This document shows positions 1 to 64,000 of a DNA stretch of 64,000 nt, one piece after another. Under the pieces are notes generated by a model, which was not told where the DNA came from, ran no database searches, and saw only the letters and a program-made list of their open reading frames with translations. The stretch comes from Minisyncoccota bacterium (GTDB taxonomy: Bacteria > Patescibacteriota > Minisyncoccia > Phycocordibacterales > UBA9973), in contig JBAZXO010000002.1 of assembly GCA_041659785.1 (NCBI GenBank), positions 55,479 to 119,478 of the forward strand, written 5' to 3'. Positions within the stretch are counted from its first letter, which is position 1. Every line of letters begins with the position of its first letter. Position numbers and translations under genes: made by a program.

Positions 1-2506
1 TTAGTAATTTAAATATTTTTCCTATTCCACCCTCGTTATGTTCAAATTTAAGAGTTTCATTAGGTAAATTATTTACTGTGGGAACAGCTTCTGTCTCTAA
101 GGGAGCATGCATAGATTCTGCTATTTTTGCTCCGTGTGAAATATTCCCCCCAGGAACGCTAGAAGCCAAAACTTCATGTGCATCATGAAAGTGGTTCCAA
201 ATATTTGATATCGTTTCTGCCGCTTTTTCTACCGATAAAAGCAATGTTTCTACTGTTGTCGCTGCCACCACTGTTTTTCCAATTGTCTGTCCATAGCGAC
301 CATACATAGCAAGCTTGTCTACTGTACCGTATTGCGTGACGATACGATCATAGTCTTCCAAATTTTTTCTTTGTCCCAATAAAAGTGCTTCTATTTTTTT
401 TGTTTTTTCTTCCTGTGAAAGTTTCTCGTTTTCTTCTATTTTTTCTATTTTATTATTTAATCTAGCTATTGCATTTTCAAGGTCTGTTTTTATTATTCTT
501 TGCATAAGATCGTTTGCTGCTGAAGGATTTCTTACTATTCTTTCTTGTAAATCTTTAGGCATTTCCATTAAATATGCATTTTTAAGAGTTTCAGAAGAAA
601 CAGTATTACCATCTTCTTTATTTCCACCAACTTTTTTCAACGCTCTTTCATATATACGCATAGCTTCATCATATGCTTTTTCTACATCTTGGATTCTGGT
701 TTGCTCTATAACTTCTTCGTTTTTCAATCGTGCTTCTTTTCCAGCTTCAGCTAAGCGAGCGGTTGCCATGCCCCCCATCATTACATAACGTAGTGGTGAA
801 GCTAGAGATGCCCCTGTTAGATCTGTAATCATTCTTCCATATTTAACTATGTTCCCCCAACCAGAAAGTTTAGACATTAAATGGCGGGCTTTACCGCTTG
901 TAGCTTCTTTGGCTTTTTGTTCTGCAGTTTTTGCATCACGGGCAAAAGAATCTTTCATTTCTTTACAAAATCTTCCGAGGGCTCCTTTTTTATCTAATTT
1001 AGATAGTGGTTTATCAAAAGCACTAGCAAAAAAATCATTTTTTGCTTTTTCAATTCTAAGACCAATTACACCCAATCCCCAGCCGATTTTCTCTTTTTCA
1101 GCCTCTGGCATTTTTTTATATTCTGCCTCTACTTTTTGTTCTTCTGGAGTCATTGGTAGTGGTGGTGGTATGGGTTCTCCTTTTTCATTGTAATGTACTT
1201 CCCTTTCATCAGGAAACATTTTTGTAGTAAGTTTTCCTTCTGTATAAAGTTCCATTGTTCCATCTTTTAAACTTCGCAAGGTAAGTTCACCATTTGTGCG
1301 ATGTTCAATTGTTCCATCAGGAAGTGTTTCTGACGTTTTTAATTCTTTAGGTTCGATTGGCATCGGCTGTGTAATAGTAGAAGAATCGGCTAGATTTTCA
1401 GATTCAAGCATATTTTTTAAGATATTTTCTATATCTTTATTGTATTGTGTGTATACAGATATTTCTTCTGGAGATAGGGGTGCCCCAACCTTAAATTTTT
1501 TAGCAATTTCATTTAACACACCCTCTGAAGCTTTTCCTGTTTTAACAAATTCTTCCCAAGCATCTGGGGATAAAATAGGGGTAGTTTCTGGTAAGGGAGT
1601 TTCTGTTGCGTTAGGGACCGTTTTTACTTTTTCTTCTCTTGGTTTTTTGGTTGAAGATTTTTTCTTTGGGATTCTTGTTTCTGTTGTGTTGTCTTTAAAA
1701 AATTCTATTTCAGTTCCATCTGGAAGGGTTTTTTTCCATAGTTTTCCATCAAAATAATGCTCTGTACTTCCATCAACAGGATTAACATGATCTCCATCTT
1801 TTTTTTGTCCTTCAAAAAGTCCTTTCAAGGAAGATACTTCTGTCTCTGACACAGATGGTTCTGTAGACATTCTTTCTGTCAGTTCTGACGCTCCCATTAT
1901 TTGTGTTTCTTTTGATGCCTCTTCACTAGGAACTGTTTCAGTTTGTTCTGTATTCGAGGATCCTTTCCATCCTGCTGTAAGTGTATTCCAATCCCCTACG
2001 TGTTCAGCAGGCGCTCCAAAAACTTTTTCTATTGCCTCCTTTTTTTCTTTGTGTGCGTTCTTTTTAGAAGAACCTGGTTTTGTTTCAAGGACTTGCGTTG
2101 ATTGTGACCCTAAGGGTATTCGAGTTGTAGGCGTGTCAGATGGTTTGGGTGTATCTACAATGGTTCCATCTTGTAGTGTAGTTTTTCCTTTTAGGGGACC
2201 AAAATAGTGTTCTGTTCTTCCGTCATCAAAAAAGCTTTTTTTTAATATTCCAGTTCCACTGAAAGTGTCTTCCCTGTCTTTTTGGGGTACTATCATTTCT
2301 TTTAGCTTTTCGTTTTCATCAAAATATTCTGTTTTGTCAGGATATTTTCTTCGTAGTATTTTCCCTTTTTTATCATAATCCTCGACAATTTCTCCCGGAA
2401 ACACCTTTTTGATAAGTATTCCTTTTCCATCTCTGTATTCCTTGCTTCCATCAGGAAATTTTTTTATGGTTAACCCACCATCCAAAATGGTTTTTTCTTC
2501 TTGCAT
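1..2506 (-). CDS. Large hypothetical protein, 5' complete and 3' running off the window edge; N-terminal MORN/YwqK-like G-x-x-Y/F-x-DG repeats
   Basis: Own translation of the minus strand gives a continuous frame from ATG at 2506 (MQEEKTILDGG...FPDGSKEYRDGKG...YFGPLKGKTTLQDGT...) to position 1 with no stop. Pieces were checked at 877, 238 and 4. The ORF track omits edge-truncated ORFs. The plus ORFs 849..1193 and 1296..1757 are low-complexity antisense artefacts. Confidence 0.5.
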   Translation of the reverse strand, partial: MQEEKTILDGGLTIKKFPDGSKEYRDGKGILIKKVFPGEIVEDYDKKGKILRRKYPDKTEYFDENEKLKEMIVPQKDREDTFSGTGILKKSFFDDGRTEHYFGPLKGKTTLQDGTIVDTPKPSDTPTTRIPLGSQSTQVLETKPGSSKKNAHKEKKEAIEKVFGAPAEHVGDWNTLTAGWKGSSNTEQTETVPSEEASKETQIMGASELTERMSTEPSVSETEVSSLKGLFEGQKKDGDHVNPVDGSTEHYFDGKLWKKTLPDGTEIEFFKDNTTETRIPKKKSSTKKPREEKVKTVPNATETPLPETTPILSPDAWEEFVKTGKASEGVLNEIAKKFKVGAPLSPEEISVYTQYNKDIENILKNMLESENLADSSTITQPMPIEPKELKTSETLPDGTIEHRTNGELTLRSLKDGTMELYTEGKLTTKMFPDEREVHYNEKGEPIPPPLPMTPEEQKVEAEYKKMPEAEKEKIGWGLGVIGLRIEKAKNDFFASAFDKPLSKLDKKGALGRFCKEMKDSFARDAKTAEQKAKEATSGKARHLMSKLSGWGNIVKYGRMITDLTGASLASPLRYVMMGGMATARLAEAGKEARLKNEEVIEQTRIQDVEKAYDEAMRIYERALKKVGGNKEDGNTVSSETLKNAYLMEMPKDLQERIVRNPSAANDLMQRIIKTDLENAIARLNNKIEKIEENEKLSQEEKTKKIEALLLGQRKNLEDYDRIVTQYGTVDKLAMYGRYGQTIGKTVVAATTVETLLLSVEKAAETISNIWNHFHDAHEVLASSVPGGNISHGAKIAESMHAPLETEAVPTVNNLPNETLKFEHNEGGIGKIFKLL

Positions 2507-2551
2507 AGTATTTATATTATATAGTTTTTCATTTTTAAACCTAATTTTTTA

Positions 2552-2580
2552 TTGAAAAGTATCATAATTATGCTAAATAT
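2552..2580 (+). promoter_or_regulatory. Candidate sigma70-like promoter (TTGAAA-16/17-TAAATAT) for the long leader of the LysM/M23 gene
   Basis: Hexamers read directly; the spacing fits. Confidence 0.3.
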
Positions 2581-2587
2581 TGTATGT

Positions 2588-2816
2588 TTTGTCAATCTTA
2601 GGGTTTTCCACAGGAGGTACTGGTCAGATTGACTTTTGGCCATTTTTGAGCTATCTTGAAGGGGTAGTTCCGAAGAGAGGTATGGAGCAAATTGACCGAA
2701 AGATAGAGCCGACAGTAACCATCGTGAGAACCTTTTGTTTGCAGAACCTATTGGTCGTCCTGTGATTCTATCCTTACCTTAAAAGGCTAGAAAAGGAAAT
2801 CTCGCGACATTTAGTT
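2588..2816 (+). promoter_or_regulatory. Long GC-richer 5' leader, candidate cis-regulatory RNA/riboswitch upstream of a cell-wall hydrolase gene
   Basis: About 230 nt that are locally GC-rich and non-coding (only a 61-aa junk ORF). It sits between divergent genes. ydaO-type leaders commonly precede LysM/M23 hydrolases, but no class motif could be verified by eye. Confidence 0.2.
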
Positions 2817-2870
2817 TGTTTTATAAAACCTCAAAATAAAATTTTAAGATCTTCTCTCGCATTTTCCCTG

Positions 2871-3977
2871 TTGTTTGGGACTCTTTTAGTACCTACTCGG
2901 GCAGTAGAGGCAAGCCTATTCTCTTCCATCTCCTCTATGTTCGTCGGGGATCCAGCTTATGCAGAAACGAGCCCTAATACAGTAAGTTTACCTCAAATTG
3001 GTAGCAACTCTCAAAACATTGCCCTTCTTCAGGCCAATGTTTCTTCTGTTTCAATTTTAGATGATAAAAAAAGTAATACCAACGCTAATGCAAGTGATAA
3101 TAATATTGTTTCTGGTAATTCCCTTCTCCCAGCAACTGGACCATTGGGTACGTCTGACGGTAAAAACACAGACAATCTTTCCCCAGAGGACACCAGTGTC
3201 TATGTTGTCAGAAAAGGAGATACAGTGGCGGGCATAGCAAAACTTTTTGATGTTTCCGCAAGCACTATTTTATCAGCCAATGATTTAAAGAAAGGGGCGA
3301 AGCTTACAGAAGGCGACGTCCTTTTAATTTTACCTGTTTCTGGTACTGAACATACAGTCAAAAAAGGTCAAACACTAAAAGGCCTCGCTAGTCTTTATAA
3401 AGTAGATATTTCAGATATTGCTCAATTTAACGGCTTAGATGAAGATTCCAAGCTTGCTATCGGAGACAAGATTATGATTCCAGGGGGAGAAATGCTTGAC
3501 GAAGGAGGTGATAAGCCTGCAGCAAACTTGGGTTCAGCCGTAGCAAAAGATAAAAATTATTACGATATTCACCCAATACAAAATCTTCTTGGATATTTTA
3601 TAGATCCTGTTCCTACTGGCCACAAGACTCAAGGTCTCCATGGTCCAGGACATCGCGGAATAGATATCGGTGCGCCAACTGGTACACCTATTTATGCTTC
3701 TGCTTCCGGAGTTGTATTAGCTGTAAAAACTGGTTGTGTTGTGGGTAGAAAAAGCTGTGGTGGCGGTTATGGAAACATGGCTATCGTTCAACATCCTAAT
3801 GGAACAAAAACTCTTTATGGTCATATGTATAAATTAAATACCAGTACTGGTGCAGAAGTAACTCAAGGCCAACTCATAGGTTTCGTAGGTTCTACTGGCC
3901 GCTCCACTGGTCCTCATGTTCACTTCGAAGTCTTTGGTGCTAAAAATCCCGGATCTGATTGGAGCTGGGCAAATTAA
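2871..3977 (+). CDS. Secreted LysM-LysM-peptidase M23 (cell wall endopeptidase); the start may be TTG at 2817, which adds a signal peptide
   Basis: Two LysM motifs (YVVRKGDTVAGIAKLF..., HTVKKGQTLKGLASLY...). C-terminal M23 signature HRGIDIGAPTGTPIYA...GYGNMAIVQH...GSTGRSTGPHVHFEV. Confidence 0.85.
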   Translation: MFGTLLVPTRAVEASLFSSISSMFVGDPAYAETSPNTVSLPQIGSNSQNIALLQANVSSVSILDDKKSNTNANASDNNIVSGNSLLPATGPLGTSDGKNTDNLSPEDTSVYVVRKGDTVAGIAKLFDVSASTILSANDLKKGAKLTEGDVLLILPVSGTEHTVKKGQTLKGLASLYKVDISDIAQFNGLDEDSKLAIGDKIMIPGGEMLDEGGDKPAANLGSAVAKDKNYYDIHPIQNLLGYFIDPVPTGHKTQGLHGPGHRGIDIGAPTGTPIYASASGVVLAVKTGCVVGRKSCGGGYGNMAIVQHPNGTKTLYGHMYKLNTSTGAEVTQGQLIGFVGSTGRSTGPHVHFEVFGAKNPGSDWSWAN

Positions 3978-3980
3978 AAT

Positions 3981-4026
3981 TTACAAACTAAAAACTCCGC
4001 TTGAGGCGGAATTTTTAGTTTGTAAA
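3981..4026. terminator. Bidirectional hairpin terminator between convergent genes
   Basis: ttacaaactaaaaactccgc-ttga-ggcggaatttttagtttgtaa, a near-perfect ~20-bp stem with a T/A run on both sides. Confidence 0.6.
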
Positions 4027-4030
4027 ATAT

Positions 4031-4762
4031 TTAAATCCCAGCGAGTTTGATTGCTCCGAACAAGACAGCGACACCGAGGACGGTGGCGAAGGTAGTCCAC
4101 ATTGTTGGATGATTGTGATGGCTTTCTGGAAGAAGATCTGAGGCTCCAATATATAAGAAAAACCCTGTAAATACAGCTAGAATTATACCTAAAGTAGCTT
4201 CAGAAACTGAGAAAAACAAAGTAGAAGTTATGCCGAGTACTGGAGCGATAGCATCAACTAAGAGCCATTTGAAAGCTTGTTTCTGCGTGCCGGAATTTTT
4301 TAAAACCATATTCACAGTATTTATTCCATCAGAAAAATCATGCACAAGTACGGCTATGGCAACAATGATTCCAATAGCTGGGGAAACTTTAAACGCGAGA
4401 CCTATAGCTGTACCATCGATGAAGCTATGCATAGACAAACTTCCTGCTCCTAGTACTCCCCTATTATTTAAATCATGTTGTTCATTTTCGTGTTCATGGG
4501 TACCATGCGAATGAAAAAAAACAAATCTATCCAAGATCATATATACGATGAAACCGAGAGCTACGATAGAAGTTATGAAGACAGCATCATAATTATTTTT
4601 ACCTAAATTTAATGCTTCTGGAAGTAAATCAAAAAAAGCTACACCGATTACAGCACCAGCTGAAAAGCCCAAAATTAAGTGTAGTTTATCTTTAAAACGT
4701 AAAGCGAACATTCCACCCAAGAAAGTGGATATCAACGTCATTATGCTTATCCAAATTATCAT
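4031..4762 (-). CDS. zupT: ZIP-family zinc/metal transporter (ZupT-like)
   Basis: Multi-TM protein with an HEHENEQH His-rich loop and the HDFSDG...ESHHN ZIP motifs. Confidence 0.8.
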   Translation of the reverse strand: MIIWISIMTLISTFLGGMFALRFKDKLHLILGFSAGAVIGVAFFDLLPEALNLGKNNYDAVFITSIVALGFIVYMILDRFVFFHSHGTHEHENEQHDLNNRGVLGAGSLSMHSFIDGTAIGLAFKVSPAIGIIVAIAVLVHDFSDGINTVNMVLKNSGTQKQAFKWLLVDAIAPVLGITSTLFFSVSEATLGIILAVFTGFFLYIGASDLLPESHHNHPTMWTTFATVLGVAVLFGAIKLAGI

Positions 4763-4763
4763 G

Positions 4764-4834
4764 TGCGGGATGGGAGAATCGAACTCCCAACCTCAGTTTG
4801 GAAAACTGACGTTTTACCATTAAACTAATCCCGC
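4764..4834 (-). tRNA. tRNA-Gly (anticodon TCC), no encoded CCA
   Basis: Folded by hand: acceptor GCGGGAT/ATCCCGC, anticodon stem TCAGT/ACTGA with loop TTTCCAA, T-loop GGGAGTTCGATTCTCCC. Confidence 0.85.
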
Positions 4835-4838
4835 AATG

Positions 4839-4909
4839 TCGGGCCGCTGGGAATTGAACCCAGTCTAAATGCTCCCAAAGCACTTGTACTACCGGTATAC
4901 TACGGCCCG
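4839..4909 (-). tRNA. tRNA-Pro (anticodon TGG), C1-G72 start, 3-bp D-stem, no encoded CCA
   Basis: Acceptor CGGGCCG/CGGCCCG, anticodon loop TTTGGGA, T-arm CTGGGTTCAATTCCCAG. It lies 4 nt from tRNA-Gly. Confidence 0.75.
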
Positions 4910-4965
4910 CCTTCGCTAAAGCTTCGGCGGGCAAGCCCGCTTCAACTTAAAGCTAACACAGCATA

Positions 4966-5394
4966 TCATAAAATAATATCACTTACCACTTTTATTTTTG
5001 CTTTTTTGTTTTTTATATCAATAAAGACTACCAATAAATCCACTTGCCATTCTTTTTCATCTGGGACTTTTTCAGACAAAAGATAGGTTTGAATTGTCCG
5101 TGACAGACGTTTAAGCTTCCAGGGATGCATGTTGTCTTCAGGTCTATGTTGGTATCGCTCATCAGAATCATTATAAGATTTCGGTATAAAAGTATTTAAT
5201 GTTTCACGCGAAACACTTTTTACTTCTACAAAGTATATTTTATTAGCTTTTTCGGCGACTATATCTATTTCACCCCATTTCTTGGTGTAATTTCGATCTA
5301 ATACTGAAAAACCATGTTTCACAAGGAACTTTACAGCTATATTTTCTCCAATTTCTCCTATTTTTTGTGTGTTTGATGTAAAAACCTTAGGCAT
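4966..5394 (-). CDS. yraN: YraN-family (UPF0102) endonuclease
   Basis: GEIGENIAVKFLVKHGFSVLDRNYTKKWGEIDIVA is the typical YraN N-terminus. Confidence 0.75.
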   Translation of the reverse strand: MPKVFTSNTQKIGEIGENIAVKFLVKHGFSVLDRNYTKKWGEIDIVAEKANKIYFVEVKSVSRETLNTFIPKSYNDSDERYQHRPEDNMHPWKLKRLSRTIQTYLLSEKVPDEKEWQVDLLVVFIDIKNKKAKIKVVSDIIL

Positions 5395-5620
5395 ATAATA
5401 AGTTTCACATGGAACATAGTCTAATTGTGTTTCACGTGAAACGTTTAGCTAAATTTTTGTGTCTTTTATAAAAATATCCTTATTTTATAAGGTTTTATTG
5501 ACAAAAATAGACTTAAAAGACAACTTTTTTTACTGTCCTTTATAAACAGTACCCACATAGTTATCCACATATTTCAATAAAATCCTTGTGTTGCAAAGCT
5601 TTACTAAAGGACAGATTTTG

Positions 5621-5691
5621 TGCGGCTAGGGAGAATCGAACTCCCGTCTCATCCTTGGCAAGGACGTGTTCTACCACTAAACCATAACCGC
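5621..5691 (-). tRNA. tRNA-Gly (anticodon GCC)
   Basis: Acceptor GCGGTTA/TAGCCGC, anticodon stem CGTCC/GGATG with loop TTGCCAA, T-loop GGGAGTTCGATTCTCCC. The 71-aa ORF 5561..5776 overlying it is spurious. Confidence 0.85.
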
Positions 5692-5852
5692 AATAGTATT
5701 TTATAATTTTTTTCGTTTTTAAATTAAAAAATACTATATGATTATAGTATTTTATTGAAACTAATGCAATTGCCATATTAGCTTATAAAATAAGCATTAT
5801 TTGCCAATATTCCAATAATAGTGTAAAATATTGATATTATTAAATTAATTAT

Positions 5853-5924
5853 GCACCCGTAGTGAAATGGATATCACAACAGTCTTCGGAACTGTCGTTG
5901 GGGGTTCGAATCCCTCCGGGTGCA
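5853..5924 (+). tRNA. tRNA-Arg (anticodon TCG)
   Basis: Acceptor GCACCCG/CGGGTGC, D-stem GTGA/TCAC, anticodon stem ACAGT/ACTGT with loop CTTCGGA, T-loop GGGGGTTCGAATCCCTC. Confidence 0.85.
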
Positions 5925-5931
5925 CAAAGTC

Positions 5932-7659
5932 GTGGAACAAAACACTAAAAATTTAATAGCAAAAATACCCAAAGAGGTTTCACATGTAACAGATACATTA
6001 GAAAAGTACGGCTTTGAAGTGTACCTTGTTGGTGGATGTGTCCGTGATCTTTTAATGGGCAAAGAGCCAAAAGACTGGGACATTACAACTAACGCTAAAC
6101 CAGAACAAATTATTCCTCTTTTTAAAAAAACTGTTTATGAAAATACTTTTGGAACGGTAGGTGTGGTTCTCCCCTTTAATAAGGGGGAGTGGCCAAAGGT
6201 CGAGGGGGTGGTTTCACATGTAACAGACCCCTCCTCAATCCTCCCCTTAGCAGGGGAGGAAAATATGATTATTGAGGTTACGCCATACAGAATTGAGGCA
6301 AAATATAGTGATTTTAGGCATCCTGACGAGGTAAAATTCAGTGATAAGCTAGAAGATGACCTTAAAAGGCGTGATTTTACAGTTAACGCCCTGGCCTTAA
6401 GTCCCTCCAATTCGGCGGGCAAGCCTAAAGGACAACTGGTGGATTTGTTTGATGGTATAAAGGACATTAAAGACAAGACGTTAAAAGCAGTAGGGAACCC
6501 AGATGACCGTTTTGCAGAAGATGCGCTTCGAATGTTGCGTGCTGTCCGTTTCTCTTGCCAATTAAATTTTTCTGTGTCGTATGAAACTACAGAAAGTATT
6601 TTAAAAAATTCAGAGTTAATAAAAAAAATATCTGAAGAAAGAATTCGTGATGAGTTTGTAAAAATAATTATGTCAGAAAATCCTGCGAGCGGAATTGTGA
6701 TGTTACAAAAATTTAATTTGTTAAAAAATATTATTCCTGAATTAGAAGAGGGTATTGGTTGTGAACAATTAGGTGAACATATTTATGATGTGTGGGATCA
6801 TTTACTTCATGCACTCTCACATGCCGCAGACAAGAATTGGCCTTTAGAAATAAGGCTCGCAGCACTGTTCCATGATATCGGAAAGCCGAGGGCAAGAAGG
6901 TTAGCCGTACCTGATGCTTTTGCTCGGGATATCCTGGCAGGCCAACGTCACCACTCACAAAAGTATACAGGTTCGGCTAACCAAGAAGATTTCTCTGAGG
7001 CTTTTTCGAATGGTGACGTTGCGAAGCAGGACATTCCTGAGAAAAAGAACTCAGAGAAATCTTCAAAGAAAAAATATACTTTTTACGGTCATGAAGTTAT
7101 CGGCGCAAGGATGGCGAAAAAAATAATGGAGAGATTAAAATTTCCTAAAAAAGAAATTGATCTTGTGGAAAAACTCGTACGCAACCATATGTTTTTCTCA
7201 GACACTGAATTGATTACACTTTCTGCTGTTCGAAGAATTGTTGTGAAAGTTGGTAAAGAAAATATTTGGCCACTTATGAATGTCCGTGAGTGTGATAGAG
7301 TGGGGATGAATAAAAAAGAAGCACCCTATCGGCTTCGAAAATACTTCGCGATGATAGAAGAAGCTCTTCGTGACCCTATTTCTGTAGGACAACTAAAGAT
7401 TAATGGAGAATATATGATAAAAGAGCTTGGGATTACTCCTGGACCCAGAATGGGATGGATTTTAAATGCTTTATTGGAAGAAGTTTTAGACGCGCCAGAG
7501 AAGAATACCGTAAGTCATTTATCTGGATTGGTAAAATCATTAAATATGCTTGGTGATGCTGAGCTTAAAGTCCTCGGTTTGCGAGGAAAAGAAAAGAAAG
7601 AAGAGCTTGAAGAAGAAGAAGTCGCGAAACTTCACGAAAAGCATGGAGTGAGAAAGTAA
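5932..7659 (+). CDS. cca: CCA-adding enzyme / poly(A) polymerase family nucleotidyltransferase with HD domain; likely GTG start at 5932, just after tRNA-Arg
   Basis: YLVGGCVRDLLMGKEPKDWDITT head motif and an HD-domain region (LFHDIGKP). The track start at 5920 overlaps the tRNA 3' end. Confidence 0.8.
   Translation: MEQNTKNLIAKIPKEVSHVTDTLEKYGFEVYLVGGCVRDLLMGKEPKDWDITTNAKPEQIIPLFKKTVYENTFGTVGVVLPFNKGEWPKVEGVVSHVTDPSSILPLAGEENMIIEVTPYRIEAKYSDFRHPDEVKFSDKLEDDLKRRDFTVNALALSPSNSAGKPKGQLVDLFDGIKDIKDKTLKAVGNPDDRFAEDALRMLRAVRFSCQLNFSVSYETTESILKNSELIKKISEERIRDEFVKIIMSENPASGIVMLQKFNLLKNIIPELEEGIGCEQLGEHIYDVWDHLLHALSHAADKNWPLEIRLAALFHDIGKPRARRLAVPDAFARDILAGQRHHSQKYTGSANQEDFSEAFSNGDVAKQDIPEKKNSEKSSKKKYTFYGHEVIGARMAKKIMERLKFPKKEIDLVEKLVRNHMFFSDTELITLSAVRRIVVKVGKENIWPLMNVRECDRVGMNKKEAPYRLRKYFAMIEEALRDPISVGQLKINGEYMIKELGITPGPRMGWILNALLEEVLDAPEKNTVSHLSGLVKSLNMLGDAELKVLGLRGKEKKEELEEEEVAKLHEKHGVRK
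6168..6263. repeat. GC-rich composite palindromic insertion inside cca, read in-frame; contains an 18-nt direct repeat of 5976..5993
   Basis: ctcccctttaataagggggag hairpin, then tggccaaaggtcgagggggtgg, then ggtttcacatgtaacaga (identical to 5976..5993), then cctcccc-ttagca-ggggagg hairpin. Related to the family-B elements at 30945 and 58931. Confidence 0.45.
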
Positions 7660-7751
7660 AAAACAAATCTAGCAAAATTTTATCAGGTCCTCGGTTCTCT
7701 GGGTCCCTGTCCCAGCCAGACCATGCTAAAATTTTCTAGATTTGTTTTTTT
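7658..7751. repeat. MITE-like palindromic element, family A (core caggtcctcgg...ccagcc; TIRs aaaaacaaatctagcaaaatttt / aaaattttctagatttgttttttt). Probably also the cca/TMEM175 terminator
   Basis: The inverted termini and GC core were read directly. Homologous copies lie at 29772 (inside comM) and 57507, with a fragment at 40395. Confidence 0.5.
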
Positions 7752-7759
7752 ATATCTTT

Positions 7760-8422
7760 TTAATCTGCGAAGTGGCCTTTTTTGTCTTCGCCGAAAAACA
7801 TATGATGAAGTGTTTTTAGAAAATTTTCGAAAAGTTTTGTGCTATAAGAGGAAAGGTTGAAAATCACAGCTAATGTAAACAAAACCAAGGAAAGTTTTAT
7901 ATTATAAAAAGAAAGGGGAATAGCAATAAGAGCAAAAACAACAGGAACTAATGTGCGTATGGTGCTGCCACGGATTTCTCTTTTTGTTATTTCTGGATTT
8001 TTTATATGTTCAGAAAAAAGCACGTATCTTCTCATCCAATACAGAGTAAGCCCTATCAACATGATGTGAATAGCGAAAAGTATTATAGATAATTCATTGC
8101 TGCTGAAACTTCCAAGGACGCTCGCTGAAAAAGGAACTAAGCTTATAAGCATAAAAAATAAAGCATTTATATTTGTGAGCCTAGAGTCTATATTTTTTGC
8201 ATAAATAGAGACAAAAAAATGGTGCGCTCTCCAATAAGTGAAAAGTAATGAAAAACTCAAAACATAACTGAGCATTAATGGTAATAATTTTTTGATCTCA
8301 AGCCAGAGGCCGTAGTTGTCTATTGGTCCCCAAATGGTGGGTAATTTAATTTGAAAAACTAACACCGTCATCACTATCGCAAAAATTCCATCGGATAATT
8401 GTTCTAATCTATTGTGGCTCAT
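7760..8422 (-). CDS. TMEM175/DUF1211-family membrane protein (putative K+ channel)
   Basis: NRLEQLSDGIFAIVMTVLV matches the R-x-x-x-FSDGVFAI signature. Multi-TM. Confidence 0.65.
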   Translation of the reverse strand: MSHNRLEQLSDGIFAIVMTVLVFQIKLPTIWGPIDNYGLWLEIKKLLPLMLSYVLSFSLLFTYWRAHHFFVSIYAKNIDSRLTNINALFFMLISLVPFSASVLGSFSSNELSIILFAIHIMLIGLTLYWMRRYVLFSEHIKNPEITKREIRGSTIRTLVPVVFALIAIPLSFYNIKLSLVLFTLAVIFNLSSYSTKLFENFLKTLHHMFFGEDKKGHFAD

Positions 8423-8450
8423 AAAAATATTATAGCATAATTTTTATTGA

Positions 8451-9218
8451 CTATATCTCTAGCCATATGGGGCAATGATCTGAGCCGTAATAGTCAGAGA
8501 GCATTCCAGCACTTTTCACTTTTGGAATAATCTTTGAATCAGCAAAAAAATAATCAATTCTCCAGCCAACGTTTCTGTCTCGAGCTCGTGTTTTTATATC
8601 CCAATATGTATAAACATCTTTTTTATTTGGATTAAGATTCCTCCACACATCTATAAAATTATTTTTAACAACTTTATCTAGCCAGGCACGCTCTATGGGC
8701 AAAAAGCCTGTATTTTCTTCATTTGCTTTTGGACGAGCTAGGTCTATGGGGGTGTGGGCCGTGTTTACATCACCACAAAAAATTACTTTTTCACCATTTT
8801 TGCGAAGTTTTAAGATAAATTTTAAAAATGCCTCATAAAATTCTAGTTTATATTTCAATCTGTCGGGACCTTGGCCACCATTTGGATAGTAGCCGTTTAT
8901 AAGTGTAAAGTTTTTAAATTTAGCACCTATCAGTCTGCCTTCATCGTCGAGTTTTTTTATACCCATTCCATAAAAAACTTCTTTTGGTTTTTCTTTTGTG
9001 TAAATAGCGACTCCGCTATAACCTTTTTTAACTTTTGGATGTGAAAAAAATGAATAATAGCCTTTTACATTGCGTACATCTTCGGGAAGTTGATCTGGTT
9101 CGACTTTTGTTTCTTGTAAACATAAAATATCAGGTTTTTCATCTCTGAAAAGGGGAGCAAAAAAGCCTTGTTTCGCTGTCGCCCTTAAACCATTTGTGTT
9201 CCAACTTATAATTTTCAT
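8451..9218 (-). CDS. xth: Exodeoxyribonuclease III (AP endonuclease)
   Basis: MKIISWNTNGLRA...LCLQETKV...GSDHCPIWLEI. The likely ATG is at 9218; the track uses an upstream GTG at 9236. Confidence 0.9.
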   Translation of the reverse strand: MKIISWNTNGLRATAKQGFFAPLFRDEKPDILCLQETKVEPDQLPEDVRNVKGYYSFFSHPKVKKGYSGVAIYTKEKPKEVFYGMGIKKLDDEGRLIGAKFKNFTLINGYYPNGGQGPDRLKYKLEFYEAFLKFILKLRKNGEKVIFCGDVNTAHTPIDLARPKANEENTGFLPIERAWLDKVVKNNFIDVWRNLNPNKKDVYTYWDIKTRARDRNVGWRIDYFFADSKIIPKVKSAGMLSDYYGSDHCPIWLEI

Positions 9219-9275
9219 GATAATTAATAATAACACGATTTACGAAGGTCTGTCCTTCGTAAATCTTTATTTTTA

Positions 9276-10232
9276 TTATCCTTTGTTGTGAAACTTTTTG
9301 TGTATATCACGCAAATGTTTGTCTGTGACGTGAGTATAGATTTGAGTAGTCGCGATATTGGAGTGCCCGAGCATAGCCTGGACGGAACGTATATCTGCAC
9401 CATTCGAGAGTAGGTCAGTAGCGAAAACATGACGAATGACGTGTGGGGTTACTTTTTTTGAGATGCCGGCTATTGTAGCGTATCTTTTTACAATTCTTTC
9501 CACTGAACGGCGAGTGAGGCCATCATCCTCTTGAGAATTTTTTTCTTTCTTTTTATCTAAATTTTTCTTTGACGATACTTCATCATTTATTTTTACAAAA
9601 AGAGCATCTGACATATTTTTCCTTATAGCCAAATAATTTTTTACTGCCTTTTTTGCTTCATCAGACAGGAAAACCACGCGTACCTTACCACCCTTGCCAC
9701 GTATAGAAAATTCATCTAAATGCAAATCAAGGTCATTTCGTAAAGAACAAAGTTCTGATACACGTAGGCCAGTAGAAAAAAGCATTTCTAAAATTGCTTT
9801 GTCTCTGTATTTCCTCTCTAAATTTTTTTCGTTATTGGGTGCATCTAGAAGTCTCTTGAGTTCTTCTTGGGAAATAACGTCAATTTGTCTTTCTCCAATT
9901 TTTGCTAGCTCTATGTGGTCAGAGGGGAGAGATGTAATATTTCTTCTTGTTAAAAATTTAAGAAAAGTTCGAAGAGCTATTAAATAGTAATTTTGAGTTT
10001 TCTTTTTTATCGTTTCCCCAGTGGCTCTGTTGTTGCCAGTGGTCTGGCGATTGAGCCAAATACGAAAATCTCGAACTTTTGTATCTGTGATATCTTTTGG
10101 ATCAGTGATTTTTGTTTGGTTAAAAAAGACAGTCAGATAATGATCATAGTTTTCGACTGTTCTTATAGCTCGCCCTTTCTCTATTTCGATATATTCCAAA
10201 AATTGAGTTTTAAGTTGTTGCATGGAAGCCAT
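9276..10232 (-). CDS. Tyrosine recombinase (XerC/XerD-like)
   Basis: C-terminal HVIRHVFATDLLSNGADIRSVQAMLGHSNIATTQIYTHV carries the R..H..R..Y catalytic motif. N-terminal SAM-like domain. Confidence 0.8.
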   Translation of the reverse strand: MASMQQLKTQFLEYIEIEKGRAIRTVENYDHYLTVFFNQTKITDPKDITDTKVRDFRIWLNRQTTGNNRATGETIKKKTQNYYLIALRTFLKFLTRRNITSLPSDHIELAKIGERQIDVISQEELKRLLDAPNNEKNLERKYRDKAILEMLFSTGLRVSELCSLRNDLDLHLDEFSIRGKGGKVRVVFLSDEAKKAVKNYLAIRKNMSDALFVKINDEVSSKKNLDKKKEKNSQEDDGLTRRSVERIVKRYATIAGISKKVTPHVIRHVFATDLLSNGADIRSVQAMLGHSNIATTQIYTHVTDKHLRDIHKKFHNKG

Positions 10233-10280
10233 GGGTATATTTTAGCATGTCGCACAATATTTTCTAAGGGAACTTGCAAT

Positions 10281-10305
10281 TTTCGAGGTTTATGCTAATA
10301 TAACA
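10281..10305 (+). promoter_or_regulatory. rpsO promoter (TTGCAA-16-TAATAT) about 7 nt before the ATG; possibly a leaderless transcript
   Basis: Hexamers read directly. Confidence 0.35.
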
Positions 10306-10308
10306 AGC

Positions 10309-10572
10309 ATGTTAGCAACAAAGAAAAAACAAGCAGTTATAAAGAAAAATCAAATTCATGAGACAGATACTGGCTCTCCGGAAGTTCAGGTTGCCGTTTT
10401 GTCTACTCAGATTGATGCTCTTGCCAAACACCTTAAAAAGCATAAAAAAGATAATCATTCTCGCCGGGGGCTTATCAAGATGGTGGCCGATCGCCGAACT
10501 CATTTGAAATATTTGGAACGAAAAAGCAAGCCTCGTTATGCTGCTTTGATGAAGAAAATGGATCTTGCATAA
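10309..10572 (+). CDS. rpsO: 30S ribosomal protein S15
   Basis: LSTQIDALAKHLKKHKKDNHSRRGLIKMVADRRTHLKYL is the canonical S15 sequence. Confidence 0.9.
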   Translation: MLATKKKQAVIKKNQIHETDTGSPEVQVAVLSTQIDALAKHLKKHKKDNHSRRGLIKMVADRRTHLKYLERKSKPRYAALMKKMDLA

Positions 10573-10595
10573 TAGGAAGATTTTTTAACTATTCT

Positions 10596-10689
10596 CGGCA
10601 TGCTTTTTATAAAGCAATCTATCTGGCGTTGCTACGGGAGCGTTCTGCTCGGCGCTCCCGCTTGCGCAAGGCTTTCTAAAAAGCATGCC
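10596..10689. repeat. Palindromic element / terminator after rpsO (TIRs cggcatgctttttataaagc and gctttctaaaaagcatgcc; inner hairpin gggagcg...cgctccc)
   Basis: Read directly. The right arm covers the track ATG of the next ORF, which argues that ORF really starts at 10724. Confidence 0.4.
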
Positions 10690-10723
10690 TTCAACTAGTT
10701 TAAAAATCTGCTATAATATATAC

Positions 10724-11233
10724 ATGACAGTAATAAAACATAAAGAACAGAGGGTTGGGGTTTTTATTGATACTCAAAATTTATACCATTCAGCTCGCAA
10801 CTTATATCAGGCACGAGTTAACTTCGGTGCGGTTTTGAAAGATGCAGTTGCTGGGCGTAAGCTCGTGCGAGCAGTCGCTTATGTCATCACTACTGAAGCA
10901 GGGGATGAGAAAAACTTTTTTGAAGCACTTTCTAAACTTGGGATTGAAACTAAAACAAAAGATTTACAAATATTTGCTGGAGGTGCCAAGAAAGCAGATT
11001 GGGATGTAGGGCTCGCAGTCGATGCTATTAAAATGTCACCACGCTTAGACTCTGTGGTTATCGTTTCTGGGGACGGAGACTTTATTCCCCTTGTAGAATA
11101 TTTACAAACCATAGGAGTGCAAGTCGAAGTCGTATCATTTGGTAAATCAACTTCTGGTAAACTTCGCGAAGCGGTAGATGACTTCGTAGACTTATCTGAG
11201 AATCCAAGAAAATATTTAATGACTACAAAATAG
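10724..11233 (+). CDS. NYN/LabA-like (DUF88) domain protein
   Basis: VGVFIDTQNLYHSAR...VIVSGDGDFIPLVEYLQTIGVQVEVV. The ATG at 10724 lies directly behind a TATAAT (10712-10717), suggesting a leaderless transcript; the track start is 10685. Confidence 0.7.
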   Translation: MTVIKHKEQRVGVFIDTQNLYHSARNLYQARVNFGAVLKDAVAGRKLVRAVAYVITTEAGDEKNFFEALSKLGIETKTKDLQIFAGGAKKADWDVGLAVDAIKMSPRLDSVVIVSGDGDFIPLVEYLQTIGVQVEVVSFGKSTSGKLREAVDDFVDLSENPRKYLMTTK

Positions 11234-11256
11234 AATTTCTATTTTAGAAAATAAAA

Positions 11257-12147
11257 ATGGAAGGATTAGCACCAAAAACTCCGGAGAAAAATTTTTCCAA
11301 CAAGGAAGCCTTAAAAATTTCGTTTGGGTTTTTCAGTGTTGCTAGTGAAATGCATCCAGGGGTGAATGAAGATGCTATTCTTGTTGATGATGAAGAAAAA
11401 ACATTTGGAGTCTTTGACGGTCTAGGGGGACGGGCAGCGGGAGACGTAGCTTCTAGAACAGCATGTGGATTTATTTTAAATCGTATTGAGAAACTTATTC
11501 CCTCAGGTATATCTGTAGAACAAGCTGAAAACATTCTCTTAAACCTTGCTAGACAAACAAAAGAAGCGTTAATAGAAAAAGAACATTCTGATCCTAAATA
11601 TGAAGGCATGGGGACCACATTGTCTTTAGTCAAAATTCATAAAAATGAGAATGGAGAATTATTTGCAATTGTTTTGAATATTGGAGATAGTAGAACATAT
11701 AAATTTAATAAAAAACAAGAAGAGGGAAAAGAGTTGGAGCAAGTTTCTTTTGACGACGACGAGCTTTCAGAGAAAAAAAATATTTTACCTGAAGAAAAAA
11801 AAGTAATAAGAGAACACCTTGCTCAGGCAAAGACACCAGATGATTTGAATTATTTTGAGCAAGACCTTTTTAATTCTAGGCATAAGGTGGCTCAAGAATT
11901 ATTAGGATCTACTCATTGTTTTTCTTCTGTAATTAAAATTAATGCAGGAGATAAATTTGTGATAATTTCTGATGGCATACATGACAATTTAACTTTTGAG
12001 GAAATAAAAAATGTTCTTGCTGAGTCTGGAAGTGATGAAGATCTAGCAAAGAGATTAGTTCAAGAAGCAACGAAGAGAAGTAATGAAAAAATAATGCGAT
12101 CAAAATATGATGATATGACAGCCGTAGTAATTTCATTTAATGAATAA
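11257..12147 (+). CDS. PP2C-family Ser/Thr protein phosphatase
   Basis: FGVFDGLGGRAAGDVAS...NIGDSRTY...VIISDGIHDNL. Confidence 0.85.
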   Translation: MEGLAPKTPEKNFSNKEALKISFGFFSVASEMHPGVNEDAILVDDEEKTFGVFDGLGGRAAGDVASRTACGFILNRIEKLIPSGISVEQAENILLNLARQTKEALIEKEHSDPKYEGMGTTLSLVKIHKNENGELFAIVLNIGDSRTYKFNKKQEEGKELEQVSFDDDELSEKKNILPEEKKVIREHLAQAKTPDDLNYFEQDLFNSRHKVAQELLGSTHCFSSVIKINAGDKFVIISDGIHDNLTFEEIKNVLAESGSDEDLAKRLVQEATKRSNEKIMRSKYDDMTAVVISFNE

Positions 12148-12216
12148 AATTTTCAGATTTTTGCATTTTAGCCTATAAATGCTAAGATAAATCAAGATAT
12201 TATAAGTTAATCCGTT

Positions 12217-12282
12217 CGTCTTCAGACATGCAGTTTTGTTCTTATTTGTGTTAATCAAGAACAATACTTTAGTCTGAAGAGG
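12217..12282 (+). promoter_or_regulatory. pnp 5' leader stem-loop (cgtcttcagac...gtctgaagagg with inner gttctt/aagaac hairpin), overlapping the RBS
   Basis: Inverted repeats read directly. This resembles the RNase III-processed autoregulatory pnp leader hairpin. Confidence 0.35.
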
Positions 12283-12293
12283 AGCCTATAATT

Positions 12294-14429
12294 ATGCAAA
12301 AGAAAGAATATAGTGTAGAAATTGGAGGAAAAAAATTAACCGCCATTTTTACTGATTTAGCAGATCAAGCACAAGGTAGTGTGATGCTCAAATATGGTGA
12401 GACGATTGTACTCGCTACTGCTTGTATGTCTCACGACAAACAAGCTGGTTTAGGATTTTTTAATTTAACTGTGGACTATGGAGAAAAGTTTTATGCTACG
12501 GGGAAAATTTTAGGTTCTCAATATGTCAGGAGAGAAGGTAAAGCATCTACTGAAGCAGTTTTAGCAAGTAGAGTTATTGACCGAACTATTCGTCCACTTT
12601 TCGACCAACACTTGCGACATGCTGTGCAAGTTATCGTGACGGTCATCGCTTGTGATGACAACGATCCAGCGATGCTTGCGGTGAATGCAGCCTCTCTAGC
12701 TCTTGTCGTTTCAAATATTCCATGGAGGGGGCCAATCGGTTGTGTGCGTATCGGAAAATATGATGATGAAACTTTAAAGATAAATCCATCTACGGTTTTG
12801 AGAGCAGAAGAGTATCCATATAAATTTGACCTAACAGTGTGCGGAAGAGAGGGACATGTGAACATGATCGAAGCTGCCGCTAGACAAGTAAAAGAAGAAG
12901 AACTCGTAGAAGCTCTTGAGAGAGCCAGTGTTGAGATTTCTAAATTAGAAGAATTCCAGAAAAATATTGCAAAAGAAATCGGTAAAGAAAAAAGAATTAT
13001 TCCTAAAGAAGTTATAAATCCTGAGGCTGTAACTTTGTTTAAAGAAAACATTTTACCAAAAATGGAAGAAGCTATTTTCGCCACCGCCACGGCGGGGCAA
13101 GCAGTAGCAGGTAAAGCAAAAATTGATGCATTACATACAGAGTGGAATAATTTAGTGAAAGAAAAATTCCCTGATAACGCAGACTATGAGCTCGAAGATG
13201 ACTTGTTTGATAATACTGAAAATGAAATGTTGCATGAGAAAGCAATCAAAGAAGGGAAACGTGCGGACGGACGAGCGATGGATGAAGTACGTGATCTTTA
13301 TGCGCAGGCTGGAGGATTGTCAAAAATATTACACGGCTCTGGAATTTTTTATCGTGGAGGGACACATGTCTTCTCTGCATTGACTCTAGGTGGGCCTGGA
13401 GACAAGCAAGCTGTAAACGGAATGGACGTGACTTCCGAAAGAAGATTTATGCATCACTATAATTTTCCTCCCTTTTCTGCTGGAGAAGCTGGACGTTATG
13501 GTTTTACAAATCGTCGAGAGGTAGGACACGGAGCGCTTGCCGAAAAGGCACTAGCAATGGTATTACCCACTCCTTTAGAATTCCCTTATACGATTCGAAT
13601 AGTCTCTGAATCTATGGCATCCAATGGATCAACTTCCCAAGCTTCTATTTGTGCTTCAACTTTGGCATTGATGGATGGTGGAGTACCAATCAAAGCTCCT
13701 GTCGCTGGTATCGCGATGGGCTTAATGTTTGAGAGTGAAAATAACTATAAAATTTTAACTGATATCCAAGGGCCTGAAGATCACCATGGTGATATGGATT
13801 TCAAGGTTGCTGGGACGAGGAATGGTGTCACCGCTATTCAACTCGACGTGAAAGTAGACGGTGTGCCAATAAAAATATTAGCGGAAGCAATGAAACAATC
13901 TAGGAAAGCACACTTCCATATTTTGGATGTAATGGAAAAAGAAATTTCTGCACCGCGTCCTAATATATCTGCTAATGCACCAAAGATTTTGATTATAAAA
14001 ATTAATCCAGACAAGATCGGCATGGTCATCGGTGGCGGTGGAAAAACTATTAAAGATATTAAAGAGAGATCCGGTGCAGAAATAACTATCGAAGACGATG
14101 GAACAGTATATCTAACTGGTAAAGATGGATCTGCCGAAAAAGCTAGAGAGATAGTTGAAGAAATGACTCATGAATTTAAAGTTGGGGAAGTATTGAAAGG
14201 GGAAGTGGTAAAGCTTGCAGATTTTGGAGTCTTTGTCGCCCTTAATCCTTTTACTGATGGTATGGTGCATATTTCTGAGATGGCCCCATTTCGTGTTGAA
14301 CGAGTTAGCGATATAATAAAGGAAGGTACTATCGTACCAGTGAAAATCATCAGTGTTGATGCAGAGAGGGGCAAGATTGGTTTATCTATTAAAGAAGCTG
14401 ATAAAGATTTCTTTAAACCAAAGGCATAA
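12294..14429 (+). CDS. pnp: Polynucleotide phosphorylase
   Basis: 711 aa with two RNase PH domains, KH and S1 (GMVHISEMAPFRVERVSDIIKEG). Confidence 0.95.
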   Translation: MQKKEYSVEIGGKKLTAIFTDLADQAQGSVMLKYGETIVLATACMSHDKQAGLGFFNLTVDYGEKFYATGKILGSQYVRREGKASTEAVLASRVIDRTIRPLFDQHLRHAVQVIVTVIACDDNDPAMLAVNAASLALVVSNIPWRGPIGCVRIGKYDDETLKINPSTVLRAEEYPYKFDLTVCGREGHVNMIEAAARQVKEEELVEALERASVEISKLEEFQKNIAKEIGKEKRIIPKEVINPEAVTLFKENILPKMEEAIFATATAGQAVAGKAKIDALHTEWNNLVKEKFPDNADYELEDDLFDNTENEMLHEKAIKEGKRADGRAMDEVRDLYAQAGGLSKILHGSGIFYRGGTHVFSALTLGGPGDKQAVNGMDVTSERRFMHHYNFPPFSAGEAGRYGFTNRREVGHGALAEKALAMVLPTPLEFPYTIRIVSESMASNGSTSQASICASTLALMDGGVPIKAPVAGIAMGLMFESENNYKILTDIQGPEDHHGDMDFKVAGTRNGVTAIQLDVKVDGVPIKILAEAMKQSRKAHFHILDVMEKEISAPRPNISANAPKILIIKINPDKIGMVIGGGGKTIKDIKERSGAEITIEDDGTVYLTGKDGSAEKAREIVEEMTHEFKVGEVLKGEVVKLADFGVFVALNPFTDGMVHISEMAPFRVERVSDIIKEGTIVPVKIISVDAERGKIGLSIKEADKDFFKPKA

Positions 14430-14431
14430 TA

Positions 14432-15304
14432 ATGGATAAAGATAAAATAATAAAAAAAGTACTAGTAGAAACTTATGCTGAAGACATGGCGAAGGTTCTT
14501 GAGAGTGACAAAGAAGGTCTAATAAAAAAAATAATACATGGAGAAGAAGAGCATGAAGCAGAAAAGAAGAATTTGTCTCCAGAATCACAGAAAAATAAAC
14601 TGTTTATGTTTATTAGCTTTTTGTTGATATTTCTAGCTTTGGTAACTTTATCTTTTTTTCTTCTTAAAAAAGATAGCAATACAGTACCTGTAGAAAAACA
14701 GTTTGTGCCTATCATTTTCAACGAACAGAGCACCTTCTTAGAAGTTGCGGGGCTCAAGAAAGAAGAAGTGGCACAGACGGTATTAAGTGAAATAAACAAT
14801 ACAAAAGTAAAAGTTGGAGGGATAGAGGGTATTTATCTTACAGAAAACAAAGAGATCGTATGGCTTAGAAGATTTATCACCTTAATTAAGAGTAGTTTTG
14901 TTCCTAATAGCAATAATCTTTTTGTCAGTGATAATTTTTTAATGGGAGCATTTCTTTCTGGTTTAAAATCTTCGTCACCCACATATGGAGACTTTTTTAT
15001 GATATTAAAAGTTCGTTCTACGGCTGATATCTTCGATGCATTGCGTGCGTGGGAGGGAACGATGCTGACGGATCTACACGGATTTTTAGGTGTTAGTTTG
15101 TCGAGTGAGACAAACTATCTTTTCACGAAGGAGTTTCAAAATGATATCGTGGATAATAAAAATGCACGTATTCTTTATGACAAAGATGGTAAAATAGCCC
15201 TCATGTATATTTTTGCCGATGATAATTCTGTAATTATCACTACTTCTCAAGAAGCAGCACATGAGATAATGCTTCGTCTAGCATCTAGCCAGAAGAAACA
15301 ATAA
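14432..15304 (+). CDS. Hypothetical membrane-anchored protein
   Basis: Single TM helix (LFMFISFLLIFLALVTLSFFLL). No recognisable family. Confidence 0.5.
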   Translation: MDKDKIIKKVLVETYAEDMAKVLESDKEGLIKKIIHGEEEHEAEKKNLSPESQKNKLFMFISFLLIFLALVTLSFFLLKKDSNTVPVEKQFVPIIFNEQSTFLEVAGLKKEEVAQTVLSEINNTKVKVGGIEGIYLTENKEIVWLRRFITLIKSSFVPNSNNLFVSDNFLMGAFLSGLKSSSPTYGDFFMILKVRSTADIFDALRAWEGTMLTDLHGFLGVSLSSETNYLFTKEFQNDIVDNKNARILYDKDGKIALMYIFADDNSVIITTSQEAAHEIMLRLASSQKKQ

Positions 15305-15314
15305 ACCTCGTTGT

Positions 15315-16913
15315 TTATACTGCAGATAATTCTATGTGGAAAGTAGAGCCTTTTCCTGCACCTTCAGACTCGGCGGAGACTGTGCCTTTGTGAGCCTCTA
15401 TTATTAGTTTTACAGTATAAAGTCCATAGCCAGTGCTGTCCACATTTATCCTTACAGAATCTTTACCTCGTCCGCCTTCGGTAAATAGATTTTGTTTATC
15501 TTCTTCTGTAATACCTATGCCTGAGTCTTTAACTGAAAGTTTAATTTTTCCATTACCGTCTTCGAGTTTTACTAATATGGTTCCTTCTTTTGTATATTTG
15601 ATAGAGTTTTCAATTAAATTATTTACCGCTTCTTTGAGCCAGAATATATCACCATTTGTATTATAAATGCCGTCTTTAATATCTGTCTCTATTTTGAGTC
15701 CTTTTGCTTCAGCTCCAATTTTCTTTTCCTCAACAGTTTTTATGACGATGTCTTTGAAATCAACAACCTTCATATCATATTTGATAATTCCATTTTGCAA
15801 ATTAGCCACATTTAAGACTAAATCAACCGTCTGTATGCCGTTGTTGTCGAATTCTAGACCTTGTTCAGCTCTCTTTTTAATTTCAGGAGTTATTGGCCCA
15901 AATGTTCCATCTAGTATTCCAGCGAAGAGGAACTTGGTACGGGTAAACGATCCTTTAACCTTATGAGTGACAAGGTGAACCAGACTTTCCCTTTGCTTGA
16001 TTGAAAGCTGAAGTTCCATATTTAGTTTAGCCAATTTTTCCTTTTGTTCTACTTCTCTAAGAACGCTTCTGATCAAATTAATACCAAAAATAAGTACTAG
16101 TAAGAATATGCTACTTCTGAAAATAATAAGTACTAATGAATCCGCAAATATTATTTCTAGAAACAAAACTATAGATAATAAAAAAACTAAAATTGAAGTT
16201 GAAAAAACTTTTATATTAAAAAGTCGATTATATAATATCGCATAAGTTGTTAAAATAACAAATGGGAAAGTAAACAAGGCTCCAAAAGGTAAGTATTTTG
16301 AATTTTCAAAAACAGCAGGAAGTATAAAGTTGAAAGTTATAATCATCCCAAACATTAGAGCTGTTCCAATAAGTATTTTAATATATGCTCTGATGAGCTG
16401 TTTGTTTTTTGCACGATGAAGATTTCTTATAAATATAAACAAAGCTGAGAACACTAATGCTATACTCACCATTCCAAAAAGGGGAATAGCTGGACCATTG
16501 GTTATTTTTGTTATATTGCCTGCAGCTGACACCTCTTTTATTTTAGAAAGAACCAAGGGTGATGCTGATATGGCTGCTGTTAGTAATACAAATGGTATTA
16601 AAAAGTATTTAAATACTTTAGGAAAAATTATCGTTGCGTTTGGAAAAACATAAAAGAGTTGAAAAATAGAAAAAGCTTGCAGTATAGCCAAAAACATAAC
16701 TAACCTTAATAATAGAAATGCAACATTGGAATCTGTAAGTCTATATCCAAAAAAGTTTACCAATCCCCATACTCCAGTAATTAAAGAGAATAAAAGAAAT
16801 GACTTGTTCGTAATACTTTTTCTGTCAGTAAAAAATATAGTAAAACCAAGAACAAAAGTTCCTGCCACCGCTACAGCAACTGACAGTATGTCTAAATTTT
16901 CTATTACGTTCAT
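15315..16913 (-). CDS. Sensor histidine kinase with a multi-TM N-terminus; no adjacent response regulator
   Basis: H-box LVTHKVKGSFTR. HATPase_c with N, G1 and G2 boxes (NLIENSIKYT, DSGIGI, GYGLY). Confidence 0.8.
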   Translation of the reverse strand: MNVIENLDILSVAVAVAGTFVLGFTIFFTDRKSITNKSFLLFSLITGVWGLVNFFGYRLTDSNVAFLLLRLVMFLAILQAFSIFQLFYVFPNATIIFPKVFKYFLIPFVLLTAAISASPLVLSKIKEVSAAGNITKITNGPAIPLFGMVSIALVFSALFIFIRNLHRAKNKQLIRAYIKILIGTALMFGMIITFNFILPAVFENSKYLPFGALFTFPFVILTTYAILYNRLFNIKVFSTSILVFLLSIVLFLEIIFADSLVLIIFRSSIFLLVLIFGINLIRSVLREVEQKEKLAKLNMELQLSIKQRESLVHLVTHKVKGSFTRTKFLFAGILDGTFGPITPEIKKRAEQGLEFDNNGIQTVDLVLNVANLQNGIIKYDMKVVDFKDIVIKTVEEKKIGAEAKGLKIETDIKDGIYNTNGDIFWLKEAVNNLIENSIKYTKEGTILVKLEDGNGKIKLSVKDSGIGITEEDKQNLFTEGGRGKDSVRINVDSTGYGLYTVKLIIEAHKGTVSAESEGAGKGSTFHIELSAV

Positions 16914-16938
16914 AGCTTATATTATTATAACTTAATAT

Positions 16939-18003
16939 TTATATATTTTCTATTATCGGTTCTTTCCTACTACTGCGAGCTGACGGGTCTTTTGCATGAC
17001 CAATACGAAACATCATTAAAGGTGTTTCATCTGAATCTAGATTGAATGTTGAAAAAGTATCTTGATAAGATTTAAGTGCCATATTTATATGTTTATTCTT
17101 CAGTGTTTGATCATTTGGATTACTTTTTAATTTAAAACCTAAAAATAAAATGGCAGAGATCGGTTGAAACGCAAGACCTAATGATGTTGTTTTAAGCCAT
17201 ATTTCCTGCATTTTCATTCCAAGTTTAACAAAATTTTCCGGAGATATTTTTTTTAAAGTTAATAATCCTATAGCCGAACCACTGGAATACAGGGTAGCAT
17301 CTTGCTTTGCAATAAAATACGGCAGACCTATTTTTATCGCAATACGCATTAATGTTTTATTGCTTGCAAGTTTAAAAAGAAATTGTTGTATAGGATTAAA
17401 TTCCATGGTCTTTATATAAAGACCATGACGCTCTCTTCTTTCTTGTTCAGTAGACCACATGACGTCTTTAAAAAGATATTCATGCAGTAATTTATTTTCT
17501 AAAATAATTATTTCAGCTGAACTACCTATTATTCCAGCCTGTTTTTTTTCTTTTGGGTCAATTATGAAATGCAAGATTACGTCTTCAAAAGCCCTTGCTT
17601 CTTTTAAAAGTACATTTTCTTCTTCAGAAAGTGGGTTATTTTTATAAGGACGCCTATTCGTTGCACGTTTTGAGATAAATTCAAACAACGGATCAACCTG
17701 TTGTGCCGAAGATGCTTCTTCAAAAGATATTTCTGCTATTAGATTAGAGTCGTTTGGTGTTGGGAATAATTTTATTTTTGATATTAAGCCTATTTTAGAA
17801 GAAGCTATCTCTATGTTTTTTAGAAGAGCTCCGTGAGCAATCAAAGAACCGCTCTGCATAAAATTTAAATACGGGTTATCTTTGTCTGGAAGATTATATA
17901 TTTTAAGTTTTGTACCAGAGAGAACAAATTTCCATGGTTGGGAATTATCACCCGAGGGGGCCATTACTCCATATTTTAATATTTCTTTTATTTTTTTATC
18001 CAT
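16939..18003 (-). CDS. Nitroreductase-superfamily protein (two-lobed, SagB/McbC-like size)
   Basis: APSGDNSQPWKF near the N-terminus and a second RATNRRPY-type motif mid-protein. The length of 354 aa suggests a tandem nitroreductase fold. Confidence 0.55.
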   Translation of the reverse strand: MDKKIKEILKYGVMAPSGDNSQPWKFVLSGTKLKIYNLPDKDNPYLNFMQSGSLIAHGALLKNIEIASSKIGLISKIKLFPTPNDSNLIAEISFEEASSAQQVDPLFEFISKRATNRRPYKNNPLSEEENVLLKEARAFEDVILHFIIDPKEKKQAGIIGSSAEIIILENKLLHEYLFKDVMWSTEQERRERHGLYIKTMEFNPIQQFLFKLASNKTLMRIAIKIGLPYFIAKQDATLYSSGSAIGLLTLKKISPENFVKLGMKMQEIWLKTTSLGLAFQPISAILFLGFKLKSNPNDQTLKNKHINMALKSYQDTFSTFNLDSDETPLMMFRIGHAKDPSARSSRKEPIIENI

Positions 18004-19493
18004 TTTTGTTTTGTTCCAGATTTAAAGTGTTCCGAACTTCCATTTTTCCAAAGTATAACCGAAACATGTGCTCTAGGTCCAAATTTATTTATTGTTTCTT
18101 TGTACTCTGAATGTGTTTCAATGAGTTGTTTATGGATAATTTCTTTTGTTTCCTTTGAAATTTTTTCTGAAGGGGTTATACCCTTTTTAAGTTCTACGTG
18201 AACGATAAGATTAGGTTCTTGTCTTTCAGAAAAACTAGATTCAAGTGTAAATTTTCCGGTAACTTTTTTCTGTATGTTCCCCTCAAGAAGAATTTTCCTT
18301 ATAGGACCAGGATATACTTGAAAAGCGTAATAACTTACAGAGAAATCACTTCTTTCAAAAACATATACAAAAGGTAACTCCCAAATACTTTTTTGTATAT
18401 TGTTTTTTTTTGCTTCTTTTAAAAGATCAATGTTAAACTTTTTAAACAGAGATTTCATTTCATTAAAACCAATAATATTGCCTTTATCTTCTAGGTTATA
18501 TCTCACAAGAGGAATCGCACTTTCACTAGTGCAGATAAGGTTATTATCAATTGATTCAAAATAAAATAATTCTGGTAAATACTGAGTTAATGTTGGTGTT
18601 TTTATAATATCGCCAAATATCTTTTTATATAAAGTTTTGTTTTTTTCAGCCAATTTTCTTATCAAAATACAAATGGGTGTTTCATACGACATGGTACCAA
18701 GGTCAACGGTGCCATAGTGATTAAGGGTGTCTAAAAAAATATTTTTACTTCCGACGATATTGCCAATATAGTCCCGAAATGATTCAGGAAATGCTTCTGC
18801 TGAGAATATAAATTTTATATTATATTTTTTCCAATTAATTTTTTCATGTAATCCAGTATCAAGGATATCTTTGGTAAATGGACCATATGATCCAATAATT
18901 ATTTGGTCATAATATTGACCCATTTTTTCTATTGTCTTTATTATTGAAGAAGTATCAATACCTGTGGTTATGATACTTAAAGGATATTGTGACTCCCTGG
19001 CAATTCGTGTGATCACTTCATATGTGAAAACCCCACCAATCCAAGGCCCCATAGGAAATGCGTCAATATATAAGGTTTTTTTCTTATGAATACTAAAATT
19101 AGTTCTTAAGTAAAGCTCAGCGTAGAGCTGATATTGTTCGTCTTGCGTTTCTGTTCGAGGAAAATAAAATGGTTCTCCTGTTGATCCAGATGTCACAGAA
19201 AAAACACGAGGGAGATGAGTCAATTTATTTTTTATAAAAAGTTTTTCAAAAGGATAAGAACACAAATAATTATTTTTACTTAATGTTGGCAACTTTTCAA
19301 AATCTTGTACCGTTTTTACGGTGGGGATTTTACTATTTTGTTTTTTATAAAAATCTATATATGCTGGAACTTGTTTTGTTTCATTGAAACGTTTCAATAC
19401 AACTTTCCCTCCACGCTTAATCCAGAAAGATTCTTTTTTAATTTTAAGTAATTTTTCTAATTCAAGAACTTTTTTATGAATGGAATGCTTCAT
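17988..19493 (-). CDS. PaaK/F390-synthetase-like adenylate-forming enzyme (phenylacetate-CoA ligase family)
   Basis: TSGSTGEPFYFP matches the (S/T)SG(S/T)TGxP AMP-binding motif. Overlaps the downstream gene by 16 nt. Confidence 0.65.
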   Translation of the reverse strand: MKHSIHKKVLELEKLLKIKKESFWIKRGGKVVLKRFNETKQVPAYIDFYKKQNSKIPTVKTVQDFEKLPTLSKNNYLCSYPFEKLFIKNKLTHLPRVFSVTSGSTGEPFYFPRTETQDEQYQLYAELYLRTNFSIHKKKTLYIDAFPMGPWIGGVFTYEVITRIARESQYPLSIITTGIDTSSIIKTIEKMGQYYDQIIIGSYGPFTKDILDTGLHEKINWKKYNIKFIFSAEAFPESFRDYIGNIVGSKNIFLDTLNHYGTVDLGTMSYETPICILIRKLAEKNKTLYKKIFGDIIKTPTLTQYLPELFYFESIDNNLICTSESAIPLVRYNLEDKGNIIGFNEMKSLFKKFNIDLLKEAKKNNIQKSIWELPFVYVFERSDFSVSYYAFQVYPGPIRKILLEGNIQKKVTGKFTLESSFSERQEPNLIVHVELKKGITPSEKISKETKEIIHKQLIETHSEYKETINKFGPRAHVSVILWKNGSSEHFKSGTKQKWIKK

Positions 19494-19509
19494 GAGAACT
19501 TATTATTTG

Positions 19510-20565
19510 TTAATTTTTTAATTTATTTATAATTTTTTCCGCCATCCTGTCTGCAACTCTGGCAGGAGATATTTTTTCTTTGTCACTCCCTTCCATTATC
19601 TTTTCCAATGTTTTCTTTATTTTTTTAACCTTTCCTTCTATTCTATCTGCATCAAAATTTTTATTTTCATATTCATCTACCACGCTTATCAGGCCTCCAG
19701 CATTTACCACATAGTCTGGACCATAAAATATACCTTTTTCATATATTTTGTCGGCAATATCCTTACTCTCAAGTTGGTTGTTCGCAGAACCCGTTATTAT
19801 TTTACAATTCAATTCCCCAATAGTTTTTTTATTTAGAGCGTATGAAAGTGCACATGGCATATAGACATCAACTTTCTGTTTTTGAATTTTATCCGGAGCT
19901 ACTATCTTTACTTTTGGGAAAAGTTTTTGTATAAATTTTAATCGATCAATATTTGTGTCTGATATATAAATTTTCCCTGCATTTTTATAAACTATTTTTA
20001 AAAATTCATGGCCAACTTTCCCTACTCCCTGTATGGCAAACGTTCTGTCTTTAAAACTTTCATTTCCAAATATTTTTTTGCAAGCTACTTCAATAGAGAA
20101 AAATAATCCGACGGCCGTATATTTTTCTGGATTTGATTTTAATCCGACAAAATACTCACTTTCTCTTTTCATTTTCTTTAAATCAGTCAAATCTAGCCCC
20201 ACATCTGTACCAGTTATAAATTTACCAGAAAGTTCATTTAATTTTTGCGCATACGCTTTTAAGATTTTGTCTTTTGGAAATTCATCATTTCTTATAATTA
20301 CAGCTTTTGCTCCACCGTATTTAAAGCCAGCCATGGCGCTTTTATAAGACATTAATCTAGAAAGTCGAAGTGCGTCCCTGAGGGCATCATCTTCAGTTTT
20401 ATATTCTAAAAAGCGAGTTGCACCGAAAGAGGGGACTCTTTTTTGGTTTTTGTGAAAAGCAATAAAACCCTTTAAACCTGTTGCTTCGTCATCTAAACGA
20501 AAAACTGATTGGTGATTATCAAATTCTGTAAATTTTTCTAATAGTTTATTTTCTATTTGATTCAT
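19510..20565 (-). CDS. Glu/Leu/Phe/Val-type amino acid dehydrogenase
   Basis: N-terminal substrate domain with the AGFKYGGAKAVII catalytic-Lys region. C-terminal Rossmann fold (FAIQGVGKVGHEF). Confidence 0.75.
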   Translation of the reverse strand: MNQIENKLLEKFTEFDNHQSVFRLDDEATGLKGFIAFHKNQKRVPSFGATRFLEYKTEDDALRDALRLSRLMSYKSAMAGFKYGGAKAVIIRNDEFPKDKILKAYAQKLNELSGKFITGTDVGLDLTDLKKMKRESEYFVGLKSNPEKYTAVGLFFSIEVACKKIFGNESFKDRTFAIQGVGKVGHEFLKIVYKNAGKIYISDTNIDRLKFIQKLFPKVKIVAPDKIQKQKVDVYMPCALSYALNKKTIGELNCKIITGSANNQLESKDIADKIYEKGIFYGPDYVVNAGGLISVVDEYENKNFDADRIEGKVKKIKKTLEKIMEGSDKEKISPARVADRMAEKIINKLKN

Positions 20566-21614
20566 AATACGAATATATTTTTTACTATATATTTATTATT
20601 GTCTTCTTTGTTTATAATTTTTTTAAGCATCACTGTCGCGACTACTCCACCTAAAATGGCAGCAGAGCCAAGCTGAGACCATGATACCAATTCTTTTTTT
20701 AATACTTTTTCAACTGATCTTAATGTTCTTGGGTCAATATTTTTAATACCACCGACGATGTCGTTCATTATAACATTTCCCATCATCTCCATGCTTGGAG
20801 GCTGTGAAAGAATATTTTTCCAATATGAGATATCTTTATCAAATATTTTTTTATATCCTAAGTCATATCGTTCTACATGCAGGACCACTCCGTCACCATT
20901 GTCGGTAATCATAATCACTGGTACTTTGTATTTAATTGCGAGCTCTCTGGCCTCTATTTTGAAAGGTAAACTATCTACTTCCTCTATTATTAAATCAATT
21001 TTCTTTGCCTTTAAGAGTTTTTCAATGTTTTCTTTAGAAGCACCATCAGGTAAAGTTGTTACTTTTGCAAAAGGATTATCCTCATAGATTCTTCTTGCTG
21101 CTATGATTGTCTTATTTAATCCAATTTGGTGTGCTCCCGCTATTATTCTATTTAAATTTGTTGTATCAAGATCGTCAAAATCAGCAATGATAATTTCGTT
21201 TGAAATACCAGCTTGAGTGAGAACAAGAGAAATATTGCTTCCTACACTCATGCCGAAAACAGCTACTTTTGTGTTTCGTAGTCTTTCTTGCTCTTCTTTT
21301 GTTATAAGGTCTCTATTTCTGTTAGTCTTTAATTCTAAGTAGTCTTCTTTTTTTACTGTTTTTACAAGAGAAAAATTCCATGGATAAAATACGTATGTGT
21401 ATTTATTTTCCATCTTTTTTGAAAAATTTGTGAATTCTTTAGTTTTATATCCTTCTGTTTTCTTTGGGCCAGCGTATAGAGGATTTTTAATTATGAAAAG
21501 TTCTTTAAGTTGATGAGAAAAAGCATCTACAAAATTGATGTGTTTTTGCTTCATCAATTTTTCAGCTTCTTTTTTATTCAGTATCTTAGGCCTGTATTCG
21601 TTTTTTTGTTCCAT
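20562..21614 (-). CDS. ThiF/MoeB/E1-like adenylyltransferase with an ~110-aa N-terminal extension
   Basis: VAVFGMSVGSNISLVLTQAGISNEIIIADFDDLDTTNLNRI fits the E1 Rossmann and DxD...NLNRQ pattern. 4-nt overlap with the dehydrogenase gene. Confidence 0.6.
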   Translation of the reverse strand: MEQKNEYRPKILNKKEAEKLMKQKHINFVDAFSHQLKELFIIKNPLYAGPKKTEGYKTKEFTNFSKKMENKYTYVFYPWNFSLVKTVKKEDYLELKTNRNRDLITKEEQERLRNTKVAVFGMSVGSNISLVLTQAGISNEIIIADFDDLDTTNLNRIIAGAHQIGLNKTIIAARRIYEDNPFAKVTTLPDGASKENIEKLLKAKKIDLIIEEVDSLPFKIEARELAIKYKVPVIMITDNGDGVVLHVERYDLGYKKIFDKDISYWKNILSQPPSMEMMGNVIMNDIVGGIKNIDPRTLRSVEKVLKKELVSWSQLGSAAILGGVVATVMLKKIINKEDNNKYIVKNIFVL

Positions 21615-21695
21615 TTTTCTTAAATGAATTCCGTTACGTTAGGGTTACTTATTTTAACATAAAAAAACCCAGCAAGAAAGATACGGGTATCAATT

Positions 21696-22253
21696 TTATT
21701 GATTATTCTTTAGCCACACCATACTGTCGTAGCCGATTAGTATTCTATCCTCATCTTTTATCCCCAATTTTTTTAGAAAATCAAATAGTTCTTTTTGTAC
21801 CTTTTCTCCATCTTCTTCTGACATTTTTTCTACTTCTATAAATGAACCTAGATCATCTACTTCATCAAGGCAAATCTCATAATCATTATATTTACCCCGG
21901 CGTCTCTTTTTATGAACTTCTACTGTTTTTTTGAAATCAAGCAGTTCTATTATTTCTTCTAATTTATTTTTATCACTGACATCAACTTCTTTTTCAATGC
22001 AATCAAGTTCGTTGCTACGATTCTTTTTTAATGTAAAAGTAATTCTTCCATTTTGCTCTCGTATTCTTAAAACTGGAGTACCATGATTGTGGTCCTTAGG
22101 ATTTATTCCTTTTTTGTTATATACACAATCATCTTGAGCGACTGGTTGATTTAAAATACAACCAATTTCTTCTAATTTAGAAATTATACTATCAAGATCT
22201 TTTACCTTAGCTTTTACTTCTATTTCGTTTTTCATATCATTAAAGTATAACAA
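21696..22253 (-). CDS. CYTH-domain protein (CyaB/thiamine-triphosphatase-like)
   Basis: N-terminal EIEVKAKV matches the CYTH ExExK signature. 185 aa. Confidence 0.65.
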   Translation of the reverse strand: MLYFNDMKNEIEVKAKVKDLDSIISKLEEIGCILNQPVAQDDCVYNKKGINPKDHNHGTPVLRIREQNGRITFTLKKNRSNELDCIEKEVDVSDKNKLEEIIELLDFKKTVEVHKKRRRGKYNDYEICLDEVDDLGSFIEVEKMSEEDGEKVQKELFDFLKKLGIKDEDRILIGYDSMVWLKNNQ

Positions 22254-22297
22254 AATTTAGTTTAAAATAATTATTATTTTTTTGTATTTATCTTGAG

Positions 22298-22328
22298 GGT
22301 TGACAAGGCACAAAAGGTATTCTAATAT
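22298..22328 (+). promoter_or_regulatory. Strong sigma70-like promoter (TTGACA-17-TAATAT) for the peptide/radical-SAM locus
   Basis: Read directly. Confidence 0.45.
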
Positions 22329-22403
22329 TTTAACAAGCCTTATTCTTTGACATAAAACAAAAAAGTCCTACTTTTTTGTTGCCATTTGGGTCAATAAAGT
22401 TAA

Positions 22404-22428
22404 TTGAAAATCCATAATGGATTTTCAA
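22404..22428. promoter_or_regulatory. Perfect 12-1-12 palindrome ttgaaaatccat-a-atggattttcaa; operator-like site
   Basis: Read directly. It lies between the promoter and the first mini-ORF. Confidence 0.35.
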
Positions 22429-22474
22429 CCCAACTGACAGCAGAAGATTATAGGCAAGAAAGGAGGAAAATATC

Positions 22475-22555
22475 ATGCGATGCAAAACCAAGAAGTCGAC
22501 GAAGAAGCGTATCAGGGTCCGTATTGGCAAAGGCAGTTGCAGCATCTGCGACTAG
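22475..22555 (+). CDS. Mini-ORF A, 26 aa, MRCKTKKSTKKRIRVRIGKGSCSICD. Candidate leader or precursor peptide
   Basis: Perfect AGGAGG sits 8 nt upstream of the ATG. Cys3 and a C-terminal CSIC motif. GC-rich codons. The 88-aa track ORF from 22480 is an alternative reading through the G10 tract. Confidence 0.35.
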   Translation: MRCKTKKSTKKRIRVRIGKGSCSICD

Positions 22556-22567
22556 TCTGTCGAAAAC

Positions 22568-22608
22568 CTGAGGGGGGGGGGATACTGCGTATCCGCCCCC
22601 TCTTTTTA
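22568..22608 (+). terminator. Hairpin holding a G10 homopolymer (gagggggggggggata-ctgcg-tatccgccccctc) followed by TCTTTTT; terminator/attenuator-like
   Basis: Inverted repeat and T-run read directly. Ten consecutive G at 22572..22581. Confidence 0.45.
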
Positions 22609-22620
22609 AAAGAGGACAAT

Positions 22621-22746
22621 ATGAAGATCAAGAGAAATCTTTCAAAAAAAATTTGTAGGTTTTTCTTTAAAATTGGGAAATTCCTAATTTATCTACCTAG
22701 AGGATTTCCAGTAGATTCTTACATTACTGGTATTTTCAACATATAA
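22621..22746 (+). CDS. Mini-ORF B, 42 aa, MKIKRNLSKKICRFFFKIGKFLIYLPRGFPVDSYITGIFNI. Candidate precursor peptide
   Basis: AGAGGA RBS 5 nt before the ATG. It ends 15 nt before the radical-SAM gene. Confidence 0.35.
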   Translation: MKIKRNLSKKICRFFFKIGKFLIYLPRGFPVDSYITGIFNI

Positions 22747-22761
22747 GGAAAGGACATCGCC

Positions 22762-23841
22762 ATGGAATGTAATTCTGAAATTCCTCGCCTAGAAGTTGAA
22801 ACTGAAGATGCAATTTACGAGATTGAATTCGGACAAGTTCAGATCGAGATTACTGGTCGATGCAACATGAGCTGTTTGCACTGCAGAGCTGCCAATCAAC
22901 TTAAGCAAGATATGCCAGTCGAACAAATTGCTAAAATCATTAAATTCGCTCGGCAGTTTAGTCCAAACTACAAAGAAATTATACTTTCTGGTGGTGAACC
23001 GCTTATGCACCATGATTTTGCTAAGGTGTTGAGACGGGTTCATGATAGCGGTGGTGAATTCATCACTTTAACGACTAACGGTTCACTGCTCACCGATGAA
23101 CACCTTTCACTTATTAGCAAACTTTCTTTTCAGCGTTTTGTTCTTTCTGTGAGTCTAGACAATCTCAACCCCACGAAGCACGACAAGTTTCGTGTTTACA
23201 ACGGAGCATTTACCAAGGCTATTTCTGCTTTACGTCGGGTGGCGGAAAGTAATTTACCAAACGTTATTGCTTCAATGCGATCCACTATTCAGGCTTCCCA
23301 GATTAATGAAATGGAAAGCATGGTGGATTTTGCAAAAAATCTTGGGTGCAAGCGAGTTAGCTTCTCAGCAATACATCCAGCTGGAAGAGCTATCGAGCGT
23401 AACGACCTTTGGATGACCCGTGAACAAAAACGGGAATTTGTAAAAGAGGTTTATCGGCTCAAGGAATTGTTTCCTGATCTTAACGTTACAACGAACGATC
23501 CGCTTAAGTGTTTACTTCGTCAGAAGAATGATTTAGGAAAAGAAGGGGAATTAGTTTTTGATGGTTGTGGCGCTGCTGCTATTACCTTCAACGTTAATTC
23601 CAACGGCACAATGACTCCGTGCGCCTTGCTCGATATTCCGATGATGAATGTTTTCCCTCTTTCTATCGAAGAGATGAACGAGCATTATCAACAAAGTCCA
23701 ATTGTCAGAAGCATGTTGGATATGAACCTTAAGGGTAAATGTGGTGCATGCCACATGAAATATCAATGTGGGGGATGTCGTGCTCGTGCTTTAATCCAGA
23801 ATGGGGATTTTTTAGGGGAGGATCCTCATTGCTGGCTATAA
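22762..23841 (+). CDS. Radical SAM enzyme with a C-terminal SPASM/twitch domain (peptide-modifying-maturase type)
   Basis: CNMSCLHC is a CX3CX2C cluster. GGEPLM. C-terminal Cys cluster CGAAAITF...PCALL...CGACHMKYQCGGCRARA. The gene is GC-richer than its flanks. Confidence 0.85.
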   Translation: MECNSEIPRLEVETEDAIYEIEFGQVQIEITGRCNMSCLHCRAANQLKQDMPVEQIAKIIKFARQFSPNYKEIILSGGEPLMHHDFAKVLRRVHDSGGEFITLTTNGSLLTDEHLSLISKLSFQRFVLSVSLDNLNPTKHDKFRVYNGAFTKAISALRRVAESNLPNVIASMRSTIQASQINEMESMVDFAKNLGCKRVSFSAIHPAGRAIERNDLWMTREQKREFVKEVYRLKELFPDLNVTTNDPLKCLLRQKNDLGKEGELVFDGCGAAAITFNVNSNGTMTPCALLDIPMMNVFPLSIEEMNEHYQQSPIVRSMLDMNLKGKCGACHMKYQCGGCRARALIQNGDFLGEDPHCWL

Positions 23842-23864
23842 TGACCTACACCTCGAAACAATCA

Positions 23865-23908
23865 AACCGCTTTTCAACGAGAACCGTTAGGAGGGCGGTT
23901 TTCTTTTT
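23865..23908 (+). terminator. Hairpin (aaaccgc...gcggttt) plus T-run after the radical-SAM gene
   Basis: Read directly. Confidence 0.4.
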
Positions 23909-23920
23909 ATATAACCTTTT

Positions 23921-24403
23921 TTGTTATACAATAAAATCATGAATACTTATTTGAAAAAATTTATAGATGGAAAATTTAAAAAACCAGGCAAAGCCCTAGA
24001 CTTAGGAGCTGGTGATTTTTTTGATGTTGCTTGTTTAAAACAATTAGGGTGGAAAAGTGAAGGCGTTGATATAAAAATGGGTATTAATTTGGAAAAAACT
24101 TACGAATCAAAAAATAAACCTTTTGACTTGGTTTATTCAAATTATGTACTACATAAGCTAAAAAATAAAAAACAATTCATTCAAACAATTTTTAATAATT
24201 TAAAAAATGAAGGATGGTTTTTTATTCATACCTTTGATCAATCTGATAAAAATAGTAAATCTAATTTATCACGAATTTATTTAAAAAAACTATTATCCGA
24301 ACAAGGATTAAAAAATATTAAAATAAAATTATTTAGTTTTTATGATAATGATGAGGGGCACAAACATTGGCATAAAATTTTAGAAGCAACGGGGCAAAAA
24401 TAG
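23921..24403 (+). CDS. Class I SAM-dependent methyltransferase (small, very AT-rich)
   Basis: Motif I ALDLGAGDFFDVACL. 160 aa. Confidence 0.6.
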   Translation: MLYNKIMNTYLKKFIDGKFKKPGKALDLGAGDFFDVACLKQLGWKSEGVDIKMGINLEKTYESKNKPFDLVYSNYVLHKLKNKKQFIQTIFNNLKNEGWFFIHTFDQSDKNSKSNLSRIYLKKLLSEQGLKNIKIKLFSFYDNDEGHKHWHKILEATGQK

Positions 24404-24414
24404 ACAGCCATTTT

Positions 24415-25491
24415 TTATTTTATCTTCTCAATTTTTTCCCAAGGGAGATTTGGTTTTCCGAAGTGGCCATAGGTGGATGTTTGGCTGTATATTGGGTTGC
24501 GAAGGCCGAGAGTTTCGATGATTGCAAGTGGTTTGAAATCGAAATTTTTGCGAACGATTTCTGCCAAGTTTTCTCCTTTTTCATTAATTGCTTCTATCAT
24601 TAATGGTTCAGCCATACCTATGGCATAAGCTACAGATACGAGCACCTCTTTACCATAACCACCCGCAACGAGGCTTTTCGCAACAAAGCGAGCCATATAG
24701 GCGCCTGAACGGTCTACCTTTGTGGCATCTTTTCCTGAGAAACATCCACCACCGTGGGGGATGAGTCCTCCATAAGTATCTACCATTATTTTTCTTCCCG
24801 TTAATCCTGTATCTGCCTCGAAACCACCTTGGATAAATTTTCCCGTAGGGTTTACCAATATCTTCACCACACTTTTTTCCTCAGAAGAAAGAAGAGGATT
24901 TATTATTTTTTCAGTAATTTCTTTTTTAATTTCTTCTAACGTCACTTCTGGTGTGTGTTGCGTACTTACAAGTACGGTATTCAGTTCGCCGTTCGTATAA
25001 GTGACTTGTGTTTTGCCATCTGGGCGCAACCATTCTATTCTTTTAGTCTCATCTGCACTGTTCCTCAATTCTTCTAAACGTTTTGCAAGTTTGTGTGCGA
25101 GCACTACACCCTTAGGTAAAAATTCTGGAGTTTCATCTGTAGCAAAGCCGTACATTATTCCTTGGTCTCCAGCTCCGCCTGTATCTACGCCTTGAGCGAT
25201 GTCAGGGGATTGGGTGACGATATGTGCAGAGATCTCGAGTTCGTCTGTGTAGCCAATTTTTCTATAAACATCACGAGCAATTTTTATATAATCTACTTTT
25301 CCCGTCGAGGTGACTTCTCCACCAATCACAAGCTTGCCATGGCCACCAAAGGTTTCCACAGCCACACGACTCTTTGGGTCTAAAGTTAAATATGCATCTA
25401 AAATAGCATCTGATATTTGGTCACAGATTTTGTCCGGATGGCCTCCCGTGACGCTCTCGACTGTGTAGTTGTCATTGTGTTTGTAAAACAT
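24415..25491 (-). CDS. metK: S-adenosylmethionine synthetase
   Basis: GGHPDKICDQISDAILDAYL and GGAGDQGIMYGFA signatures. Confidence 0.9.
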   Translation of the reverse strand: MFYKHNDNYTVESVTGGHPDKICDQISDAILDAYLTLDPKSRVAVETFGGHGKLVIGGEVTSTGKVDYIKIARDVYRKIGYTDELEISAHIVTQSPDIAQGVDTGGAGDQGIMYGFATDETPEFLPKGVVLAHKLAKRLEELRNSADETKRIEWLRPDGKTQVTYTNGELNTVLVSTQHTPEVTLEEIKKEITEKIINPLLSSEEKSVVKILVNPTGKFIQGGFEADTGLTGRKIMVDTYGGLIPHGGGCFSGKDATKVDRSGAYMARFVAKSLVAGGYGKEVLVSVAYAIGMAEPLMIEAINEKGENLAEIVRKNFDFKPLAIIETLGLRNPIYSQTSTYGHFGKPNLPWEKIEKIK

Positions 25492-25548
25492 TAACTGACT
25501 ATATCACTATAGTGGATAAAAATAAAACTGATATAATGTAGTTTACAT

Positions 25549-26109
25549 ATGAACATTGAAGTTGAGATAAAAGTAAAAATAGATAATTTTGAAGAAATAA
25601 AGGAAAAGGTTTCCAAACTCGGGAGGCTTGTAAAAGCAGTAAAACAGATAGACGAATATTATGTACCAATACATAGGGATTTCTTTGATCACAAGCCACG
25701 GCCTGTAGAACATTTAAGAATAAGGACCAATCCTGATAAAACTGTTTTTGAATATACTAGAACGATAGGATTGCAAGCAGGTGGAGATTATGATTACGCA
25801 GAAGAGTATGAGACAGGTATTTCTAACGTGGAAGAATTCAAGAAGACTTTGGAATTTTTGGATTTTAAAAAAGTTGTGATTGTGGAAAAAGAAAGAGAGT
25901 ACTGGATGTGCGGAGGGATAGAAGTCGCACTCGATAAAGTGAAGGACTTAGGAACATTTATGGAAGCAGAAGCAAAAGGAGATTTTAAGGATGAAAAAGA
26001 AGCCAAGCAGGCCTGCATAGATTTTTTAGAAAATCTTGGAATTAAAGATGTTGAAAATACGCAAATAAGGCACGGTTATCCGCAATTCTTTTTAGAAAAG
26101 AAAAGTTAA
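25549..26109 (+). CDS. CYTH-domain protein, a paralog of the one at 21696..22253
   Basis: MNIEVEIKVKIDN ExExK motif. C-terminal acidic motifs. Confidence 0.65.
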   Translation: MNIEVEIKVKIDNFEEIKEKVSKLGRLVKAVKQIDEYYVPIHRDFFDHKPRPVEHLRIRTNPDKTVFEYTRTIGLQAGGDYDYAEEYETGISNVEEFKKTLEFLDFKKVVIVEKEREYWMCGGIEVALDKVKDLGTFMEAEAKGDFKDEKEAKQACIDFLENLGIKDVENTQIRHGYPQFFLEKKS

Positions 26110-26208
26110 TTTTTTGTTCCAAGTGTCGGACACCTGGGAATTATTGATCCATAAAAACATAAATTGATGAGTTTTTAGAGTCTTTGTAAATAAGTTATAC
26201 TGTTTTAT

Positions 26209-26706
26209 ATGAATATTATAGAAAAATACAAAGGAAAAAGCGGAGTTGATTATATTTTTGAATATTCAGATGCGGATTCTTTTGATGATTTAAATAAAAC
26301 AAAATGTACACAAGTATATGCGGTGTGCTTTTGTAATGGGAAAATGGTGATAGTTTTAAATGTACATAGTAAAACGTGGGGACTTGTTGGAGGAACTATT
26401 GAAAAAGGAGAAAGTTTTGAGGAAACCCTAAAGAGAGAAATACAAGAAGAATCAAACATGGAAGTTGTTTCATTTTTACCAGTTGGATACCAAAAAGTCA
26501 TAGATACTCGAAATAGTGATGTTGTATATCAGCTTCGTTATCTTTGCACCGCAAAACCATACGGTGAATTTATTTCAGATCCAGCAGGGCATGTTACAGA
26601 AATTAAGTTGATTGACCCCAAAGATTACAAACAATATTTTGATTGGGGAGAAATAGGTGAACGTATTATAAGAAGAGCAGAAGAATTATTGGTTAAATCA
26701 GTATAA
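26209..26706 (+). CDS. Nudix hydrolase
   Basis: Nudix box GGTIEKGESFEETLKREIQEESNME. Confidence 0.8.
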   Translation: MNIIEKYKGKSGVDYIFEYSDADSFDDLNKTKCTQVYAVCFCNGKMVIVLNVHSKTWGLVGGTIEKGESFEETLKREIQEESNMEVVSFLPVGYQKVIDTRNSDVVYQLRYLCTAKPYGEFISDPAGHVTEIKLIDPKDYKQYFDWGEIGERIIRRAEELLVKSV

Positions 26707-26712
26707 TATTTT

Positions 26713-27129
26713 ATGAAAAAATTTTACTCGGTTATTGTAAATAGTGTAATTGTAAACGATGAAGGCAAGGTATTAATTGCTCAAAGAAGTCCAGATGAAG
26801 GTCATGAAGGGGGGAAATGGAGCATTCCTGGTGGAAAGATAGAATCTGTGGGCGAAGAGCATGATGTTTTAATAAAAAATATTAAAAAAGAAATTCTTGA
26901 AGAAGTGGGGGTTGAAATATTTGATGATATCGTTTTAGTCCATGATAATACTTTTACTAGAAGTAACGGTGATGATGTTTTGGCTTTGATATTCGTGTGT
27001 AGGTATAAATCAGGAGAAGCGAAGCCATTAGAAGATACAATCGACGTAAAATGGATAAGAAAAGGTGAAGTTGATAATTATGAATTTCCTCCTAACGTGA
27101 AAGAATACGTGTTAAAAGGTTTTAAATAA
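26713..27129 (+). CDS. Nudix hydrolase
   Basis: Nudix box GGKIESVGEEHDVLIKNIKKEILEEVGVE. Confidence 0.8.
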   Translation: MKKFYSVIVNSVIVNDEGKVLIAQRSPDEGHEGGKWSIPGGKIESVGEEHDVLIKNIKKEILEEVGVEIFDDIVLVHDNTFTRSNGDDVLALIFVCRYKSGEAKPLEDTIDVKWIRKGEVDNYEFPPNVKEYVLKGFK

Positions 27130-27136
27130 TTTACCT

Positions 27137-27580
27137 TTAGTTTATTTTTTGTAAATAATTCACGATTGTTGTTCGTCCTTTTGGATTAAAGCCATCATTA
27201 TATTCTCCGTCTGAGATGTAATCATTTTTTGATACCCAGCGCCATTCTGAAAATTTTTCTGGCTCCATGAGTTTAGCATCTTCTTTTGTTGTACAAAAAA
27301 ATATGAAGATGGTGTCATTTTCTGTTACTGCTGGAACTTCTCCAATATAATCAATTATTTCGAATTCAGTAATGCCGACTTCTTCTTGCACCTCTCTTTT
27401 TAAGGTATCCTTTAGGGTTTCTCCGTCTTCACATCTACCACCTGGAATAGTCCAGACAGAAATATCTTTCCATTTATCTTTTGTGTAATTACGATAGCCA
27501 GTTAGTATTTTTTCATCCCGCATTATCACCGCTAAAGCAACTTTATTTTTATTTCCTATTTCTTTTAATTTTGTTTCCAT
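27137..27580 (-). CDS. Nudix hydrolase
   Basis: Nudix box GGRCEDGETLKDTLKREVQEEVGI. Confidence 0.8.
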   Translation of the reverse strand: METKLKEIGNKNKVALAVIMRDEKILTGYRNYTKDKWKDISVWTIPGGRCEDGETLKDTLKREVQEEVGITEFEIIDYIGEVPAVTENDTIFIFFCTTKEDAKLMEPEKFSEWRWVSKNDYISDGEYNDGFNPKGRTTIVNYLQKIN

Positions 27581-27584
27581 AATT

Positions 27585-28022
27585 TTATTTCAAAAAAATC
27601 CACCTTTTCATTAATTTATTTGCCTCTTTGGTGAATTCTTCTGGGTCTAGGTTATATTTTTTAGCGATAAATTTTAATTTTTCTATCTTTTTAGGATTAC
27701 GGACTTCCTTTAGTTTTGCATTTTTGTCTATTTTCTTTCCTAGGGTTCTATAAAATCCATAACGCAAAGAATATTTGGGGAACATATACAAAAGTCCAAT
27801 ATAAAAATCAATTTTTTTGAGTGGATATTTTATATCAGTGTGTCCAGACCAATGTGCTCGGGTGTAAGTATATGTAACGTCCGACAATTCACTCCATTTA
27901 TTTATTAATCCCTTAGCTTCTTCTAACTCCCTCAGCTCTTCTAAAACATCAGCTAGGTGCCAATAGTAATCCTTTTTCGGCATATCTAATATTGAGTGCC
28001 AATAGTTAATTATTTTTTTCAT
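27585..28022 (-). CDS. Hypothetical protein
   Basis: 145-aa ORF 5 nt downstream of the Nudix gene on the same strand. No motif recognised. Confidence 0.45.
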   Translation of the reverse strand: MKKIINYWHSILDMPKKDYYWHLADVLEELRELEEAKGLINKWSELSDVTYTYTRAHWSGHTDIKYPLKKIDFYIGLLYMFPKYSLRYGFYRTLGKKIDKNAKLKEVRNPKKIEKLKFIAKKYNLDPEEFTKEANKLMKRWIFLK

Positions 28023-28069
28023 AATATAGATATTGGTATTTTATCATAAAAATCAATAAAACTGATATA

Positions 28070-28585
28070 ATGGTAAAGACAATGATTAATTCACAAATTG
28101 AAACAACTGCAGAAATAAATAATTTAATTAAAGATATCAAATACCCAATTACTTTAAGTACGCTTATTCAATTAAGAGACTTAATATATTCAAAAATTAA
28201 AATACACACATATGATGATTCCACAAAAGAGCATGAAAAATCAATAAGATGGAAAAGAACAGCTGCTGAAATCATCAAAGATGGATATGTATATAGTGGT
28301 AAGGCTTGTACAGATTTAACTGTACTATTTATCGCTTTATGCAGAGCACTTGGACTAGATACAAATTTTGTGAAAGTTAAAAAAGAAAATTCAGTTCATT
28401 CTGTTGCAGAAATAAAATTAGATAATGGTTGGTACATTTTTGATGTTTCAAATATAAACAATATTCCAATAAACGGGATCATCACAGAGAATACACCATA
28501 TAAAGATTGGCAGTTATGGAAAAAAGGAAGAGATGCTTGGGATTTAGGGCTTAGTGAGCTTAAAGATATTGATAAGATTTTTTAA
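28070..28585 (+). CDS. Transglutaminase-like cysteine-protease-fold protein
   Basis: GKACTDLTVLFIALCRALG (Cys), HSVAEIKLDNGWYIFD (His/Asp), arranged as in the TGase core. Confidence 0.55.
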   Translation: MVKTMINSQIETTAEINNLIKDIKYPITLSTLIQLRDLIYSKIKIHTYDDSTKEHEKSIRWKRTAAEIIKDGYVYSGKACTDLTVLFIALCRALGLDTNFVKVKKENSVHSVAEIKLDNGWYIFDVSNINNIPINGIITENTPYKDWQLWKKGRDAWDLGLSELKDIDKIF

Positions 28586-28594
28586 ATTAAGTGT

Positions 28595-28677
28595 GCGAGC
28601 TTGCCCGGTTAGTAGAACTTGGCAATGCGCAAAGCGCGTCTTTTAAAGACTTTGCCAAGTCTCACTACCGGGCTTGC
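28595..28677. other. Long imperfect inverted repeat (~27-nt arms) enclosing two small GC hairpins (gcgc-aaa-gcgc; gtcttt-taa-agac); structured RNA or terminator
   Basis: Read directly. Confidence 0.3.
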
Positions 28678-28790
28678 TACAAAAAATTAACATGCTATGA
28701 TGAACTAGTTAAAAGTTATCAAGTTCCTAAAGTTATAAAGAGAAATACTTTACAAACTTTATAACATTATAAACTTTAAGAACTAAATTC

Positions 28791-29147
28791 ATGTTAGATA
28801 AGAAAAAAATTAAAGAGAAATTAGAAAAAGAGAGAGACCTTTTATTAGAACAGATGAAAGGTATGGGTAAATTTGATAAAGAAACAGGTGAATGGGAAAC
28901 TACGCCTGAGGAATTGGAGTTTCCAGAGTCAGATGAGAATGATAAAGCTGACCGCTTTGAAGACTTTGAAGCAAGAACTTCCACAATGAGAACCCTTGAA
29001 CCTAGACTTAATAATATTTTGAAGGCTTTGAAAGGAATAAACAGAGAGTCATTCGGTAAATGTGAAGTTTGTAAAAAGGATATTGAGATGACCCGCTTGG
29101 AAGCAAATCCCGCTGCCCGAACCTGTAAAAAACATTTAGAAAGTTAA
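28791..29147 (+). CDS. DksA/TraR-family C4 zinc-finger protein
   Basis: Coiled-coil N-terminus. C-terminal CEVCKKDI...ARTCKKH zinc ribbon. Confidence 0.7.
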   Translation: MLDKKKIKEKLEKERDLLLEQMKGMGKFDKETGEWETTPEELEFPESDENDKADRFEDFEARTSTMRTLEPRLNNILKALKGINRESFGKCEVCKKDIEMTRLEANPAARTCKKHLES

Positions 29148-29150
29148 CAT

Positions 29151-29243
29151 AATCACAAAAATTCAAAAAATTTTGGCGCCTTCGCCCTCGGAGACATAGT
29201 GCAGGTGACCCACGACGCTTTAAATTTTTTAATTTTTGTGATT
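29151..29243. repeat. Palindromic element (TIRs aatcacaaaaattcaaaaaatttt and aaattttttaatttttgtgatt) with a GC-rich core ggcgccttcgccctcggagaca...
   Basis: Read directly. The aaaatttt termini and the ccctcgg core resemble family A. Confidence 0.35.
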
Positions 29244-29257
29244 TAAAAGCAATCATT

Positions 29258-30877
29258 ATGAGTTTTGCAAAAGTCTACTCTGCACAAGTTAATTTACTTA
29301 AGGGTTCTATCGTGACAATTGAAGTGGACCTCTCGCGAGGTCTTCATTCTTTTAGTTTGGTTGGTCTGCCTGATAAAGCGGTGGATGAGTCTAAAGACAG
29401 AGTAAGCGGAGCGATAAAGAATTCTGGTTTTAAGTCACCGAAAGCAAAAAATCAAAAGATAATCGTCTCACTTTCACCAGCTGATTTAAAAAAAGAAGGA
29501 CCATTTTTTGATCTTGGGATTGCACTATCTTATATGCTCGCCGCAGGAGATGTGAAGTTTGATTCAGAGAAAAAGATTTTCTTAGGAGAACTTGGGCTCG
29601 ATGGCACTCTGCGTAGAATTCGTGGAGCATTGCCTCTCGCCCAAGAAGCGAAGAGGCTTGGCTTCGAAGAAATATATTTACCAAAAGAGAATGCAGTCGA
29701 GGCGGCACTCGTGGAGGGCGTCACAATTTTCGGAGCAAATAGTTTAAAAGAAGTTGTTGAGCACCTCAGTTTCCGTGAGTCTAGCAAAATTTCTTCGGGT
29801 CCTCGGTCCTCCGGGGCCCCACACCCCGGCCAGACCACTCAGAAATTTTCTAGTCTCACGGAAACCGGGAAGCTTATTTTGTCTCAGCCACAAACTAAAA
29901 TAAATTATAAAAAAGAAGTTTCACGCACAGACTTTTCTGATATTCGTGGACAAGAAGGAGCAAAACGAGGACTGGAGATTGCAGCAGCTGGCGGGCACAA
30001 TATTGCTATGTACGGTCCGCCAGGCACAGGCAAGACGATGCTTGCACGAGCATTCTCACAACTTCTGCCAGATTTAAATATTGAAGAAGTGTTAGAGATT
30101 ACAGGTATCCATTCTGTGGCGGGGAGTACAATGGGGGAGCTCGTTTGTTTTGCTCCATTTCGAGCGCCACACCACACGTCGTCTTATGTCTCTATCATTG
30201 GTGGAGGAACATACCCAAAGCCAGGGGAAGTGACCCTCGCGCATCGCGGGGTTTTATTTTTAGACGAATTTCCAGAATTTGAAAAGAGAGTTATCGAATC
30301 TTTGCGTCAGCCCCTCGAAGACAACATCGTCTCGATCTCTCGCGCTAAAGGCACAGCCGTATTTCCTTCAAATTTTATTTTAGTAGCAGCGATGAACCCT
30401 TGCCCTTGCGGGAATGCGACTTCAAAACAAAAAGCCTGCATTTGCAAACCTTCAGACCTGGATAGATATAAAAGAAAACTTTCTGGTCCAATAATTGACC
30501 GTATTGATCTATGGGTTTCCGTAGGGAATGTGGATTATAAAAAGTTGGGAGGGGAGGGCAACGGAGAGAAGAGTGAGAAGATAAAAGAGAGAGTTACAAA
30601 AGCGCGAGAAATTCAAAAAGATAGATTTAAAAAATTTGGAAAGAGCATAATTACAAATAGCGAAATGAATGTGAAAGATTTAGGAGCGATGATAAACCTC
30701 TCTGGCAAGGTGCGAGACTTATTGGATGACAGCGCAGAGCGTTTATCACTGTCGGCTCGTGCGTATCATCGAGTTATTAAAATAGCTCAAACTATCGCAG
30801 ATCTGGAATCTTCTCCCAATATCGAAGAACACCATATTCTAGAAGCCATACAATATAGGCCTAAAGTTAATAATTAA
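29258..30877 (+). CDS. comM: YifB/ComM Mg-chelatase-like AAA+ ATPase
   Basis: N-terminal Lon-like domain. Walker A MYGPPGTGKTML. C-terminal ChlI-type domain. Confidence 0.9.
   Translation: MSFAKVYSAQVNLLKGSIVTIEVDLSRGLHSFSLVGLPDKAVDESKDRVSGAIKNSGFKSPKAKNQKIIVSLSPADLKKEGPFFDLGIALSYMLAAGDVKFDSEKKIFLGELGLDGTLRRIRGALPLAQEAKRLGFEEIYLPKENAVEAALVEGVTIFGANSLKEVVEHLSFRESSKISSGPRSSGAPHPGQTTQKFSSLTETGKLILSQPQTKINYKKEVSRTDFSDIRGQEGAKRGLEIAAAGGHNIAMYGPPGTGKTMLARAFSQLLPDLNIEEVLEITGIHSVAGSTMGELVCFAPFRAPHHTSSYVSIIGGGTYPKPGEVTLAHRGVLFLDEFPEFEKRVIESLRQPLEDNIVSISRAKGTAVFPSNFILVAAMNPCPCGNATSKQKACICKPSDLDRYKRKLSGPIIDRIDLWVSVGNVDYKKLGGEGNGEKSEKIKERVTKAREIQKDRFKKFGKSIITNSEMNVKDLGAMINLSGKVRDLLDDSAERLSLSARAYHRVIKIAQTIADLESSPNIEEHHILEAIQYRPKVNN
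29772..29862. repeat. Family-A palindromic element inserted in-frame inside comM (encodes ...FRESSKISSGPRSSGAPHPGQTTQKFSSLTETG...)
   Basis: TIRs tccgtgagtctagcaaaatttct and agaaattttctagtctcacgga. Core cgggtcctcggtcctccggggccccacaccccggccagacc aligns with the 7658 copy. Confidence 0.5.
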
Positions 30878-30896
30878 GTTATCCACAGGTAGTGTG

Positions 30897-30926
30897 TTGA
30901 CAGGTGAACGCTCGTTCACTTATACT
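30897..30926 (+). promoter_or_regulatory. lexA-operon promoter (TTGACA-17-TATACT) with a Cheo-type LexA box tGAACgctcGTTCa (30905..30918) in the spacer
   Basis: Read directly; the GAAC-N4-GTTC palindrome is perfect. Confidence 0.6.
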
Positions 30927-30944
30927 ATTTAGGTAGGTCGTTTA

Positions 30945-31005
30945 AATACCCCTACCCAGCCTCCCCCTATGTAGGGGGAGGTGCCAAAGGCGGAGGGGGA
31001 AAATT
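30945..31005. repeat. Family-B GC palindromic element (aatacccc...cctccccctatgtagggggagg...tgccaaaggcggagggggaaaatt) in the 5' UTR of the lexA operon
   Basis: The 22-nt perfect hairpin at 30960..30981 is identical to 58957..58978. Confidence 0.5.
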
Positions 31006-31027
31006 ATTAAAGTAAATTAAAAATTTT

Positions 31028-31234
31028 ATGTCACAATCACAATATTTAAAAATGTTAGAAAGGGAGATACAAAAGATCAATAAGAAAATTGACTTAAAGA
31101 TTTTAGAAGGAGCAAAGTATGCCAAAGAGGCTAGAGAGCATAAATTACTCTTGAGGAAAGTTCGTTATCATACTAGAAGGAGTTTCTTTAGTAGATTTTT
31201 TCCCACATTTTTTAACTCCAGACTTCAATTCTAA
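31028..31234 (+). CDS. Small hypothetical protein (68 aa, C-terminal hydrophobic/aromatic tail) co-transcribed with lexA
   Basis: Its stop abuts the lexA start (31234/31235). It is the first gene behind the LexA-box promoter. Confidence 0.45.
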   Translation: MSQSQYLKMLEREIQKINKKIDLKILEGAKYAKEAREHKLLLRKVRYHTRRSFFSRFFPTFFNSRLQF

Positions 31235-31801
31235 ATGAAAAATGTTTATCAAACAAAACTAGAATCTTTTTACGGCGACAACAAAAGGATGCCTACGTAT
31301 TCTGAGATGATGAAGCTCTTTGGTTTTAAATCAAAGAATGCCGTTTTTCGCGTGGTGGAGAAATTAATAGAAGCTGGACTCGTAGCAAAAGACCACTTGG
31401 GTAGACTTGTCCCAGCTGAAACTTTTGGAGAAGTACCAATGCTTGGTTTTGTAACTGCGGGGTTTCCAGCTACCGTAGAAGAAGAGTTAGCAGACACTAT
31501 AAAATTAGACGATCTTTTAATAAAAAATAAATCTTTAACATATATGCTCGAAGTCGATGGTGACTCTATGATCGATGCTCACATCGAGCGGGGAGACATG
31601 GTGCTCGTAGAGAAGGCAACTGTCGCGAAAGATGGGCAGATAGTCATAGCTGAAGTAGATGGAGAGTTTACGATGAAATATTTTCGTAAAGATGGAGCAA
31701 AGGTCTGGCTCGAACCAGCTAATAAAAAATATAAACCAATCTATCCAGAACACTCTTTAAATATAAATGCAGTTTTAAAAGCAGTAATAAGAAAATATTA
31801 A
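31235..31801 (+). CDS. lexA: LexA repressor
   Basis: wHTH N-terminus. Ala-Gly cleavage site (VTAGFPA). S24 peptidase motifs VDGDSM...GDMVLV...GEFTMKYF. Confidence 0.85.
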   Translation: MKNVYQTKLESFYGDNKRMPTYSEMMKLFGFKSKNAVFRVVEKLIEAGLVAKDHLGRLVPAETFGEVPMLGFVTAGFPATVEEELADTIKLDDLLIKNKSLTYMLEVDGDSMIDAHIERGDMVLVEKATVAKDGQIVIAEVDGEFTMKYFRKDGAKVWLEPANKKYKPIYPEHSLNINAVLKAVIRKY

Positions 31802-31804
31802 AAT

Positions 31805-31843
31805 AAACTAAAAAATCCCCCAGAAGGGGATTTTTTAGTTTAT
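31805..31843. terminator. Bidirectional terminator aaactaaaaaatcccc-cagaa-ggggattttttagttt
   Basis: Read directly. Confidence 0.6.
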
Positions 31844-31859
31844 CTCGAGATAAAATGAA

Positions 31860-32132
31860 TTAGGCAACCATGTCTTTCAAACCTTTTGCAGCTCGGAATT
31901 TTGGAACTTTCTTTGCAGCTACTTTTACTTGCTCTCCAGTCTTTGGATTGCGAGCCATTCTTGCAGCTCTTGCCTTTACAGAAAAGATACCAAAACCTGC
32001 GATTGAAACTTCACCTCCTTTTTTCAAAGTTCCGATGATAGCATCAAATATTGAGTCTACGATTTCCTCAGCTTGTACTTTTGTACCACCGAGCTTTCCA
32101 TGTACTAATTCAGCTAATGCTTGTTTATTCAT
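31860..32132 (-). CDS. hup: HU-family DNA-binding protein
   Basis: GFGIFSVKARAARMARNPKTGEQV arm motif. Confidence 0.9.
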   Translation of the reverse strand: MNKQALAELVHGKLGGTKVQAEEIVDSIFDAIIGTLKKGGEVSIAGFGIFSVKARAARMARNPKTGEQVKVAAKKVPKFRAAKGLKDMVA

Positions 32133-32292
32133 ATTTTTTTAAAATTAATATATTTTATAATCAGCTCGACCTGCCCCGCTAATAGCGGTAGCCATTTAAC
32201 CCTTATTTTTAATACCTATACATTATATATCAAGGGTTTTTTAAGGCAAGTGTTTGTATGTTTTAGAAAAATTGTTACAAATATTAACTTTT

Positions 32293-33822
32293 TTATCTAG
32301 CGTATTCAATAATTCTTGTTTCACGAATCATTGTGACCTTGATTTCTCCTGGATATTTGAGTTCTTGTTCAATTTTAATAGCAATATCACGAGCCATAAG
32401 CTTCGCTTCAGCATCAGAAATCTTTTCTGGGGTAACAAATATACGGATTTCACGTCCAGCTTGCAAGGCGTATGATTTTTCGACAGCAGGGAAGCCATTT
32501 ACTAAGGCTTCAAGCTCCTGGAGTCTCTTTAAGTAGTTCTCTACTGAGTCACGACGAGCTCCAGGGCGTCCGCCAGAGATGGCGTCAGCTGTCTGAACGA
32601 TAATTGATTCGATAGTTTCATAAGGATAATCTTCGTGGTGACTTTTCATTGCTGTAACGATACGTTCATCAGCGCCGAACTTCTGTAAGATACGCATACC
32701 TATTTCAATATGTGTACCTTGTACTTCGTGGTCGAGAGCTTTACCGATATCGTGTACCAACGCTCCAGCTTTCGCTATAGCAACGTCTGCGCCGAGTTCT
32801 TCAGCGAGCATTCCTGCTATGTGTGCCATCTCGATAGAGTGCTGTAGAACGTTTTGTCCATAACTTGTACGGAAATACAATCTTCCGATGATTGCGATGA
32901 TACGTGGATCGAAATTGAATATTCCACACTCGTAGACTGCCTGTTCACCTTTTTCTTTAATGATTTTATTTATTTCTTCTTTTGCCTTATCTACTAATTC
33001 TTCGATTTTAGCTGGTTGAATGCGTCCATCGAGAATTAAATTCTCAAGTGCGAGTCTTGCGACCTGTCTTCGAATAGGGTCAAATGAAGAGATAACGATT
33101 GAGCCAGGTGTATCATCCACAATGAGCTCAACTCCAGAAGCTCTTTCGAATGCTCGGATGTTTCGTCCTTCTTTTCCGATGATTTTACCCTTGATTTCGT
33201 TGTTGGGAATAGAAACCACTGTAGTCATGAGTTCAGACGCAGTACTTGAGGCTAGACGCTGAATAGAAGTAGCCAAAATGTCTTTTGCCCTACGGTCTAA
33301 CTTCTCCTCATTAGAATTCTCTAATTTTTGAATCCTAATTAAGATATCTTCCTCGTATTTTTTCTCGACATCTTTTAGAAGCTCTTCTTTTGCTTCTACC
33401 TCAGTCAACTTTGCCACTCTTTCCAACTCAACTATTTTTTCTGCTTCTATTTTTGATACTTTTTCTTGGATTCTTTTTATCTCTTCTACCTTGAGCTTTA
33501 TGCTCTCGACTTCTTTATTTACTTCAACTTGTCTTGAGTCTAGAAATTCGTCCTTTTTGATAAGTCTTTTTTCTGTCTCCTTAAATTCATTTTCTTTCTT
33601 TTTCTCTTCTTCTTTTAAATAAGCGAGCTGTTCTTCAGACTTCTTCTTTGCTTCGTCGGTTATTTTCTGTGCTTCTTCTTTTGCACCGACCATCATTTGC
33701 TTGATGTCTATTTCAATGGATCTTCTTTTCCCTAACGCGATGATTAAGCGAAGATAGTATCCTATCCCCACGCCTAAAAGGAGTACAGCGACTCCGAGTA
33801 GAATTATTATTGTTATACTCAT
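32293..33822 (-). CDS. rny: Ribonuclease Y
   Basis: N-terminal TM, coiled coil, KH domain, HD domain (HSIEMAHIAGMLAEELG...VHDIGKA). Confidence 0.9.
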   Translation of the reverse strand: MSITIIILLGVAVLLLGVGIGYYLRLIIALGKRRSIEIDIKQMMVGAKEEAQKITDEAKKKSEEQLAYLKEEEKKKENEFKETEKRLIKKDEFLDSRQVEVNKEVESIKLKVEEIKRIQEKVSKIEAEKIVELERVAKLTEVEAKEELLKDVEKKYEEDILIRIQKLENSNEEKLDRRAKDILATSIQRLASSTASELMTTVVSIPNNEIKGKIIGKEGRNIRAFERASGVELIVDDTPGSIVISSFDPIRRQVARLALENLILDGRIQPAKIEELVDKAKEEINKIIKEKGEQAVYECGIFNFDPRIIAIIGRLYFRTSYGQNVLQHSIEMAHIAGMLAEELGADVAIAKAGALVHDIGKALDHEVQGTHIEIGMRILQKFGADERIVTAMKSHHEDYPYETIESIIVQTADAISGGRPGARRDSVENYLKRLQELEALVNGFPAVEKSYALQAGREIRIFVTPEKISDAEAKLMARDIAIKIEQELKYPGEIKVTMIRETRIIEYAR

Positions 33823-34025
33823 AAGCTTTGAGCGAGCTTACAAGAACAAACCACTATATTTTTGGTTTTATTTCCTTGCTGGAAAAAACTCTAGTAAAGG
33901 TTTCCAAATTTTTCTTTAAAAACTTCATAATATATGGGATATTCCTGCGAACCAACTATAAATTAAACGAAATAAAAATTTTTAAAATTCAACGTTTAAA
34001 GTATAACAAACAAACGAGCATATGT

Positions 34026-34655
34026 CTAGTTGCTTTCTTTCTCTCCTTGGTTTTTAGATTTGGTCACTATTTCGTCAATAATGCCGTATTTTTTAGCCTC
34101 AATTGCATCCATAAAGAAATCCCTTTCTACGTCTTTTTCTAATTGTGCGAGAGATTTACCAGTATTTTTGGCGAGTAGTTTATTTAAATTGTCTCTTGTT
34201 TTCAAGATATGCCTTGCAGTGATCTCTATGTCTGTCGCTTGACCCTCTACTCCGCCGAGTGGCTGATGAATCATAACTTCAGCATTTGGAAGGATATAAC
34301 GTTTGCCTTTTTTACCAGCGGACAAGATGATAGCTGCACCCGAAGCGGCGAGCCCTACGCAAAAAGTAGAAATATCTGGACGAACGTGATTCATCGTGTC
34401 TACGATAGCCATCGTGGAGGTGACTGAACCACCAGGAGAATTTATATAAAGGAAGATGTCCTTTTTCGCATCTTCGGATTCAAGAAAGAGGAGCTGGGCA
34501 ATAACGATATTTGCAGTGTGGTCATCGATTGGTCCAGCTAAAAAGATAATACGTTCACGTAAAAGGCGAGAATATATATCATAAGCTCTCTCTCCAAACT
34601 GTGATTTTTCTATAACTGTAGGTATAAGCATACCCTTATAATATATCTTTTTCAT
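34026..34655 (-). CDS. clpP: ATP-dependent Clp protease proteolytic subunit
   Basis: [18 protein letters not shown] and MIHQPLGG catalytic motifs. Confidence 0.95.
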
Positions 34656-34749
34656 TATTTTTCAAGTTTCTAATATTTTGCTATCTTTTTTATGATTTCA
34701 GTATGTTATAATAAATCTATTATAAGTATGTTTTAAAAAATTTCATTTT

Positions 34750-35880
34750 ATGTCTATAAAAATATTCAATACTCTTAAAATATTTCTTTTATCCTTAATT
34801 GTTTTATTGAGTGCAGGATATATGTCTGTTACTGTTATTCATGCGCAAGTTGCTTCTCAGTCAATGCCTACTATCACTATTACTGCGCCCACAATAAATA
34901 GTATTTGGGATTTCGGAAATACTAAAACTATTGCTTGGCAAACAACAAAACTTTTAAGCAGTGTTAAGGGTCAAATATTCCTTACCAAAAAAGATGCAAC
35001 TTCTCTTACCAGTGGGGCCCTAACAAGATATCTTGTTGTAAATAATTTACCAAATACAGGAAGCTACGTGTGGAGCTCTGTAGGGAATGTGTATGCTCTC
35101 AATAAGAGTGGTTTTACTTCTTTAAACGAAACCTGCAATCAAACTATGCCTCCAGTAGAATGCTATACCATAGCGACAAAAATTCCTGCCGGAATTTACG
35201 TTATGAATATATGGTTTAGCGCTGACCCAGCAGATATTTTCCCTACTAACCCCCTTGGTCAATTCATTGTAAATGGCAGCCTCTCGAATATTGTGGGAAT
35301 GATGACTGTTGCTAGTCCTGGAGTGTCATTACAAATAGGAACCATTGTGGCCACAACTACTACTACCACAACAACTTCTACTACTCTGACTCCAGGATGT
35401 ACTGGAGGAAATTTATTTGACCCGATAACGGGTAAATCCTGTTCAGTCGTTACACTTCCTCAAGGTTGTAGAGTAGGGGACTTATTTAATGGTAAAACAG
35501 GTAAACCTTGTGTTGCAGGAGTAACTCCAATAAATCCAGTGACTCCAGGTTGTCCGGTGGGCGCACTTTATAATGGGATAACAGGTAAACCTTGTGTGGC
35601 AGGAGTACATTCAGTAACTAGCTCACAAAATATTTCAACAAATACGTCTACTTCTTATTACAATTTTGGTACTCTCATTTTAAAAAGAGGAAGTAGTGGG
35701 ATAGCAGTAACAGAACTTCAAAGATTCCTTAATGATAAAGAAAGTTTTAGTCTAGTATTAGATGGTAAATTTGGCCCAAAAACGCAAACAGCAGTAATAC
35801 AATTTCAACAACAAAATGGACTCAAGCCAGATGGGATTGCGGGACCAAAAACAAAAGCGAAAATGAATACTGTTCTTTAG
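34750..35880 (+). CDS. Secreted protein with a Thr-rich linker, three G-C-x-G-x-L-F/Y-x-G-x-TGK-x-C repeats and a C-terminal peptidoglycan-binding (PG_binding_1) domain
   Basis: Signal peptide, T9 linker, repeats PGCTGGNLFDPITGKSC / QGCRVGDLFNGKTGKPC / PGCPVGALYNGITGKPC, and SSGIAVTELQRFLN...DGKFGPKTQTAVIQFQQQNGLKPDGIAGPKT. Confidence 0.65.
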   Translation: MSIKIFNTLKIFLLSLIVLLSAGYMSVTVIHAQVASQSMPTITITAPTINSIWDFGNTKTIAWQTTKLLSSVKGQIFLTKKDATSLTSGALTRYLVVNNLPNTGSYVWSSVGNVYALNKSGFTSLNETCNQTMPPVECYTIATKIPAGIYVMNIWFSADPADIFPTNPLGQFIVNGSLSNIVGMMTVASPGVSLQIGTIVATTTTTTTTSTTLTPGCTGGNLFDPITGKSCSVVTLPQGCRVGDLFNGKTGKPCVAGVTPINPVTPGCPVGALYNGITGKPCVAGVHSVTSSQNISTNTSTSYYNFGTLILKRGSSGIAVTELQRFLNDKESFSLVLDGKFGPKTQTAVIQFQQQNGLKPDGIAGPKTKAKMNTVL

Positions 35881-35881
35881 A

Positions 35882-36946
35882 TTATTTTTGATTCTCTAGA
35901 AACTGAAAGATTTTCTCGTTAGTTAGAACATTTTCTGCATGCATTCGAGCTCTCTCGGGGTCGGCATCTTTGTAATGTTCTAATATAGCTGCGACTTCTC
36001 TCGCGATTTGTTCTTCATCTGCAGTTATTTTTTCTATTTTAGCTATTTCATTTAAGATCAGAGCAAATTTAGCTTTTTTCTCCGCATCCGTTCTGAATTC
36101 TTTCCTCAGATCCTCTACTGTTTTGTTTAAATGTTTTAGATAATCTTCAAATTTCAATCCCATCTGAGTGATATCAGATTCCATTTTATACAATATTTTA
36201 TCTAGCTCAATTTCAACTAAAATATTAGGTAAGTCTATCTCACTATCATCTATTATCTTTTCGATTATTTTTAATCGAGTTTTTTCTTTTAATTGATTTT
36301 CTTTTTCTAGTTTTATATTTTCTTTTAATTTAGCCTTGAAATCTGCCACATCCTTAAAGGGTCCCAAGCCTTTCACAAATTCATCATTGAATTCTGGAAG
36401 TTCTGGTTCTGGATGGACGTGTTCCTCACCCTCTTTGTGTTCATGCTCTTCCGCCATATGTATTTTCGGAGCACGGGATTTCCTGATATCCATTATGGTG
36501 TTTTCTAAGTCCTCGGGGGATACCTCAGTATTTTTTTCAGCGTCTGTTATTTTTGAGATTATTTTTTTAGCATCTTCTTTATAGTCTGGAAGCTTAATTG
36601 TGGGCAATATTGCAGTTTTGATTTTAAAACCTAAAGGATTCTTGCGTGCCAATTTTGTGATAGAAATTTCTGGACGACTTATTGCATCAATTTTTTCTTC
36701 TTCAATTATTTTAGTATAGTGTTCAGACAATGCCATTTCGGCCATCTCTTCCAAGATGCTGATTTCTGGTATTTTAGAAAGCAAAACATTCTCTGGCACT
36801 TTGCCTTTTCTAAAACCATCTATTTTTATATTTTCGCCGAGTTTTTTTAGCGCCTTTTCAAAATAAGATTCGAATACTTCGGAATCTATTTCTCCTTCTA
36901 TTTCCACTTCGCTTTTAGGTAGTTTTTTTACGTTTATTTTAGACAT
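35882..36946 (-). CDS. tig: Trigger factor (short form, apparently lacking the PPIase domain)
   Basis: N-terminal ribosome-binding motif GFRKGKVP. 354 aa against ~430 aa for the typical protein. Confidence 0.75.
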   Translation of the reverse strand: MSKINVKKLPKSEVEIEGEIDSEVFESYFEKALKKLGENIKIDGFRKGKVPENVLLSKIPEISILEEMAEMALSEHYTKIIEEEKIDAISRPEISITKLARKNPLGFKIKTAILPTIKLPDYKEDAKKIISKITDAEKNTEVSPEDLENTIMDIRKSRAPKIHMAEEHEHKEGEEHVHPEPELPEFNDEFVKGLGPFKDVADFKAKLKENIKLEKENQLKEKTRLKIIEKIIDDSEIDLPNILVEIELDKILYKMESDITQMGLKFEDYLKHLNKTVEDLRKEFRTDAEKKAKFALILNEIAKIEKITADEEQIAREVAAILEHYKDADPERARMHAENVLTNEKIFQFLENQK

Positions 36947-36981
36947 AGGTCTATACTATATTTAAGAGTGCCTTTTGTCAA

Positions 36982-37013
36982 AAAGCCCCGCCACTTGCAA
37001 GTGGCGGGGCTTT
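36982..37013. terminator. Hairpin aaagccccgccacttgcaagtggcggggcttt
   Basis: Perfect 11-bp GC stem, read directly. Confidence 0.6.
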
Positions 37014-37036
37014 AAGAAGAGAACCATGGAATGGTT

Positions 37037-37297
37037 TTATTTTATAGTTTTTACATCAACACCAACATTGGTATCTGTAGCGTTGATAGTTTTATCTAAA
37101 GCATTTAATGCATTTGTGTCCGCAGGTGTCACAGGACCTGATGGAATTTTATTTTGTTCAAGTGTGTTTTTTACTTTTGATTGCCAAATATATATTCCAC
37201 CAAGTATAAGGATAACAACAATAACGATTAATCCAACAAGGGCTCCATTTGATTTTTTTTCTGGTTCCATATTTTTTCCCCGCCGTAGCGTGGGCAA
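37037..37297 (-). CDS. Small membrane protein (hypothetical)
   Basis: Single TM helix ALVGLIVIVVILILGGIYIW. Confidence 0.4.
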   Translation of the reverse strand: MPTLRRGKNMEPEKKSNGALVGLIVIVVILILGGIYIWQSKVKNTLEQNKIPSGPVTPADTNALNALDKTINATDTNVGVDVKTIK

Positions 37298-37322
37298 GTA
37301 ATTTTATAATAGTTTTTAAAAC

Positions 37323-38207
37323 TTATTGATTAGTTCCTGTTGTCGTAGGGGTCGTATTTGTTGATGTAGTACTTGTGCTAGCTTTTAGATCAGCTTCTAT
37401 TTTTAGTTGTACCGCATTCTTTAAGGATTTTACAGCATTGTTTAGGGCAAGATGGGCATCTCTTATAAGAGTTTGAATCTCTTGCGCTAGAGTTATTAAC
37501 TTTGCTTTATTTTCAGACGTTAATTCGTTAATTGATACTGCGAGTAAAACGTGAGCTTCCGCAATCTTTACTTCGGCATTAGTTAAATCTGTATCAGCTG
37601 TAAGTGTGAAAGTTTTAGCTTCTGTAACTACTACTCCTTTTGCTTCAAGTGCCACTATTGCAGCGTTAACTCTGTCTTTCAATTCGCTAATTCTTTCTAC
37701 CGCATTATCAAATTTTTCTAATGCATTTTCTCGTCCAGTTATGCGGTCTTCTTTCTCTTTAGCTTTCACCTCATCTTTCTCATTTTTGATTTCAGCCTTC
37801 AGATCTTCCATTTTTTGTTTTGCTTGTTCTCGAGCGTTTTCATTTTCTTTTTGCTTTGCTTCAATTTTTATTTCTAATTCATTCTGAGATGCTTCTATTT
37901 GGTCTTTTGTTTTGCCCTTTATTTCAATCTTTATCTCATTATCATCACTCTCTCTTAATCTTATGAGCGGTGAGTTCTTTGATTTTTCTGTGTCTTTTGT
38001 ATCCCCTGAATCAGGACATTCTGCAAATTCACAATCTGGACCTGTTCTACTGACAAAAGACCCGTCGTCACACTGCTTAGCTTCTGTGGTGCATGCTTTT
38101 ACATTAGCACCTACATTTAACTTAATAGAGTCTTCTGCTTTGGTGACATTAGTGCTAAAGACAAATGCCATTATTAAAACAATAAACAAACTTAAATATT
38201 TTTTCAT
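37323..38207 (-). CDS. Secreted coiled-coil protein with a Cys-rich N-terminal module and a Thr-rich tail
   Basis: Signal peptide, CTTEAKQCDDGSF...CEFAEC, long K/E-rich coiled coil, C-terminal TSTTSTNTTPTTTGTNQ. Confidence 0.5.
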   Translation of the reverse strand: MKKYLSLFIVLIMAFVFSTNVTKAEDSIKLNVGANVKACTTEAKQCDDGSFVSRTGPDCEFAECPDSGDTKDTEKSKNSPLIRLRESDDNEIKIEIKGKTKDQIEASQNELEIKIEAKQKENENAREQAKQKMEDLKAEIKNEKDEVKAKEKEDRITGRENALEKFDNAVERISELKDRVNAAIVALEAKGVVVTEAKTFTLTADTDLTNAEVKIAEAHVLLAVSINELTSENKAKLITLAQEIQTLIRDAHLALNNAVKSLKNAVQLKIEADLKASTSTTSTNTTPTTTGTNQ

Positions 38208-38329
38208 ATTTCTCTTATGGCCACGCCTTGGCGGGGCAAATTAATTTAGTAAATTAGTAATAATAAATAGGTTCGACACCTATTCATTATACACCAATTA
38301 TGACGTTGTAAAGACCAAGAATATTACAA

Positions 38330-40360
38330 CTAGATCAAGAAAACGACCAAAAGTAAGGCAACGATGTTTAAGATCTTTATCATTGGGTTTATGGCAGGAC
38401 CAGCTGTGTCTTTATAAGGGTCTCCGACGGTATCACCCGTAACTGCAGCTTTGTGGGCATCGCTACCCTTGCCACCGTGGTTGCCTTGTTCAATGTGTTT
38501 CTTAGCATTGTCCCAAGCGCCTCCACCGGAGGTCATTGAAATAGCCACGAAGAGTCCAGTGACGATAGATCCAACGAGGAGTCCTCCTAGAACTATTAAA
38601 CCATTATTTTTTCCAAAAACTAGAACTACAACTATCGGCGCAAGCACAGGGATGAGTGCTGGCAAAATCATTTGTTTGATAGCTGCACCAGTGATGATGG
38701 AAACTGCTTTAGCGTAATCAGGTTTTGCCGTACCTTCCATGATTCCTTTTATTTCTCTGAATTGTCTGCGGATTTCTTCTACAACTTTTCCTGCAGTTTT
38801 TCCTACAGCTTCCATGCAAAGTGCACCGAAATAATATGGTAGAAGTCCTCCCAAGAATAGACCGATGATTACGTAAGGATTAGTTAAATCGAAAGTGATA
38901 GCTTTTCCAGCTTTTATAATTTCTTCTGTGTAAGAAGCGAATAGTACAAGTGCAGCGAGGCCTGCAGAGCCGATAGCATAACCCTTCGTGACAGCCTTTG
39001 TGGTATTTCCAACAGCATCGAGGGGGTCAGTGACATTTCGAACTGATTCTGGAAGTTCTGCCATCTCTGCGATTCCTCCGGCATTGTCAGTAATAGGACC
39101 ATAAGCATCTATCGCAACAATGATTCCTGTCATTGAGAGCATAGACATTGCAGCGACGGCTATACCGTAAAGTCCAGCTGCATTGTAACTAACAAATATT
39201 CCTAGGACGATTGTGATCAAGGGTAAAGCAGTAGCTTTCATAGAGATAGCTAAACCTTGAATAACATTTGTGCCGTGACCAGAGACGGATGCTTCTGCAA
39301 TTGATTTTACTGGATAGTATTTTGTAGAAGTGAAATATTCTGTAATGACGACGAGAGCTCCAGTAACAAAGAGTCCAACAAGAGAAGAAATAAATAAAGA
39401 CATTACTGAATATTTACCATTACCTTCCATTAATAATTTTGTAACAGGATAAAAGAGGACTGCGGCAATAACGCCAGAAGCAATGAGACCCTTGTATAGG
39501 GCACCCATGATGTTTTGTTTTTTACCCAAACGTACGAACCATGTACCGATGATAGATGCAAAAATTGCTATTCCACCTATTACGAGAGGGAAGATAATAG
39601 CGTTTTCAAAACCTACAAAAAGAAGTGAACCTAGAAGCATCGTAGCGACTGAGGTAACAGCATAAGTTTCAAATAAATCAGCGGCCATACCAGCACAGTC
39701 TCCAACATTGTCTCCGACATTGTCTGCGATAACTCCAGGATTTCTTGGATCATCTTCTGGAATGCCTGCTTCTAGTTTGCCTACGAGGTCAGCACCCACG
39801 TCTGCAGCTTTAGTAAAAATTCCTCCACCGAGTCTTGCGAAAATAGAAATGAGAGATGCACCGAAGCCAAGTCCAACGAGAGCAGTGACATCTTTTGTAA
39901 TTGCATAAAAAGCAGTAACACCGAGAAGGGCAAGACCGACTACAAGGAGTCCAGTAACTGTGCCACCTTTAAAAGCGAGAGAAAGAGCTTCGTTGATTCC
40001 ACTTCGGGCAGCTTCTGTCGTTCGGACATTTGCTCTAACGGATACATTCATACCGATATATCCTGCAAGTCCAGAAAAAACAGCCCCAACAAGGAAACCC
40101 ATTGCCATTGTAAAACCGAGCTTCGGAGTGAGTGCAATGACAAGGAAAAGTATCACAGCGATAAAGCCGATAGTTTTGTATTGTTTATTTAAATAAGCAG
40201 AGGCTCCCTCTTGGATTGCTTTAGCTATCTCCTGCATGCGTTCATTGCCGGGGCTCTTTTTTAATATTATTTTAGCGAGAAATAAACCGTAAACGATAGC
40301 GATAAACGAACTGATGATTGCGAACAATAAAAATTGATTCATATCTTTTTTGCCAAACAA
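38330..40360 (-). CDS. hppA: Membrane-bound proton/sodium-translocating pyrophosphatase
   Basis: [18 protein letters not shown] and [19 protein letters not shown] signature motifs. 676 aa, multi-TM. Confidence 0.95.
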
Positions 40361-40394
40361 ATTATTTTACTTCTGAATGGTCTGGGGATTTTTT

Positions 40395-40408
40395 CCGAGG
40401 ACCTGAAG
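40395..40408. repeat. Fragment of the family-A element (ccgaggacctgaag, reverse orientation) between hppA and nusA
   Basis: It is the reverse complement of the cttcaggtcctcgg/cttcgggtcctcgg cores at 7686 and 29795. Confidence 0.3.
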
Positions 40409-40466
40409 AAAAAAAGATAATTTATTTGGCCTACGTTAAATTACTAATATTAATAATAAATTTACT

Positions 40467-41651
40467 TTATTTTTCCTCAATTATTTCAACTTTTTCACCG
40501 TCTGTACTTGCTACTTCTTTATCATCACCTTTGATATCTATTCTCCAGCCTGTAAGTTTCGCGGCGAGACGGACATTTTGTCCACCTTTACCAATAGCAA
40601 GAGAAAGCTGATCATTTGCTACTTCTACTGTTGCTTTGTGTTCTTTCTCATCTATATCGATAGAAATAACTTTCGCTGGGGAAAGAGCATTAGAAACAAA
40701 TTGTGTAGGATTTTCAGACCAAGGAATTATATCAATTTTTTCTCCAGAAAGTTCTGTGGTAATAGTATTTACTCGAGTACCTTTTTGTCCGACGCATGAG
40801 CCGACAGCGTCTATATGCTCATCGTTTGAATAAACTGCGATTTTAGAACGCGCACCTGCTTCACGAGCAACTGATTTTATTTCCACTACTCCATTTTCTA
40901 TTTCTGGTGCTTCCATTGCGAAAAGTTTCTCTATAAATTTAGGATGGGTACGAGAAAGGCGCAAATTTATACCTCTTGGTGTATCTTCTACGCTGTAGAG
41001 ATAAGCTCGGACTCTGCGGCCACGTTCCCAATATTCTCCGGGAATTTGTTCTTCGGCAGGGAGGATACCAGTAGCTCTGTTGAAATCAACGTAGACATTT
41101 CCACGTTCTACTTTTTGTACGATACCAGAAATTATTTCTCCTTCCTTTGTACCATATTCGTCTATGATGGATGTGCGTTCTGCTTCACGAATTTTCTGAA
41201 CAATGACTTGCTTGGCTGTTTGAGCAGCGATACGTCCGTAATCATCTTTCGCTTCCAATGGGAAAATAATCTCATCATTGAGTTCTACTCCCTTTTTTAT
41301 TTTTTTTGCATCTTCGAGGAGAATATGGTGTTCGCTATTGAAGTGTACGCGTTCGTCACCTTCTGTTTTTAAAGAATATTCAACCTCATCCCCCGCCTTC
41401 CCCTGAGAGGGTTGGGGTGAGGTGTCCAAGATTGCAATACTTTCGTCGACTACAATTTTTACTTGGAAGAAATCTGTTTTACCAGTTTCCATGTCGAATT
41501 TAGCTCGAACGATTTGTCCTTTCTTGCCGTAATCTTTTTTATAAGCGGCGGCCATCGCTTGTTCTATCGCTTCTAGAATTTTTTCCTTTGGAATTTTTCT
41601 CTCTTCCTCTAACTGCTCGAGTGCTGATTTGAATGTTTTTATATCTAACAT
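40467..41651 (-). CDS. nusA: Transcription termination/antitermination factor NusA
   Basis: N-terminal domain, S1, and two KH domains (GxxG loops). Confidence 0.9.
   Translation of the reverse strand: MLDIKTFKSALEQLEEERKIPKEKILEAIEQAMAAAYKKDYGKKGQIVRAKFDMETGKTDFFQVKIVVDESIAILDTSPQPSQGKAGDEVEYSLKTEGDERVHFNSEHHILLEDAKKIKKGVELNDEIIFPLEAKDDYGRIAAQTAKQVIVQKIREAERTSIIDEYGTKEGEIISGIVQKVERGNVYVDFNRATGILPAEEQIPGEYWERGRRVRAYLYSVEDTPRGINLRLSRTHPKFIEKLFAMEAPEIENGVVEIKSVAREAGARSKIAVYSNDEHIDAVGSCVGQKGTRVNTITTELSGEKIDIIPWSENPTQFVSNALSPAKVISIDIDEKEHKATVEVANDQLSLAIGKGGQNVRLAAKLTGWRIDIKGDDKEVASTDGEKVEIIEEK
41383..41428. repeat. GC-rich near-palindromic insertion inside nusA (cctcatcccccgccttcccctgagagggttggggtgagg), read in-frame as LDTSPQPSQGKAGDE
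   Basis: Outer arms cctcatcccc / ggggtgagg. It is a GC island in an AT-rich gene. Confidence 0.35.
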
Positions 41652-41982
41652 AATTGATTTTCTTGAGCGAAGCGATTTAACATGGTTTTTAAAATATATT
41701 CGCCTTGCTCATTATTTTAATAAAAAAGCCCTGTTTCTGACAGGACTTATATGGGAAGAATATACCATAAAACATATTTAAATGCAAATTACACAACAAA
41801 CAGAGTTAAATTTTGTACATTTGTATTTTCATGTTTAATTATTGACATACTAACGTTAGTATTGCGAAATTTAAAAATGTGTGTTATAGCTATAAAAAAG
41901 ATTGTTCATTGTTAATTAAATAAACTCAATGGGAATCCTCCCATAACTTCAGGCTTAAATGCCAATCGAAAGGAGTAATACA

Positions 41983-43140
41983 ATGGAAAAGATTAGATAT
42001 TTCGGGGAATGGGCTTGTGTAAATGGCTATGCCTTTAATACACAAACTAAACAGTTAATTGATTTAAAAGATCATCTTATCTCTAGAGAGTTTCTCAGCT
42101 CAAAGATTTTTAAGGATATAGTTAATTCTGATTTAAGTAAAGTATACGAGAAAAGAAAAGCTAATCAAATATTAGCCCTAGAGATAACTGAAAGATGTAA
42201 CTACGAATGCCGTTATTGTTTTGAAGGTAATAGTAGTCAAATCAAAAACAATTCTCTTAGTTTTCAAAAAGCATGTAATGCTATTGATAAATTACCAAAT
42301 GGCAGTAAGTTAAGATTTTTTGGTGGTGAACCATTACTGGAATTTGATTTGATAAAAGATATGGTTGCGAAATATCCACAACACATATATTCAATAGTTA
42401 CTAATGGTAGTCTAGTAACATCTGAAATTGCCAGCTTTCTTGCTGAGCACAAATTTTCTGTTGGTCTTTCTTATGATGGTTATGGATGGCAAAAAAGAAA
42501 TAGAATATGCCGAAATCATGATTCACAGCATGATTTTGAAAATGCTATCAAGCTTTTATCAGAAGCCGGTGTTTATGTAGGGATTTCAACAGTAGTAACA
42601 AAAGAAAGCATACCTAGTTTATATGATATTCATCTTGAAGTATTTGATGATTATCCGATTAGTGGTTGGGCTTATTTGATTGGCTATACAAGCGATATGA
42701 CTTTTTTAGATTTAGATATATTTAGAAATAATTTAATGGGAATCATTGAAGATTTTCCAGCAAGACATTTACTTAAAATAAATGATCTCAGAAGATGGTC
42801 TATGAAAGTTACAGGAGAGTGGCCCATTGATGGATTTTGTGGGGCTGGTGCTTGTTATAAAGCAATAACAAGTCAAGGAGAAGAAAGATTCTGCCCATTT
42901 TTCCTTAGAGAGCCATCTTGTTATGGGCCAAGTATTGGGTTAGTTGAAGTTAATTGCAAAAAATGCCAAATTTGGAATTTTTGCAAAGGCGGATGTTTAG
43001 CATTGAATTTATATGGTTCTGGGTCAACAAACAAAAGTCATCCATTTTCATGTAAGAAAAACCATATTTATTTCGAAGCTGGATTAAGAACTAGAATAAA
43101 AATAAGAGAAGAAATTGAAAATCCAGCCAAAATGCGATAA
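41983..43140 (+). CDS. Radical SAM/SPASM maturase (ranthipeptide/sactipeptide-maturase type)
   Basis: ITERCNYECRYC is a CX3CX2C cluster. GGEPLL. C-terminal SPASM cysteines CGAGACYKAI...CPFF...CYGP...CKKCQIWNFCKGGC. An AAGGAG RBS sits before the ATG at 41983; the track uses 41959. Confidence 0.85.
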   Translation: MEKIRYFGEWACVNGYAFNTQTKQLIDLKDHLISREFLSSKIFKDIVNSDLSKVYEKRKANQILALEITERCNYECRYCFEGNSSQIKNNSLSFQKACNAIDKLPNGSKLRFFGGEPLLEFDLIKDMVAKYPQHIYSIVTNGSLVTSEIASFLAEHKFSVGLSYDGYGWQKRNRICRNHDSQHDFENAIKLLSEAGVYVGISTVVTKESIPSLYDIHLEVFDDYPISGWAYLIGYTSDMTFLDLDIFRNNLMGIIEDFPARHLLKINDLRRWSMKVTGEWPIDGFCGAGACYKAITSQGEERFCPFFLREPSCYGPSIGLVEVNCKKCQIWNFCKGGCLALNLYGSGSTNKSHPFSCKKNHIYFEAGLRTRIKIREEIENPAKMR

Positions 43141-43254
43141 ACAATAAACTAACCAAAATAATTACAAGTCCAAAGGAGGTGGTGTTTATGATTGTATGAT
43201 GGGCATAGTTTCAGTTTGTTAACTTCAAATGATCAAAACCCAAGGGAGGTATGC

Positions 43255-43416
43255 ATGACTCGCGCAAAGCAGTACTCTGAACTGGAGAGAGGAGAGAAAA
43301 GAAGAAGAATTCTTTCCAGGTACGGCGCAAAGACACAAAGTCAAGGTTGTGACACGCCGTGCGATACACCATGTGACACGCCATGTGACACGCCGTGCGA
43401 TACACCGTGTGGGTAA
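43255..43416 (+). CDS. RiPP precursor peptide, 53 aa: MTRAKQYSELERGEKRRRILSRYGAKTQSQG-(CDTP)5-CG, with six Cys in the last 22 residues
   Basis: GGAGG RBS 5 nt before the ATG. The 12-nt tandem repeats vary only at synonymous positions (tgt/tgc, gac/gat, acg/aca, ccg/cca). A terminator hairpin follows immediately. The longer 74-aa track ORF from 43192 has no RBS. Confidence 0.6.
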   Translation: MTRAKQYSELERGEKRRRILSRYGAKTQSQGCDTPCDTPCDTPCDTPCDTPCG

Positions 43417-43434
43417 CACCCTAATGTGAACATG

Positions 43435-43468
43435 GAGGTGGTAATTAATTTACCACCTCTTTTTTATA
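43435..43468. terminator. Hairpin gaggtggtaa-ttaat-ttaccacctc plus T6 after the precursor gene; shared with the convergent gene
   Basis: Read directly. Confidence 0.55.
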
Positions 43469-44071
43469 TATTTTTATAACCTCCGCTACCCATTCATCAA
43501 AATTAATATTTTCTTTTATCCATAAGTTGAAAATTTTTTCACGAATATTTTTATGATTTGGATATCCTTCGTCAAGTCTGTCAATAATATTAGCAAATTC
43601 CTTATTTATGATTACAGTTATTATTTCCTTCAGCTCATTTCTTTCTTTTTCCGAAATTAAATCAGAGGTTTTTGAAATGTTGTTAAATTTTAAGAATTTT
43701 TTGCTATTTATATAATTATAAAAATAAATGTGGCTAATTTCATGAATGATTACTGCAGGATATTTATTAAATGAATGATATTGGCTTATTGATATATATG
43801 ATTTCTTGCTGTTATGAAGAGAGACTGGTGTGTTGTTAATATAATAATCGAAATCATTTATTTTATAAGATAAGCTTGTTAGTTTATTAAATCTCGCGAA
43901 TATTTTTTTTCCGTACTTATTAAAATATCTATTTAAATAAATAATTAAAAAAGGAGATGTTAAGGATTTTGAATTATTTTTATTTTTTGGTATTTTATTA
44001 CCCCAAACTTTGTCTAGATTTTTAATCATCTTTTTAGACCAAATATCAATTTTTTTATCATACTTAAACAT
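43445..44071 (-). CDS. Hypothetical protein with an HExxH motif (HEISH); candidate zinc metallopeptidase / leader peptidase
   Basis: AVIIHEISHIYFYNY. Very AT-rich, with no other recognisable domain. Confidence 0.4.
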   Translation of the reverse strand: MFKYDKKIDIWSKKMIKNLDKVWGNKIPKNKNNSKSLTSPFLIIYLNRYFNKYGKKIFARFNKLTSLSYKINDFDYYINNTPVSLHNSKKSYISISQYHSFNKYPAVIIHEISHIYFYNYINSKKFLKFNNISKTSDLISEKERNELKEIITVIINKEFANIIDRLDEGYPNHKNIREKIFNLWIKENINFDEWVAEVIKIYKKEVVN

Positions 44072-44206
44072 AGTTTTAGTTTAAAACAAGTATTGTTTCA
44101 TTATAACAATAATAATCAACAAAATATAGCTCTATTTAGACATCGGACGTCCAGGTGACAGTTGTATATAGAAATATGAGGAGTATAATAAGGGGGAATA
44201 GGTGGT

Positions 44207-44240
44207 TGCAATTTTGGCGAGAACATGGTATAATAGCCAT
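44207..44240 (+). promoter_or_regulatory. Strong promoter TTGCAA-17-TGGTATAAT (extended -10) with a ~130-nt leader upstream of the lipoprotein gene
   Basis: Read directly. Confidence 0.45.
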
Positions 44241-44376
44241 GAGTAAAGTATAAATCCTGAACTTTGTCATTTTAATAGGAGAAGTAAAAAATATTAAATT
44301 AGTTCTTGAAATTAGAAATATGGCAATTTCGCCAATTTCTTTCCGCACGATTGCGGACATCCCATAGGAGGGGATC

Positions 44377-45609
44377 ATGTTTAAGTTCATGCAAGTTCTT
44401 CGTAATACCTTGGTGTTGTCCGGAGTCCTGACTCTCGGGTTTAACATCAGCTGTTCTGGAGGAGGTGGGGACCCAAAACCAAACCCACCACCTGTCGTGA
44501 CTTACGTCACGACGATTGATCCGAAGGAGGGGACGCATTCTAGTCCTCTCTCTACAACTACAGAAGCGGGGAAACCCACTTCGTTCGGTATTACTCTTGA
44601 TGCGGGGTATTCGAACCCCGTACTTACCCCCATGGTGGGAACAATTGCGCCTGGTGTGACTACGGGAACGTATGTTTACACCATTCCATCCGTCAATGCG
44701 ACTTCAACAATCGTCTTGACGGCGACAAAAGATCCGACGCTTTACAAGGTTTCGGGAAAGGTGACCGGTGTCAACATCAGTGGCCTAACTATGACCTTGC
44801 AGTCAACAGGCAAGTCTGTGTTGACAGATGCCAACGGGAACTACACCTTTTACGGTGTGCCTACTGGCAACGACGTTATAACACCCAGTGGGCCTGTGAA
44901 ATTCTCTCCCACATATCGCAATGTCGGCATTAACAATGCCGATTCCGTCGGTAATGACTTCACGACGACGTTGGTGGAAGGTTCTCCGGAAATGGCGATT
45001 TCCATCATTTACAGAGATTATGGAGATGGACGAGTGACTACTGTGATAGCACAGTCTATGACTCCATTGGTTCTAGGGGATGTTCTTACTTTCTGGGGGA
45101 AAAAACCTGGTGAAAGTATTTCTACCCAGTGGCATGATCCTGTTATAATAGACTCCAATCTTGCTGGGAGATACATGACGTTTTACTTTTACGACGGCAA
45201 GGACTTTTTCGACGTCCTCCCTGACGGCACCAAGAAGTTCTGGCTGCCCGGGTCTGCTGTCTTCGAAGTAAGGGACAAAAAATTGTCAGGATTGACGACG
45301 TTTGTGCTAGCAGAAGTACCTGTACCAGGGGATCCTAATCGAACATTCGGCCCTCTTGTAAGGGTTGATGTTTCCCCAGATGGAAAGAGCGCTCAGCTCT
45401 TCGGTGAAGGGTTAGCTGGAACGGTGGTCGAACTTTACCAAATGGTAGGTACGGCTTTTCGGTCAGTTACTTTGGTACCCCAGAACGGAATCATCACCAT
45501 TCCGTCCGATTTCTACGGTCTCAAATCTCCAGTAACGGTTGTGTTCAGAAAGCAGGATGGGAGTTATCTGTGCTCCACTGCTTATCCTGACATACCCAAG
45601 CAACAATAA
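44377..45609 (+). CDS. Secreted/lipoprotein-like protein with a CarboxypepD_reg-like beta-sandwich segment; GC-rich relative to the rest of the window
   Basis: Signal peptide ending ...LTLGFNISC. YKVSGKVTGVNISGLTMTLQSTGKSVLTDANGNYTFYGVP motif. Confidence 0.55.
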   Translation: MFKFMQVLRNTLVLSGVLTLGFNISCSGGGGDPKPNPPPVVTYVTTIDPKEGTHSSPLSTTTEAGKPTSFGITLDAGYSNPVLTPMVGTIAPGVTTGTYVYTIPSVNATSTIVLTATKDPTLYKVSGKVTGVNISGLTMTLQSTGKSVLTDANGNYTFYGVPTGNDVITPSGPVKFSPTYRNVGINNADSVGNDFTTTLVEGSPEMAISIIYRDYGDGRVTTVIAQSMTPLVLGDVLTFWGKKPGESISTQWHDPVIIDSNLAGRYMTFYFYDGKDFFDVLPDGTKKFWLPGSAVFEVRDKKLSGLTTFVLAEVPVPGDPNRTFGPLVRVDVSPDGKSAQLFGEGLAGTVVELYQMVGTAFRSVTLVPQNGIITIPSDFYGLKSPVTVVFRKQDGSYLCSTAYPDIPKQQ

Positions 45610-45617
45610 TCTCAAAG

Positions 45618-45660
45618 TGCTGATACGTCAGCCCGCCGACAGAAATGCCGGCGGTTTTTT
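45618..45660 (+). terminator. Hairpin gcccgccg...cggcggttttttat
   Basis: Read directly. Confidence 0.4.
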
Positions 45661-45794
45661 ATTTTAATTGTACTATTCACTTGTTTTTTATTTTGTAGTA
45701 TAATCAAGTAGTTATAAAGTTGAAAATTATAAGGCTATTTTTGATTATTATTTAATTTAAGTAAAAGTAATAAATATCTTTTACTTCTAATGGG

Positions 45795-48314
45795 ATGAAA
45801 TACAAATCTTTTAAAATTATTATTTTGGCAGTTTTTGTTTTATTAATGGCTGGTACTTTTGTTCAAAAAGCAAAAGCAATTGGTGGTGGATCAGGCGTCG
45901 CGTCAGTATGGGCACCTAGCTTTACCGTAAATTACAATCTATCAGGTGACCAAAATACTATGACATACTCTACAGTTGGAACTCGTTCTGGAAGTATTCG
46001 GGTAAATTGTGGAGCTTTTACTCCATTTTGGTACGATAATACAAGCGGTTATAACTGGGGTGGATACATTGGTGGTTATTATGTTGATACTCCGTATCTA
46101 ATGGATAATGGAACTGCTTCTGTTGTTAGCACAAGCGTTTCAGGAAGTATTTCTTCGGGTGAAATAATTCAACAAACTCCTGGAAGAGCTGGTGATGCAC
46201 TTTGTAATGACTCAAGAAGATATTCTTATTATGATAGTGATCCACCTATTGATAATGGAACTCAAGGCACATTTATTACAGTATCAAAGTCTTTGAATGT
46301 TTCTAGTCTTCCAAGTGGCACCTATACTCTTTCTGTTACTCTATGTGCGGAAAATACAAGTACAAGTGGTTCTCCAAATTGTGGCGTTCGAACCCAGTCT
46401 TTTACAATCTCAAGAGCTGCCACCCCTTACACCGTTTCCGCAGCCATTGATCCTGCTAGTGCGAGCCATGGTACTGTTGACCCAACTACAACCCCTCGAA
46501 CAGGCTTAGCCTCTGATGGTACTGCCACTACTACCTTCAAACTTATACCAGATACAGCTAATAATTATGTTGTAGACACATTGATTACTAATGTTACCGG
46601 CGGTAACTGTCTTAAAGATAAATTTCTTGCTGATAACGTTACTTACCAAACCGGTCCAATCACTGCTAATAATTGTGTTTACACTTTTGGATTTAAGTTA
46701 GCTCCAGCTGGTGTTCCCGTCGTTACTCTAACAGCAAATCCAACTTCTGGTACAGTAAATGTTGTTAATCCAGGGCTTACTTGGAGCGCAACAAATTCTC
46801 CTACATCATGTACGGCTAGTGGTGATTGGTCAGGATCAAAAGCAACAAGTGGAACAAACGTATCTCAAGGAGTGTTGACACAGGTAAAGACATATACATA
46901 CAACCTAAGTTGTTCTAATGCTAGTGGCACGAGCGCTTTAGCGACTGCCACAGTCGATGTCATCGCTGCCGCTCCCCCCATGTCCGGCACGCTCACTGCC
47001 TCCGACTGTCAAATCACAGCAGGGAATAACAGCTGTCTTTCTTCTTTAAGTTGGACAACTACAAACCCCGAAGGTGTCTCTAATGTTACTTCCAACACTC
47101 CTGTTGCGAATACCGTCGTCGGTGGTCCTGCAAATAATGGAACTAGTTCAGCGAGTGTTTCTTACGGTACTAGAACATTCTTTTTAAACAATAATGCAAA
47201 GTCACTTGTTCCTGCTTCTGAATCTCCAGCTGGCTCTGGAGTTATAGCTACTGCTACTTGTGCTTCTGGAACTACATGGAACGGAAGTATTTGTATTTCT
47301 GCAGGTGGAATGACCGGTACTCTAACCCCAGCCTCTTCTACTTGTACGATTAGTTCTGGAGCAAGTACTTGTACCAGGATTCTAGCTTGGACTACTACAA
47401 ATCCTGTCGCTGTTTCTGCTGTCACCAATGCTGACGGAGCCACACCTAACCCAAGCGCAAGCAACAACAACACTTCTCAAGTTTTCACAATTCATTACAA
47501 TCTCGGATCTCCTTCAACCTTCTATCTCTACAACAATATGCAAAATCTCGCGACTGCTACCGTCACTCCAGTCTGTACTGCTGGTACCACTTGGAATGGA
47601 ACAACATGCGCTCCTTCTACAGCCATGACGGGCACTCTGACTTCTCTAACGAATACTTGTACAATAGCTTCTGGAGCAAGTACTTGTCTTAATAAAGTTC
47701 TATCTTGGACGACTACAAATCCTGTTGCTACTTCTTCTGTTTCTAATTCAAATGGAGCTACTCCCAACCCAGGCCCAAGTGCAAACAATGGTTCTCAAGG
47801 GTTCACTATTCAATACAATAACAGCGTTGCTACGACATTCTGGCTTTACAACAATGGAGTTCCTCTTGCTTCGAAAGCTATCACTCCAGTCTGTGCTTCT
47901 GGAAGTGGCTGGGATGGAACGAAATGTTTAGCAGGTTTGTGTAGTAATGGCGCTAACAATCCTCCAACCTGTAATACCTGTACTCCTCCAGCGACATATT
48001 CTTTATTAGATAATAAATGTGTTAATTTGGGTCTTTGTTTAAACGGTGCAACTAATCCTCCTGCTTGTACGACCAATAGTGGAGGTACATGTCTAAACGG
48101 TGCAACTAATCCTCCTGCTTGTGACAACTTTGGTGCTGGCACGGCTGGAGTCTGCGCGCCAACACACTACAATTGTTCTGTAGGAACGGTAAATGCAGCA
48201 AGTAAGAAAAGTAATACTTCTAACTTTACTTGGACTTGTGATGGAGTAAGTGGTGGAGCTTCAAGTCCACAGTGCTTAGAGTTAAAAAAGAAACCTATAT
48301 TTATTGAGAATTAG
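45795..48314 (+). CDS. Giant secreted Ser/Thr/Asn-rich repeat protein (adhesin or pilus-associated); three ~105-aa tandem modules and three CLNGATNPPAC-type Cys repeats
   Basis: Signal peptide. Repeats GTLT..S.C.I..G.S.C...L.WTTTNP.. occur three times (about 46990..47930). C-terminal Cys-rich repeats. Confidence 0.65.
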   Translation: MKYKSFKIIILAVFVLLMAGTFVQKAKAIGGGSGVASVWAPSFTVNYNLSGDQNTMTYSTVGTRSGSIRVNCGAFTPFWYDNTSGYNWGGYIGGYYVDTPYLMDNGTASVVSTSVSGSISSGEIIQQTPGRAGDALCNDSRRYSYYDSDPPIDNGTQGTFITVSKSLNVSSLPSGTYTLSVTLCAENTSTSGSPNCGVRTQSFTISRAATPYTVSAAIDPASASHGTVDPTTTPRTGLASDGTATTTFKLIPDTANNYVVDTLITNVTGGNCLKDKFLADNVTYQTGPITANNCVYTFGFKLAPAGVPVVTLTANPTSGTVNVVNPGLTWSATNSPTSCTASGDWSGSKATSGTNVSQGVLTQVKTYTYNLSCSNASGTSALATATVDVIAAAPPMSGTLTASDCQITAGNNSCLSSLSWTTTNPEGVSNVTSNTPVANTVVGGPANNGTSSASVSYGTRTFFLNNNAKSLVPASESPAGSGVIATATCASGTTWNGSICISAGGMTGTLTPASSTCTISSGASTCTRILAWTTTNPVAVSAVTNADGATPNPSASNNNTSQVFTIHYNLGSPSTFYLYNNMQNLATATVTPVCTAGTTWNGTTCAPSTAMTGTLTSLTNTCTIASGASTCLNKVLSWTTTNPVATSSVSNSNGATPNPGPSANNGSQGFTIQYNNSVATTFWLYNNGVPLASKAITPVCASGSGWDGTKCLAGLCSNGANNPPTCNTCTPPATYSLLDNKCVNLGLCLNGATNPPACTTNSGGTCLNGATNPPACDNFGAGTAGVCAPTHYNCSVGTVNAASKKSNTSNFTWTCDGVSGGASSPQCLELKKKPIFIEN

Positions 48315-48324
48315 AAAAGATATT

Positions 48325-48353
48325 AAAAAACCTCCCATTTGGGAGGTTTTTTT
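48325..48353 (+). terminator. Hairpin aaaaaacctccc-attt-gggaggttttttt
   Basis: Read directly. Confidence 0.6.
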
Positions 48354-48368
48354 GTTATAATAAATATA

Positions 48369-50147
48369 ATGCAAATAAATGAAGAACAGCTAAAGAAATC
48401 TATTCTAGAATCAAAGCTTGTTTCTAAGTCTGACTTTGAAGATGCTTTTAAAAAAGCTGAAGCTAAAAAGCAAAAAGTCGGGGATGTTTTACTTTCTCTC
48501 GGAAAAATATCTGAAATAGATTTGAAAAAAATAGAAGCTTTTGTTTTGGGGATACCATTTATTAATTTAAACAATCAGAAAATAGATTTCTCTGTGCTCT
48601 CTCTCATTCCCGAACCCATCGCACGCAATTACAATATCGTTGCTTATAAAAAAAGCGATAATAGTTTAGAGGTTGCTATGCTTGATGCTGATGACCTGCC
48701 AGTAATTGATTTTATAAAGAAACGTTCAGGCTTGAAAATATTACCCAGGCTTACTGATGCTACTTCCATCAGATCTGTCTTGGTGCAATACAGGCAGAGT
48801 TTGAAATCCGAATTTCAAGATATTATTCAAAAAGAAGCTACGGCGTTTAGTACTTCCTCTGAAGAAAGTTTGTCTACGCAGGCAGGGGGTGAAAAGATTG
48901 GCGAAAAATCTGAATCAGAATTAAAAGAAATGGCTGAAGATTTGCCAGTGGTAAAAATAGTCGACTCTCTTATTTTCCATGCAATTTTACAAAACGCATC
49001 TGATGTCCATATCGAACCAGGAGAGAAGGAGCTCACTGTGCGTTATCGAATAGACGGCATCTTGCACGATGCGATGGTCTTGGACAAGAATGCCGGTGCT
49101 GGAATAACCGCCCGCATAAAAGTATTGTCTAATTTAAAACTAGATGAAAAGAGATTGCCGCAAGATGGCAGATTTAAAATAGAACAAAATGGAGAAAAGA
49201 TTTCTTTTCGTGTTTCTACCTTGCCGACTTTCTTTGGAGAAAAGACAGTTATCAGAATTTTAAAAGAAAATGCTCATGGTTTTTCTCTAGAGAAACTTGG
49301 CTTTCATGGAGAAGGACTAGAGAGAATTCATGATTCATTAAAACAAAAAACAGGAATGGTGCTCGCGACAGGTCCGACCGGTAGCGGAAAGACGACTACG
49401 CTTTACACCCTGCTCGACCTTTTAAATAAACCAGAAGTTAATATTTCAACGGTGGAAGATCCTATCGAATATCAAATGCCAAGGGTTAATCAAACCCAGG
49501 TCAAGCCTGAGATTGGTTTGACCTTCGCAAACGGACTTCGTTCACTCTTACGTCAGGATCCAGATATCGTGATGGTAGGAGAGATTCGTGATGGAGAGAC
49601 AGCAGGGCTCGCCATCAATGCATCTCTCACGGGGCACCTTGTTCTATCTACTATACATACGAATTCCGCGGCTGGTGCGATACCTAGACTTATGGATATG
49701 GGAGTTGAGCCCTTTTTAATAACTGCAACTGTTAAGACAATCATCGCGCAAAGACTCGTTCGTAGGCTCACTCCAAACAAAGAAAAGTATTTTCTTTCTT
49801 CTGCTGAAATAAAAAATTTAGAAAAGATTGTAGATTTAAATAGAGTGTCTGAGTTTCTGAAAGTCGAGAATGTGATAGGTAAAAATGATACATGGGATAA
49901 AATTCCTTTTTATAAAGCAGTCAAGAGTGCTGAATTTGAAGATGGGTATTCAAGTCGTGTCGGCATGCATGAAGTTTTGAAAGTCACAGCCACGATAAGG
50001 GAGATGATCATCAAGGGTAGTTCTCAGGATGAGATAGAAGCTCAAGCCAAGAAAGAGGGCATGATGACGATGATCGAAGATGGGGTTTTCCAGGCAGTTT
50101 TGGGAGTGACAACATTAGAAGAAGTCTTTCGTGTTGTTTCCGAATAA
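48369..50147 (+). CDS. pilB: Type IV pilus assembly ATPase PilB (GspE family)
   Basis: N-terminal GSPII_E_N domain. Walker A ATGPTGSGKTTTLY. Asp box and His box. The ATG at 48369 sits directly behind TATAAT; the track start is 48339. Confidence 0.9.
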   Translation: MQINEEQLKKSILESKLVSKSDFEDAFKKAEAKKQKVGDVLLSLGKISEIDLKKIEAFVLGIPFINLNNQKIDFSVLSLIPEPIARNYNIVAYKKSDNSLEVAMLDADDLPVIDFIKKRSGLKILPRLTDATSIRSVLVQYRQSLKSEFQDIIQKEATAFSTSSEESLSTQAGGEKIGEKSESELKEMAEDLPVVKIVDSLIFHAILQNASDVHIEPGEKELTVRYRIDGILHDAMVLDKNAGAGITARIKVLSNLKLDEKRLPQDGRFKIEQNGEKISFRVSTLPTFFGEKTVIRILKENAHGFSLEKLGFHGEGLERIHDSLKQKTGMVLATGPTGSGKTTTLYTLLDLLNKPEVNISTVEDPIEYQMPRVNQTQVKPEIGLTFANGLRSLLRQDPDIVMVGEIRDGETAGLAINASLTGHLVLSTIHTNSAAGAIPRLMDMGVEPFLITATVKTIIAQRLVRRLTPNKEKYFLSSAEIKNLEKIVDLNRVSEFLKVENVIGKNDTWDKIPFYKAVKSAEFEDGYSSRVGMHEVLKVTATIREMIIKGSSQDEIEAQAKKEGMMTMIEDGVFQAVLGVTTLEEVFRVVSE

Positions 50148-50150
50148 ATC

Positions 50151-51368
50151 ATGCTTTTTTCTTACAAAGCAAAATCAAAAACAGGAGAAATTTTAGAAAA
50201 TGTATTAGAAGCTACAGATCGTTTTGCCCTTTCTCGTGAATTGCGTTCCCGTGGATTTATCCCTTTGTCAATCTCAGAAAAGAATAAGAATTTTTTTGAT
50301 AAATTCTCCCCAATATCCAACATTTTTTCTAGAATAAAAATTGCAGAACAAATTCTTCTTACAAAAAATCTAAGCGGAATGATCAAGGCTGGCCTCTCGC
50401 TCTCTAGGGCATTGTCAGTTTTAAAGAAACAAGCAAAAAATCCCAAACTTGATAAAATTTTAACTTCAATAATGGGTGACATAAATTCAGGTGAAACTTT
50501 TTCTTCTGCACTTTCAAAATTTCCAGATGTTTTTTCGAAACTTTTTGTATCAATGACGCGTGCTGGTGAAGAATCTGGGAATCTTGCTGGAGCATTGTCT
50601 GATATTGGATTGAACTTAGAGAAATCAAATTCTCTGACTAAAAAGATTAAAGGAGCGCTTATTTATCCGGGTGTTATTTTGTCAGCAATGATCGTCATTG
50701 GTGTTTTGATGTTTGCTTTTGTTGTGCCCACATTGGCTGGGACGTTTAAAGAGCTAGGTGTTGTCTTGCCTCTATCCACCAGAATTATTATCTTTCTTGG
50801 AAATTTCTTTTCAAATAATTTAATATTAACTTTTGCAATCATTCTTGGTGTCGGTTTTATTTTATACACAGCTTTTCGGTCTAAATTTATGGCCCCATAT
50901 ATTGATTTTACAATTATTAAAATTCCGGTTGTCGGTAATTTATCAAAAGAATTAAATACTGCCCGTACTGCTCGCACCATTTCTTCACTTTTACTTTCTG
51001 GTGTTTCTTTAACACGGGCAATTGAGATCACAGAAGATGTGGTACAAAATATTTATTTTAAAAAAGTTTTAAATGAAGCGAAAGTCGGGATAGAAAAAGG
51101 AGCTCCGTTTTCAGCAGCCTTCGAAGCTCATTCTGATTTGTATCCTATAATGATGTCAGAAATGATCCAGGTTGGAGAAGAAACAGGAAAATTATCCGAT
51201 ATGCTTCTCGAGATTGCTTTGTTTTATGAAGAGGAAATTGAAAATAAAACAAAAAATCTCTCAACGATTATTGAACCAGTGTTAATGATTATTATAGGTG
51301 CTGCCGTCGGGTTTTTTGCAATCTCGATGATATCACCACTTTATTCAATTCTTGGAAGCATAAATTAA
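50151..51368 (+). CDS. pilC: Type IV pilus platform protein PilC (GspF family)
   Basis: Two T2SSF repeats and three TM segments. Confidence 0.9.
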   Translation: MLFSYKAKSKTGEILENVLEATDRFALSRELRSRGFIPLSISEKNKNFFDKFSPISNIFSRIKIAEQILLTKNLSGMIKAGLSLSRALSVLKKQAKNPKLDKILTSIMGDINSGETFSSALSKFPDVFSKLFVSMTRAGEESGNLAGALSDIGLNLEKSNSLTKKIKGALIYPGVILSAMIVIGVLMFAFVVPTLAGTFKELGVVLPLSTRIIIFLGNFFSNNLILTFAIILGVGFILYTAFRSKFMAPYIDFTIIKIPVVGNLSKELNTARTARTISSLLLSGVSLTRAIEITEDVVQNIYFKKVLNEAKVGIEKGAPFSAAFEAHSDLYPIMMSEMIQVGEETGKLSDMLLEIALFYEEEIENKTKNLSTIIEPVLMIIIGAAVGFFAISMISPLYSILGSIN

Positions 51369-51373
51369 AATTT

Positions 51374-51838
51374 ATGATAAACTTTTATAAAAAAGGATTT
51401 ACCGTTGTAGAATTATTAATTGTTTTAGCTGTTATCGGAATTATTTTTTCAATCGTACTTCCACAATTTTCAGCAATCAGAGAAAACCAAGTATTGAAGG
51501 GAGCGGTAAATGATATAATATCCAGCTTAAACAAGGCACAATCACAGACTTTGTCCTCGGTTAACTCTTCATCTTATGGCGTGCATTTTCAGTCGGATAA
51601 AGTTATAATTTTTTTAGGTACAACTTTTTTAGTCAATGATATGAATGAAACAATAAACATTATATCTCCTGCAAATATTTCCAATGTTACCCTCTCTGGA
51701 GTTAGTGGAAATTCTGGAGATATATATTTTAATCGCCTTTCTGGAATACCTAGTAAAACTGGCACGATCACTGTTTCAACTCCCTCCTATTCTAAAATTA
51801 TTACAATCTCTACTACAGGTGTTATTAGCGTAAACTAA
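51374..51838 (+). CDS. Type IV pilin (major pilin candidate)
   Basis: KKGFTVVELLIVLAVIGII prepilin-peptidase motif (G/FTxxE). Confidence 0.8.
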   Translation: MINFYKKGFTVVELLIVLAVIGIIFSIVLPQFSAIRENQVLKGAVNDIISSLNKAQSQTLSSVNSSSYGVHFQSDKVIIFLGTTFLVNDMNETINIISPANISNVTLSGVSGNSGDIYFNRLSGIPSKTGTITVSTPSYSKIITISTTGVISVN

Positions 51839-52330
51839 ATGAAAAATTTTTTTAAAAATGAAATAAAATTGACTACCGGATTTATGATAGTTGAGATATT
51901 AGTAGCAATATCTATTATTACAGTTTCTCTTTTAGCTGCGATGGCAGTAACTCAAAAATCCGTTTCTGTTTCTCATCAAGCCTTTCGTTCGGCACAAGCG
52001 GCGTTTTTATTGGAAGAAGGGGCTGAAGCAGTTAGAACACTTCGAGATAATGCATGGACGAACATTTCTTCTCTAACTGTAAATACAAATTATTATCCAA
52101 TTTTTTCCGCAGGAACTTGGACACTTTCAACTACACCAAACACAATAGATGTTTTTACTCGTACAGTCAGTATCACGAGTGTGAATAGAGATAACACAAC
52201 AAAAGATATTGCAAGTGTGGGCACAGATGATCCTGGAACAAAGTTGATTACAGTTACAGTGTCTTGGGTCGAGGGGGGTGTCACAGTGACCAAGACCTTA
52301 CAGTTTTATATAATGGATATTTTTTCTTAA
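51839..52330 (+). CDS. Pilin-like / pseudopilin
   Basis: LTTGFMIVEILVAISIITV N-terminal pilin helix. Confidence 0.7.
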   Translation: MKNFFKNEIKLTTGFMIVEILVAISIITVSLLAAMAVTQKSVSVSHQAFRSAQAAFLLEEGAEAVRTLRDNAWTNISSLTVNTNYYPIFSAGTWTLSTTPNTIDVFTRTVSITSVNRDNTTKDIASVGTDDPGTKLITVTVSWVEGGVTVTKTLQFYIMDIFS

Positions 52331-52338
52331 ATATAATT

Positions 52339-52851
52339 ATGAAAAATTTTTTCAAAAATAATAATAAAAAAAAGTCGGGCTATTCTGTAGTAGAACTTAT
52401 TTTTTATATCGCTATTTTTTCCGTTGTTTCCATAGTCGTTATCGATGCGATGATTGTAATGGCGAGGTCTTTAAAAGAAACTTCTTTACAGAATGAATTT
52501 ATTCAAAATGGAACAATAATGGAAAGGGTTTCAAGAGAGATAAGAGCATCTTACGCTATAGGTTCTATCGGTCCGACTGATTTAGTATTAAATACTAAAG
52601 ATAATTCTGGAGCGAACAAAACTGTAGAATTTTTACTTTCTGGCTCCAATTTACAACTTCTAGAGAATGGTACCCTTACGGGTAACTTGAACGCGCCAAG
52701 TATTTCTATCTCAAACCTTATATTTACACAAATAACTACAGCAAAAGGAAAAGCAGTTAAAGTATCTTTTTCTATTCAATCCAGTAATGATTTATCTGGT
52801 CGTATTCAGAATTTTTATGACACGGTCGTTCTAAGGGGTTATTATAGATAA
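52339..52851 (+). CDS. Pilin-like / pseudopilin
   Basis: KSGYSVVELIFYIAIFSVV. The ATG at 52339 is preferred over the upstream track start at 52264. Confidence 0.65.
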   Translation: MKNFFKNNNKKKSGYSVVELIFYIAIFSVVSIVVIDAMIVMARSLKETSLQNEFIQNGTIMERVSREIRASYAIGSIGPTDLVLNTKDNSGANKTVEFLLSGSNLQLLENGTLTGNLNAPSISISNLIFTQITTAKGKAVKVSFSIQSSNDLSGRIQNFYDTVVLRGYYR

Positions 52852-52852
52852 T

Positions 52853-54589
52853 ATGAAAAAAGATTTTAGAAAAATAAAAAGAAATGGTGGTGCAGCGATG
52901 CTTATATCTGTAATATTTTTTCTTTTTATTTCTCTGGCAATAATTTCTGGTCTTGTTTCTCCAACAGTGCGTGAATTTAGAATATCTAACGATTTAATAA
53001 AGTCTCGTCAAAGTCTCATTTTGTCTGAGTCTGGAGGAGAAGATGCTTATTTTAGATTAAAAAATGCGAAACCAATAGGTTCTTCAACTACTTTAACTTT
53101 AAATAACAACACAGCTACAACGCAGATTGTTGATTCTGGTTATAATGAAAAAACAATAACTACCTTAGGAAATGTTTCTTCTTTGCAAAGAACAAATCAG
53201 CTAGTATTGTCTACTGGAACTGGCGTTTCTTTCAGCTATGGAGTGCAGTCAGGAGTAGGGGGATTTAATATGGAAAATGGCTCTTCCGTCACAGGAAGTG
53301 TATATTCAAATGGAAACATTACTGGCTCCGGAACAATAAGTGGCTCCGCATTATCTGCAAATTCCCCAGCATTGACCGCTGATCAATCAAATGGTTCCGG
53401 TATACCACCTTACGATGTGATTTTTGGGAATGCAGATGCTACTCAAGATTTCGCACAAAGTTTCCAAGTGAGCACCACATCAGTAGTTAATAAAGTTGAT
53501 TTATATCTTAAAAAATTCAGTACTCCTTCGAATTTAACAGTAAGAATTGTCACAGATGGAGGAGGAAAACCTAGCTCCTCTACTCTTGCATCTGGCTCTC
53601 TTTCAGCCTCTCTTGTATCTACCAACTATGGTTGGGTTAATGTTCCATTTTCTTCAAACCCAGAATTAATAATGGGGACAACTTATTGGATTGTGATAGA
53701 TAGTGTTACAAACTCTTCTCGTTATTATTCAATTGGTGCCAATAATGATGGATATATAAATGGAATTAGTAAAATTGGCCGATACACAGTAACTTGGAAC
53801 AATACTAGCCCTTCTACTCTCGATGGATTTTTCAAACTTTATCTCGGAGGTTTGACTGGTCTTATACGTGGGGTGACTGTCGGTACTGGCAGTACTGGTA
53901 ATGCTTATGCTCATACAGTAAACAATACTACTGTTGCTGGTACAAATTATTGCCAAACAGGAACTGGCAACAATAAAGCTTGCAACACTTCGCTCGCTGA
54001 TCCTACTCAAGTTGCTATGCCGATTTCTGATCAAAATATCTTAGACTGGAAGGCTGAAGCAGAAGCGGGAGGTACTTATACTGGAAATTTTACAGTAAAT
54101 AGTACTTCAGCTTCTTTAGGACCTCAAAAAATTACCGGAAATCTTAGCGTTACGAATAATGCTCATCTTACCGTCACAGGGACACTATGGGTGCAAGGCA
54201 ATATAACAATAAGCAACAACGCTACAGTAAGTCTTTCCCCTAGTTATGGATCAGGAGATGGCGTGATAGTTGCAGACGGCCTTGTAAATATAGGGAATAA
54301 TTCTGTTTTTTCTGGTTCGGGCACTGCCGGGAGTTATTTGATGATACTTTCTACTTCTACTTCTATACAGGCTATAATATTGTCAAATAATGGCGGAGCA
54401 GTTTTACTTTATGCTGCTAATGGCACCGTAGAATTGGACAATAATGCCAGCGCAAAAGCCTTAAATGGCAAATATATTGAGCTAGGAAATAATTCTACGG
54501 TAGTTTATGATTCTGGATTAGTAAATTCTAATTTTGTGAATGGCCCTTCGGGAGGATGGAGCATAACGTCTTGGAAGGAAACTCAATAA
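52853..54589 (+). CDS. Large minor pilin / PilX-like pilus-tip protein
   Basis: N-terminal GGAAMLISVIFFLFISLAIISGL pilin-like helix, followed by a long Ser/Thr/Gly/Asn-rich beta-rich region. Confidence 0.55.
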   Translation: MKKDFRKIKRNGGAAMLISVIFFLFISLAIISGLVSPTVREFRISNDLIKSRQSLILSESGGEDAYFRLKNAKPIGSSTTLTLNNNTATTQIVDSGYNEKTITTLGNVSSLQRTNQLVLSTGTGVSFSYGVQSGVGGFNMENGSSVTGSVYSNGNITGSGTISGSALSANSPALTADQSNGSGIPPYDVIFGNADATQDFAQSFQVSTTSVVNKVDLYLKKFSTPSNLTVRIVTDGGGKPSSSTLASGSLSASLVSTNYGWVNVPFSSNPELIMGTTYWIVIDSVTNSSRYYSIGANNDGYINGISKIGRYTVTWNNTSPSTLDGFFKLYLGGLTGLIRGVTVGTGSTGNAYAHTVNNTTVAGTNYCQTGTGNNKACNTSLADPTQVAMPISDQNILDWKAEAEAGGTYTGNFTVNSTSASLGPQKITGNLSVTNNAHLTVTGTLWVQGNITISNNATVSLSPSYGSGDGVIVADGLVNIGNNSVFSGSGTAGSYLMILSTSTSIQAIILSNNGGAVLLYAANGTVELDNNASAKALNGKYIELGNNSTVVYDSGLVNSNFVNGPSGGWSITSWKETQ

Positions 54590-54623
54590 AATTTAATTTT
54601 TCTAAATGTGATATAATTTCCTT

Positions 54624-55409
54624 ATGTCTAAAAAGATTATTATAGGAAATTGGAAAATGAACCCGCTTGTATTAAAAGAAGCAGAAAAGCTTTTTTTTCT
54701 TGTAGCGAAAGGCATTTATGGCGTTAAAAAAACAGAAATAGTTATTTGTCCGCCATTTTTATATATAGAAAAATTAAAATCCGCCAGCTGGCGGACTAAA
54801 AAAATATCATTAGGTGCACAGAATGCTTTTGCTGGGGACGTGGGAGCCTTTACAGGAGAAGTCTCTGTAGAAATGCTTTATGAAATTGGTGCAAGATATG
54901 TGATATTGGGCCATTCTGAAAGACGAGAGATGCCTGTCCGTCTGGGCGGAGGGGAAACGAATGAAATAATAAATAAAAAAATAAAAAGTGCACTTGTCGC
55001 GGGGCTCATTCCTATCTTATGTGTTGGAGAAAGTTCTAGAGATGAGAATCATGGATATTTTAATTTTGTAAAAAATCAATTAGAAGAATGCCTAAATGGT
55101 GTTTCTAAAAATTCAATAGCTAAAATAATTATTGCCTATGAGCCAATTTGGGCTATCTCTAGTACGCCAGATCGCCGGGATGCTACGCCAGACGATTGTA
55201 GAGAGATGGTTATTTTTATTCGTAAAATTCTCTCTGATAAATTTGGTAAAGATGCAATAGGAATGAGGATTATGTATGGCGGTTCAGTTAATGAAAAAGA
55301 CGCAGAAAGTTTCTTAAAAAATGGCAGTGTCGAAGGGTTACTCGTCGGGCGCGCATCACTCGACCCTAAAAAGTTTGTGGAAATTTTAAAAATAGCAGAA
55401 AAGATATGA
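54624..55409 (+). CDS. tpiA: Triosephosphate isomerase
   Basis: IIGNWKMNP...ILGHSERR...YEPIWAI. Confidence 0.9.
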   Translation: MSKKIIIGNWKMNPLVLKEAEKLFFLVAKGIYGVKKTEIVICPPFLYIEKLKSASWRTKKISLGAQNAFAGDVGAFTGEVSVEMLYEIGARYVILGHSERREMPVRLGGGETNEIINKKIKSALVAGLIPILCVGESSRDENHGYFNFVKNQLEECLNGVSKNSIAKIIIAYEPIWAISSTPDRRDATPDDCREMVIFIRKILSDKFGKDAIGMRIMYGGSVNEKDAESFLKNGSVEGLLVGRASLDPKKFVEILKIAEKI

Positions 55410-56620
55410 AGCTAAAAACTTTAGAAAGTGTAAATTTAGAAGGTAAAACCATTCTCTATCGAGCGCCTTATGATATTGATGTTAAAGAGGTGAGTGGCGG
55501 ATTAGAAGTAAAAGATGACTTGCGCATTAGGGCAACACTTTCAACACTTCAATATTTATTGCAAAAAAATTGTAAAATTATAATTCTCACATATGTTGGG
55601 CGTCCAGATGGAAAAGTCGTGGAAAATCTTCGCACTGCTCCTCATGCAAAAAAACTCTCTGAACTTTTAAATCATTCGGTTGAAAAAGTCGATGATTGTA
55701 TTGGTCCACTAGTTGATAAAAAAATCTCAAAGATGCAGGTGGGTGATATTTTAATGCTTGAAAATGTGCGATTTTATAAGGAAGAAATGGAAGATGATGA
55801 TGAGTTTGCAAAAAAACTTTGTAAGGGGAAAGATTTAATTGTTTTTGATGGTTTCCCTCAGGCAATGAGAATACATGCTTCCACGACCGGGATTGAAAGA
55901 CATTTGCCGGCAGTAGCAGGCTTATATTTACAACATGAAGTTGAAATGCTATCAAACTTACTGGATAATCCAGCGCGACTTTTTACAGTAATTATCGGTG
56001 GAGCAAAGGTTTCTGACAAAGTTGATGCGGTAAATAATTTATTAAAATTAGCTGATAAGGTTTTAGTTGGCGGTGCGGTGGCAAGTGTTTTTTTGAAAGC
56101 ACAAGGGAAAGAACTAGGGGATTCTTTTGTTGAAGATGTTTTTGTAGATGAAAAAAGACGTGAGAAAAAAGACTGGGTTGTTTATGCGAAAGAAATTCTA
56201 CAAAAATATAAAGAAAAAATTGCGTATCCAGAAGATGTTGTAATTTCTGATGGTGTTACAATTAAAACTATTAATATTTTGACCGAAGAAGTTCCAGAAA
56301 AATGGATGGCGCTTGATATTGGTCCTAAAACACAAAAAGTCTTTTCTGAAATAATAGAAAATTCCAAAACAGTTTTTCTAGGTGGTCCAATGGGGAAATT
56401 CGAAGATGAAAAATTTGCTCAAGGGTCAAAAGCCATACTTGAAGCAATAAAAAATACGCAAGGGAAAACAATTATTGCTGGTGGAGATACGATTGATATG
56501 GCACGCAGATATGGCAATCTAAACGACTATTCTCATGTCAGTCTTGCTGGGGGAGCAACATTAGATTTCCTTGCTGGCAAAGAACTTCCGGCGCTTCAGG
56601 CACTTTTAGAAAAAGATTAA
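55406..56620 (+). CDS. pgk: Phosphoglycerate kinase
   Basis: RAPYDIDV...GRPDGK N-terminal motifs, hinge, and C-terminal nucleotide domain. 4-nt overlap with tpiA. Confidence 0.95.
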   Translation: MKLKTLESVNLEGKTILYRAPYDIDVKEVSGGLEVKDDLRIRATLSTLQYLLQKNCKIIILTYVGRPDGKVVENLRTAPHAKKLSELLNHSVEKVDDCIGPLVDKKISKMQVGDILMLENVRFYKEEMEDDDEFAKKLCKGKDLIVFDGFPQAMRIHASTTGIERHLPAVAGLYLQHEVEMLSNLLDNPARLFTVIIGGAKVSDKVDAVNNLLKLADKVLVGGAVASVFLKAQGKELGDSFVEDVFVDEKRREKKDWVVYAKEILQKYKEKIAYPEDVVISDGVTIKTINILTEEVPEKWMALDIGPKTQKVFSEIIENSKTVFLGGPMGKFEDEKFAQGSKAILEAIKNTQGKTIIAGGDTIDMARRYGNLNDYSHVSLAGGATLDFLAGKELPALQALLEKD

Positions 56621-56644
56621 ATAAATTTATTAAACCAAATTCAC

Positions 56645-56664
56645 ATCTACGCTATAGCGTAGAT
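56645..56664. repeat. Perfect 20-bp palindrome atctacgctatagcgtagat (copy 1), 24 nt upstream of the Cas2-like gene
   Basis: Read directly. Identical to 57066..57085. Confidence 0.7.
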
Positions 56665-56688
56665 TTAGAAAAGAGGTATAATAGGAAT

Positions 56689-57060
56689 ATGGAAAATAGA
56701 AGGCGTCGTTATAAAGGCATGTCAGTAAATCTTTTGGGTTTGCCGAGTTTTGATAGTTTTGAAAAAGCCAAAGTAAACACACGCAAAGTACCTAAACGAT
56801 TTTATCTTAAATCTTTTGTTTCTGATTTTCACAAAAATGCGCCCAAAAACTTGCTTCTTATTTATGATATACCCGAAGGGAGAAAAAAAGAAAGAGATTG
56901 GTTTCGTAGGCAACTTAAGAATTTTGATTTTGTGATGATCCAAAGAAGTGTCTGGGTTGGACCAGCACCTTTACCGGCAGACTTTCTTTCTTATTTGAAA
57001 AGAATAGGTTTACGAAAAGAATTCAAAACATTTAAATTAGCTAAATCATATAATAGTTAA
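56689..57060 (+). CDS. Cas2-like (Cas2/VapD-superfamily) small protein with a ~55-aa basic N-terminal extension. Orphan: no cas genes or CRISPR array in the window
   Basis: LLLIYDIPEGRKKERDWFRRQLKNFDFVMIQRSVWVG fits the Cas2 pattern h-h-YD-h..R.+..L...G.R.Q.SVF. Confidence 0.4.
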   Translation: MENRRRRYKGMSVNLLGLPSFDSFEKAKVNTRKVPKRFYLKSFVSDFHKNAPKNLLLIYDIPEGRKKERDWFRRQLKNFDFVMIQRSVWVGPAPLPADFLSYLKRIGLRKEFKTFKLAKSYNS

Positions 57061-57065
57061 TGTTA

Positions 57066-57085
57066 ATCTACGCTATAGCGTAGAT
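57066..57085. repeat. Perfect 20-bp palindrome atctacgctatagcgtagat (copy 2), 5 nt after the Cas2-like stop
   Basis: Read directly. Confidence 0.7.
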
Positions 57086-57112
57086 ATGAATATTGGGGTA
57101 GTTGTTTTAAAA

Positions 57113-57505
57113 TTAAAATGCTTGAAGAATTTTTTCTAGAATTTTTTTCTCTTGATCTCCTTTGTATTCCTTTGTTGGAAAATTTGCTAAATTATCACCC
57201 TTGTATCTTGGTATTAAATGAATATGAAAATGTGGAACTTCGTTACCTACTACGGATTCTTGCACATAGTCACAAGCAAATGTCTTTTTTAACACAAGCA
57301 TTAATTTTTTTGTTAGTTTAAATATTTCGGAAATTGTTTCATCATCCACGTCTTGCATCCAAACTGTATGTTTTCTAGGAATTATTACAAGATGACCATA
57401 GGAAACTGGTTTGATATCAAGAAAAACCAAAAATTTTTCATCTTGGTAAACAAATTCTTTTGGAATTTCTCCATTTGCAATTTTACAAAAAATACAGTTT
57501 TCCAT
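57113..57505 (-). CDS. HIT-family (histidine triad) nucleotide hydrolase
   Basis: CIFCKI zinc motif and HFHIHLIP histidine triad. Confidence 0.85.
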   Translation of the reverse strand: MENCIFCKIANGEIPKEFVYQDEKFLVFLDIKPVSYGHLVIIPRKHTVWMQDVDDETISEIFKLTKKLMLVLKKTFACDYVQESVVGNEVPHFHIHLIPRYKGDNLANFPTKEYKGDQEKKILEKILQAF

Positions 57506-57506
57506 A

Positions 57507-57590
57507 GAAATTGAAATAAATCAAATTTTTTTTCGGGTCCTCGGAAAAAATCCGGAGATTAGCTCAAAAAATTTATTTATTTCAATTTCT
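57507..57590. repeat. Family-A palindromic element (TIRs agaaattgaaataaatcaaatttttttt and aaaaaatttatttatttcaatttct; core cgggtcctcggaaaaaatccggag) between the HIT gene and recJ
   Basis: Read directly. Its core start matches the comM and 7686 copies. Confidence 0.45.
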
Positions 57591-57623
57591 ATATTGTACT
57601 CCATTTATGCTAAAATTCAATTC

Positions 57624-59339
57624 ATGCAAAAGTATGGTGAATTATTGCGGACATTGTTAGAAAAAAGAGGCATTACTGATTCAGCACAGGCTGAGGTTTT
57701 TTTAAACCCCGACTACGAAAGAGATTTCAATAACCCATTCCTGATGAAGGATATGGAGCGTGCCTGTGTGCGTATATTTGAGGCCATAGAAGCAAAAGAA
57801 AAGATAGTTATCTATGCGGATTATGATTGTGATGGTATCCCCGGAGCTGTAATTTTAAATGACCTATTTAAATTATTAGAATACAAAAATTATGAGGTAT
57901 ATATACCCCAGAGAAACTCTGAGGGATATGGCCTAAATTTAGAAGCAATAGAACAATTTGCACAAAACGAAGTAAAGCTTTTAATAACCATTGACTTAGG
58001 CATCACCGCGGTAGCTGAAGTAGCTCAAGCAGAAGTTGATGGTATTGATGTCATAATTACTGACCACCACATTCCTCATGCAGTTTTACCTCGCGCTTAT
58101 GCTATTTTAAATCCTAAAGTAGATGACCCCGCCAAGGCCGGGGCAAGTTACCCAGAGAAAATGCTTTGTGGGGCAGGTGTTGCGTTCAAGCTTGCGCAAG
58201 GATTTATAAAAAAATACGGAGAGTATTTCAAAATAAAAGACGGGCAGGAAAAATGGATGCTCGACATGGCAGGGCTCGCCACACTTTCGGATATGGTCCC
58301 ACTAACTGGTGAGAACAGGGCGATGGTTTATTTCGGGATGAAAGTTTTGAGAAAATCTCCACGTCCAGGCTTACAGAAACTTCTTGCGAAAATGAAAATT
58401 GAGCAGAAATATTTATCTGAAGATGATGTTGGTTTTATGATAACCCCACGCTTAAATGCTGCTTCTCGTATGGATGACCCGATGCGAGCTTATGAACTTC
58501 TTTCTACAAATGATGAAAGAGAAGCTGGTGTCCTTGCAGATCATTTGTCGAAAATAAATGATGACAGGAAAACTATCGTGAAGAGTATTATGCGTGAAGT
58601 GAATAAAAAATTTGAAGAGAGAGAAATGAGAGAAGTAATAGTGATAGGGAATCCAAGCTGGCGAGTCGGTATTTTAGGATTAGTTGCGGGGAAAATATCT
58701 GATGAATACAAAAAACCCGTTTTCGTTTGGGGTAAAGATGAGAATGATTGCATCAAGGGTTCTTGTAGGAGTGATGGTTCAGTGTCTGTGGTAGAGCTAA
58801 TGACCGAAACGACTGAATCATTTATAGATTTCGGTGGGCATGAGCTTGCGGGCGGCTTTTCTGTACATAATGATAAGATTCATTTCTTGGAAGAGGCTTT
58901 ATCTCTTTCTTATAAAAAAATTACTACTTTAAAAAATACCCCCTCCACTGATGGCACCTCCCCCTATGTAGGGGGAGGACAGGTGGGGGTAAATTTTGAT
59001 ATAAAATTTACGCTAGATATGGTAAACATGAAAAATTGGCGAGAGATAGAGAAGCTAGCACCATTTGGTCTGGGAAATCCAAAACCAGTTTTTCTCTTTG
59101 ATAATGTAAAAATAGAAAAAATAAAAAAGTTTGGTAAAAATGGTTCAGGAGAGCATTTAGAAATTAAATTTTCAGATATGAACAATCATAAAGCTACTGC
59201 AATTTCCTTTTTCTCCAACCACGATTCCTTCGAAAAGACTTTATCTGAAGGTATTAATGTAAATTTGCTAGCCACCTTTGACTTATCGAGGTTCCGAGGT
59301 AGAGAAGAGCTAAGATTGAGGATTATTGGTATATGCTGA
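57624..59339 (+). CDS. recJ: Single-stranded-DNA-specific exonuclease RecJ
   Basis: DHH motifs (IYADYDCDGIPGA, ITDHH) and a DHHA1 domain. The ATG at 57624 is preferred; the track TTG start is 57594. Confidence 0.9.
   Translation: MQKYGELLRTLLEKRGITDSAQAEVFLNPDYERDFNNPFLMKDMERACVRIFEAIEAKEKIVIYADYDCDGIPGAVILNDLFKLLEYKNYEVYIPQRNSEGYGLNLEAIEQFAQNEVKLLITIDLGITAVAEVAQAEVDGIDVIITDHHIPHAVLPRAYAILNPKVDDPAKAGASYPEKMLCGAGVAFKLAQGFIKKYGEYFKIKDGQEKWMLDMAGLATLSDMVPLTGENRAMVYFGMKVLRKSPRPGLQKLLAKMKIEQKYLSEDDVGFMITPRLNAASRMDDPMRAYELLSTNDEREAGVLADHLSKINDDRKTIVKSIMREVNKKFEEREMREVIVIGNPSWRVGILGLVAGKISDEYKKPVFVWGKDENDCIKGSCRSDGSVSVVELMTETTESFIDFGGHELAGGFSVHNDKIHFLEEALSLSYKKITTLKNTPSTDGTSPYVGGGQVGVNFDIKFTLDMVNMKNWREIEKLAPFGLGNPKPVFLFDNVKIEKIKKFGKNGSGEHLEIKFSDMNNHKATAISFFSNHDSFEKTLSEGINVNLLATFDLSRFRGREELRLRIIGIC
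58931..58995. repeat. Family-B GC palindromic element inserted in-frame inside recJ (encodes KNTPSTDGTSPYVGGGQVGVNFD)
   Basis: The 22-nt hairpin at 58957..58978 equals 30960..30981. Flanks aaaaaatacccc and gggggtaaatttt mirror the lexA-UTR copy. Confidence 0.5.
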
Positions 59340-59415
59340 GCATATACCAACGGCACTCGGACATTGAACAAATAAATTTGTTCATGCTCCTCGTTTGTTG
59401 GTATAATGTAATCAT

Positions 59416-59919
59416 ATGTTAAAAGATAAGATCCAAATCTATACTGATGGTGCCGCAAAAGGTAATCCAGGGCCTGCTGGGTGGGGAGCCGTCATCATAT
59501 TTTATGATGACAAGTTAAAAGTTGAAAGTAAAAAGTTAAAAGTAATAGAGATTGGAGGAAGGAGTGACCATGCCACTAATAATCAAATGGAATTAACGGG
59601 GCCAATAGAAGCATTGAAGTATTTAAAACATAAAAAGATGCATGGTTCTTCTGTGGAAATTGTTTCAGACTCAAAATATGTGATTTTAGGAATTACGGAA
59701 TGGATTTTTAATTGGCAGAAGAATAATTGGCGCAATGCTGCCAAGAAACCAGTTATGAATAAAGAACTCTGGGAAGAGCTTTTTACGCTTACCGAAGAAT
59801 TAAAACCTAAATGGACTTATGTGAAGGGTCACAACGGAGATAAATGGAACGAACGAGCAGACATCATCGCGACTAGTTTCGCGGATGATGATCCGGTGGA
59901 GCTTAAAAATAAAAAATAA
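59416..59919 (+). CDS. rnhA: Ribonuclease HI
   Basis: IYTDGAAKGNPGPAGWGAVI...NNQMEL...GHNGDKWNERAD. Confidence 0.9.
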   Translation: MLKDKIQIYTDGAAKGNPGPAGWGAVIIFYDDKLKVESKKLKVIEIGGRSDHATNNQMELTGPIEALKYLKHKKMHGSSVEIVSDSKYVILGITEWIFNWQKNNWRNAAKKPVMNKELWEELFTLTEELKPKWTYVKGHNGDKWNERADIIATSFADDDPVELKNKK

Positions 59920-59930
59920 AATATTTTTAA

Positions 59931-61433
59931 ATGCGGGATAGAGTTTTTTATACAATATGTTTTGGATTTTTGTTTGGGGTGCTGTTGCGCTCTTTTTTAT
60001 TTGTAAATTTATATTTTGTTATTTTATTTAGTGTAATTGCATTGGCTTTATTATTATTCTTTACACTTATCTCGAAAAATAATTGGGGAATATTAGCTTC
60101 TCTTTTTATTTTGATTTTTTGTTTTGGAATTTTTAGATTTAATATGGTGGACGTTACTAACCCTACTGTTTTTGAGTCCTGTGTTGGGCAAAAGATTACT
60201 TTAAGAGGGGAAATTGTAGATGAACCAAGTATTAAAGAAAATAATCAGCAGCTAATTGTACTTGCCACCACTCGAAGTTGGACATTGGGTTCTTTTGATG
60301 TCCAACCTCAGGAAACAGAAATTTTATTGTCAGTTAATTTAGATGAAAATTACAAATACGGAGATGAAATAAATTTCACAGGTGTTTTAAAAAAGCCGGA
60401 GAATTTTATTACAGATACGGGTAAGGTTTTTGATTATGTAAATTATCTCCGCAAAGACGGCATTTTGTATGTGATGAGTTATCCTAAAGTTGAGATCATT
60501 TCACGAGGAAATGGCAACAGCATTCAAAATGCCTTATTTTCCGCTAAGGAAAAGTTTTTAGAAAAAATGAATTTGGCTATAACCGGACCCGAGAGTCTGC
60601 TCATGGGTGGGCTCATTTTAGGAGAGAAGTCTTCTTTCAGCCAAGCTTTAAGGGCTAGCTTCGTGAATACTGGAACGATACATATAGTAGCGCTTTCTGG
60701 ATACAATGTGACGATTGTCGCAGAATGGATAATGAAACTATTTGCTCGAATATCTTTTGTTTCCTTAAATTTTAGTATTGGAATGGGTATTTTGACTATT
60801 ATTTTATTTATTTTAATGACGGGTGGAAGTTCTACAGCTATTCGGGCGGGGATAATGGCGACTCTCGCGCTTATTGCCCGCGCGACCGGCAGAAATTATG
60901 ATGTCGCGCGGGCTCTTGTTCTGGCCGGAGTATCTATGATAATCCTCAATCCATTTTTACTTGTGTATGATGTTTCTTTTCAGCTTTCTTTTATTGCGAC
61001 AGTGGCGGTGATATTCCTTGCCCCTAGAATTGAGAAATATTTTATGTGGGTACCAGAGCGTTTTCAATTACGAGACATTGTGTCTGTCACGTCTGCAGCA
61101 TATATTTTTGTTTTTCCATTTATTCTTTATAAAATGGGGAATTTCTCACTTGTCGCTTTACCCGCGAACGTTTTAATTCTTCCCTTTATTCCATTTACGA
61201 TGATGCTTGGTTTTATTACCGGTTTTGCAGGACTTATTTATTATGTATTTGCTATACCTTTTGGTTATGTTTCTTATTTATTTTTACACTATGAGCTCAG
61301 TGTGATTAATTTCTTCTCACATCTTCCTTTCGCAGCTTTTTCTTTTCCAGATTTTCCACTTTTCCTCACAATAGCAATATACATATATTTTATTTACAAA
61401 CTTTTTTGGAGGAGTATAAAAGAAAATATATGA
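59931..61433 (+). CDS. comEC: ComEC/Rec2 competence channel, membrane part (DUF4131 plus competence domain). Lacks the beta-lactamase-like domain
   Basis: Multi-TM protein. LLMGGLILGEKSSFSQALRASFVNTGTIHIVALSGYNV competence-domain motif. Confidence 0.8.
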   Translation: MRDRVFYTICFGFLFGVLLRSFLFVNLYFVILFSVIALALLLFFTLISKNNWGILASLFILIFCFGIFRFNMVDVTNPTVFESCVGQKITLRGEIVDEPSIKENNQQLIVLATTRSWTLGSFDVQPQETEILLSVNLDENYKYGDEINFTGVLKKPENFITDTGKVFDYVNYLRKDGILYVMSYPKVEIISRGNGNSIQNALFSAKEKFLEKMNLAITGPESLLMGGLILGEKSSFSQALRASFVNTGTIHIVALSGYNVTIVAEWIMKLFARISFVSLNFSIGMGILTIILFILMTGGSSTAIRAGIMATLALIARATGRNYDVARALVLAGVSMIILNPFLLVYDVSFQLSFIATVAVIFLAPRIEKYFMWVPERFQLRDIVSVTSAAYIFVFPFILYKMGNFSLVALPANVLILPFIPFTMMLGFITGFAGLIYYVFAIPFGYVSYLFLHYELSVINFFSHLPFAAFSFPDFPLFLTIAIYIYFIYKLFWRSIKENI

Positions 61434-61491
61434 AAATTTTCTTACGGGCAATGCAGTAGCCTCCCGTGGCGAAAACCTTCATATATTTTCT

Positions 61492-62088
61492 TTATAAAGC
61501 CCCAACAAAATTCTTTTCTATTACCTCCCAGTTTAGATTTTCAAAGAAGTCCTCAACATATTGTTTTTTACCACTTGGTTGATAGTCTGCGACGAAAGCA
61601 TGTTCCCACATATCAAGCATAAGTATTGGTGTCGCGCCATTTAGTTGTCCCAAATGTTGTTCATCAATCCAATAAGCAAGAAGACGTTTGTCTTTTTTGT
61701 CATACCAAAGCACAGCCCAGCCGATACCACGAGTTGTTACTGCCATATTTTTAAAAGCTGAAAGAAAATTATCAAAAGATCCTGACGCATCTTCTATTGC
61801 TTTTTTGAGCATGCTTTCTGCTGCAAGTGGTTTTGGTCCACCCTCGAGCGAAGAAAAATATATTTCATGATTGCGCATTCCGTTGTACTCAAAACTAAAT
61901 CGGCGGTGAAGTTCTCCAATCACGTAAGAGTTTGCTACTATGTCAGTATTGTATTTTTCAAACAAGTCAAAAATGCTATTTGCATTTTTGACGTATCCCG
62001 CATATAGCTTCAAGTGTTCTTCGACATTTTTAGCTGAAATACCCTTCAGCTCTCCTATATTAAATTTTTTCTCTTCAAATTTTTTCAT
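61492..62088 (-). CDS. sod: Fe/Mn superoxide dismutase
   Basis: HEIYFSSL...DMWEHAFVADYQ motifs. Confidence 0.9.
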   Translation of the reverse strand: MKKFEEKKFNIGELKGISAKNVEEHLKLYAGYVKNANSIFDLFEKYNTDIVANSYVIGELHRRFSFEYNGMRNHEIYFSSLEGGPKPLAAESMLKKAIEDASGSFDNFLSAFKNMAVTTRGIGWAVLWYDKKDKRLLAYWIDEQHLGQLNGATPILMLDMWEHAFVADYQPSGKKQYVEDFFENLNWEVIEKNFVGAL

Positions 62089-62130
62089 AATGTTTTTATT
62101 TTCACCCCGACTTATGTCGAAGCAAGTTAA

Positions 62131-63015
62131 TTGATATACTATAAGTATATCATGTTAGAAAAACAGATAAAATATAGTCTGTTATTGTTCACTTTTTTGC
62201 TTTTAGTGGCAAATTTTTTTCTTTTTTACACAGATTGGAAGAATTCTCATAAACAGCTTACTTTTGCAATGCTTGATGTCGGCCAAGGCGACGGCTTTTT
62301 TATAGAATCTCCGACAGGTATACAGGTTATGTTCGATGCTGGGCCACCCCGTAAAGTTTTAGGCCCACTTACGCATGTGATGTCCCCATTTGATAAAAGT
62401 ATTGATGCAGTTGTTATTACAAATCCTGACGCAGATCATATTGGTGGGTTATTAGATATTTTGAAAAACTATAAAGTGGGTCGTGTTCTAGAATCTGGCA
62501 CTTTGACTGATTCGAAAACTTATCAAAGTTTGAGGGATGAAATGAAGAGACAAAATATTCCTGATATCTTAGCTAAAAGGGGAATGAAGTTAGACATGGG
62601 TGGTGGAGTGGTGATAGATATTTTATTTCCTGATCGTGACGTATCTTCTTGGGCGACGAATGATGGATCTGTCGTGGCGCGTCTGAGTTATGGCAAGACG
62701 TCAATAATGTTAACTGGTGATGCACCGATAAAAACTGAACAAATAATATTGAAAGAAAATTCGATAGCACAGTTAGCCAGTACTATTTTAAAAGTTGGGC
62801 ACCATGGTTCACGTACTTCTACTTCTAATAATTTCTTAAAAGCTGTTTTTCCTAGTTATGCATTAATCTCTGATGGTAAAGATAATAAATACGGCCATCC
62901 CCACAAAGAAACTCTCAATGCTCTTGCCCAGTTGGGTGTAAAAATTTTAAGAACTGACCTATTGGGTACGATATTTATTAAATGTGATACAATATTGCCA
63001 TGCGAGATAAACTAA
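62131..63015 (+). CDS. ComEC-type metallo-beta-lactamase domain protein, encoded separately from the channel part
   Basis: MLDVGQGDGFFIE...ITNPDADHIGG...TGDAP...VGHHGS, the ComEC C-terminal domain pattern. N-terminal TM anchor. Confidence 0.75.
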   Translation: MIYYKYIMLEKQIKYSLLLFTFLLLVANFFLFYTDWKNSHKQLTFAMLDVGQGDGFFIESPTGIQVMFDAGPPRKVLGPLTHVMSPFDKSIDAVVITNPDADHIGGLLDILKNYKVGRVLESGTLTDSKTYQSLRDEMKRQNIPDILAKRGMKLDMGGGVVIDILFPDRDVSSWATNDGSVVARLSYGKTSIMLTGDAPIKTEQIILKENSIAQLASTILKVGHHGSRTSTSNNFLKAVFPSYALISDGKDNKYGHPHKETLNALAQLGVKILRTDLLGTIFIKCDTILPCEIN

Positions 63016-64000
63016 TAGAAAAACTAATAAAAAGCGAGGAAAAGAGGCAAAGAGAGGGTTTGGAATTAATACCTTCTGAGAATTATGTGTCAGAAGATGT
63101 TTTAAAAGCTAATGGTTCTGTTTTTACAAATAAATATTCTGAAGGTTATCCAGGACGCAGATATTATGGCGGGCAAGATTTCACTGATGCAGTCGAGAGA
63201 TTAGCTATAGAGCGTGTCTGTAAATTATTCAAATGTAAATTTGCCAATGTTCAGCCGCACTCTGGAGCTCCTGCGAACCTTGCCGTATACGCAGCACTTC
63301 TTCAGCCAGGGGATACTGTGCTCGGTATGGATTTGTCTCATGGAGGACATCTCACTCACGGACACCCCATGACTCTTCCTGCAAAGATTTATAAATTTGT
63401 CACTTATAAGATGAAAGATCCTGAGACAGGAGAAATAGATTATGAAGATCTTGCTCGTGTGGCGAGAGAACACAAGCCCAAAATCATCCTTGCAGGATTT
63501 TCTGCTTATCCCAGAACACTGGATTATAAAAAGTTCGTAGACATTGCTCATGAAGTAGGAGCTATCACTGTGGCAGACATGGCACACATAGCAGGCCTCA
63601 TAGCAGCAGGCGCATTGCGGAATCCATTTGATGATGGTTTTGATGTTATTACTTCTACTACACATAAGACCTTGCGTGGTCCGCGTGGAGGAATAATTTT
63701 AACCAGAGAGAATGAAGAGATAGCAAAGAAAATTGATAAATCTATTTTCCCAGGTATTCAAGGTGGCCCTCATATGCACACTATCGCTGCGAAGGCTGTG
63801 GCTTTCGGAGAAGCGTTGACACCCAAATATAAAAAGTACGCAAAACAGATATTAAAAAATGCGAAAGCAATGGAAAAAGTTTTCCATAAAAACAAAGTTC
63901 GCATGATTGGCGGAGGCACTGACAATCACCTCATCTTAGCTGATGTTTTCGGCTCATTAGGAGTTACAGGTAAAGAAGCGCAGACGGTGCTTGATGAAGT
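63000..64000 (+). CDS. glyA: Serine hydroxymethyltransferase (3' end beyond the window)
   Basis: Own translation: MRDKLIEKLIKSEEKRQREGLELIPSENYVSEDV...PLTLPAKIY...TTHKTLRGPRGG. Not in the ORF track because it is edge-truncated. The minus ORF 63225..63665 is antisense junk. Confidence 0.9.
   Translation, partial: MRDKLIEKLIKSEEKRQREGLELIPSENYVSEDVLKANGSVFTNKYSEGYPGRRYYGGQDFTDAVERLAIERVCKLFKCKFANVQPHSGAPANLAVYAALLQPGDTVLGMDLSHGGHLTHGHPMTLPAKIYKFVTYKMKDPETGEIDYEDLARVAREHKPKIILAGFSAYPRTLDYKKFVDIAHEVGAITVADMAHIAGLIAAGALRNPFDDGFDVITSTTHKTLRGPRGGIILTRENEEIAKKIDKSIFPGIQGGPHMHTIAAKAVAFGEALTPKYKKYAKQILKNAKAMEKVFHKNKVRMIGGGTDNHLILADVFGSLGVTGKEAQTVLDE

What the first reader, a model, noticed from the sequence alone, without database searches (positions are those of the whole stretch)
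30897..31801. SOS module: perfect Cheo-type LexA box inside the promoter, a 68-aa ORF translationally coupled to lexA, and a palindromic element in the UTR
tGAACgctcGTTCa sits between a TTGACA -35 and a TATACT -10. The first gene is an unannotated 68-aa protein with a hydrophobic/aromatic C-terminal tail, a candidate SOS effector such as a division inhibitor, whose stop abuts the lexA ATG. A family-B GC hairpin element occupies the 5' UTR.
Basis: partly seen in the sequence, partly recalled or inferred. Interest (0 to 1): 0.5.

Follow-up and report, generated by a model that had tools for sequence, protein, structure and literature searches.

The report
DNA-damage operon with unknown small protein
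This is the self-repressed lexA (DNA-damage response) operon of an uncultured Patescibacteria bacterium; its first gene encodes a conserved, uncharacterised 68-residue protein that stays next to lexA in relatives, and its promoter also carries a conserved binding site for the replication initiator DnaA.

Summary
TTGACA (30897-902), an 18-nt spacer and TATACT (30921-926) enclose the palindrome GTGAACGCTCGTTCAC. A 68-aa ORF (31028-31234) ends exactly where a bona fide lexA (31235-31801) starts. A GC-rich nested palindrome (30948-30999) lies in the 5' UTR.

Comparison with relatives makes the module solid:
- All 80 related genomes have small gene then lexA, with GAACGnnCGTTC between -35 and -10.
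- The 14-mer operator occurs nowhere else in 469 kb of related DNA.
- The ORF is under purifying selection and belongs to an orphan family (264 clusters at 50% identity; no Pfam, NCBIfam, PHROG, PADLOC or PDB match).
- It is predicted to be a basic alpha-helical hairpin with a motif-bearing aromatic C-terminal tail.
- Linkage to lexA survives three gene arrangements.

It is conserved in 75 of 79 genomes, and in 24 of 25 lexA promoters with the small gene versus 1 of 6 without it.

The UTR palindrome is a mobile element; a second copy sits in frame inside a recJ-like gene.

The small protein's function is untested. An SOS/DnaA-controlled checkpoint effector is most likely; a LexA partner is the main rival.

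The parts
30879..30887 (+). DnaA box TTATCCACA (9/9 consensus), 9 nt upstream of the -35 hexamer
   Evidence: one of only 2 perfect boxes in the window. Perfect in 75 of 79 related genome loci at a fixed 16-18 nt from the LexA box. Present with 1 mismatch or fewer in 24 of 25 metagenomic promoters that carry the small gene, against 1 of 6 lexA promoters without it. Binding by DnaA is inferred, not shown.
30897..30902 (+). -35 hexamer TTGACA
   Evidence: conserved in the box-centred alignment of 80 loci.
30904..30919 (.). LexA operator: 16-bp palindrome GTGAACGCTCGTTCAC (core GAAC-N4-GTTC at 30906-30917), filling the promoter spacer
   Evidence: GAACGnnCGTTC is present in 80 of 80 related loci between -35 and -10. 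The 14-mer with 1 mismatch or fewer occurs only at these promoters in 469 kb. It also precedes lexA genes that lack the small gene.
30921..30926 (+). -10 hexamer TATACT
   Evidence: nearly invariant (T/C)TATACT in relatives.
30937..30940 (+). Conserved GTCG near the probable transcript start; role unknown
   Evidence: GTCG lies within 30 nt after the -10 in 60 of 80 loci, against 5.7% of background windows.
30948..30999 (.). GC-rich nested palindromic repeat element inserted in the 5' UTR (outer arms ACCCCTACC / GGCGGAGGGGG, inner arms CCTCCCCCTA / TAGGGGGAGG)
   Evidence: The UTR folds at -34.5 kcal/mol, dominated by this element. A second copy lies at 58957-58990 on the minus strand. Similar elements sit at the same UTR spot in about 10 relatives that are scattered on a LexA tree.
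31028..31234 (+). Gene for a 68-aa basic protein (orphan family): predicted alpha-helical hairpin (residues 3-27 and 32-57) plus an aromatic C-terminal tail RRSFFSRFFPTFFNSRLQF
   Evidence: 467 close homologues and 264 clusters at 50% identity. Codon-position differences 0.17/0.096/0.46, with the other five frames closed. AlphaFold2 pLDDT 85.8. No family or structure match.
31235..31801 (+). lexA (188 aa): wHTH N-domain, Ala75-Gly76 cleavage site, Ser111/Lys148 dyad
   Evidence: Peptidase_S24 at 5e-29. TIGR00498 lexA at 127.5 bits, above the 110.95 cut-off. 33% identity to E. coli LexA with the catalytic residues aligned. Best PDB hits are LexA repressors.
31801..31845 (.). Bidirectional intrinsic terminator shared with the convergent HU gene (31860-32132, minus strand)
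   Evidence: stem of up to 20 pairs around CCCC-loop-GGGG, flanked by A and T runs; sequence.

Best explanation
The region is a two-gene, LexA-autorepressed operon of a Paceibacteria/Nomurabacteria-type (Patescibacteria) genome.

Regulation. A LexA dimer bound to GTGAACGCTCGTTCAC fills the spacer between -35 and -10 and blocks RNA polymerase. DNA damage leads to RecA-stimulated self-cleavage of LexA at Ala75-Gly76 and opens the promoter. These steps are inferred from the LexA family. A DnaA box one to two helical turns upstream gives a second input from the replication initiator; whether it activates or represses is unknown.

Transcript and translation. The transcript has a roughly 100-nt leader that hosts a mobile GC-rich palindrome. 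This is probably a passenger, or at most a stabilising 5' hairpin. The first cistron is the 68-aa protein. lexA is translated by termination-reinitiation, because the TAA stop abuts the lexA ATG.

The small protein. It is a very basic alpha-helical hairpin with a short aromatic C-terminal tail bearing the motif hydrophobic-hydrophobic-x-[R/K]-hydrophobic and ending in a hydrophobic residue. I take it to be the output (effector) of the module. Most likely it is a damage- and replication-stress-induced checkpoint protein that holds back cell division or replication. The tail would attach it to the membrane periphery or to a partner, or serve as a degron.

Confidence by layer: operon and LexA operator about 0.9; DnaA co-control about 0.65; effector/checkpoint role of the small protein about 0.35-0.4.
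For: Operon and operator:
- Searches show the anatomy.
- lexA identity rests.
- All 80 genome loci have small gene then lexA, with GAACGnnCGTTC between TTGACA and TATACT.
- The operator 14-mer is exclusive to these promoters in 469 kb.
- Six distant family members with mis-called starts read E-R-x-F-T-Y-T, which is the translated operator plus -10.

DnaA box:
- perfect in 75 of 79 loci; 24 of 25 vs 1 of 6 depending on the small gene (Fisher p = 2e-4); background rate 1.8% or less.
- It persists with the small gene even where that gene is divergent from a different type of LexA and no GAAC box is visible (L210).
- DnaA and LexA co-regulate uvrB and recN in E. coli (review PMC8203912).

The small gene is a real protein-coding gene:
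- (66% of differing codons are synonymous).

The small gene is an effector tied to SOS rather than a leader peptide:
- Linkage to lexA survives three arrangements: upstream (the majority), downstream (L135) and divergent (L210/L211).
- Small SOS division inhibitors of Gram-positive bacteria are typically encoded next to lexA (PMC6851548).

Tail:
- The motif is present in 66 of 131 tails vs 11 +/- 3 in shuffles.
- A hydrophobic C-terminal dipeptide is present in 62 of 131 vs 15 +/- 4.
- The helical hydrophobic moment is modestly above that of shuffled tails (mean 0.525 vs 0.468, less than one shuffle SD) and lies within the range computed for three known membrane-targeting tail sequences, which I entered from memory.
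- One outlying member has a true C-terminal transmembrane helix (P0251).
Against: - No experiment and no homology to any characterised protein, so the effector role rests on context and analogy.
- The tail is too short and too charged to span a membrane (median uncharged stretch 8 residues; 18 or more in only 3 of 141), unlike YneA, SosA or ChiZ.
- Being the first cistron of the lexA operon means the protein is also made at the basal, repressed level in step with LexA. That is awkward for an inhibitor unless it is unstable.
- Tight translational coupling would fit a stoichiometric LexA partner equally well.
- The association between the DnaA box and the small gene is confounded by phylogeny, because carriers form one broad clade.
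- DnaA binding specificity in this lineage is assumed from the general consensus.
- No other operator was found in the window or flanks, so SOS induction itself is inferred.
Confidence: 0.5

Rival explanations
1. The small protein is a LexA partner. It would form a complex with LexA and tune its DNA binding or RecA-stimulated self-cleavage, as phage GIL01 gp7 does for Bacillus LexA. It would be made in fixed proportion to LexA through translational coupling.
For: - The stop abuts or overlaps the lexA start in 61 of 80 loci.
- Gene linkage holds across LexA proteins only 50-57% identical to the window's.
- There is precedent for a small LexA-binding co-factor (PMC4551915, title and abstract).
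Against: - lexA genes of the same subfamily, with the same operator, exist without the small gene (6 loci).
- The small gene also occurs divergent from a different-type 212-aa LexA (L210) and once with no lexA nearby (L213).
- A conserved aromatic tail and a DnaA box that tracks the small gene are not explained by this model.
- There is no similarity to gp7 or any PHROG family.
- Complex prediction could not be run.
Confidence: 0.2
2. The small protein is an SOS-induced toxic or membrane-perturbing peptide, a TisB- or HokE-like growth-arrest factor or the toxin of a toxin-antitoxin-like pair, rather than a specific checkpoint regulator.
For: - It is small, has a net charge of about +9 and a hydrophobic/aromatic C-terminus.
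- It is under LexA control.
- One member carries a real transmembrane anchor (P0251).
Against: - Most of the protein is a highly conserved soluble helical hairpin with invariant polar residues N18, D22, Y31 and H38. That is unlike short hydrophobic type I toxins.
- Tails are too short to span a bilayer.
- No PADLOC hit and no toxin-like Pfam family.
- Basal co-expression with LexA would be harmful.
Confidence: 0.1
3. The ORF matters mainly as an upstream reading frame whose translation sets the level of lexA translation. The peptide itself would have no function.
For: - The lexA start has no Shine-Dalgarno sequence and directly abuts the upstream stop.
- Coupling is frequent among relatives.
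Against: - There is strong purifying selection on the amino-acid sequence: differences at codon positions 1/2/3 are 0.17/0.096/0.46, and the core is conserved across 264 clusters.
- The gene order is reversed in L135 and divergent in L210.
- 19 of 80 loci have gaps of 9-124 nt.
- Shine-Dalgarno sequences are rare genome-wide, so their absence here says little.
Confidence: 0.04
4. The TTATCCACA upstream of -35 is not a DnaA site. It would be a binding site for another factor or a promoter-proximal element that happens to match the DnaA consensus.
For: - It is a single box, not a cluster.
- DnaA boxes occur at chance frequency in the window overall.
- No binding data exist for this lineage.
Against: - It is a 9/9 match to the consensus (PMC8203912) and is kept in 75 of 79 genomes while the flanks vary.
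- It is kept in either orientation in distant relatives: TGTGGATAA in L124, TGTGGACAA in L083.
- Spacings to the operator cluster near 7, 15 and 25 nt, about one helical turn apart.
Confidence: 0.15

Closest known systems
Autoregulated lexA with a GAAC-N4-GTTC (Cheo-type) operator, as in Firmicutes and Actinobacteria
   Same: A palindromic GAAC-N4-GTTC dyad (motif as cited in PMC4951493) overlaps the promoter of lexA itself. The repressor is an S24 self-cleaving protein with an Ala-Gly site and a Ser/Lys dyad.
   Different: The dyad is longer and stricter (GTGAACG-nn-CGTTCAC), with T/A rather than C/G outside the GAAC core. The CGAAC consensus of Bacillus is from my memory. lexA is the second cistron, behind a small gene. 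A comparative study of the Patescibacteria SOS network exists (Sanchez-Osuna, Barbe and Erill 2017, cited in PMC8565304), but I could not read it. It may already report this motif.
lexA-adjacent SOS cell-division inhibitors (YneA, SosA, ChiZ/Rv2719c, DivS)
   Same: These are small, poorly conserved, LexA-controlled genes that sit next to lexA. That synteny is what identified SosA (PMC6851548). One distant member here (L210) is even divergent from lexA, like them.
   Different: There is no sequence similarity. The known inhibitors have an N-terminal transmembrane helix with an extracellular C-terminus and often a LysM domain. This family is a cytoplasmic-looking basic helical hairpin with a short C-terminal aromatic tail. 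It is usually co-transcribed upstream of lexA rather than divergent.
Sda of Bacillus subtilis (replication-stress checkpoint protein)
   Same: Sda transcription is controlled directly by DnaA binding at its promoter, and it acts as a checkpoint output (PMC8203912). That it is a very small two-helix hairpin is from my memory of Rowland et al. 2004. The fold class matches the model.
   Different: No detectable homology. Sda inhibits sporulation histidine kinases, which are irrelevant to these organisms. Sda is not linked to lexA and has no aromatic tail.
Phage GIL01 gp7, a small LexA-binding co-repressor
   Same: A small protein functionally coupled to LexA (PMC4551915).
   Different: gp7 is phage-encoded. 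There is no similarity and no relatives of this family in viral contigs. Binding to LexA is untested here.
DnaA/LexA co-regulated SOS promoters (E. coli uvrB, recN)
   Same: A DnaA box and a LexA box in one promoter (PMC8203912 citing Wurihan et al. 2018).
   Different: Here the dual control is on the lexA operon itself. It is conserved across a whole clade and tracks the presence of the small gene.
REP/MITE-type and Rickettsia palindromic elements (RPE)
   Same: The UTR element is a short, GC-rich, nested palindrome present in several copies. One copy is inserted in frame in a protein-coding gene.
   Different: The sequence family is different and is unnamed as far as my searches show. Mobility is inferred only from its patchy distribution.

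Membership tests
LexA repressor (TIGR00498) | C-terminal S24 self-cleaving peptidase domain | tested here: met
   PF00717 at 5.3e-29, residues 68-173.
LexA repressor (TIGR00498) | Score above the curated equivalog cut-off | tested here: met
   127.5 bits against a cut-off of 110.95.
LexA repressor (TIGR00498) | Ala-Gly cleavage site and Ser/Lys catalytic dyad | tested here: met
   A75-G76, S111 and K148 align with E. coli A84-G85, S119 and K156 (the E. coli sequence was entered from memory).
LexA repressor (TIGR00498) | N-terminal winged-helix DNA-binding domain | tested here: inconclusive
   Pfam LexA_DNA_bind scores only 13.2 bits (E = 0.076), below the cut-off. However, alignments to E. coli LexA and to PDB LexA chains begin at residue 18-20.
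LexA repressor (TIGR00498) | Operator at its own promoter (autoregulation) | tested here: met
   The palindrome lies between -35 and -10 in the window and in 80 of 80 relatives. Repression itself is not testable here.
Firmicutes/Actinobacteria-type (Cheo) LexA box | Inverted repeat GAAC-N4-GTTC | tested here: met
   GAACGCTCGTTC at 30906-30917; motif definition from PMC4951493.
Firmicutes/Actinobacteria-type (Cheo) LexA box | Bound by the cognate LexA | not testable with these tools
   Needs EMSA or footprinting.
Gram-positive SOS division inhibitors (YneA/SosA/ChiZ/DivS) | Encoded next to lexA and under LexA control | tested here: met
   Adjacent in 80 of 80 genome loci and in most distant loci; the operator lies in its promoter. 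Control is inferred.
Gram-positive SOS division inhibitors (YneA/SosA/ChiZ/DivS) | Single transmembrane helix (N-terminal), with or without LysM | tested here: not met
   No hydrophobic N-terminus. The C-terminal tail has a median uncharged stretch of 8 residues, with 18 or more in 3 of 141. No LysM or any other Pfam domain. Family features are from PMC6851548.
Gram-positive SOS division inhibitors (YneA/SosA/ChiZ/DivS) | Blocks septation when induced | not testable with these tools
   Needs expression and microscopy.
SulA | Sequence or profile similarity to SulA | tested here: not met
   No Pfam or NCBIfam hit at E of 1 or less other than noise.
Sda-like DnaA-controlled hairpin checkpoint proteins | Two-helix antiparallel hairpin | tested here: met
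   AlphaFold2 model with helices 3-27 and 32-57, pLDDT 85.8. This fold is generic.
Sda-like DnaA-controlled hairpin checkpoint proteins | Homology to Sda | tested here: not met
   No PDB sequence or fold hit to Sda.
DnaA box | 9-mer TTATCCACA conserved at orthologous promoters | tested here: met
   consensus from PMC8203912.
DnaA box | Bound by DnaA and affects transcription | not testable with these tools
   Needs binding and reporter assays.
beta-clamp-binding proteins (QL[SD]LF-type C-terminal motif) | Gln-anchored penta- or hexapeptide in the tail | tested here: not met
   0 of 131 (pentapeptide) and 2 of 131 (hexapeptide) tails, which is not above shuffles.
Mobile palindromic repeat elements (REP/MITE/RPE-like) | Multiple copies with nested inverted repeats, in genic and intergenic sites | tested here: met
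   Two copies in the window, one in frame in a recJ-like ORF. There are 11 further copies in fetched loci. Target-site duplication was not examined.

The most novel reading that the evidence does not exclude
The 68-aa protein founds a new family of bacterial checkpoint effectors specific to Paceibacteria-type Patescibacteria. It would be switched on jointly by LexA inactivation and by DnaA status, and it would act through its hairpin and aromatic tail on the replication-initiation or division machinery (for example DnaA itself, FtsZ or FtsA). That would give these minimal-genome, episymbiotic bacteria a single compact gene linking DNA damage, replication and the cell cycle.
Probability: 0.3. 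Interest if true: 0.7.

Novelty: new variant of a known kind. Interest (0 to 1): 0.55.

Why it matters
Patescibacteria (CPR) are a very large, almost entirely uncultured part of bacterial diversity with minimal genomes, and their cell-cycle control is essentially unknown.

This module offers a concrete, testable handle. It contains an orphan but highly conserved small protein that stays next to lexA through three different gene arrangements. It also has a promoter that appears to combine the DNA-damage sensor (LexA) and the replication initiator (DnaA).

If the protein is a checkpoint effector, it would be a new solution to the job done by SulA, YneA, SidA or Sda, and a useful marker of the SOS response in metagenomes. 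If it is a LexA partner, it would be the first chromosomal counterpart of phage gp7.

Either way, the operator (GTGAACG-nn-CGTTCAC) can now be used to map the regulon in complete genomes.

Tried and rejected
- Homology searches for the small protein against Pfam, NCBIfam, PHROGs, PADLOC, PDB sequences (with a profile) and PDB folds found nothing above noise. Only generic alpha-hairpins such as SSV1 D-63 and the seryl-tRNA synthetase arm appeared.
- There are no relatives in viral contigs (the first attempt with the broad alignment failed).
- Predicting a small-protein/LexA complex was not possible.
- The beta-clamp-binding-motif idea for the tail is rejected. A true transmembrane anchor is rejected for most members.
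- Regulon definition failed. The window has one operator only and the flanks of relatives have none. A metagenome scan for the 16-mer returned lexA promoters plus unrelated sites such as TetR operators, hairpins and high-GC coding DNA, with no recognisable SOS genes.
- Rfam finds no known RNA family in the leader.
- The 2017 Patescibacteria SOS paper is not in the library, so I could not check whether it already reports the motif or the small gene.
- The split-LexA idea (small ORF as a detached LexA N-domain) is rejected, because LexA here has its own complete N-terminal domain aligned to E. coli LexA.
Full report
**What is in the sequence.**
- The window is AT-rich (about 36% GC).
- Around the finding, the gene order is: a comM/yifB-type gene (29258-30877, +), the module, an HU gene (31860-32132, -) and an RNase Y-like gene (32293-33822, -). 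The RNase Y name comes from reading the translation; it was not scanned.
- The module reads, in order:
  - TTATCCACA (30879-30887)
  - TTGACA (30897-30902)
  - GTGAACGCTCGTTCAC (30904-30919)
  - TATACT (30921-30926)
  - a leader of about 100 nt containing a GC-rich nested palindrome (30948-30999)
  - a 68-codon ORF (31028-31234)
  - a 188-codon ORF (31235-31801), whose ATG follows the TAA of the first ORF with no gap
  - a bidirectional terminator hairpin (31801-31845)
.
- On its own, GAAC-N4-GTTC is not improbable in 64 kb: 2 hits against 0.71 expected. The case therefore rests on position and conservation.

**The second gene is lexA.**
- It has a Peptidase_S24 domain (5e-29).
- It exceeds the curated cut-off of the NCBIfam lexA equivalog model (127.5 vs 110.95 bits).
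- Its best solved relatives are LexA repressors.
- It aligns with E. coli LexA so that Ala75-Gly76, Ser111 and Lys148 match the cleavage site and catalytic dyad.
- The Pfam model for the N-terminal DNA-binding domain is only weakly matched. The alignments nevertheless start at residue 18-20, so the protein is a full-length, slightly short LexA.

**The operator and promoter are conserved.**
- A genome-collection scan with the small protein returned 80 loci from Nomurabacteria/Paceibacteria-type metagenome-assembled genomes.
- In all 80, lexA lies directly downstream and GAACG-nn-CGTTC lies upstream, between TTGACA and (T/C)TATACT.
- The 14-mer TGAACGnnCGTTCA with 1 mismatch or fewer occurs 85 times in 469 kb of related DNA, every time at this promoter.
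- In the window it occurs once.
- The same layout is found in distant family members from metagenomes.
- It is also found in front of lexA genes that lack the small gene.
- This is what autoregulation by LexA through a Firmicutes/Actinobacteria-type GAAC-N4-GTTC dyad looks like (motif as cited in PMC4951493). An operator filling the spacer implies repression by promoter occlusion.
- RecA-dependent cleavage and induction are inferred from the family, not shown.

- Anchoring the 80 promoters on the operator exposes a second invariant block, (G)TTATCCACA(G). It lies 16-18 nt before the GAAC core. It is perfect in 75 of 79 loci and has one mismatch in the other four, while the bases around it vary.
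- This is the 9/9 DnaA-box consensus (PMC8203912).
- It recurs in distant relatives: abutting the -35 (L084, L085, L173), one or two helical turns away (L135, L136, L148), or inverted (L124; L083 with one mismatch).
- In an independent metagenome sample, a box with 1 mismatch or fewer is present in 24 of 25 promoters that drive the small gene, but in only 1 of 6 lexA promoters without it. Fisher p = 2e-4; the background rate is about 1.8% per 45-nt window.
- It is present even where the small gene is divergent from a different kind of LexA and no GAAC dyad is visible (L210).
- The association is confounded by shared ancestry, and DnaA binding is assumed. Still, the simplest reading is that DnaA co-controls this promoter, and that this control belongs to the small gene.
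- DnaA/LexA co-regulation has precedent at E. coli uvrB and recN.

**The small protein.**
- It is a real gene. Among 81 orthologues, pairwise differences at codon positions 1, 2 and 3 are 0.17, 0.096 and 0.46. Of differing codons, 66% are synonymous, and the other five frames are closed.
- It is called as a 'hypothetical protein' in public records.
- The family is large: 467 close homologues and 264 clusters at 50% identity at E of 1e-3 or less. Nearly all members are 60-75 residues long.
- Core motif: M-[ST]-x-x-Q-Y-x-x-x-L-E-x-E-I-x-K-L-N-x-x-I-D-x-K-I-x-x-G-x-x-Y-x-x-E-A-R-x-H-K-x-L-L. N18, I21, D22, Y31 and H38 are invariant across 50 diverse members.
- AlphaFold2 with that alignment gives a confident antiparallel two-helix hairpin (pLDDT 85.8; helices 3-27 and 32-57) and an unconfident tail.
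- Fold and profile searches return only generic hairpins. Pfam, NCBIfam, PHROGs and PADLOC return nothing.
- The protein is very basic (median net charge +9).
- The tail follows a basic linker and is aromatic: 20-26% Phe, and Phe is the last residue in 44% of cluster representatives.
- The tail is too short and too charged to cross a membrane.
- The tail is not merely hydrophobic. A hydrophobic-hydrophobic-x-[RK]-hydrophobic motif occurs in 66 of 131 tails against 11 +/- 3 in shuffles. A hydrophobic C-terminal dipeptide occurs in 62 of 131 against 15 +/- 4.
- Its helical hydrophobic moment is only modestly above that of shuffled tails (mean 0.525 vs 0.468). It lies within the range computed for three known membrane-targeting tail sequences, which I entered from memory.
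- One outlying member (P0251) replaces the tail with a genuine transmembrane helix.
- A Gln-anchored beta-clamp motif is absent.

**Linkage to lexA in three arrangements.**
- The usual order is small gene then lexA. The small gene's stop overlaps the lexA start by 8 nt in 37 of 80 loci. The gap is 0-6 nt in 24 of 80 and 9-124 nt in 19 of 80.
- In L135 the order is operator, lexA, small gene.
- In L210/L211 the small gene is divergent from a 212-aa LexA of another type.
- In L213 a transmembrane-anchored member has no lexA nearby.
- Several lexA genes of the same subfamily lack the small gene.
- This pattern argues against a mere leader ORF and weakens an obligate LexA-complex model. It fits a LexA-controlled effector kept near its regulator. 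That is the synteny that led to the discovery of YneA, ChiZ, DivS and SosA (PMC6851548).

**The leader and its palindrome.**
- Leaders in relatives range from 33 to 147 nt. At the same spot, just after a conserved GTCG (60 of 80 loci vs 5.7% background), they carry at least five unrelated hairpin inserts.
- The window's element has exact-core copies in the leaders of about 10 relatives. These relatives are scattered on a LexA tree, next to sisters with other inserts or none. This points to repeated insertion or replacement rather than inheritance.
- A second copy in the window, on the opposite strand, lies in frame inside a recJ-like ORF.
- No Rfam family matches the leader, and no T-run follows the hairpin.
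- I therefore regard the element as a mobile passenger, possibly tolerated or favoured as a 5' stabilising hairpin. It is not a dedicated regulator.

**Most likely mechanism and its limits.**
- Shown by sequence and comparison: a lexA operon with an operator in the promoter spacer, a conserved DnaA box, a conserved small first cistron, and stop/start coupling.
- Inferred from family knowledge: LexA occlusion, RecA-triggered cleavage, induction, and DnaA binding.
- Inferred by analogy: the small protein is the module's output. It would be a damage- and replication-stress-induced checkpoint effector that uses its tail for peripheral membrane or partner binding, or for turnover.
- I put this last step at about 0.35-0.4, a LexA-partner role at about 0.2, a toxic peptide at about 0.1 and a pure leader ORF below 0.05.

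**Novelty.**
- LexA autoregulation through GAAC-N4-GTTC is standard. A comparative study of the Patescibacteria SOS network exists (cited in PMC8565304) but I could not read it.
- Three things appear new as far as my searches reach: the orphan small-protein family welded to lexA, its DnaA box, and the leader as a landing pad for palindromic elements.
- I rate this a new variant of a known kind, of moderate interest.

Noticed in passing
window 58940-58990 (minus-strand copy; core 58957-58978), inside ORF 57594-59339: A second copy of the UTR palindromic element lies inside a 581-aa recJ-like ORF. It is read in frame as NTPSTDGTSPYVGGGQVGVN, which resembles the behaviour of Rickettsia palindromic elements. 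A partial look-alike lies at 6182-6212 inside ORF 5920-7659.
   Followed up: partly
window 29780-29850 (inside comM, 29258-30877) and 7668-7707: A different palindromic repeat (tctagcaaaatttcttcgggtcctcgg...agaaattttctag) is inserted in frame in comM, between its ChlI N-domain and its AAA+ domain. It adds a Ser/Pro/Gly-rich stretch. A related copy lies just after ORF 5920-7659.
   Followed up: no
window 30937-30940; L001-L080, 7-15 nt after the -10: GTCG is conserved shortly after the -10 in 60 of 80 loci, against 5.7% background. It is often followed by (A)TTAGTA, and the hairpin inserts land just after it. It may mark the transcript start or an unknown site.
   Followed up: partly
5' UTRs of L001-L080: The same leader position carries at least five unrelated hairpin or palindrome inserts in different relatives. 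Carriers of one type are scattered on a LexA tree, so the site looks like a hot spot for small mobile palindromes.
   Followed up: partly
L210/L211 (small gene 2001-2195 +, lexA 1033-1671 -), L135, L213: Variant arrangements of the family exist: divergent from a 212-aa LexA of another type, with a DnaA box but no GAAC dyad; downstream of lexA; and a transmembrane-anchored member with no lexA nearby.
   Followed up: partly
whole window (43 large ORFs): Only 9 of 43 ORFs have any Shine-Dalgarno-like purine run. Many have a TATAAT-like box 6-12 nt before the ATG (for example upstream of 7760-8422, 9276-10232, 25549, 26209 and 54624). This suggests widespread leaderless or very short-leader mRNAs.
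   Followed up: no
window 5561-5569: The only other perfect DnaA box in the window lies in an intergenic region that appears to carry tRNA-like sequences. It is not part of a cluster, so there is no sign of oriC.
   Followed up: no
L112 (10802-10842), L168 (about 1009): The same 16-mer, GTGAACGnnCGTTCAC, occurs in tandem in front of TetR-family genes on high-GC contigs. The palindrome alone is therefore not diagnostic of LexA outside this lineage.
   Followed up: no
L086 (1040-2795), L176: In some relatives lexA is followed directly by a Y-family (IMS/DinB-type) polymerase gene, giving small gene, lexA, dinB or lexA, dinB operons.
   Followed up: no

Follow-up and report, generated by a model that had tools for sequence, protein, structure and literature searches.

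A predicted RiPP cassette of a radical SAM/SPASM enzyme, a cysteine-repeat precursor and an HExxH protein in CPR bacteria

Radical SAM (rSAM)/SPASM enzymes that act on Cys-rich precursors are established, as PapB and CteB illustrate: PapB forms the six CX3D thioethers of freyrasin, and the SCIFF maturases CteB and ScfB form Cys-Thr links. In ranthipeptides the thioether that an rSAM enzyme installs joins Cys sulfur to C-beta or C-gamma, in sactipeptides to C-alpha. Streptococci make NxxC beta-thioether peptides (NxxcB). CPR bacteria (Patescibacteria) have tiny genomes, are mostly anaerobic fermenters with no TCA cycle, and are as a rule reported without biosynthetic gene clusters; according to one MAG survey, none were present in its Patescibacteria MAGs (PMC11613949). 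NxxcB is named in PMC11851443, TigE is a SPASM enzyme working on TIGSVS repeats (PMC10878394), and alpha-KG-HExxH enzymes act on RiPPs by hydroxylating Asp, His, Phe, Gln and Pro (PMC12636437, PMC13060819).

The locus described here occupies positions 41983..44071 of the window, the whole 64,000-nt stretch of DNA analysed, and comprises three genes within 2.1 kb. An rSAM/SPASM maturase gene (41983..43140, + strand) and a gene for a 53-aa peptide (43255..43416, + strand; ATG 43255, stop 43414..43416) are separated by 114 nt and share a terminator at their end, and a gene for a 208-aa protein of predicted zincin fold (43445..44071, − strand; HEISH at 43730..43744) converges on them. The Shine-Dalgarno sequence GGGAGG (43244..43249, + strand) stands 5 nt before the peptide ATG. 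The intrinsic terminator (+ strand; stem 43434..43460, feature to 43465) has a 10-11 bp stem, a 5-nt loop and T6; the 3′ part of the oncoming HExxH ORF runs into it, so that this ORF's stop codon sits in the loop. The cassette contains no transporter and no further tailoring gene. This layout agrees with a preliminary description of the DNA, which had noted a 53-aa ORF with an RBS about 115 nt after the rSAM gene, a hairpin and T6 terminator behind it and a convergent 208-aa HEISH protein; its CPR-like host also holds, identical proteins in NCBI carrying the name Candidatus Paceibacterota. The GC-richer island that it drew at 43180..45650 is not continuous. GC varies gene by gene, from 0.32 in the rSAM gene to 0.51 in the peptide gene and 0.49 in an unrelated 410-aa ORF (window, 0.363), and the HExxH gene is the AT-richest stretch (0.225). 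The peptide gene owes its high GC to its Cys, Asp, Thr and Pro codons. A structured RNA, such as GC-rich DNA amid AT-rich sequence might encode, was rejected, Rfam having no match in 40000..47000 at E ≤ 1; at gathering thresholds, Rfam matched only tRNAs in the whole window.

Read from the ATG at 41983, the rSAM protein has 385 aa; a longer ORF opens at 41959, and 41983 is the likely start because orthologs begin MEK. The CX3CX2C motif noted earlier, CNYECRYC (42196..42219, + strand), supplies C80, C84 and C87 in 393-aa numbering and is invariant, together with the GGE motif FFGGEP, in 21/21 family members. Auxiliary-cluster Cys are encoded at 42838..43053 (+ strand), including CX2CX5CX3C at 42955..42996, and are arranged as C294-x4-C299-x12-C312 ... 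C333-x2-C336-x5-C342-x3-C346 ... C365. Seven of them (C294, C312, C333, C336, C342, C346 and C365) are invariant among the 21 members, and Cys299 of auxiliary cluster I is absent from two. The SPASM Cys pattern of the preliminary description is borne out; among the family models, TIGR04085 is the best match to the C-terminal part at a sub-threshold 21.9 bits (cut-off 27), and Pfam SPASM PF13186 does not match. SPASM domains, which bind two auxiliary 4Fe-4S clusters, are recognised by the layout CX9-15GX4C ... CX2CX5CX3C ... C. The protein belongs to the radical SAM superfamily by PF04055 (54 bits; gathering score 29.5), with PF13353 also matched.

Below superfamily level, the protein falls under the cut-off of every curated family. 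Its best NCBIfam matches are peptide maturases, namely PapB (NF047865; 89.7 vs 340 bits), CcpM, HxsB in third place and nif11. The CcpM Cys-rich peptide maturase model TIGR04068 aligns with the N-terminal half alone (79 vs 500 bits), and the SCIFF maturase TIGR03974 (59.9 vs 425 bits) and anaerobic sulfatase maturase TIGR03942 (61 vs 349 bits) also fall short, so membership of the PapB, SCIFF or CcpM families is not supported. The same scores show no confident grouping with anSME or a cofactor maturase; such a grouping is what the preliminary description had named as counting against it. The best solved sequence match is TigE (88 bits), with CteB and anSME also among the best solved relatives. 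The predicted structure (pTM 0.82, with low pLDDT in the SPASM region) has anSME, CteB, ChlB and TigE as top Foldseek matches and aligns over its full length to anSME and CteB, anSME being the closest solved fold (E 1e-15, TM 0.63, 21% identity). At the N terminus lies a beta-rich domain of ~60 aa, and a sequence search with the first 66 residues matched neither an RRE nor any other family.

The precursor consists of a leader (MTRAKQYSELERGEKRRRILSRYGAKTQSQG; 43255..43347, + strand) and a core, C-(DTPC)5-G (43348..43413, + strand), so that its C terminus reads CDTPCDTPCDTPCDTPCDTPCG, with six Cys per 22 residues as first noted from the (CDTP)5CG ending. The core is encoded by an array of 12-nt, four-codon repeats (43348..43409, + strand; TRF period 12, 3.9-4.9 copies, 78-80% matches) that differ solely at third codon positions, again as proposed. 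No NCBIfam (E ≤ 0.1) or Pfam family, the SCIFF precursor model included, matches the peptide. Across loci the core is (x-T-P-C)4-6 with contiguous units, and a Cys ahead of the first unit is missing in three loci. Every one of the 64 units keeps Thr, Pro and Cys, encoded with all four Thr, all four Pro and both Cys codons. The x position holds Ser in 32 units, Asp in 26, Ala in 4, and Glu and Val in one each. The preliminary description took Cys-Asp-Thr repeats to be exactly the chemistry of such enzymes; since Asp fills x in 26/64 units, the conserved reaction cannot be a Cys-Asp link of the PapB type, nor, on this sequence comparison, can an essential acceptor be Asp. The leader, 27-33 aa long, carries a conserved ERxEKRxxILSxY motif in which R12, I19 and Y23 are invariant. 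Synonymous codon turnover with T, P and C unchanged, and the invariant leader residues, are counted as evidence of selection on the peptide. Relatives thus conserve the repeat as protein sequence, and the lack of such conservation is what the preliminary description would have taken as evidence against it. Further peptide orthologs outside the loci compared are P0121 and P0122; P0123 and P0124 are degenerate core versions inside longer ORFs. A scan of viral contigs for other sources of (xTPC)n gave 18 matches, all plain DNA tandem repeats with neither leader nor rSAM.

Generic rSAM-pattern scans of genomes and metagenomes returned mostly unrelated SPASM enzymes and three true loci; the other loci came from exact-protein look-ups. 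The resulting rSAM family is tight, its 21 members sharing 52-100% identity before the next score falls from 461 to 81 bits. Where sequence downstream of an orthologous rSAM gene (52-85% identity) is available, the peptide is encoded at the same place in 12/13 loci, 0-75 nt behind the rSAM gene (114 nt in the window) and with a comparable Shine-Dalgarno sequence in 12/12; absence of the peptide ORF from homologous loci had been named beforehand as a point against the proposal. In all 12 peptide-bearing loci the HExxH gene points back at the peptide gene from 19-64 nt beyond it. The named organisms among the 13 loci are CPR/Patescibacteria. Flanks differ, and within ±4 kb no gene family beyond the cassette is common to three or more loci. 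Candidate extra cassette genes (a transporter, a NUDIX gene, small upstream ORFs) were discarded after all-vs-all BLAST of flanking ORFs gave no third conserved protein family. The most divergent ortholog, on a 2.9-kb contig (L171), has a terminator directly after the rSAM gene and no peptide. A genome related at ~80% nt identity (L172) has an intact HExxH gene alone between clpP and rny on a 14.6-kb contig with neither peptide nor orthologous rSAM; the HExxH protein can therefore be kept where the other two genes are absent. A leader-core precursor that accompanies its enzyme in 12/13 loci, its leader motif conserved and the flanks unrelated, is the gene-level signature of a RiPP. The peptide is, judged on these alignments, a conserved gene and no chance repeat, and the comparison supports a conserved rSAM/SPASM, Cys-repeat precursor and HExxH cassette in CPR bacteria.

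Like the PapB and SCIFF ranthipeptide systems, this cassette sets an rSAM/SPASM gene beside a short precursor with a Cys-rich C terminus and a repeated Cys motif, in a minimal gene set lacking a transporter, and PapB and CteB recur among the best matches of the enzyme. It differs from them in scores far below cut-off, in an unrelated leader matched by no precursor model, in an additional conserved zincin gene, and in being seen in CPR bacteria only. The core here is a contiguous, spacerless x-T-P-C tetrapeptide in which Asp is not conserved, and it contains no CX3D spacing such as PapB substrates have. The NxxC peptides are likened by motif: in x-T-P-C, as in N-x-x-C, an acceptor would sit three positions ahead of Cys and close a small rSAM-made thioether ring. 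Here, however, the acceptor varies (S/D/A/E/V), Thr-Pro is invariant and the units are tandem. TigE and TvgB (TIGSVS and TVGG repeats) and HxsA/HxsB (His-Xaa-Ser) share the plan of a short leader, tandem short repeats and one rSAM/SPASM enzyme, and TigE is the best solved sequence match and HxsB the third-best NCBIfam match; the repeats of these systems are built on Ile/Val or His/Ser, whereas these are Cys-based. TigE also has an 85-residue RRE (PMC10878394), in contrast to the N-terminal ~60 residues here, which no sequence model matches.

The third protein, in which no signal peptide was found, has H110, E111, H114, N145, E146, E149, D167, G169, Y170, H173 and R177 invariant. No Pfam or NCBIfam family matches it. 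NCBIfam, which should include TIGR04267, the mod_HExxH model for IPR026337 whose match marks an alpha-KG-HExxH beta-hydroxylase, gave nothing for any of 14 members at E ≤ 10. IPR026337 defines the alpha-KG-HExxH enzymes in PMC12636437. The solved ChlH and SjiH chains have no sequence match, and Foldseek with the predicted structure gave no significant PDB match (best E 0.37). The model has the features of a zincin, and of a gluzincin in particular: an alpha/beta fold with HExxH on a predicted active-site helix and a Glu on the next. As in gluzincins and M1-type domains (abylysin, selecase, aminopeptidase N, thermolysin), the backing helix, three-stranded sheet, HExxH helix and conserved-Glu helix appear in the same order in the model, but sequence-level relationship is absent and a DxGYxxHxxLR motif is particular to this family. 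The family has 324 representatives at E ≤ 1e-3, and remote relatives still keep Glu149 and that motif. Some carry a fused domain of transglutaminase-like type (PF01841, Transglut_core); the transglutaminase-like superfamily includes cysteine proteases, which would suit a peptidase context. The contig of one remote relative, P0148, spans only 1 kb and gave no informative gene context. We regard the protein as a putative leader peptidase.

Taken together, we consider it fairly probable that these three genes form a self-contained RiPP cassette of CPR/Patescibacteria, likely of thioether type (ranthipeptide/sactipeptide-like), with which the gene content is compatible, and that the HExxH protein removes the leader. 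The rSAM enzyme, perhaps by means of the beta-rich domain at its N terminus, would bind the leader, and at its CX3CX2C cluster would cleave SAM to a 5′-deoxyadenosyl radical. In each unit the radical would abstract hydrogen from a carbon in a single residue, most likely the invariant Thr, alternatively the residue at x. The auxiliary Fe-S clusters would assist in bonding that carbon to the Cys sulfur of the same unit. The result would be 4-6 small thioether rings in a ladder (i to i+2 or i+3), each costing 2 Da. Last, the leader would be removed by the HExxH protein, acting as a minimal metallopeptidase of gluzincin-like type with HExxH, Tyr170/His173 and, on the following helix, Glu149. We know of no precedent for a Thr-Pro-Cys i/i+2 thioether ring. 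More tentatively, with chances below even, the parts may be read jointly: each tetrapeptide of (x-T-P-C)n would close one very small thioether ring, giving an unbroken ladder of 4-6; the HExxH protein would found a new zincin family and serve either as a minimal RiPP leader peptidase or in immunity or processing, kept as an orphan in related CPR genomes; and the whole would be one of the rare systems that episymbiotic, genome-reduced CPR bacteria dedicate to a natural product or to signalling. A one-ring-per-tetrapeptide ladder, if true, would be a topology undescribed among ranthipeptides and sactipeptides. Of the overall reading in the preliminary description, the conserved Cys-repeat cassette is supported; the family memberships and the Cys-Asp-Thr chemistry are not, the leader-peptidase role is putative, and the continuous GC island is wrong.

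Homology to characterised thioether synthases is weak (PapB 89.7 vs 340, SCIFF maturase 59.9 vs 425 bits), and with scores so far below cut-off the reaction cannot be transferred by homology. Rather than form Cys thioethers, the enzyme might convert Cys to formylglycine as anSME does, form C-C cross-links, epimerise, or act within a residue as TigE/TvgB do, leaving free or oxidised Cys as metal ligands. The top structural match, anSME, leans this way, as does the loss of Cys299 in 2/21 members. The cores nonetheless lack the anSME motif C/S-x-P/A-x-R, have no aromatics for cyclophanes, and offer no Val or Ile to cyclopropanate (x is Val in 1/64 units). Cys, one per unit, is the sole chemically distinctive invariant residue, and the best curated-family match, PapB, is a thioether synthase. 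We judge non-thioether chemistry unlikely, even with the top solved sequence match, TigE, being a cyclopropyl synthase on a repeat precursor (PMC10878394). Far more remote is a metallothionein-like metal binder, or a mere DNA tandem repeat, next to an unrelated rSAM gene with no RiPP involved. Such 12-nt repeats do yield (xTPC)n in the 18 viral contigs, and P0123 and P0124 are degenerate. Against this, position, strand, Shine-Dalgarno sequence and leader are strictly kept beside an orthologous rSAM gene in 12 loci with unrelated flanks, T, P and C are invariant despite synonymous codon turnover, and the region has no Rfam match. This explanation is close to refuted.

The HExxH protein, too, could have another role within a RiPP system, as an Fe/alpha-ketoglutarate HExxH tailoring oxygenase that hydroxylates Pro, Thr or the Asp/Ser position, any leader removal falling to an unlinked protease. 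Known from triceptide clusters among other RiPP systems, ChlB/ChlH, PflC and PesO likewise combine an rSAM/SPASM maturase with a zincin-like HExxH protein, and ChlH and the ChlB rSAM domain are among the structural or sequence matches. Every core unit keeps a Pro, and invariant His173 and Arg177 could be the third metal ligand and the 2-oxoacid binder. Enzymes of this kind are zincin-like, initially bore metallopeptidase annotations, and often adjoin rSAM/SPASM maturases or are fused to them (PMC12636437, PMC13060819). This protein, in contrast, has 208 aa where the ChlH domain has ~340, is encoded by a separate convergent gene, matches neither an NCBIfam model nor the solved ChlH/SjiH chains, and carries the gluzincin-like Glu on the helix after HExxH. 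Anaerobic CPR hosts without a TCA cycle also argue against an enzyme dependent on O2 and alpha-KG, and its rSAM partner is O2-labile. An oxygenase is thus quite improbable here, and leader removal remains the preferred role.

The cassette is described neither in curated families nor in the literature searched, and most likely represents a previously undescribed cross-linked peptide natural product system. A conserved, apparently mobile, CPR-restricted RiPP cassette would rank among the few specialised-metabolite or signalling systems of that uncultured radiation. For the RiPP field it adds a compact new rSAM/SPASM clade (~385 aa), and a precursor with Cys at every fourth residue and invariant Thr-Pro, for which unusually small rings are predicted. 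It also adds a small HExxH family lacking a Pfam or NCBIfam model, whose role as hydrolase or oxygenase bears on the re-evaluation of RiPP HExxH proteins. With three genes in so short a span, the hypothesis is directly testable by heterologous expression. Literature searches with the core repeat strings gave irrelevant matches only ('TPC' as total phenolic content), and those on ranthipeptides, radical SAM enzymes or precursor peptides in Patescibacteria gave only generic antiSMASH surveys. (SHG)n Hxs-type peptides are present in other CPR loci.

A compact cassette of three genes occupies this part of the window, as located from the ORF list and the raw sequence. The radical-SAM (rSAM) gene (41983..43140, forward strand) lies within a longest ORF that opens at 41959; ATG 41983 is the likely start because all 20 orthologs begin at this position with MEK(I/V)(R/K)YFG. 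It is separated by 114 nt from a 53-aa precursor ORF, MTRAKQYSELERGEKRRRILSRYGAKTQSQG-CDTPCDTPCDTPCDTPCDTPCG (ATG 43255, stop 43416, forward strand), which is preceded by the Shine-Dalgarno sequence GGGAGG (43244..43249, forward strand) and followed by a terminator with a 10-11 bp hairpin, a 5-nt loop and T6 (43434..43465, forward strand). Convergent on the precursor gene is the gene for a 208-aa HExxH protein (43445..44071, reverse strand; HEISH at 43730..43744, reverse strand), whose stop codon falls inside the terminator loop. A search of the cassette region against Rfam matched no family.

Thirteen loci were collected (the window, L001, L002/L003, L004, L005, L084, L164-L167 and L169-L171). 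A precursor ORF, uncalled or rarely called, is found in 12 of the 13, 0-75 nt past the rSAM stop outside the window, and each of the 12 combines a Shine-Dalgarno sequence, a 27-33-aa leader and a terminal (x-T-P-C)4-6 core, where x is variable. Direct protein searching added two more precursor peptides (P0121 and P0122). Thr, Pro and Cys never vary across the 64 repeat units, while position x holds Ser in 32, Asp in 26, Ala in 4, Glu in 1 and Val in 1. The Cys preceding the first unit is missing in three loci, so the repeat unit is x-T-P-C, not C-D-T-P. The leader carries the motif ERxEKRxxILSxY, in which R12, I19 and Y23 are invariant.

The core DNA is a 12-nt repeat array whose units differ only at third codon positions, and the codons of the invariant residues span ACG/ACA/ACT/ACC, CCG/CCA/CCT/CCC and TGT/TGC. 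This invariance of Thr, Pro and Cys despite codon turnover, together with the conserved leader, argues against a chance DNA repeat; judged by its codon pattern, the precursor peptide is under purifying selection. Eighteen viral contigs with (xTPC)n strings served as a control; there the strings are simple tandem repeats that lack both leader and rSAM. Two proteins, P0123 (91 aa) and P0124 (77 aa), hold degenerate (D-T/I-P-C/P)n strings but no YSELER leader; each could be a decayed copy, a mis-called frame or an unrelated DNA repeat. The exception among the 13 loci is L171, a 2.9-kb contig with no peptide in view, where a hairpin and T-run (2652..2869) lie directly 3′ of the most divergent rSAM ortholog (52-53% identity); it may hold an orphan maturase, or its peptide may be encoded elsewhere. 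Within the window segment 43172..43215, a second Shine-Dalgarno-like AAAGGAGGTGG precedes ATG 43188, which occupies the place of the relatives' peptide start and opens only a 3-codon ORF (ATG ATT GTA TGA); the actual start codon, with a Shine-Dalgarno sequence of its own, is found ~65 nt downstream. This segment may reflect insertion or duplication of the translation-initiation region.

The rSAM protein contains CNYECRYC (42196..42219, forward strand), FFGGEP and a C-terminal cysteine array, C294-x4-C299-x12-C312 ... C333-x2-C336-x5-C342-x3-C346 ... C365 (393-aa numbering). Searches with it recover a tight family of 21 proteins (52-100% identity), after which bit scores drop from 461 to 81. 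Pfam assigns Radical_SAM and Fer4_12, and all 79 NCBIfam matches are sub-threshold: PapB 89.7 bits (cut-off 340), CcpM 79 (500), HxsB 77.7 (370), nif11 maturase 75 (518.7), anSME 61 (349) and SCIFF maturase 59.9 (425). By these curated cut-offs the system belongs to none of the PapB, SCIFF, CcpM and anSME families. The best match of its C-terminal 109 residues is the SPASM model, at 21.9 bits and below the cut-off of 27. The family profile also picks out the solved structures of TigE (8vpo, 88 bits), CteB (69) and anSME (67.5), each matched in the rSAM core only; of these, TigE makes cyclopropyl groups and acts on TIGSVS repeats (PMC10878394). The AF2 model (pLDDT 77.9, pTM 0.82) aligns along its length with anSME (E 1e-15, TM 0.63), followed by CteB, ChlB and TigE. 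Residues 13-57 are confidently modelled as a small beta-rich domain with two short helices; no family matches this domain, and it may bind the leader. The enzyme represents a distinct clade of short, probably SPASM-type enzymes that modify peptides, and homology cannot transfer a reaction to it.

Sequence comparison of the HExxH protein with Pfam, NCBIfam and PDB gave nothing, even at E<=10. Its confident AF2 model (pLDDT 90.5, pTM 0.88) runs from a long helix through a three-stranded sheet to the HExxH helix (101-121), a helix bearing N145/E146/E149 and a helix bearing H173/R177; Foldseek returned no significant match, with minigluzincins and anthrax lethal factor ranking highest. Searching 1.84 billion representatives with a profile gave 324 proteins at E<=1e-3 (7 at <=1e-30), mostly ~225 aa and without a Pfam domain, which share HExxH ... 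KEA(L)T ... DxGYxxHxxLR. Unlike E146, E149 is conserved across the whole of this wider family, so that HExxH, E149 and Y170/H173 may be read as a gluzincin active site. Two distant relatives, P0189 and P0205, carry a fused transglutaminase-like domain (PF01841, Transglut_core) at the C-terminus. The superfamily of this domain includes cysteine proteases, and the fusion would point to peptide processing as the role of the wider, unannotated family. Zincin-like HExxH proteins adjoining rSAM maturases can instead be Fe/alpha-KG hydroxylases, which target Asp, His, Phe, Gln or Pro, one of them also hydrolysing peptides (PMC12636437, PMC13060819). We tentatively rank a peptidase above such an oxygenase, because the protein is ~130 residues shorter than the ChlH domain. 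Also counting against the oxygenase are the lack of any match in NCBIfam, which presumably includes TIGR04267, the model for the alpha-KG-HExxH oxygenase family, and the hosts themselves, as CPR bacteria mostly live by anaerobic fermentation and lack a TCA cycle.

Gene order, the shared terminator, leader/core architecture and co-inheritance are established from sequence. In the mechanism that we propose, the leader would guide precursor binding, a SAM-derived 5′-dA radical would take one hydrogen per unit, and a C-S bond to the unit's Cys would form with the auxiliary clusters assisting, giving 4-6 small rings before the zincin removes the leader. The preliminary description had invoked Cys-Asp-Thr chemistry; because Ser, Ala, Val or Glu can stand in for Asp at x, a Cys-Asp link of the PapB type is ruled out as the conserved reaction. 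The favoured acceptor is the invariant Thr, which would close either a Thr-Pro-Cys ring (i, i+2) or, from the preceding Cys, a C-x-T ring. Alternatively, position x could accept through a residue-agnostic C-alpha (sactionine-type) or NxxC-like link.

In an all-against-all comparison of every ORF of at least 70 aa within ±4 kb, only the rSAM (13 loci) and HExxH (12 loci) families were common to at least three loci. The flanks are unrelated (NusA, an aminoglycoside-kinase-like gene, a tRNA synthetase, a methyltransferase, CARDB proteins and others), so the cassette comprises three genes and includes neither a transporter nor a further tailoring enzyme. In all 12 peptide-bearing loci the HExxH gene converges on the peptide gene and lies 19-64 nt past the peptide stop. 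NCBI lists the window rSAM protein under Candidatus Paceibacterota; two other loci belong to Doudnabacteria and a 'Patescibacteria group' MAG. In L172, a 14.6-kb contig from a relative of the window genome (~80% nucleotide identity over clpP, rny, tig and nusA), an intact HExxH gene stands alone between clpP and rny (7098..7730, equal to L168 4001..4633). It matches window 43429..44068 (76% aa identity), and homology ends at 43429, 13 nt past the peptide stop. This contig encodes neither a precursor nor an orthologous rSAM; the single rSAM on it is unrelated (297 aa, 29% identity). The cassette is therefore accessory and rearranging, and the HExxH gene can persist alone; the L172 copy could be a leftover of such rearrangement or an orphan gene with a role in immunity or processing. 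Elsewhere in the window, 4763..5925 holds a four-tRNA cluster (Gly-TCC, Pro-TGG, Gly-GCC, Arg-TCG).

A continuous GC-richer island, suggested earlier, is not borne out, as GC varies by region: 0.363 for the window, 0.32 for the rSAM gene, 0.51 for the peptide gene (owing to its Cys/Asp/Thr/Pro codons), 0.225 for the HExxH gene and 0.49 for the next, unrelated 410-aa ORF. The apparent rise past the cassette is due to this ORF (44377..45609; sub-threshold SdrD_B/CarboxypepD_reg-like matches) and an 839-aa ORF (45795..48314; GC 0.42), both likely surface proteins and not conserved beside the cassette in other genomes.

The cassette would work in the manner of ranthipeptide/SCIFF/sactipeptide systems and of the repeat-precursor SPASM systems TigE/TvgB and Hxs. 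No models match the precursor or its HExxH partner, and the searchable literature holds no description of the precursor motif. The x-T-P-C cassette is a new repeat-precursor SPASM system in CPR bacteria, an unusually compact, testable RiPP unit in a radiation thought poor in such clusters, and it brings a new zincin family. Near remote SPASM rSAM genes, seven loci (L035, L047, L066, L073, L110, L114 and L136), several from the CPR phyla Azambacteria, Parcubacteria and Moraniibacteria, encode ~95-aa proteins ending in (SHG)n-QW that look like the known His-Xaa-Ser (HxsA/HxsB) system; repeat-precursor SPASM systems therefore occur in CPR bacteria. Other remote loci encode TIGSVS repeats (TigB-like; L009), a SCIFF-like peptide (L148) and an (NC)n peptide (L089).

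Follow-up and report, generated by a model that had tools for sequence, protein, structure and literature searches.

A gene in a 64-kb stretch of DNA (the window) from an uncultured Paceibacteria (CPR) bacterium encodes a 123-aa protein of the Cas2 fold, and on balance this protein is probably a dimeric, self-regulating and site-specific DNA-binding protein whose target is the 20-bp palindrome that brackets its own gene. The evidence comes from the anatomy of the locus and its conservation in related genomes, from the fold of the protein, from a covariation between particular residues and particular bases of the palindrome and from the way in which half-sites behave in imperfect copies.

The locus and its palindromes

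In the window ATCTACGCTATAGCGTAGAT, a perfect 20-bp palindrome, has two exact copies (Table 1), one lying 24 nt upstream of the ATG and the other 5 nt downstream of the stop codon, an arrangement which the first-pass annotation had described and which exact match searches confirmed. A third match is absent from the window even when three mismatches and a free centre are allowed, and by shuffling the number of matches expected by chance is 0.00 for the exact pattern and 0.09 when the centre is N4. The palindromes occupy the spacers of 68 nt and 52 nt that flank the gene towards pgk and the HIT gene respectively, and their tails are TTAGAAAAG and ATGAATATT. The gene is single-copy in the window. 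It is also an orphan, as had been claimed, since no cas gene was found among the 59 ORFs of 90 aa or more in the window and no CRISPR-like spaced repeat family in the 64 kb; cas1 and an array are absent from the relatives' neighbourhoods examined as well. There are no paa genes among the window ORFs, Rfam identified four tRNAs only, and a search of the window for a winged-helix paralogue that might be the true binder found none, the sole weak tblastn match being in glyA.

Table 1. Features of the palindrome-bracketed locus, with positions in the window
Feature	Position	Strand	Basis and remarks
Upstream operator (putative), ATCTACGC-TATA-GCGTAGAT	56645..56664	.	Exact match; about -44 to -25 of the promoter, at the usual place of a -35 hexamer
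-10 box TATAAT	56677..56682	+	Read from the sequence; begins 12 nt past the palindrome and ends 6 nt ahead of the ATG
Gene for the 123-aa Cas2-fold protein, short PaaX_M-type form	56689..57060 (stop included)	+	ORF, Pfam
N-terminal motif YKGMSVNLLGLP, residues 8-19	56710..56745	+	Nearly invariant in short and long forms
V34-P35-K36-R37 codons	56788..56799	+	Candidate reader of the outer half-site
Cas2-like ferredoxin-fold domain, residues 53-120, beta-alpha-beta-beta-alpha-beta	56845..57048	+	AlphaFold, Foldseek, family profile
D60-I61-P62-E63 codons	56866..56877	+	E63 the candidate reader of the palindrome centre
Downstream operator (putative), identical palindrome	57066..57085	.	Exact match; between the convergent 3' ends of the 123-aa gene and the HIT gene

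The upstream copy stands in a fixed relation to a promoter. A promoter scan predicted no -35/-10 pair at the gene, which is without a -35 hexamer, and the -10 box ends so shortly before the ATG that a leaderless or near-leaderless mRNA is suggested. Among 101 gene-flanking sites -10-like hexamers peak sharply at offsets of 12-13 past the upstream palindrome (55, where the background is about 3 at each offset), and the spacer sequence on either side of the hexamer varies among orthologues. The complete layout of palindrome, 12-13 nt, TATAAT, about 7 nt, ATG and then a second palindrome at the stop recurs in about 90 related loci; in nearly all orthologues the upstream cognate palindrome ends 22-29 nt before the ATG, in most the downstream one overlaps the stop or lies no more than about 30 nt from it, and the two copies of one gene are of the same arm and centre class. 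The layout is found in two neighbourhoods, SecDF-LemA-M48-(207-aa ORF)-gene-gatCA and tpiA-pgk-gene-(HIT)-recJ. Silent sites are near saturation, with third-codon positions at conserved residues only 57% identical in 33 orthologues that had been selected for an exact upstream palindrome, and in a wider set the exact palindrome is still present in most relatives with at least 64% protein identity. Its retention despite near-saturated silent sites argues that the palindrome DNA is itself under purifying selection.

It has to be asked whether the palindromes are generic terminators, or a chance repeat that merely flanks the gene. Both copies do lie just 3' of genes (pgk, the ORF itself and, on the other strand, HIT), and the 20-mer can form a stable hairpin with a folding energy of -9.8 kcal/mol (z = -4.8). 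Against this, no T-run (the U-tract of a terminator) follows either palindrome, a scan of 56400-57300 returned 0 terminator-like sites, the upstream copy is 5' of the gene's own -10 box, chance expects 0 copies, and the primary sequence is conserved across genera and covaries with the protein. The covariation and the fixed spacing to the -10 box refute this explanation, to which we give practically no credence; of the roles suggested at first for the palindromes, that of terminator is lost and that of operator is supported by the same covariation and by a position relative to the -10 box and ATG that is fixed in the approximately 90 loci.

Fold and ancestry of the 123-aa protein

The best family match of the protein is PaaX_M (PF20803; 50 bits against a cut-off of 24, residues 56-117 by Pfam), and it also passes the Pfam cut-off for CRISPR_Cas2 (PF09827; 28.3 bits against 23.8), falls narrowly below that of the NCBIfam Cas2 model TIGR01573 (24.3 against 24.5) and scores 13.4 bits with the PaaX model TIGR02277, for which the cut-off is 264.6. 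The AlphaFold model, for which the input was 44 close homologues, is weak (mean pLDDT 60.6), with values of 72-79 for the Cas2-like domain and below about 55 for the N-terminal 52 residues, a part of the model on which no claims are based. Its secondary structure is E53-59, H66-78, E82-85, E88-92, H97-106 and E112-120. The Foldseek matches are Cas2 and VapD (probability 0.94-1.0), the best of them having probabilities of 0.97-1.0 and E about 0.04; VapD 3ui3 (0.97) is at the top, and VapD HP0315 and SSO1404 are among the best. A PDB sequence search with the single 123-aa protein gave no match, and a family profile matched type II-A Cas2 chains with E about 0.004, D60 being aligned to the Cas2 Asp. 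The Cas2/VapD-type fold proposed for the ORF by the first-pass annotation thus holds on the evidence of both Pfam families, Foldseek and the profile. The invariant residues of the domain are Y59-D60 and Q85-x-S87-V-W89; D60 is invariant in both short and long forms of the family and would be the counterpart of the metal-binding Asp at the dimer axis of Cas2. Invariance of Asp60 is what would be expected of an enzyme, a point that counts against the main reading.

There are 663 homologues, all of about 120 aa and from Paceibacterota/Nomurabacteria, and 2004 more distant relatives, mostly of about 160 aa and with an additional winged helix; the closest of the larger relatives that carry the winged helix are likewise bracketed by palindromes of their own. 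The winged-helix segment of the long forms gives weak winged-helix matches, and by alignment the short form is without helix 1 and without the recognition helix and wing, a difference of about 40 residues; a Pfam search found no HTH domain in the 123-aa protein. On these alignments the motif YKGMSVNLLGLP is a remnant of the ancestral winged-helix domain, and the Paceibacteria-wide family of the 123-aa protein has descended from the winged-helix plus Cas2-like proteins of about 160 aa, with loss of the recognition helix and wing. A further observation that counts against the main reading is that, with these elements lost, the proposed DNA-reading surface is without solved precedent.

A comparison with characterised proteins brings out what is particular to this family. 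PaaX is the repressor of phenylacetate catabolism and consists of a winged helix, a Cas2-like middle domain (PF20803) and a C-terminal domain; the domain set used for comparison was PF07848, PF20803 and PF08223 together with TIGR02277. The 123-aa protein resembles it in that PF20803 is its best profile match, in that larger relatives have an N-terminal winged helix before the same domain and in having, as predicted here, a palindromic DNA target and a gene linked to its own site. Unlike PaaX, it has no recognition helix, wing or PaaX C-terminal domain (the chain ends at residue 123), there are no paa genes nearby, and the putative specificity residues are in the Cas2-like domain and the preceding linker rather than in a helix-turn-helix. 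With Cas2 it shares the ferredoxin-type fold, the motifs hhhhYDI and QxSVW and the invariant Asp at the end of beta1, but it is accompanied by neither Cas1, other cas genes nor an array, has a 52-residue N-terminal extension and is linked to one particular palindrome, the DNA binding of Cas2 being without sequence specificity. VapD, the top fold match, is the toxin of VapXD toxin-antitoxin pairs; here there is no adjacent antitoxin gene, the neighbours being pgk and HIT, and with 70-80% identity the gene is as well conserved as a housekeeping gene, so that the toxin-like nature at first suggested for the product is not upheld.

Covariation of protein and palindrome

The palindrome varies between lineages and always does so symmetrically; the symmetric arm classes are ATCTACGC, ATTTACGC, ATATACGC, ATATCAGC, AATTGAGC and ATTTCAAC, with TATA or CATG as the centre. 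Residue 63 follows the centre, E or D occurring with TATA and H, S or another residue with CATG (34:0 and 2:34, Fisher p = 6e-18), and is the top mutual-information column for the centre, accounting for 0.91 of 1.09 bits. On the tree there are about 7-9 co-occurring changes (parsimony changes 9 and 7, joint trait 9). Arg at residue 37 follows C at palindrome position 3 (40:4 and 1:25, Fisher p = 9e-14) and is the top mutual-information column for that position, and Arg at residue 34 has the inverse pattern (p about 1e-13), being found instead in those classes whose position 3 is A or T. The cross-pairings of residues and site positions are independent (p = 0.14; joint changes 16/17 and 19/21). 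These tests were designed after the same data set had been viewed, and the independent check was provided by three further proteins, picked by residue 63 before their sites were inspected, of which 3/3 obeyed both rules. Two long-form relatives agree, P0123 having E with TATA and P0128 having H with CATG/CATA.

Imperfect sites are instructive in another respect. They are hybrids of two half-site classes (xCAGC + xACGC), with 34 non-pairing mismatches against 4 G.T wobbles, and since they are half-site hybrids rather than wobble-paired stems they fit the reading of duplex DNA by two subunits rather than of a hairpin or stem. Cas2 proteins are two-fold symmetric homodimers with a conserved Asp pair lying 7-11 Å apart across the axis (PMC5438308).

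From these observations a mechanism can be proposed, in which dimerisation, the direct contacts, the sign of the regulation and the roles of the second and the dispersed sites are the conjectural parts. The Cas2-type domain and a short basic N-terminal segment of a homodimer would together recognise the 20-bp palindrome on the duplex, with one half-site for each subunit. The D60-I-P-E63 loop after strand beta1, which in Cas2 dimers is at the two-fold axis, would face the central TATA, and Arg37 would contact the G:C pair at position 3/18. The upstream palindrome lies in the -35 region of a promoter without a -35 hexamer, so that its occupancy would set the gene's own transcription, most likely by repression. 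A second dimer at the stop-codon copy might act by looping, by forming a roadblock or by insulating the gene from the convergent HIT gene. Operator centre-to-centre distances, which range from 406 to 501 bp in relatives' loci and the window (421 bp), have no helical phase preference as judged by eye. At a handful of other chromosomal places relatives would use the same pair of protein and site.

It may be supposed that the dimer not only binds the palindrome but cuts its centre, by means of the Asp60 pair and a metal ion, and so is a site-specific endonuclease. The invariance of Asp60 in short and long forms, its alignment with the catalytic Asp of Cas2 and the position of specificity residue 63 three residues away from it are all compatible with this. 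A genome would, on the other hand, need to withstand cutting at 2-10 sites or shield them, some of these being in essential genes, the constant place of the operator in the gene's own promoter speaks for regulation, and Asp60 may be structural or a non-catalytic metal binder; catalysis by Cas2 is dispensable in Cas1-Cas2. We regard an endonuclease as distinctly improbable.

Dispersed copies and the wider site set

Relatives have a few extra copies of the palindrome elsewhere, some of them in frame inside housekeeping genes, and exact dispersed copies number at least about 1-4 per assembly among the matches listed. To this extent the suspicion that the palindrome is a genome-wide motif is justified, but not the further suggestion that it is unrelated to the gene: the dispersed copies share the centre type of their own genome (15/18 pairs, permutation p = 0.004) and in 11/12 cases match the gene-flanking centre type, which relates them to the gene rather than marking them as independent. 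In about 84 kb of flanking DNA the arm classes other than ATCTACGC have 0 extra copies and in about 100 kb the ATCTACGC class has about 6, a comparison that covers little sequence. In terms of placement, 26 dispersed sites are inside ORFs, 30 between co-directional genes (12 of these in spacers of no more than 40 nt), 12 between convergent genes and 3 between divergent ones. A -10 box is at the right offset at about 17% of dispersed sites, with a weak excess at offsets 9 and 13 (about 14/82). A plain transcription-factor regulon was rejected as the main explanation, most of these sites not being at promoters and few having a -10 box at that offset. Extra complementary arms of variable sequence are present at 21% of intergenic dispersed sites, compared with 0.6% of controls, and point to hairpin or cruciform behaviour or else to a mutational bias of palindromes.

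It is these arms, together with the placement of most dispersed copies in transcribed DNA (coding regions or tiny intra-operon spacers), that lend some weight to an alternative in which a VapD/Cas2-type ribonuclease or a hairpin-binding protein reads the palindrome as an RNA or ssDNA stem-loop and controls the processing or stability of mRNA, its targets being coding regions, intercistronic spacers and the 3' end of its own transcript. The folding energy of the 20-mer is favourable to it, as are the invariant Asp60 and a fold family which includes RNases and from which VapD HP0315 and SSO1404 were among the best matches. Several features are difficult to accommodate. The upstream copy, being 5' of the conserved -10 box, is absent from the gene's own transcript, yet it is conserved like the downstream copy. 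The two-fold symmetry extends to the centre, both of whose flanking bases are predicted by one residue, and in the half-site hybrids, with the preponderance of non-pairs over G.T noted above, an 8-bp stem would contain two mismatches side by side. Where the centre of an intragenic site is asymmetric (three sites), the sense strand has CATA, which would make a C.A mismatch, although unambiguous cases in this strand test (TATG against CATA) are few. A stem-loop target is therefore unlikely in our estimation.

RAYT genes are recognised by just such a combination, a single-copy gene bracketed by a short palindrome of which further copies are scattered through the genome, and a REP/RAYT-like or cassette-type mobile element, the protein being a domesticated nicking or spreading enzyme, has to be weighed. 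The resemblance extends to the arms, which contain CTAC/GTAG as REPs do, to the ownership by each paralogue in a genome of its own palindrome class, to the ends of several contigs, which fall at the palindrome, and to the occurrence of the gene in two gene neighbourhoods. Some intragenic copies also have the look of an insert about 7 codons long (in the RecR zinc finger, an RsmI loop and a C-terminal extension of Fmt). However, each neighbourhood is common to several diverged genomes, there are no target-site duplications, exact copies are as few as stated above where REPs run to hundreds, and the protein is not an HUH/Tyr transposase, Pfam detecting neither such a domain nor a recombinase domain and the sequence containing no HxH motif. 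Intragenic positions are kept, the site being at the same position in ComF in 6 genomes and in RsmI in 4 genomes. Moreover, site-free orthologues of the CCA enzyme carry a homologous peptide that is equally long (the window enzyme ends KLHEKHGVRK and that of L055 KLHLRHGVD), and the same is true of DHFR, which indicates gain or decay in place, in frame, rather than insertion. Other intragenic sites show short length differences from site-free orthologues; the comparison is a mixed one, and an insertion origin was set aside since it leans to change in place. The 440-bp minimal mobile cassette that had been envisaged around the ORF is not sustained by a gene that is single-copy in the window, has two stable neighbourhoods shared among genomes and lacks target-site duplications, and we consider mobile origins of this kind very improbable.

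The dispersed sites also invite comparison with ParB-parS and MatP-matS, in which, as here, each genome has a handful of copies of a perfect palindrome that is conserved throughout a lineage, both inside and outside coding sequence and also beside the gene of its binder; the folds are unrelated, and the site at the 123-aa gene is a promoter element. A bolder reading, which we hold only tentatively and with low probability, is that the Cas2 fold alone, with no helix-turn-helix, reads and perhaps cuts a specific palindrome, and that the sites bracketing the gene, those in intergenic DNA and those lying in frame in housekeeping genes form a lineage-wide Paceibacteria network with a chromosome-level function, or else reflect a domesticated system of the REP/RAYT kind that spreads palindromes. 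Roadblock termination, insulation and organisation are possible functions for such a network, and a protein of this sort would offer a plausible model for the way in which an ancestral Cas2 came to act on palindromic repeats.

To return to the self-regulating DNA-binding protein favoured here, a literature search found nothing relevant on Cas2-like winged-helix regulators, on Cas2 together with PaaX, on palindromic motifs of Patescibacteria or on the motif itself, and binding of the palindrome with control of its own promoter, the most likely function of the protein, would be a use of this fold that has not been reported. Cas2 is found throughout CRISPR systems and is regarded as a sequence-blind scaffold or nonspecific nuclease, and PaaX-type proteins are assumed to read DNA via their winged helix. 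A family without the winged helix retains its tie to a 20-bp palindrome and makes it even closer, and the residues that track the DNA are in and just ahead of the Cas2-like domain, beside the conserved Asp that would lie at the dimer axis. The annotation of many such genes as 'Cas2' or 'PaaX' by NCBI and JGI is misleading. If the binding is real, it would be a new mode of DNA recognition for a very common fold, with a simple code that pairs E63 to TATA, H63 to CATG and R37 to C at position 3. To our knowledge almost nothing is known of regulation in CPR/Patescibacteria, for which this would be among the first defined regulator-operator pairs, and it would draw attention to a set of conserved sites in the chromosome, some of them within essential genes.

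A Cas2-like gene and its flanking palindromes

The first-pass annotation had described an orphan Cas2-like gene bracketed by two identical palindromes, and both the bracketing and the orphan status were confirmed. The 20-mer matches nowhere in the window but at the two flanking copies, also when three mismatches are allowed or the 4-bp centre is left free; the shuffled-sequence expectations are 0.00 and 0.09 matches. The window has 59 ORFs of 90 aa or longer, with no cas gene among them, and no CRISPR-like repeat family was found in it. The gene lies 3' of tpiA and pgk and is followed by a convergent HIT gene and then by recJ, rnhA and comEC.

Coordinates of the locus and of other features of the window
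Feature	Position	Strand	Remarks
20-bp perfect palindrome ATCTACGCTATAGCGTAGAT	56645-56664		upstream copy, ends 24 nt before ATG
20-bp perfect palindrome ATCTACGCTATAGCGTAGAT	57066-57085		downstream copy, 5 nt past stop
123-aa Cas2-like ORF	56689-57060	+	
Four tRNA genes	4764-5924	three -, one +	beside ZIP transporter, UPF0102 and CCA enzyme genes
CCA-adding enzyme gene	5920-7656		3' end compared at 7620-7650
40-nt direct repeat TCTAGCAAAATTTTATCAGGTCCTCGGTTCTCTGGGTCCC	7668-7707, 29780-29819		85% identical; one copy just past CCA enzyme gene
XerC/D-type tyrosine recombinase	9276-10229		distant from palindromes
LexA-like Peptidase_S24 protein	31235-31798		distant from palindromes
Perfect G+C-rich palindrome, 17 + 17 nt, overlapping arms (AAAGCCCCGCCACTTGC / GCAAGTGGCGGGGCTTT)	36982-37013		directly after trigger-factor gene; looks like a strong bidirectional terminator, unrelated to the 20-mer
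12-nt tandem repeat, TGTGACACGCCG and variants	43348-43411		~5 units
ComEC, membrane 'Competence' part	59931-61430		
ComEC, metallo-beta-lactamase part	62131-63012		superoxide dismutase gene, other strand, between the two parts

The Cas2-like assignment also held. In Pfam the protein best matches PaaX_M, which is the Cas2-like domain from the middle of PaaX (50 bits, residues 56-117), and next CRISPR_Cas2 (28.3 bits, cut-off 23.8); NCBIfam cas2 scores slightly below its cut-off and the PaaX equivalog far below. In an AlphaFold model that is weak (44 sequences, mean pLDDT 60.6, C-terminal domain 72-79) residues 53-120 form a beta-alpha-beta-beta-alpha-beta fold, for which Foldseek returned VapD and many Cas2 chains from the PDB (probability 0.94-1.0, E ~0.04). 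A profile of the family also picks up type II-A Cas2 chains, in which the Cas2 Asp aligns with D60. The 663 close homologues, from Paceibacterota/Nomurabacteria metagenome genomes, are all ~120 aa (68-80% identity). A profile run against 1.8 billion representatives yielded 2004 wider relatives, mostly of ~160 aa, in which the match begins near residue 70. The N-terminal winged helix of these long forms, comprising helix 1, a YKGxxVNxxGLP segment, a recognition helix and a wing, gives weak matches to several winged-helix families. The short form in the window retains YKGMSVNLLGLP, but helix 1 is gone from it, as are ~40 residues covering the recognition helix and wing; its homology marks it as a PaaX-type protein that has been truncated and carries a Cas2-like domain.

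For comparison, ~90 distinct loci of the gene were gathered. In nearly all of them the palindrome ends 22-29 nt 5' of the ATG and a TATAAT-like hexamer begins 12-13 nt past it and ends ~7 nt short of the ATG; the spacer sequence around the hexamer shows no conservation. The palindrome therefore spans ~-44 to -25, the place of a -35 hexamer, and the mRNA would have little or no leader. The second palindrome overlaps the stop codon or lies within ~30 nt after it at most loci. At the window locus a consensus scan found neither a -35/-10 pair nor a terminator, and the earlier suggestion that the palindromes are plain terminators is scarcely credible. Two gene neighbourhoods, SecDF-LemA-M48-(207-aa ORF)-gene-gatCA and, as in the window, tpiA-pgk-gene-(HIT)-recJ, are each common to several diverged genomes, which argues against the proposed mobile cassette; the layout resembles that of RAYT/REP systems, but the protein differs from RAYT in having no HUH/Tyr domain, and a REP/RAYT-like element or mobile cassette is very doubtful. 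Among 33 orthologues selected for an exact upstream palindrome, third-codon identity at identical residues is only 57%, thus silent sites are near saturation with the palindrome unchanged; in the unfiltered set, most relatives whose proteins are at least 64% identical also retain the exact palindrome. The palindrome and the Cas2-like gene are a real feature of a conserved system.

Covariation of palindrome and protein

Family members at 50-60% identity carry different palindromes at the same position, always two-fold symmetric. The arms fall into the classes ATTTACGC, ATATACGC, ATATCAGC, AATTGAGC and ATTTCAAC, and the centres are TATA or CATG, both of which occur in each of the three main arm classes. 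The two copies around one gene are usually of the same class, and paralogues within one genome each have their own (loci L037, L106 and L074). In 70 short-form genes the column of highest mutual information for the centre is residue 63 (0.91 of 1.09 bits) and that for the third palindrome base is R37.

Association of protein residues with palindrome bases in 70 short-form genes (changes by parsimony on neighbour-joining trees built after masking the test columns; if the joint count is close to the larger of the two single ones, the traits change on the same branches; if close to their sum, independently)
Comparison	Counts	Fisher p	Changes, trait 1 / trait 2 / joint
Residue 63 E/D vs TATA centre (H/S/other vs CATG)	34:0 / 2:34	6e-18	9 / 7 / 9
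R37 vs C at position 3	40:4 / 1:25	9e-14	10 / 12 / 14
R34 vs C at position 3 (inverse)	2:42 / 23:3	~4e-13	10 / 8 / 12
Control: centre vs R37	26:8 / 15:21	0.0039	9 / 12 / 19
Control: position 3 vs residue 63	26:18 / 10:16	0.14	10 / 7 / 16

A single data set served both to find these rules and for most of their testing; as an independent check three more proteins were picked by residue 63 before their DNA was retrieved, and P0060 (H) proved to have CATG on both sides, P0088 (H) CATG and P0109 (E) TATA, all three combining R37 with ATCT arms. Two long forms agree (P0123, E with TATA; P0128, H with CATG/CATA). The earlier proposal that the palindromes are operators is thus the one that stood: the fixed promoter spacing and the covariation with the protein both point to it.

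In gene-flanking sites whose arms mismatch at one or two positions, 34 mismatches are non-pairing against 4 G.T, and many imperfect sites are recurrent hybrids of two half-site classes, such as ATCTCAGC-CATG-GCGTAGAT, with two adjacent mismatches in the would-be 8-bp stem. Because of these hybrids, of the symmetric centre predicted by a single residue and of the position of the upstream copy outside the transcript of its gene, the pattern fits two subunits on half-sites of duplex DNA and not a stem-loop, and it is unlikely that the protein is an RNase or has a hairpin RNA or single-stranded DNA as ligand. Cas2 proteins are two-fold symmetric homodimers with a conserved Asp pair 7-11 A apart across the axis (PMC5438308). 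Residue 63 lies three residues past the one aligned with this Asp, and its placement above the palindrome dyad would therefore be geometrically reasonable.

Copies elsewhere in the genomes

A scan for ATCTACGC-N4-GCGTAGAT, with one genome per species, matched at least 117 loci. Among the matches listed, those in Patescibacteria-type assemblies mostly have a YATR centre and do not adjoin a Cas2-like gene, and several assemblies hold at least 2-4 YATR-centred matches on different contigs. The sites listed comprise 27 flanking a Cas2-like gene, 26 inside ORFs of at least 100 aa, 30 between co-directional genes (12 of them in spacers no longer than 40 nt), 12 between convergent and 3 between divergent genes. 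The metagenome contigs of L124, L206, L207, L126 and L191 start or end inside or beside a gene-flanking palindrome, which suggests that assemblies break there and that site counts from draft genomes are underestimates.

The intragenic copies listed always lie in a single stop-free frame coding xLR(Y/H)(S/G)VD. Pfam-confirmed hosts among them are a ComF-type phosphoribosyltransferase (6 genomes, same position), RsmI (4), DHFR, RecR, the Fmt C-terminus and Dus; NifS-type desulfurase, MnmA and CCA enzyme hosts were named by eye from sequence, the last with Pfam support for the window orthologue. Site-less orthologues have a homologous peptide of equal or nearly equal length (in DHFR, FNAPGCTV without the site and YLRHGVDV with it), therefore sites were gained or lost in place; a few resemble additions of 6-7 codons (RecR, Fmt tail). 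The window CCA enzyme ends in KLHEKHGVRK, against KLHLRHGVD in L055, which has an exact palindrome copy, and about half of 21 bases match over the L055 site, so the window end would be a decayed or never-completed site.

Dispersed copies belong to the same protein-site system: among the matches listed they agree with their own genome's centre type in 15 of 18 pairs (permutation p = 0.004) and with the gene-flanking type in 11 of 12. A -10 box at the operator offset accompanies only ~17% of the dispersed sites listed. Extra complementary arms of variable sequence extend 21% of the intergenic dispersed sites listed, against 0.6% of controls, by 4-12 bases each side, giving hairpins of up to 42 nt (L010, L026, L076, L081, L085, L092, L099 and others). 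These arms are outside what the duplex-binding model explains and could reflect cruciform or hairpin use, or growth by template switching, as palindromes tend to do.

The commonest neighbour of the dispersed palindromes listed is a Cys-rich family of ~570-590 aa that starts M..K..CxNCKxxFxIEPxDF and has no Pfam match (L027, L038, L059, L065, L069, L097, L101, L102 and L109); its genes are often tandem paralogues, with the palindrome typically 7-14 nt before the ATG. At L052 the two parts of ComEC are adjacent, with a palindrome copy exactly between them.

Known systems and a proposed mechanism

The gene differs from Cas2 proper in having no cas1 and no array, and the protein from PaaX proper in being without the winged helix, the C-terminal domain and paa genes. 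It differs from VapD toxin-antitoxin systems in having no antitoxin, and the earlier toxin idea was not upheld; a nuclease version of the same protein-palindrome complex is quite unlikely. The site distribution resembles those of ParB-parS and MatP-matS. A literature search of incomplete coverage found no paper on this family, its palindrome or a sequence-specific DNA reader of Cas2 fold.

On sequence evidence the 123-aa protein, built on the Cas2 fold, probably binds specific DNA sequences as a dimer, with its operator at its own promoter, and would work much as a small autoregulated repressor does. The dimer would bind across the -35 region and regulate its own gene, most likely by repression, or alternatively by activation in which it replaces the missing -35 contact. 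The second operator, which lies at the gene's 3' end, may serve in looping or as a roadblock or insulator, and in relatives a few more chromosomal sites would be bound.
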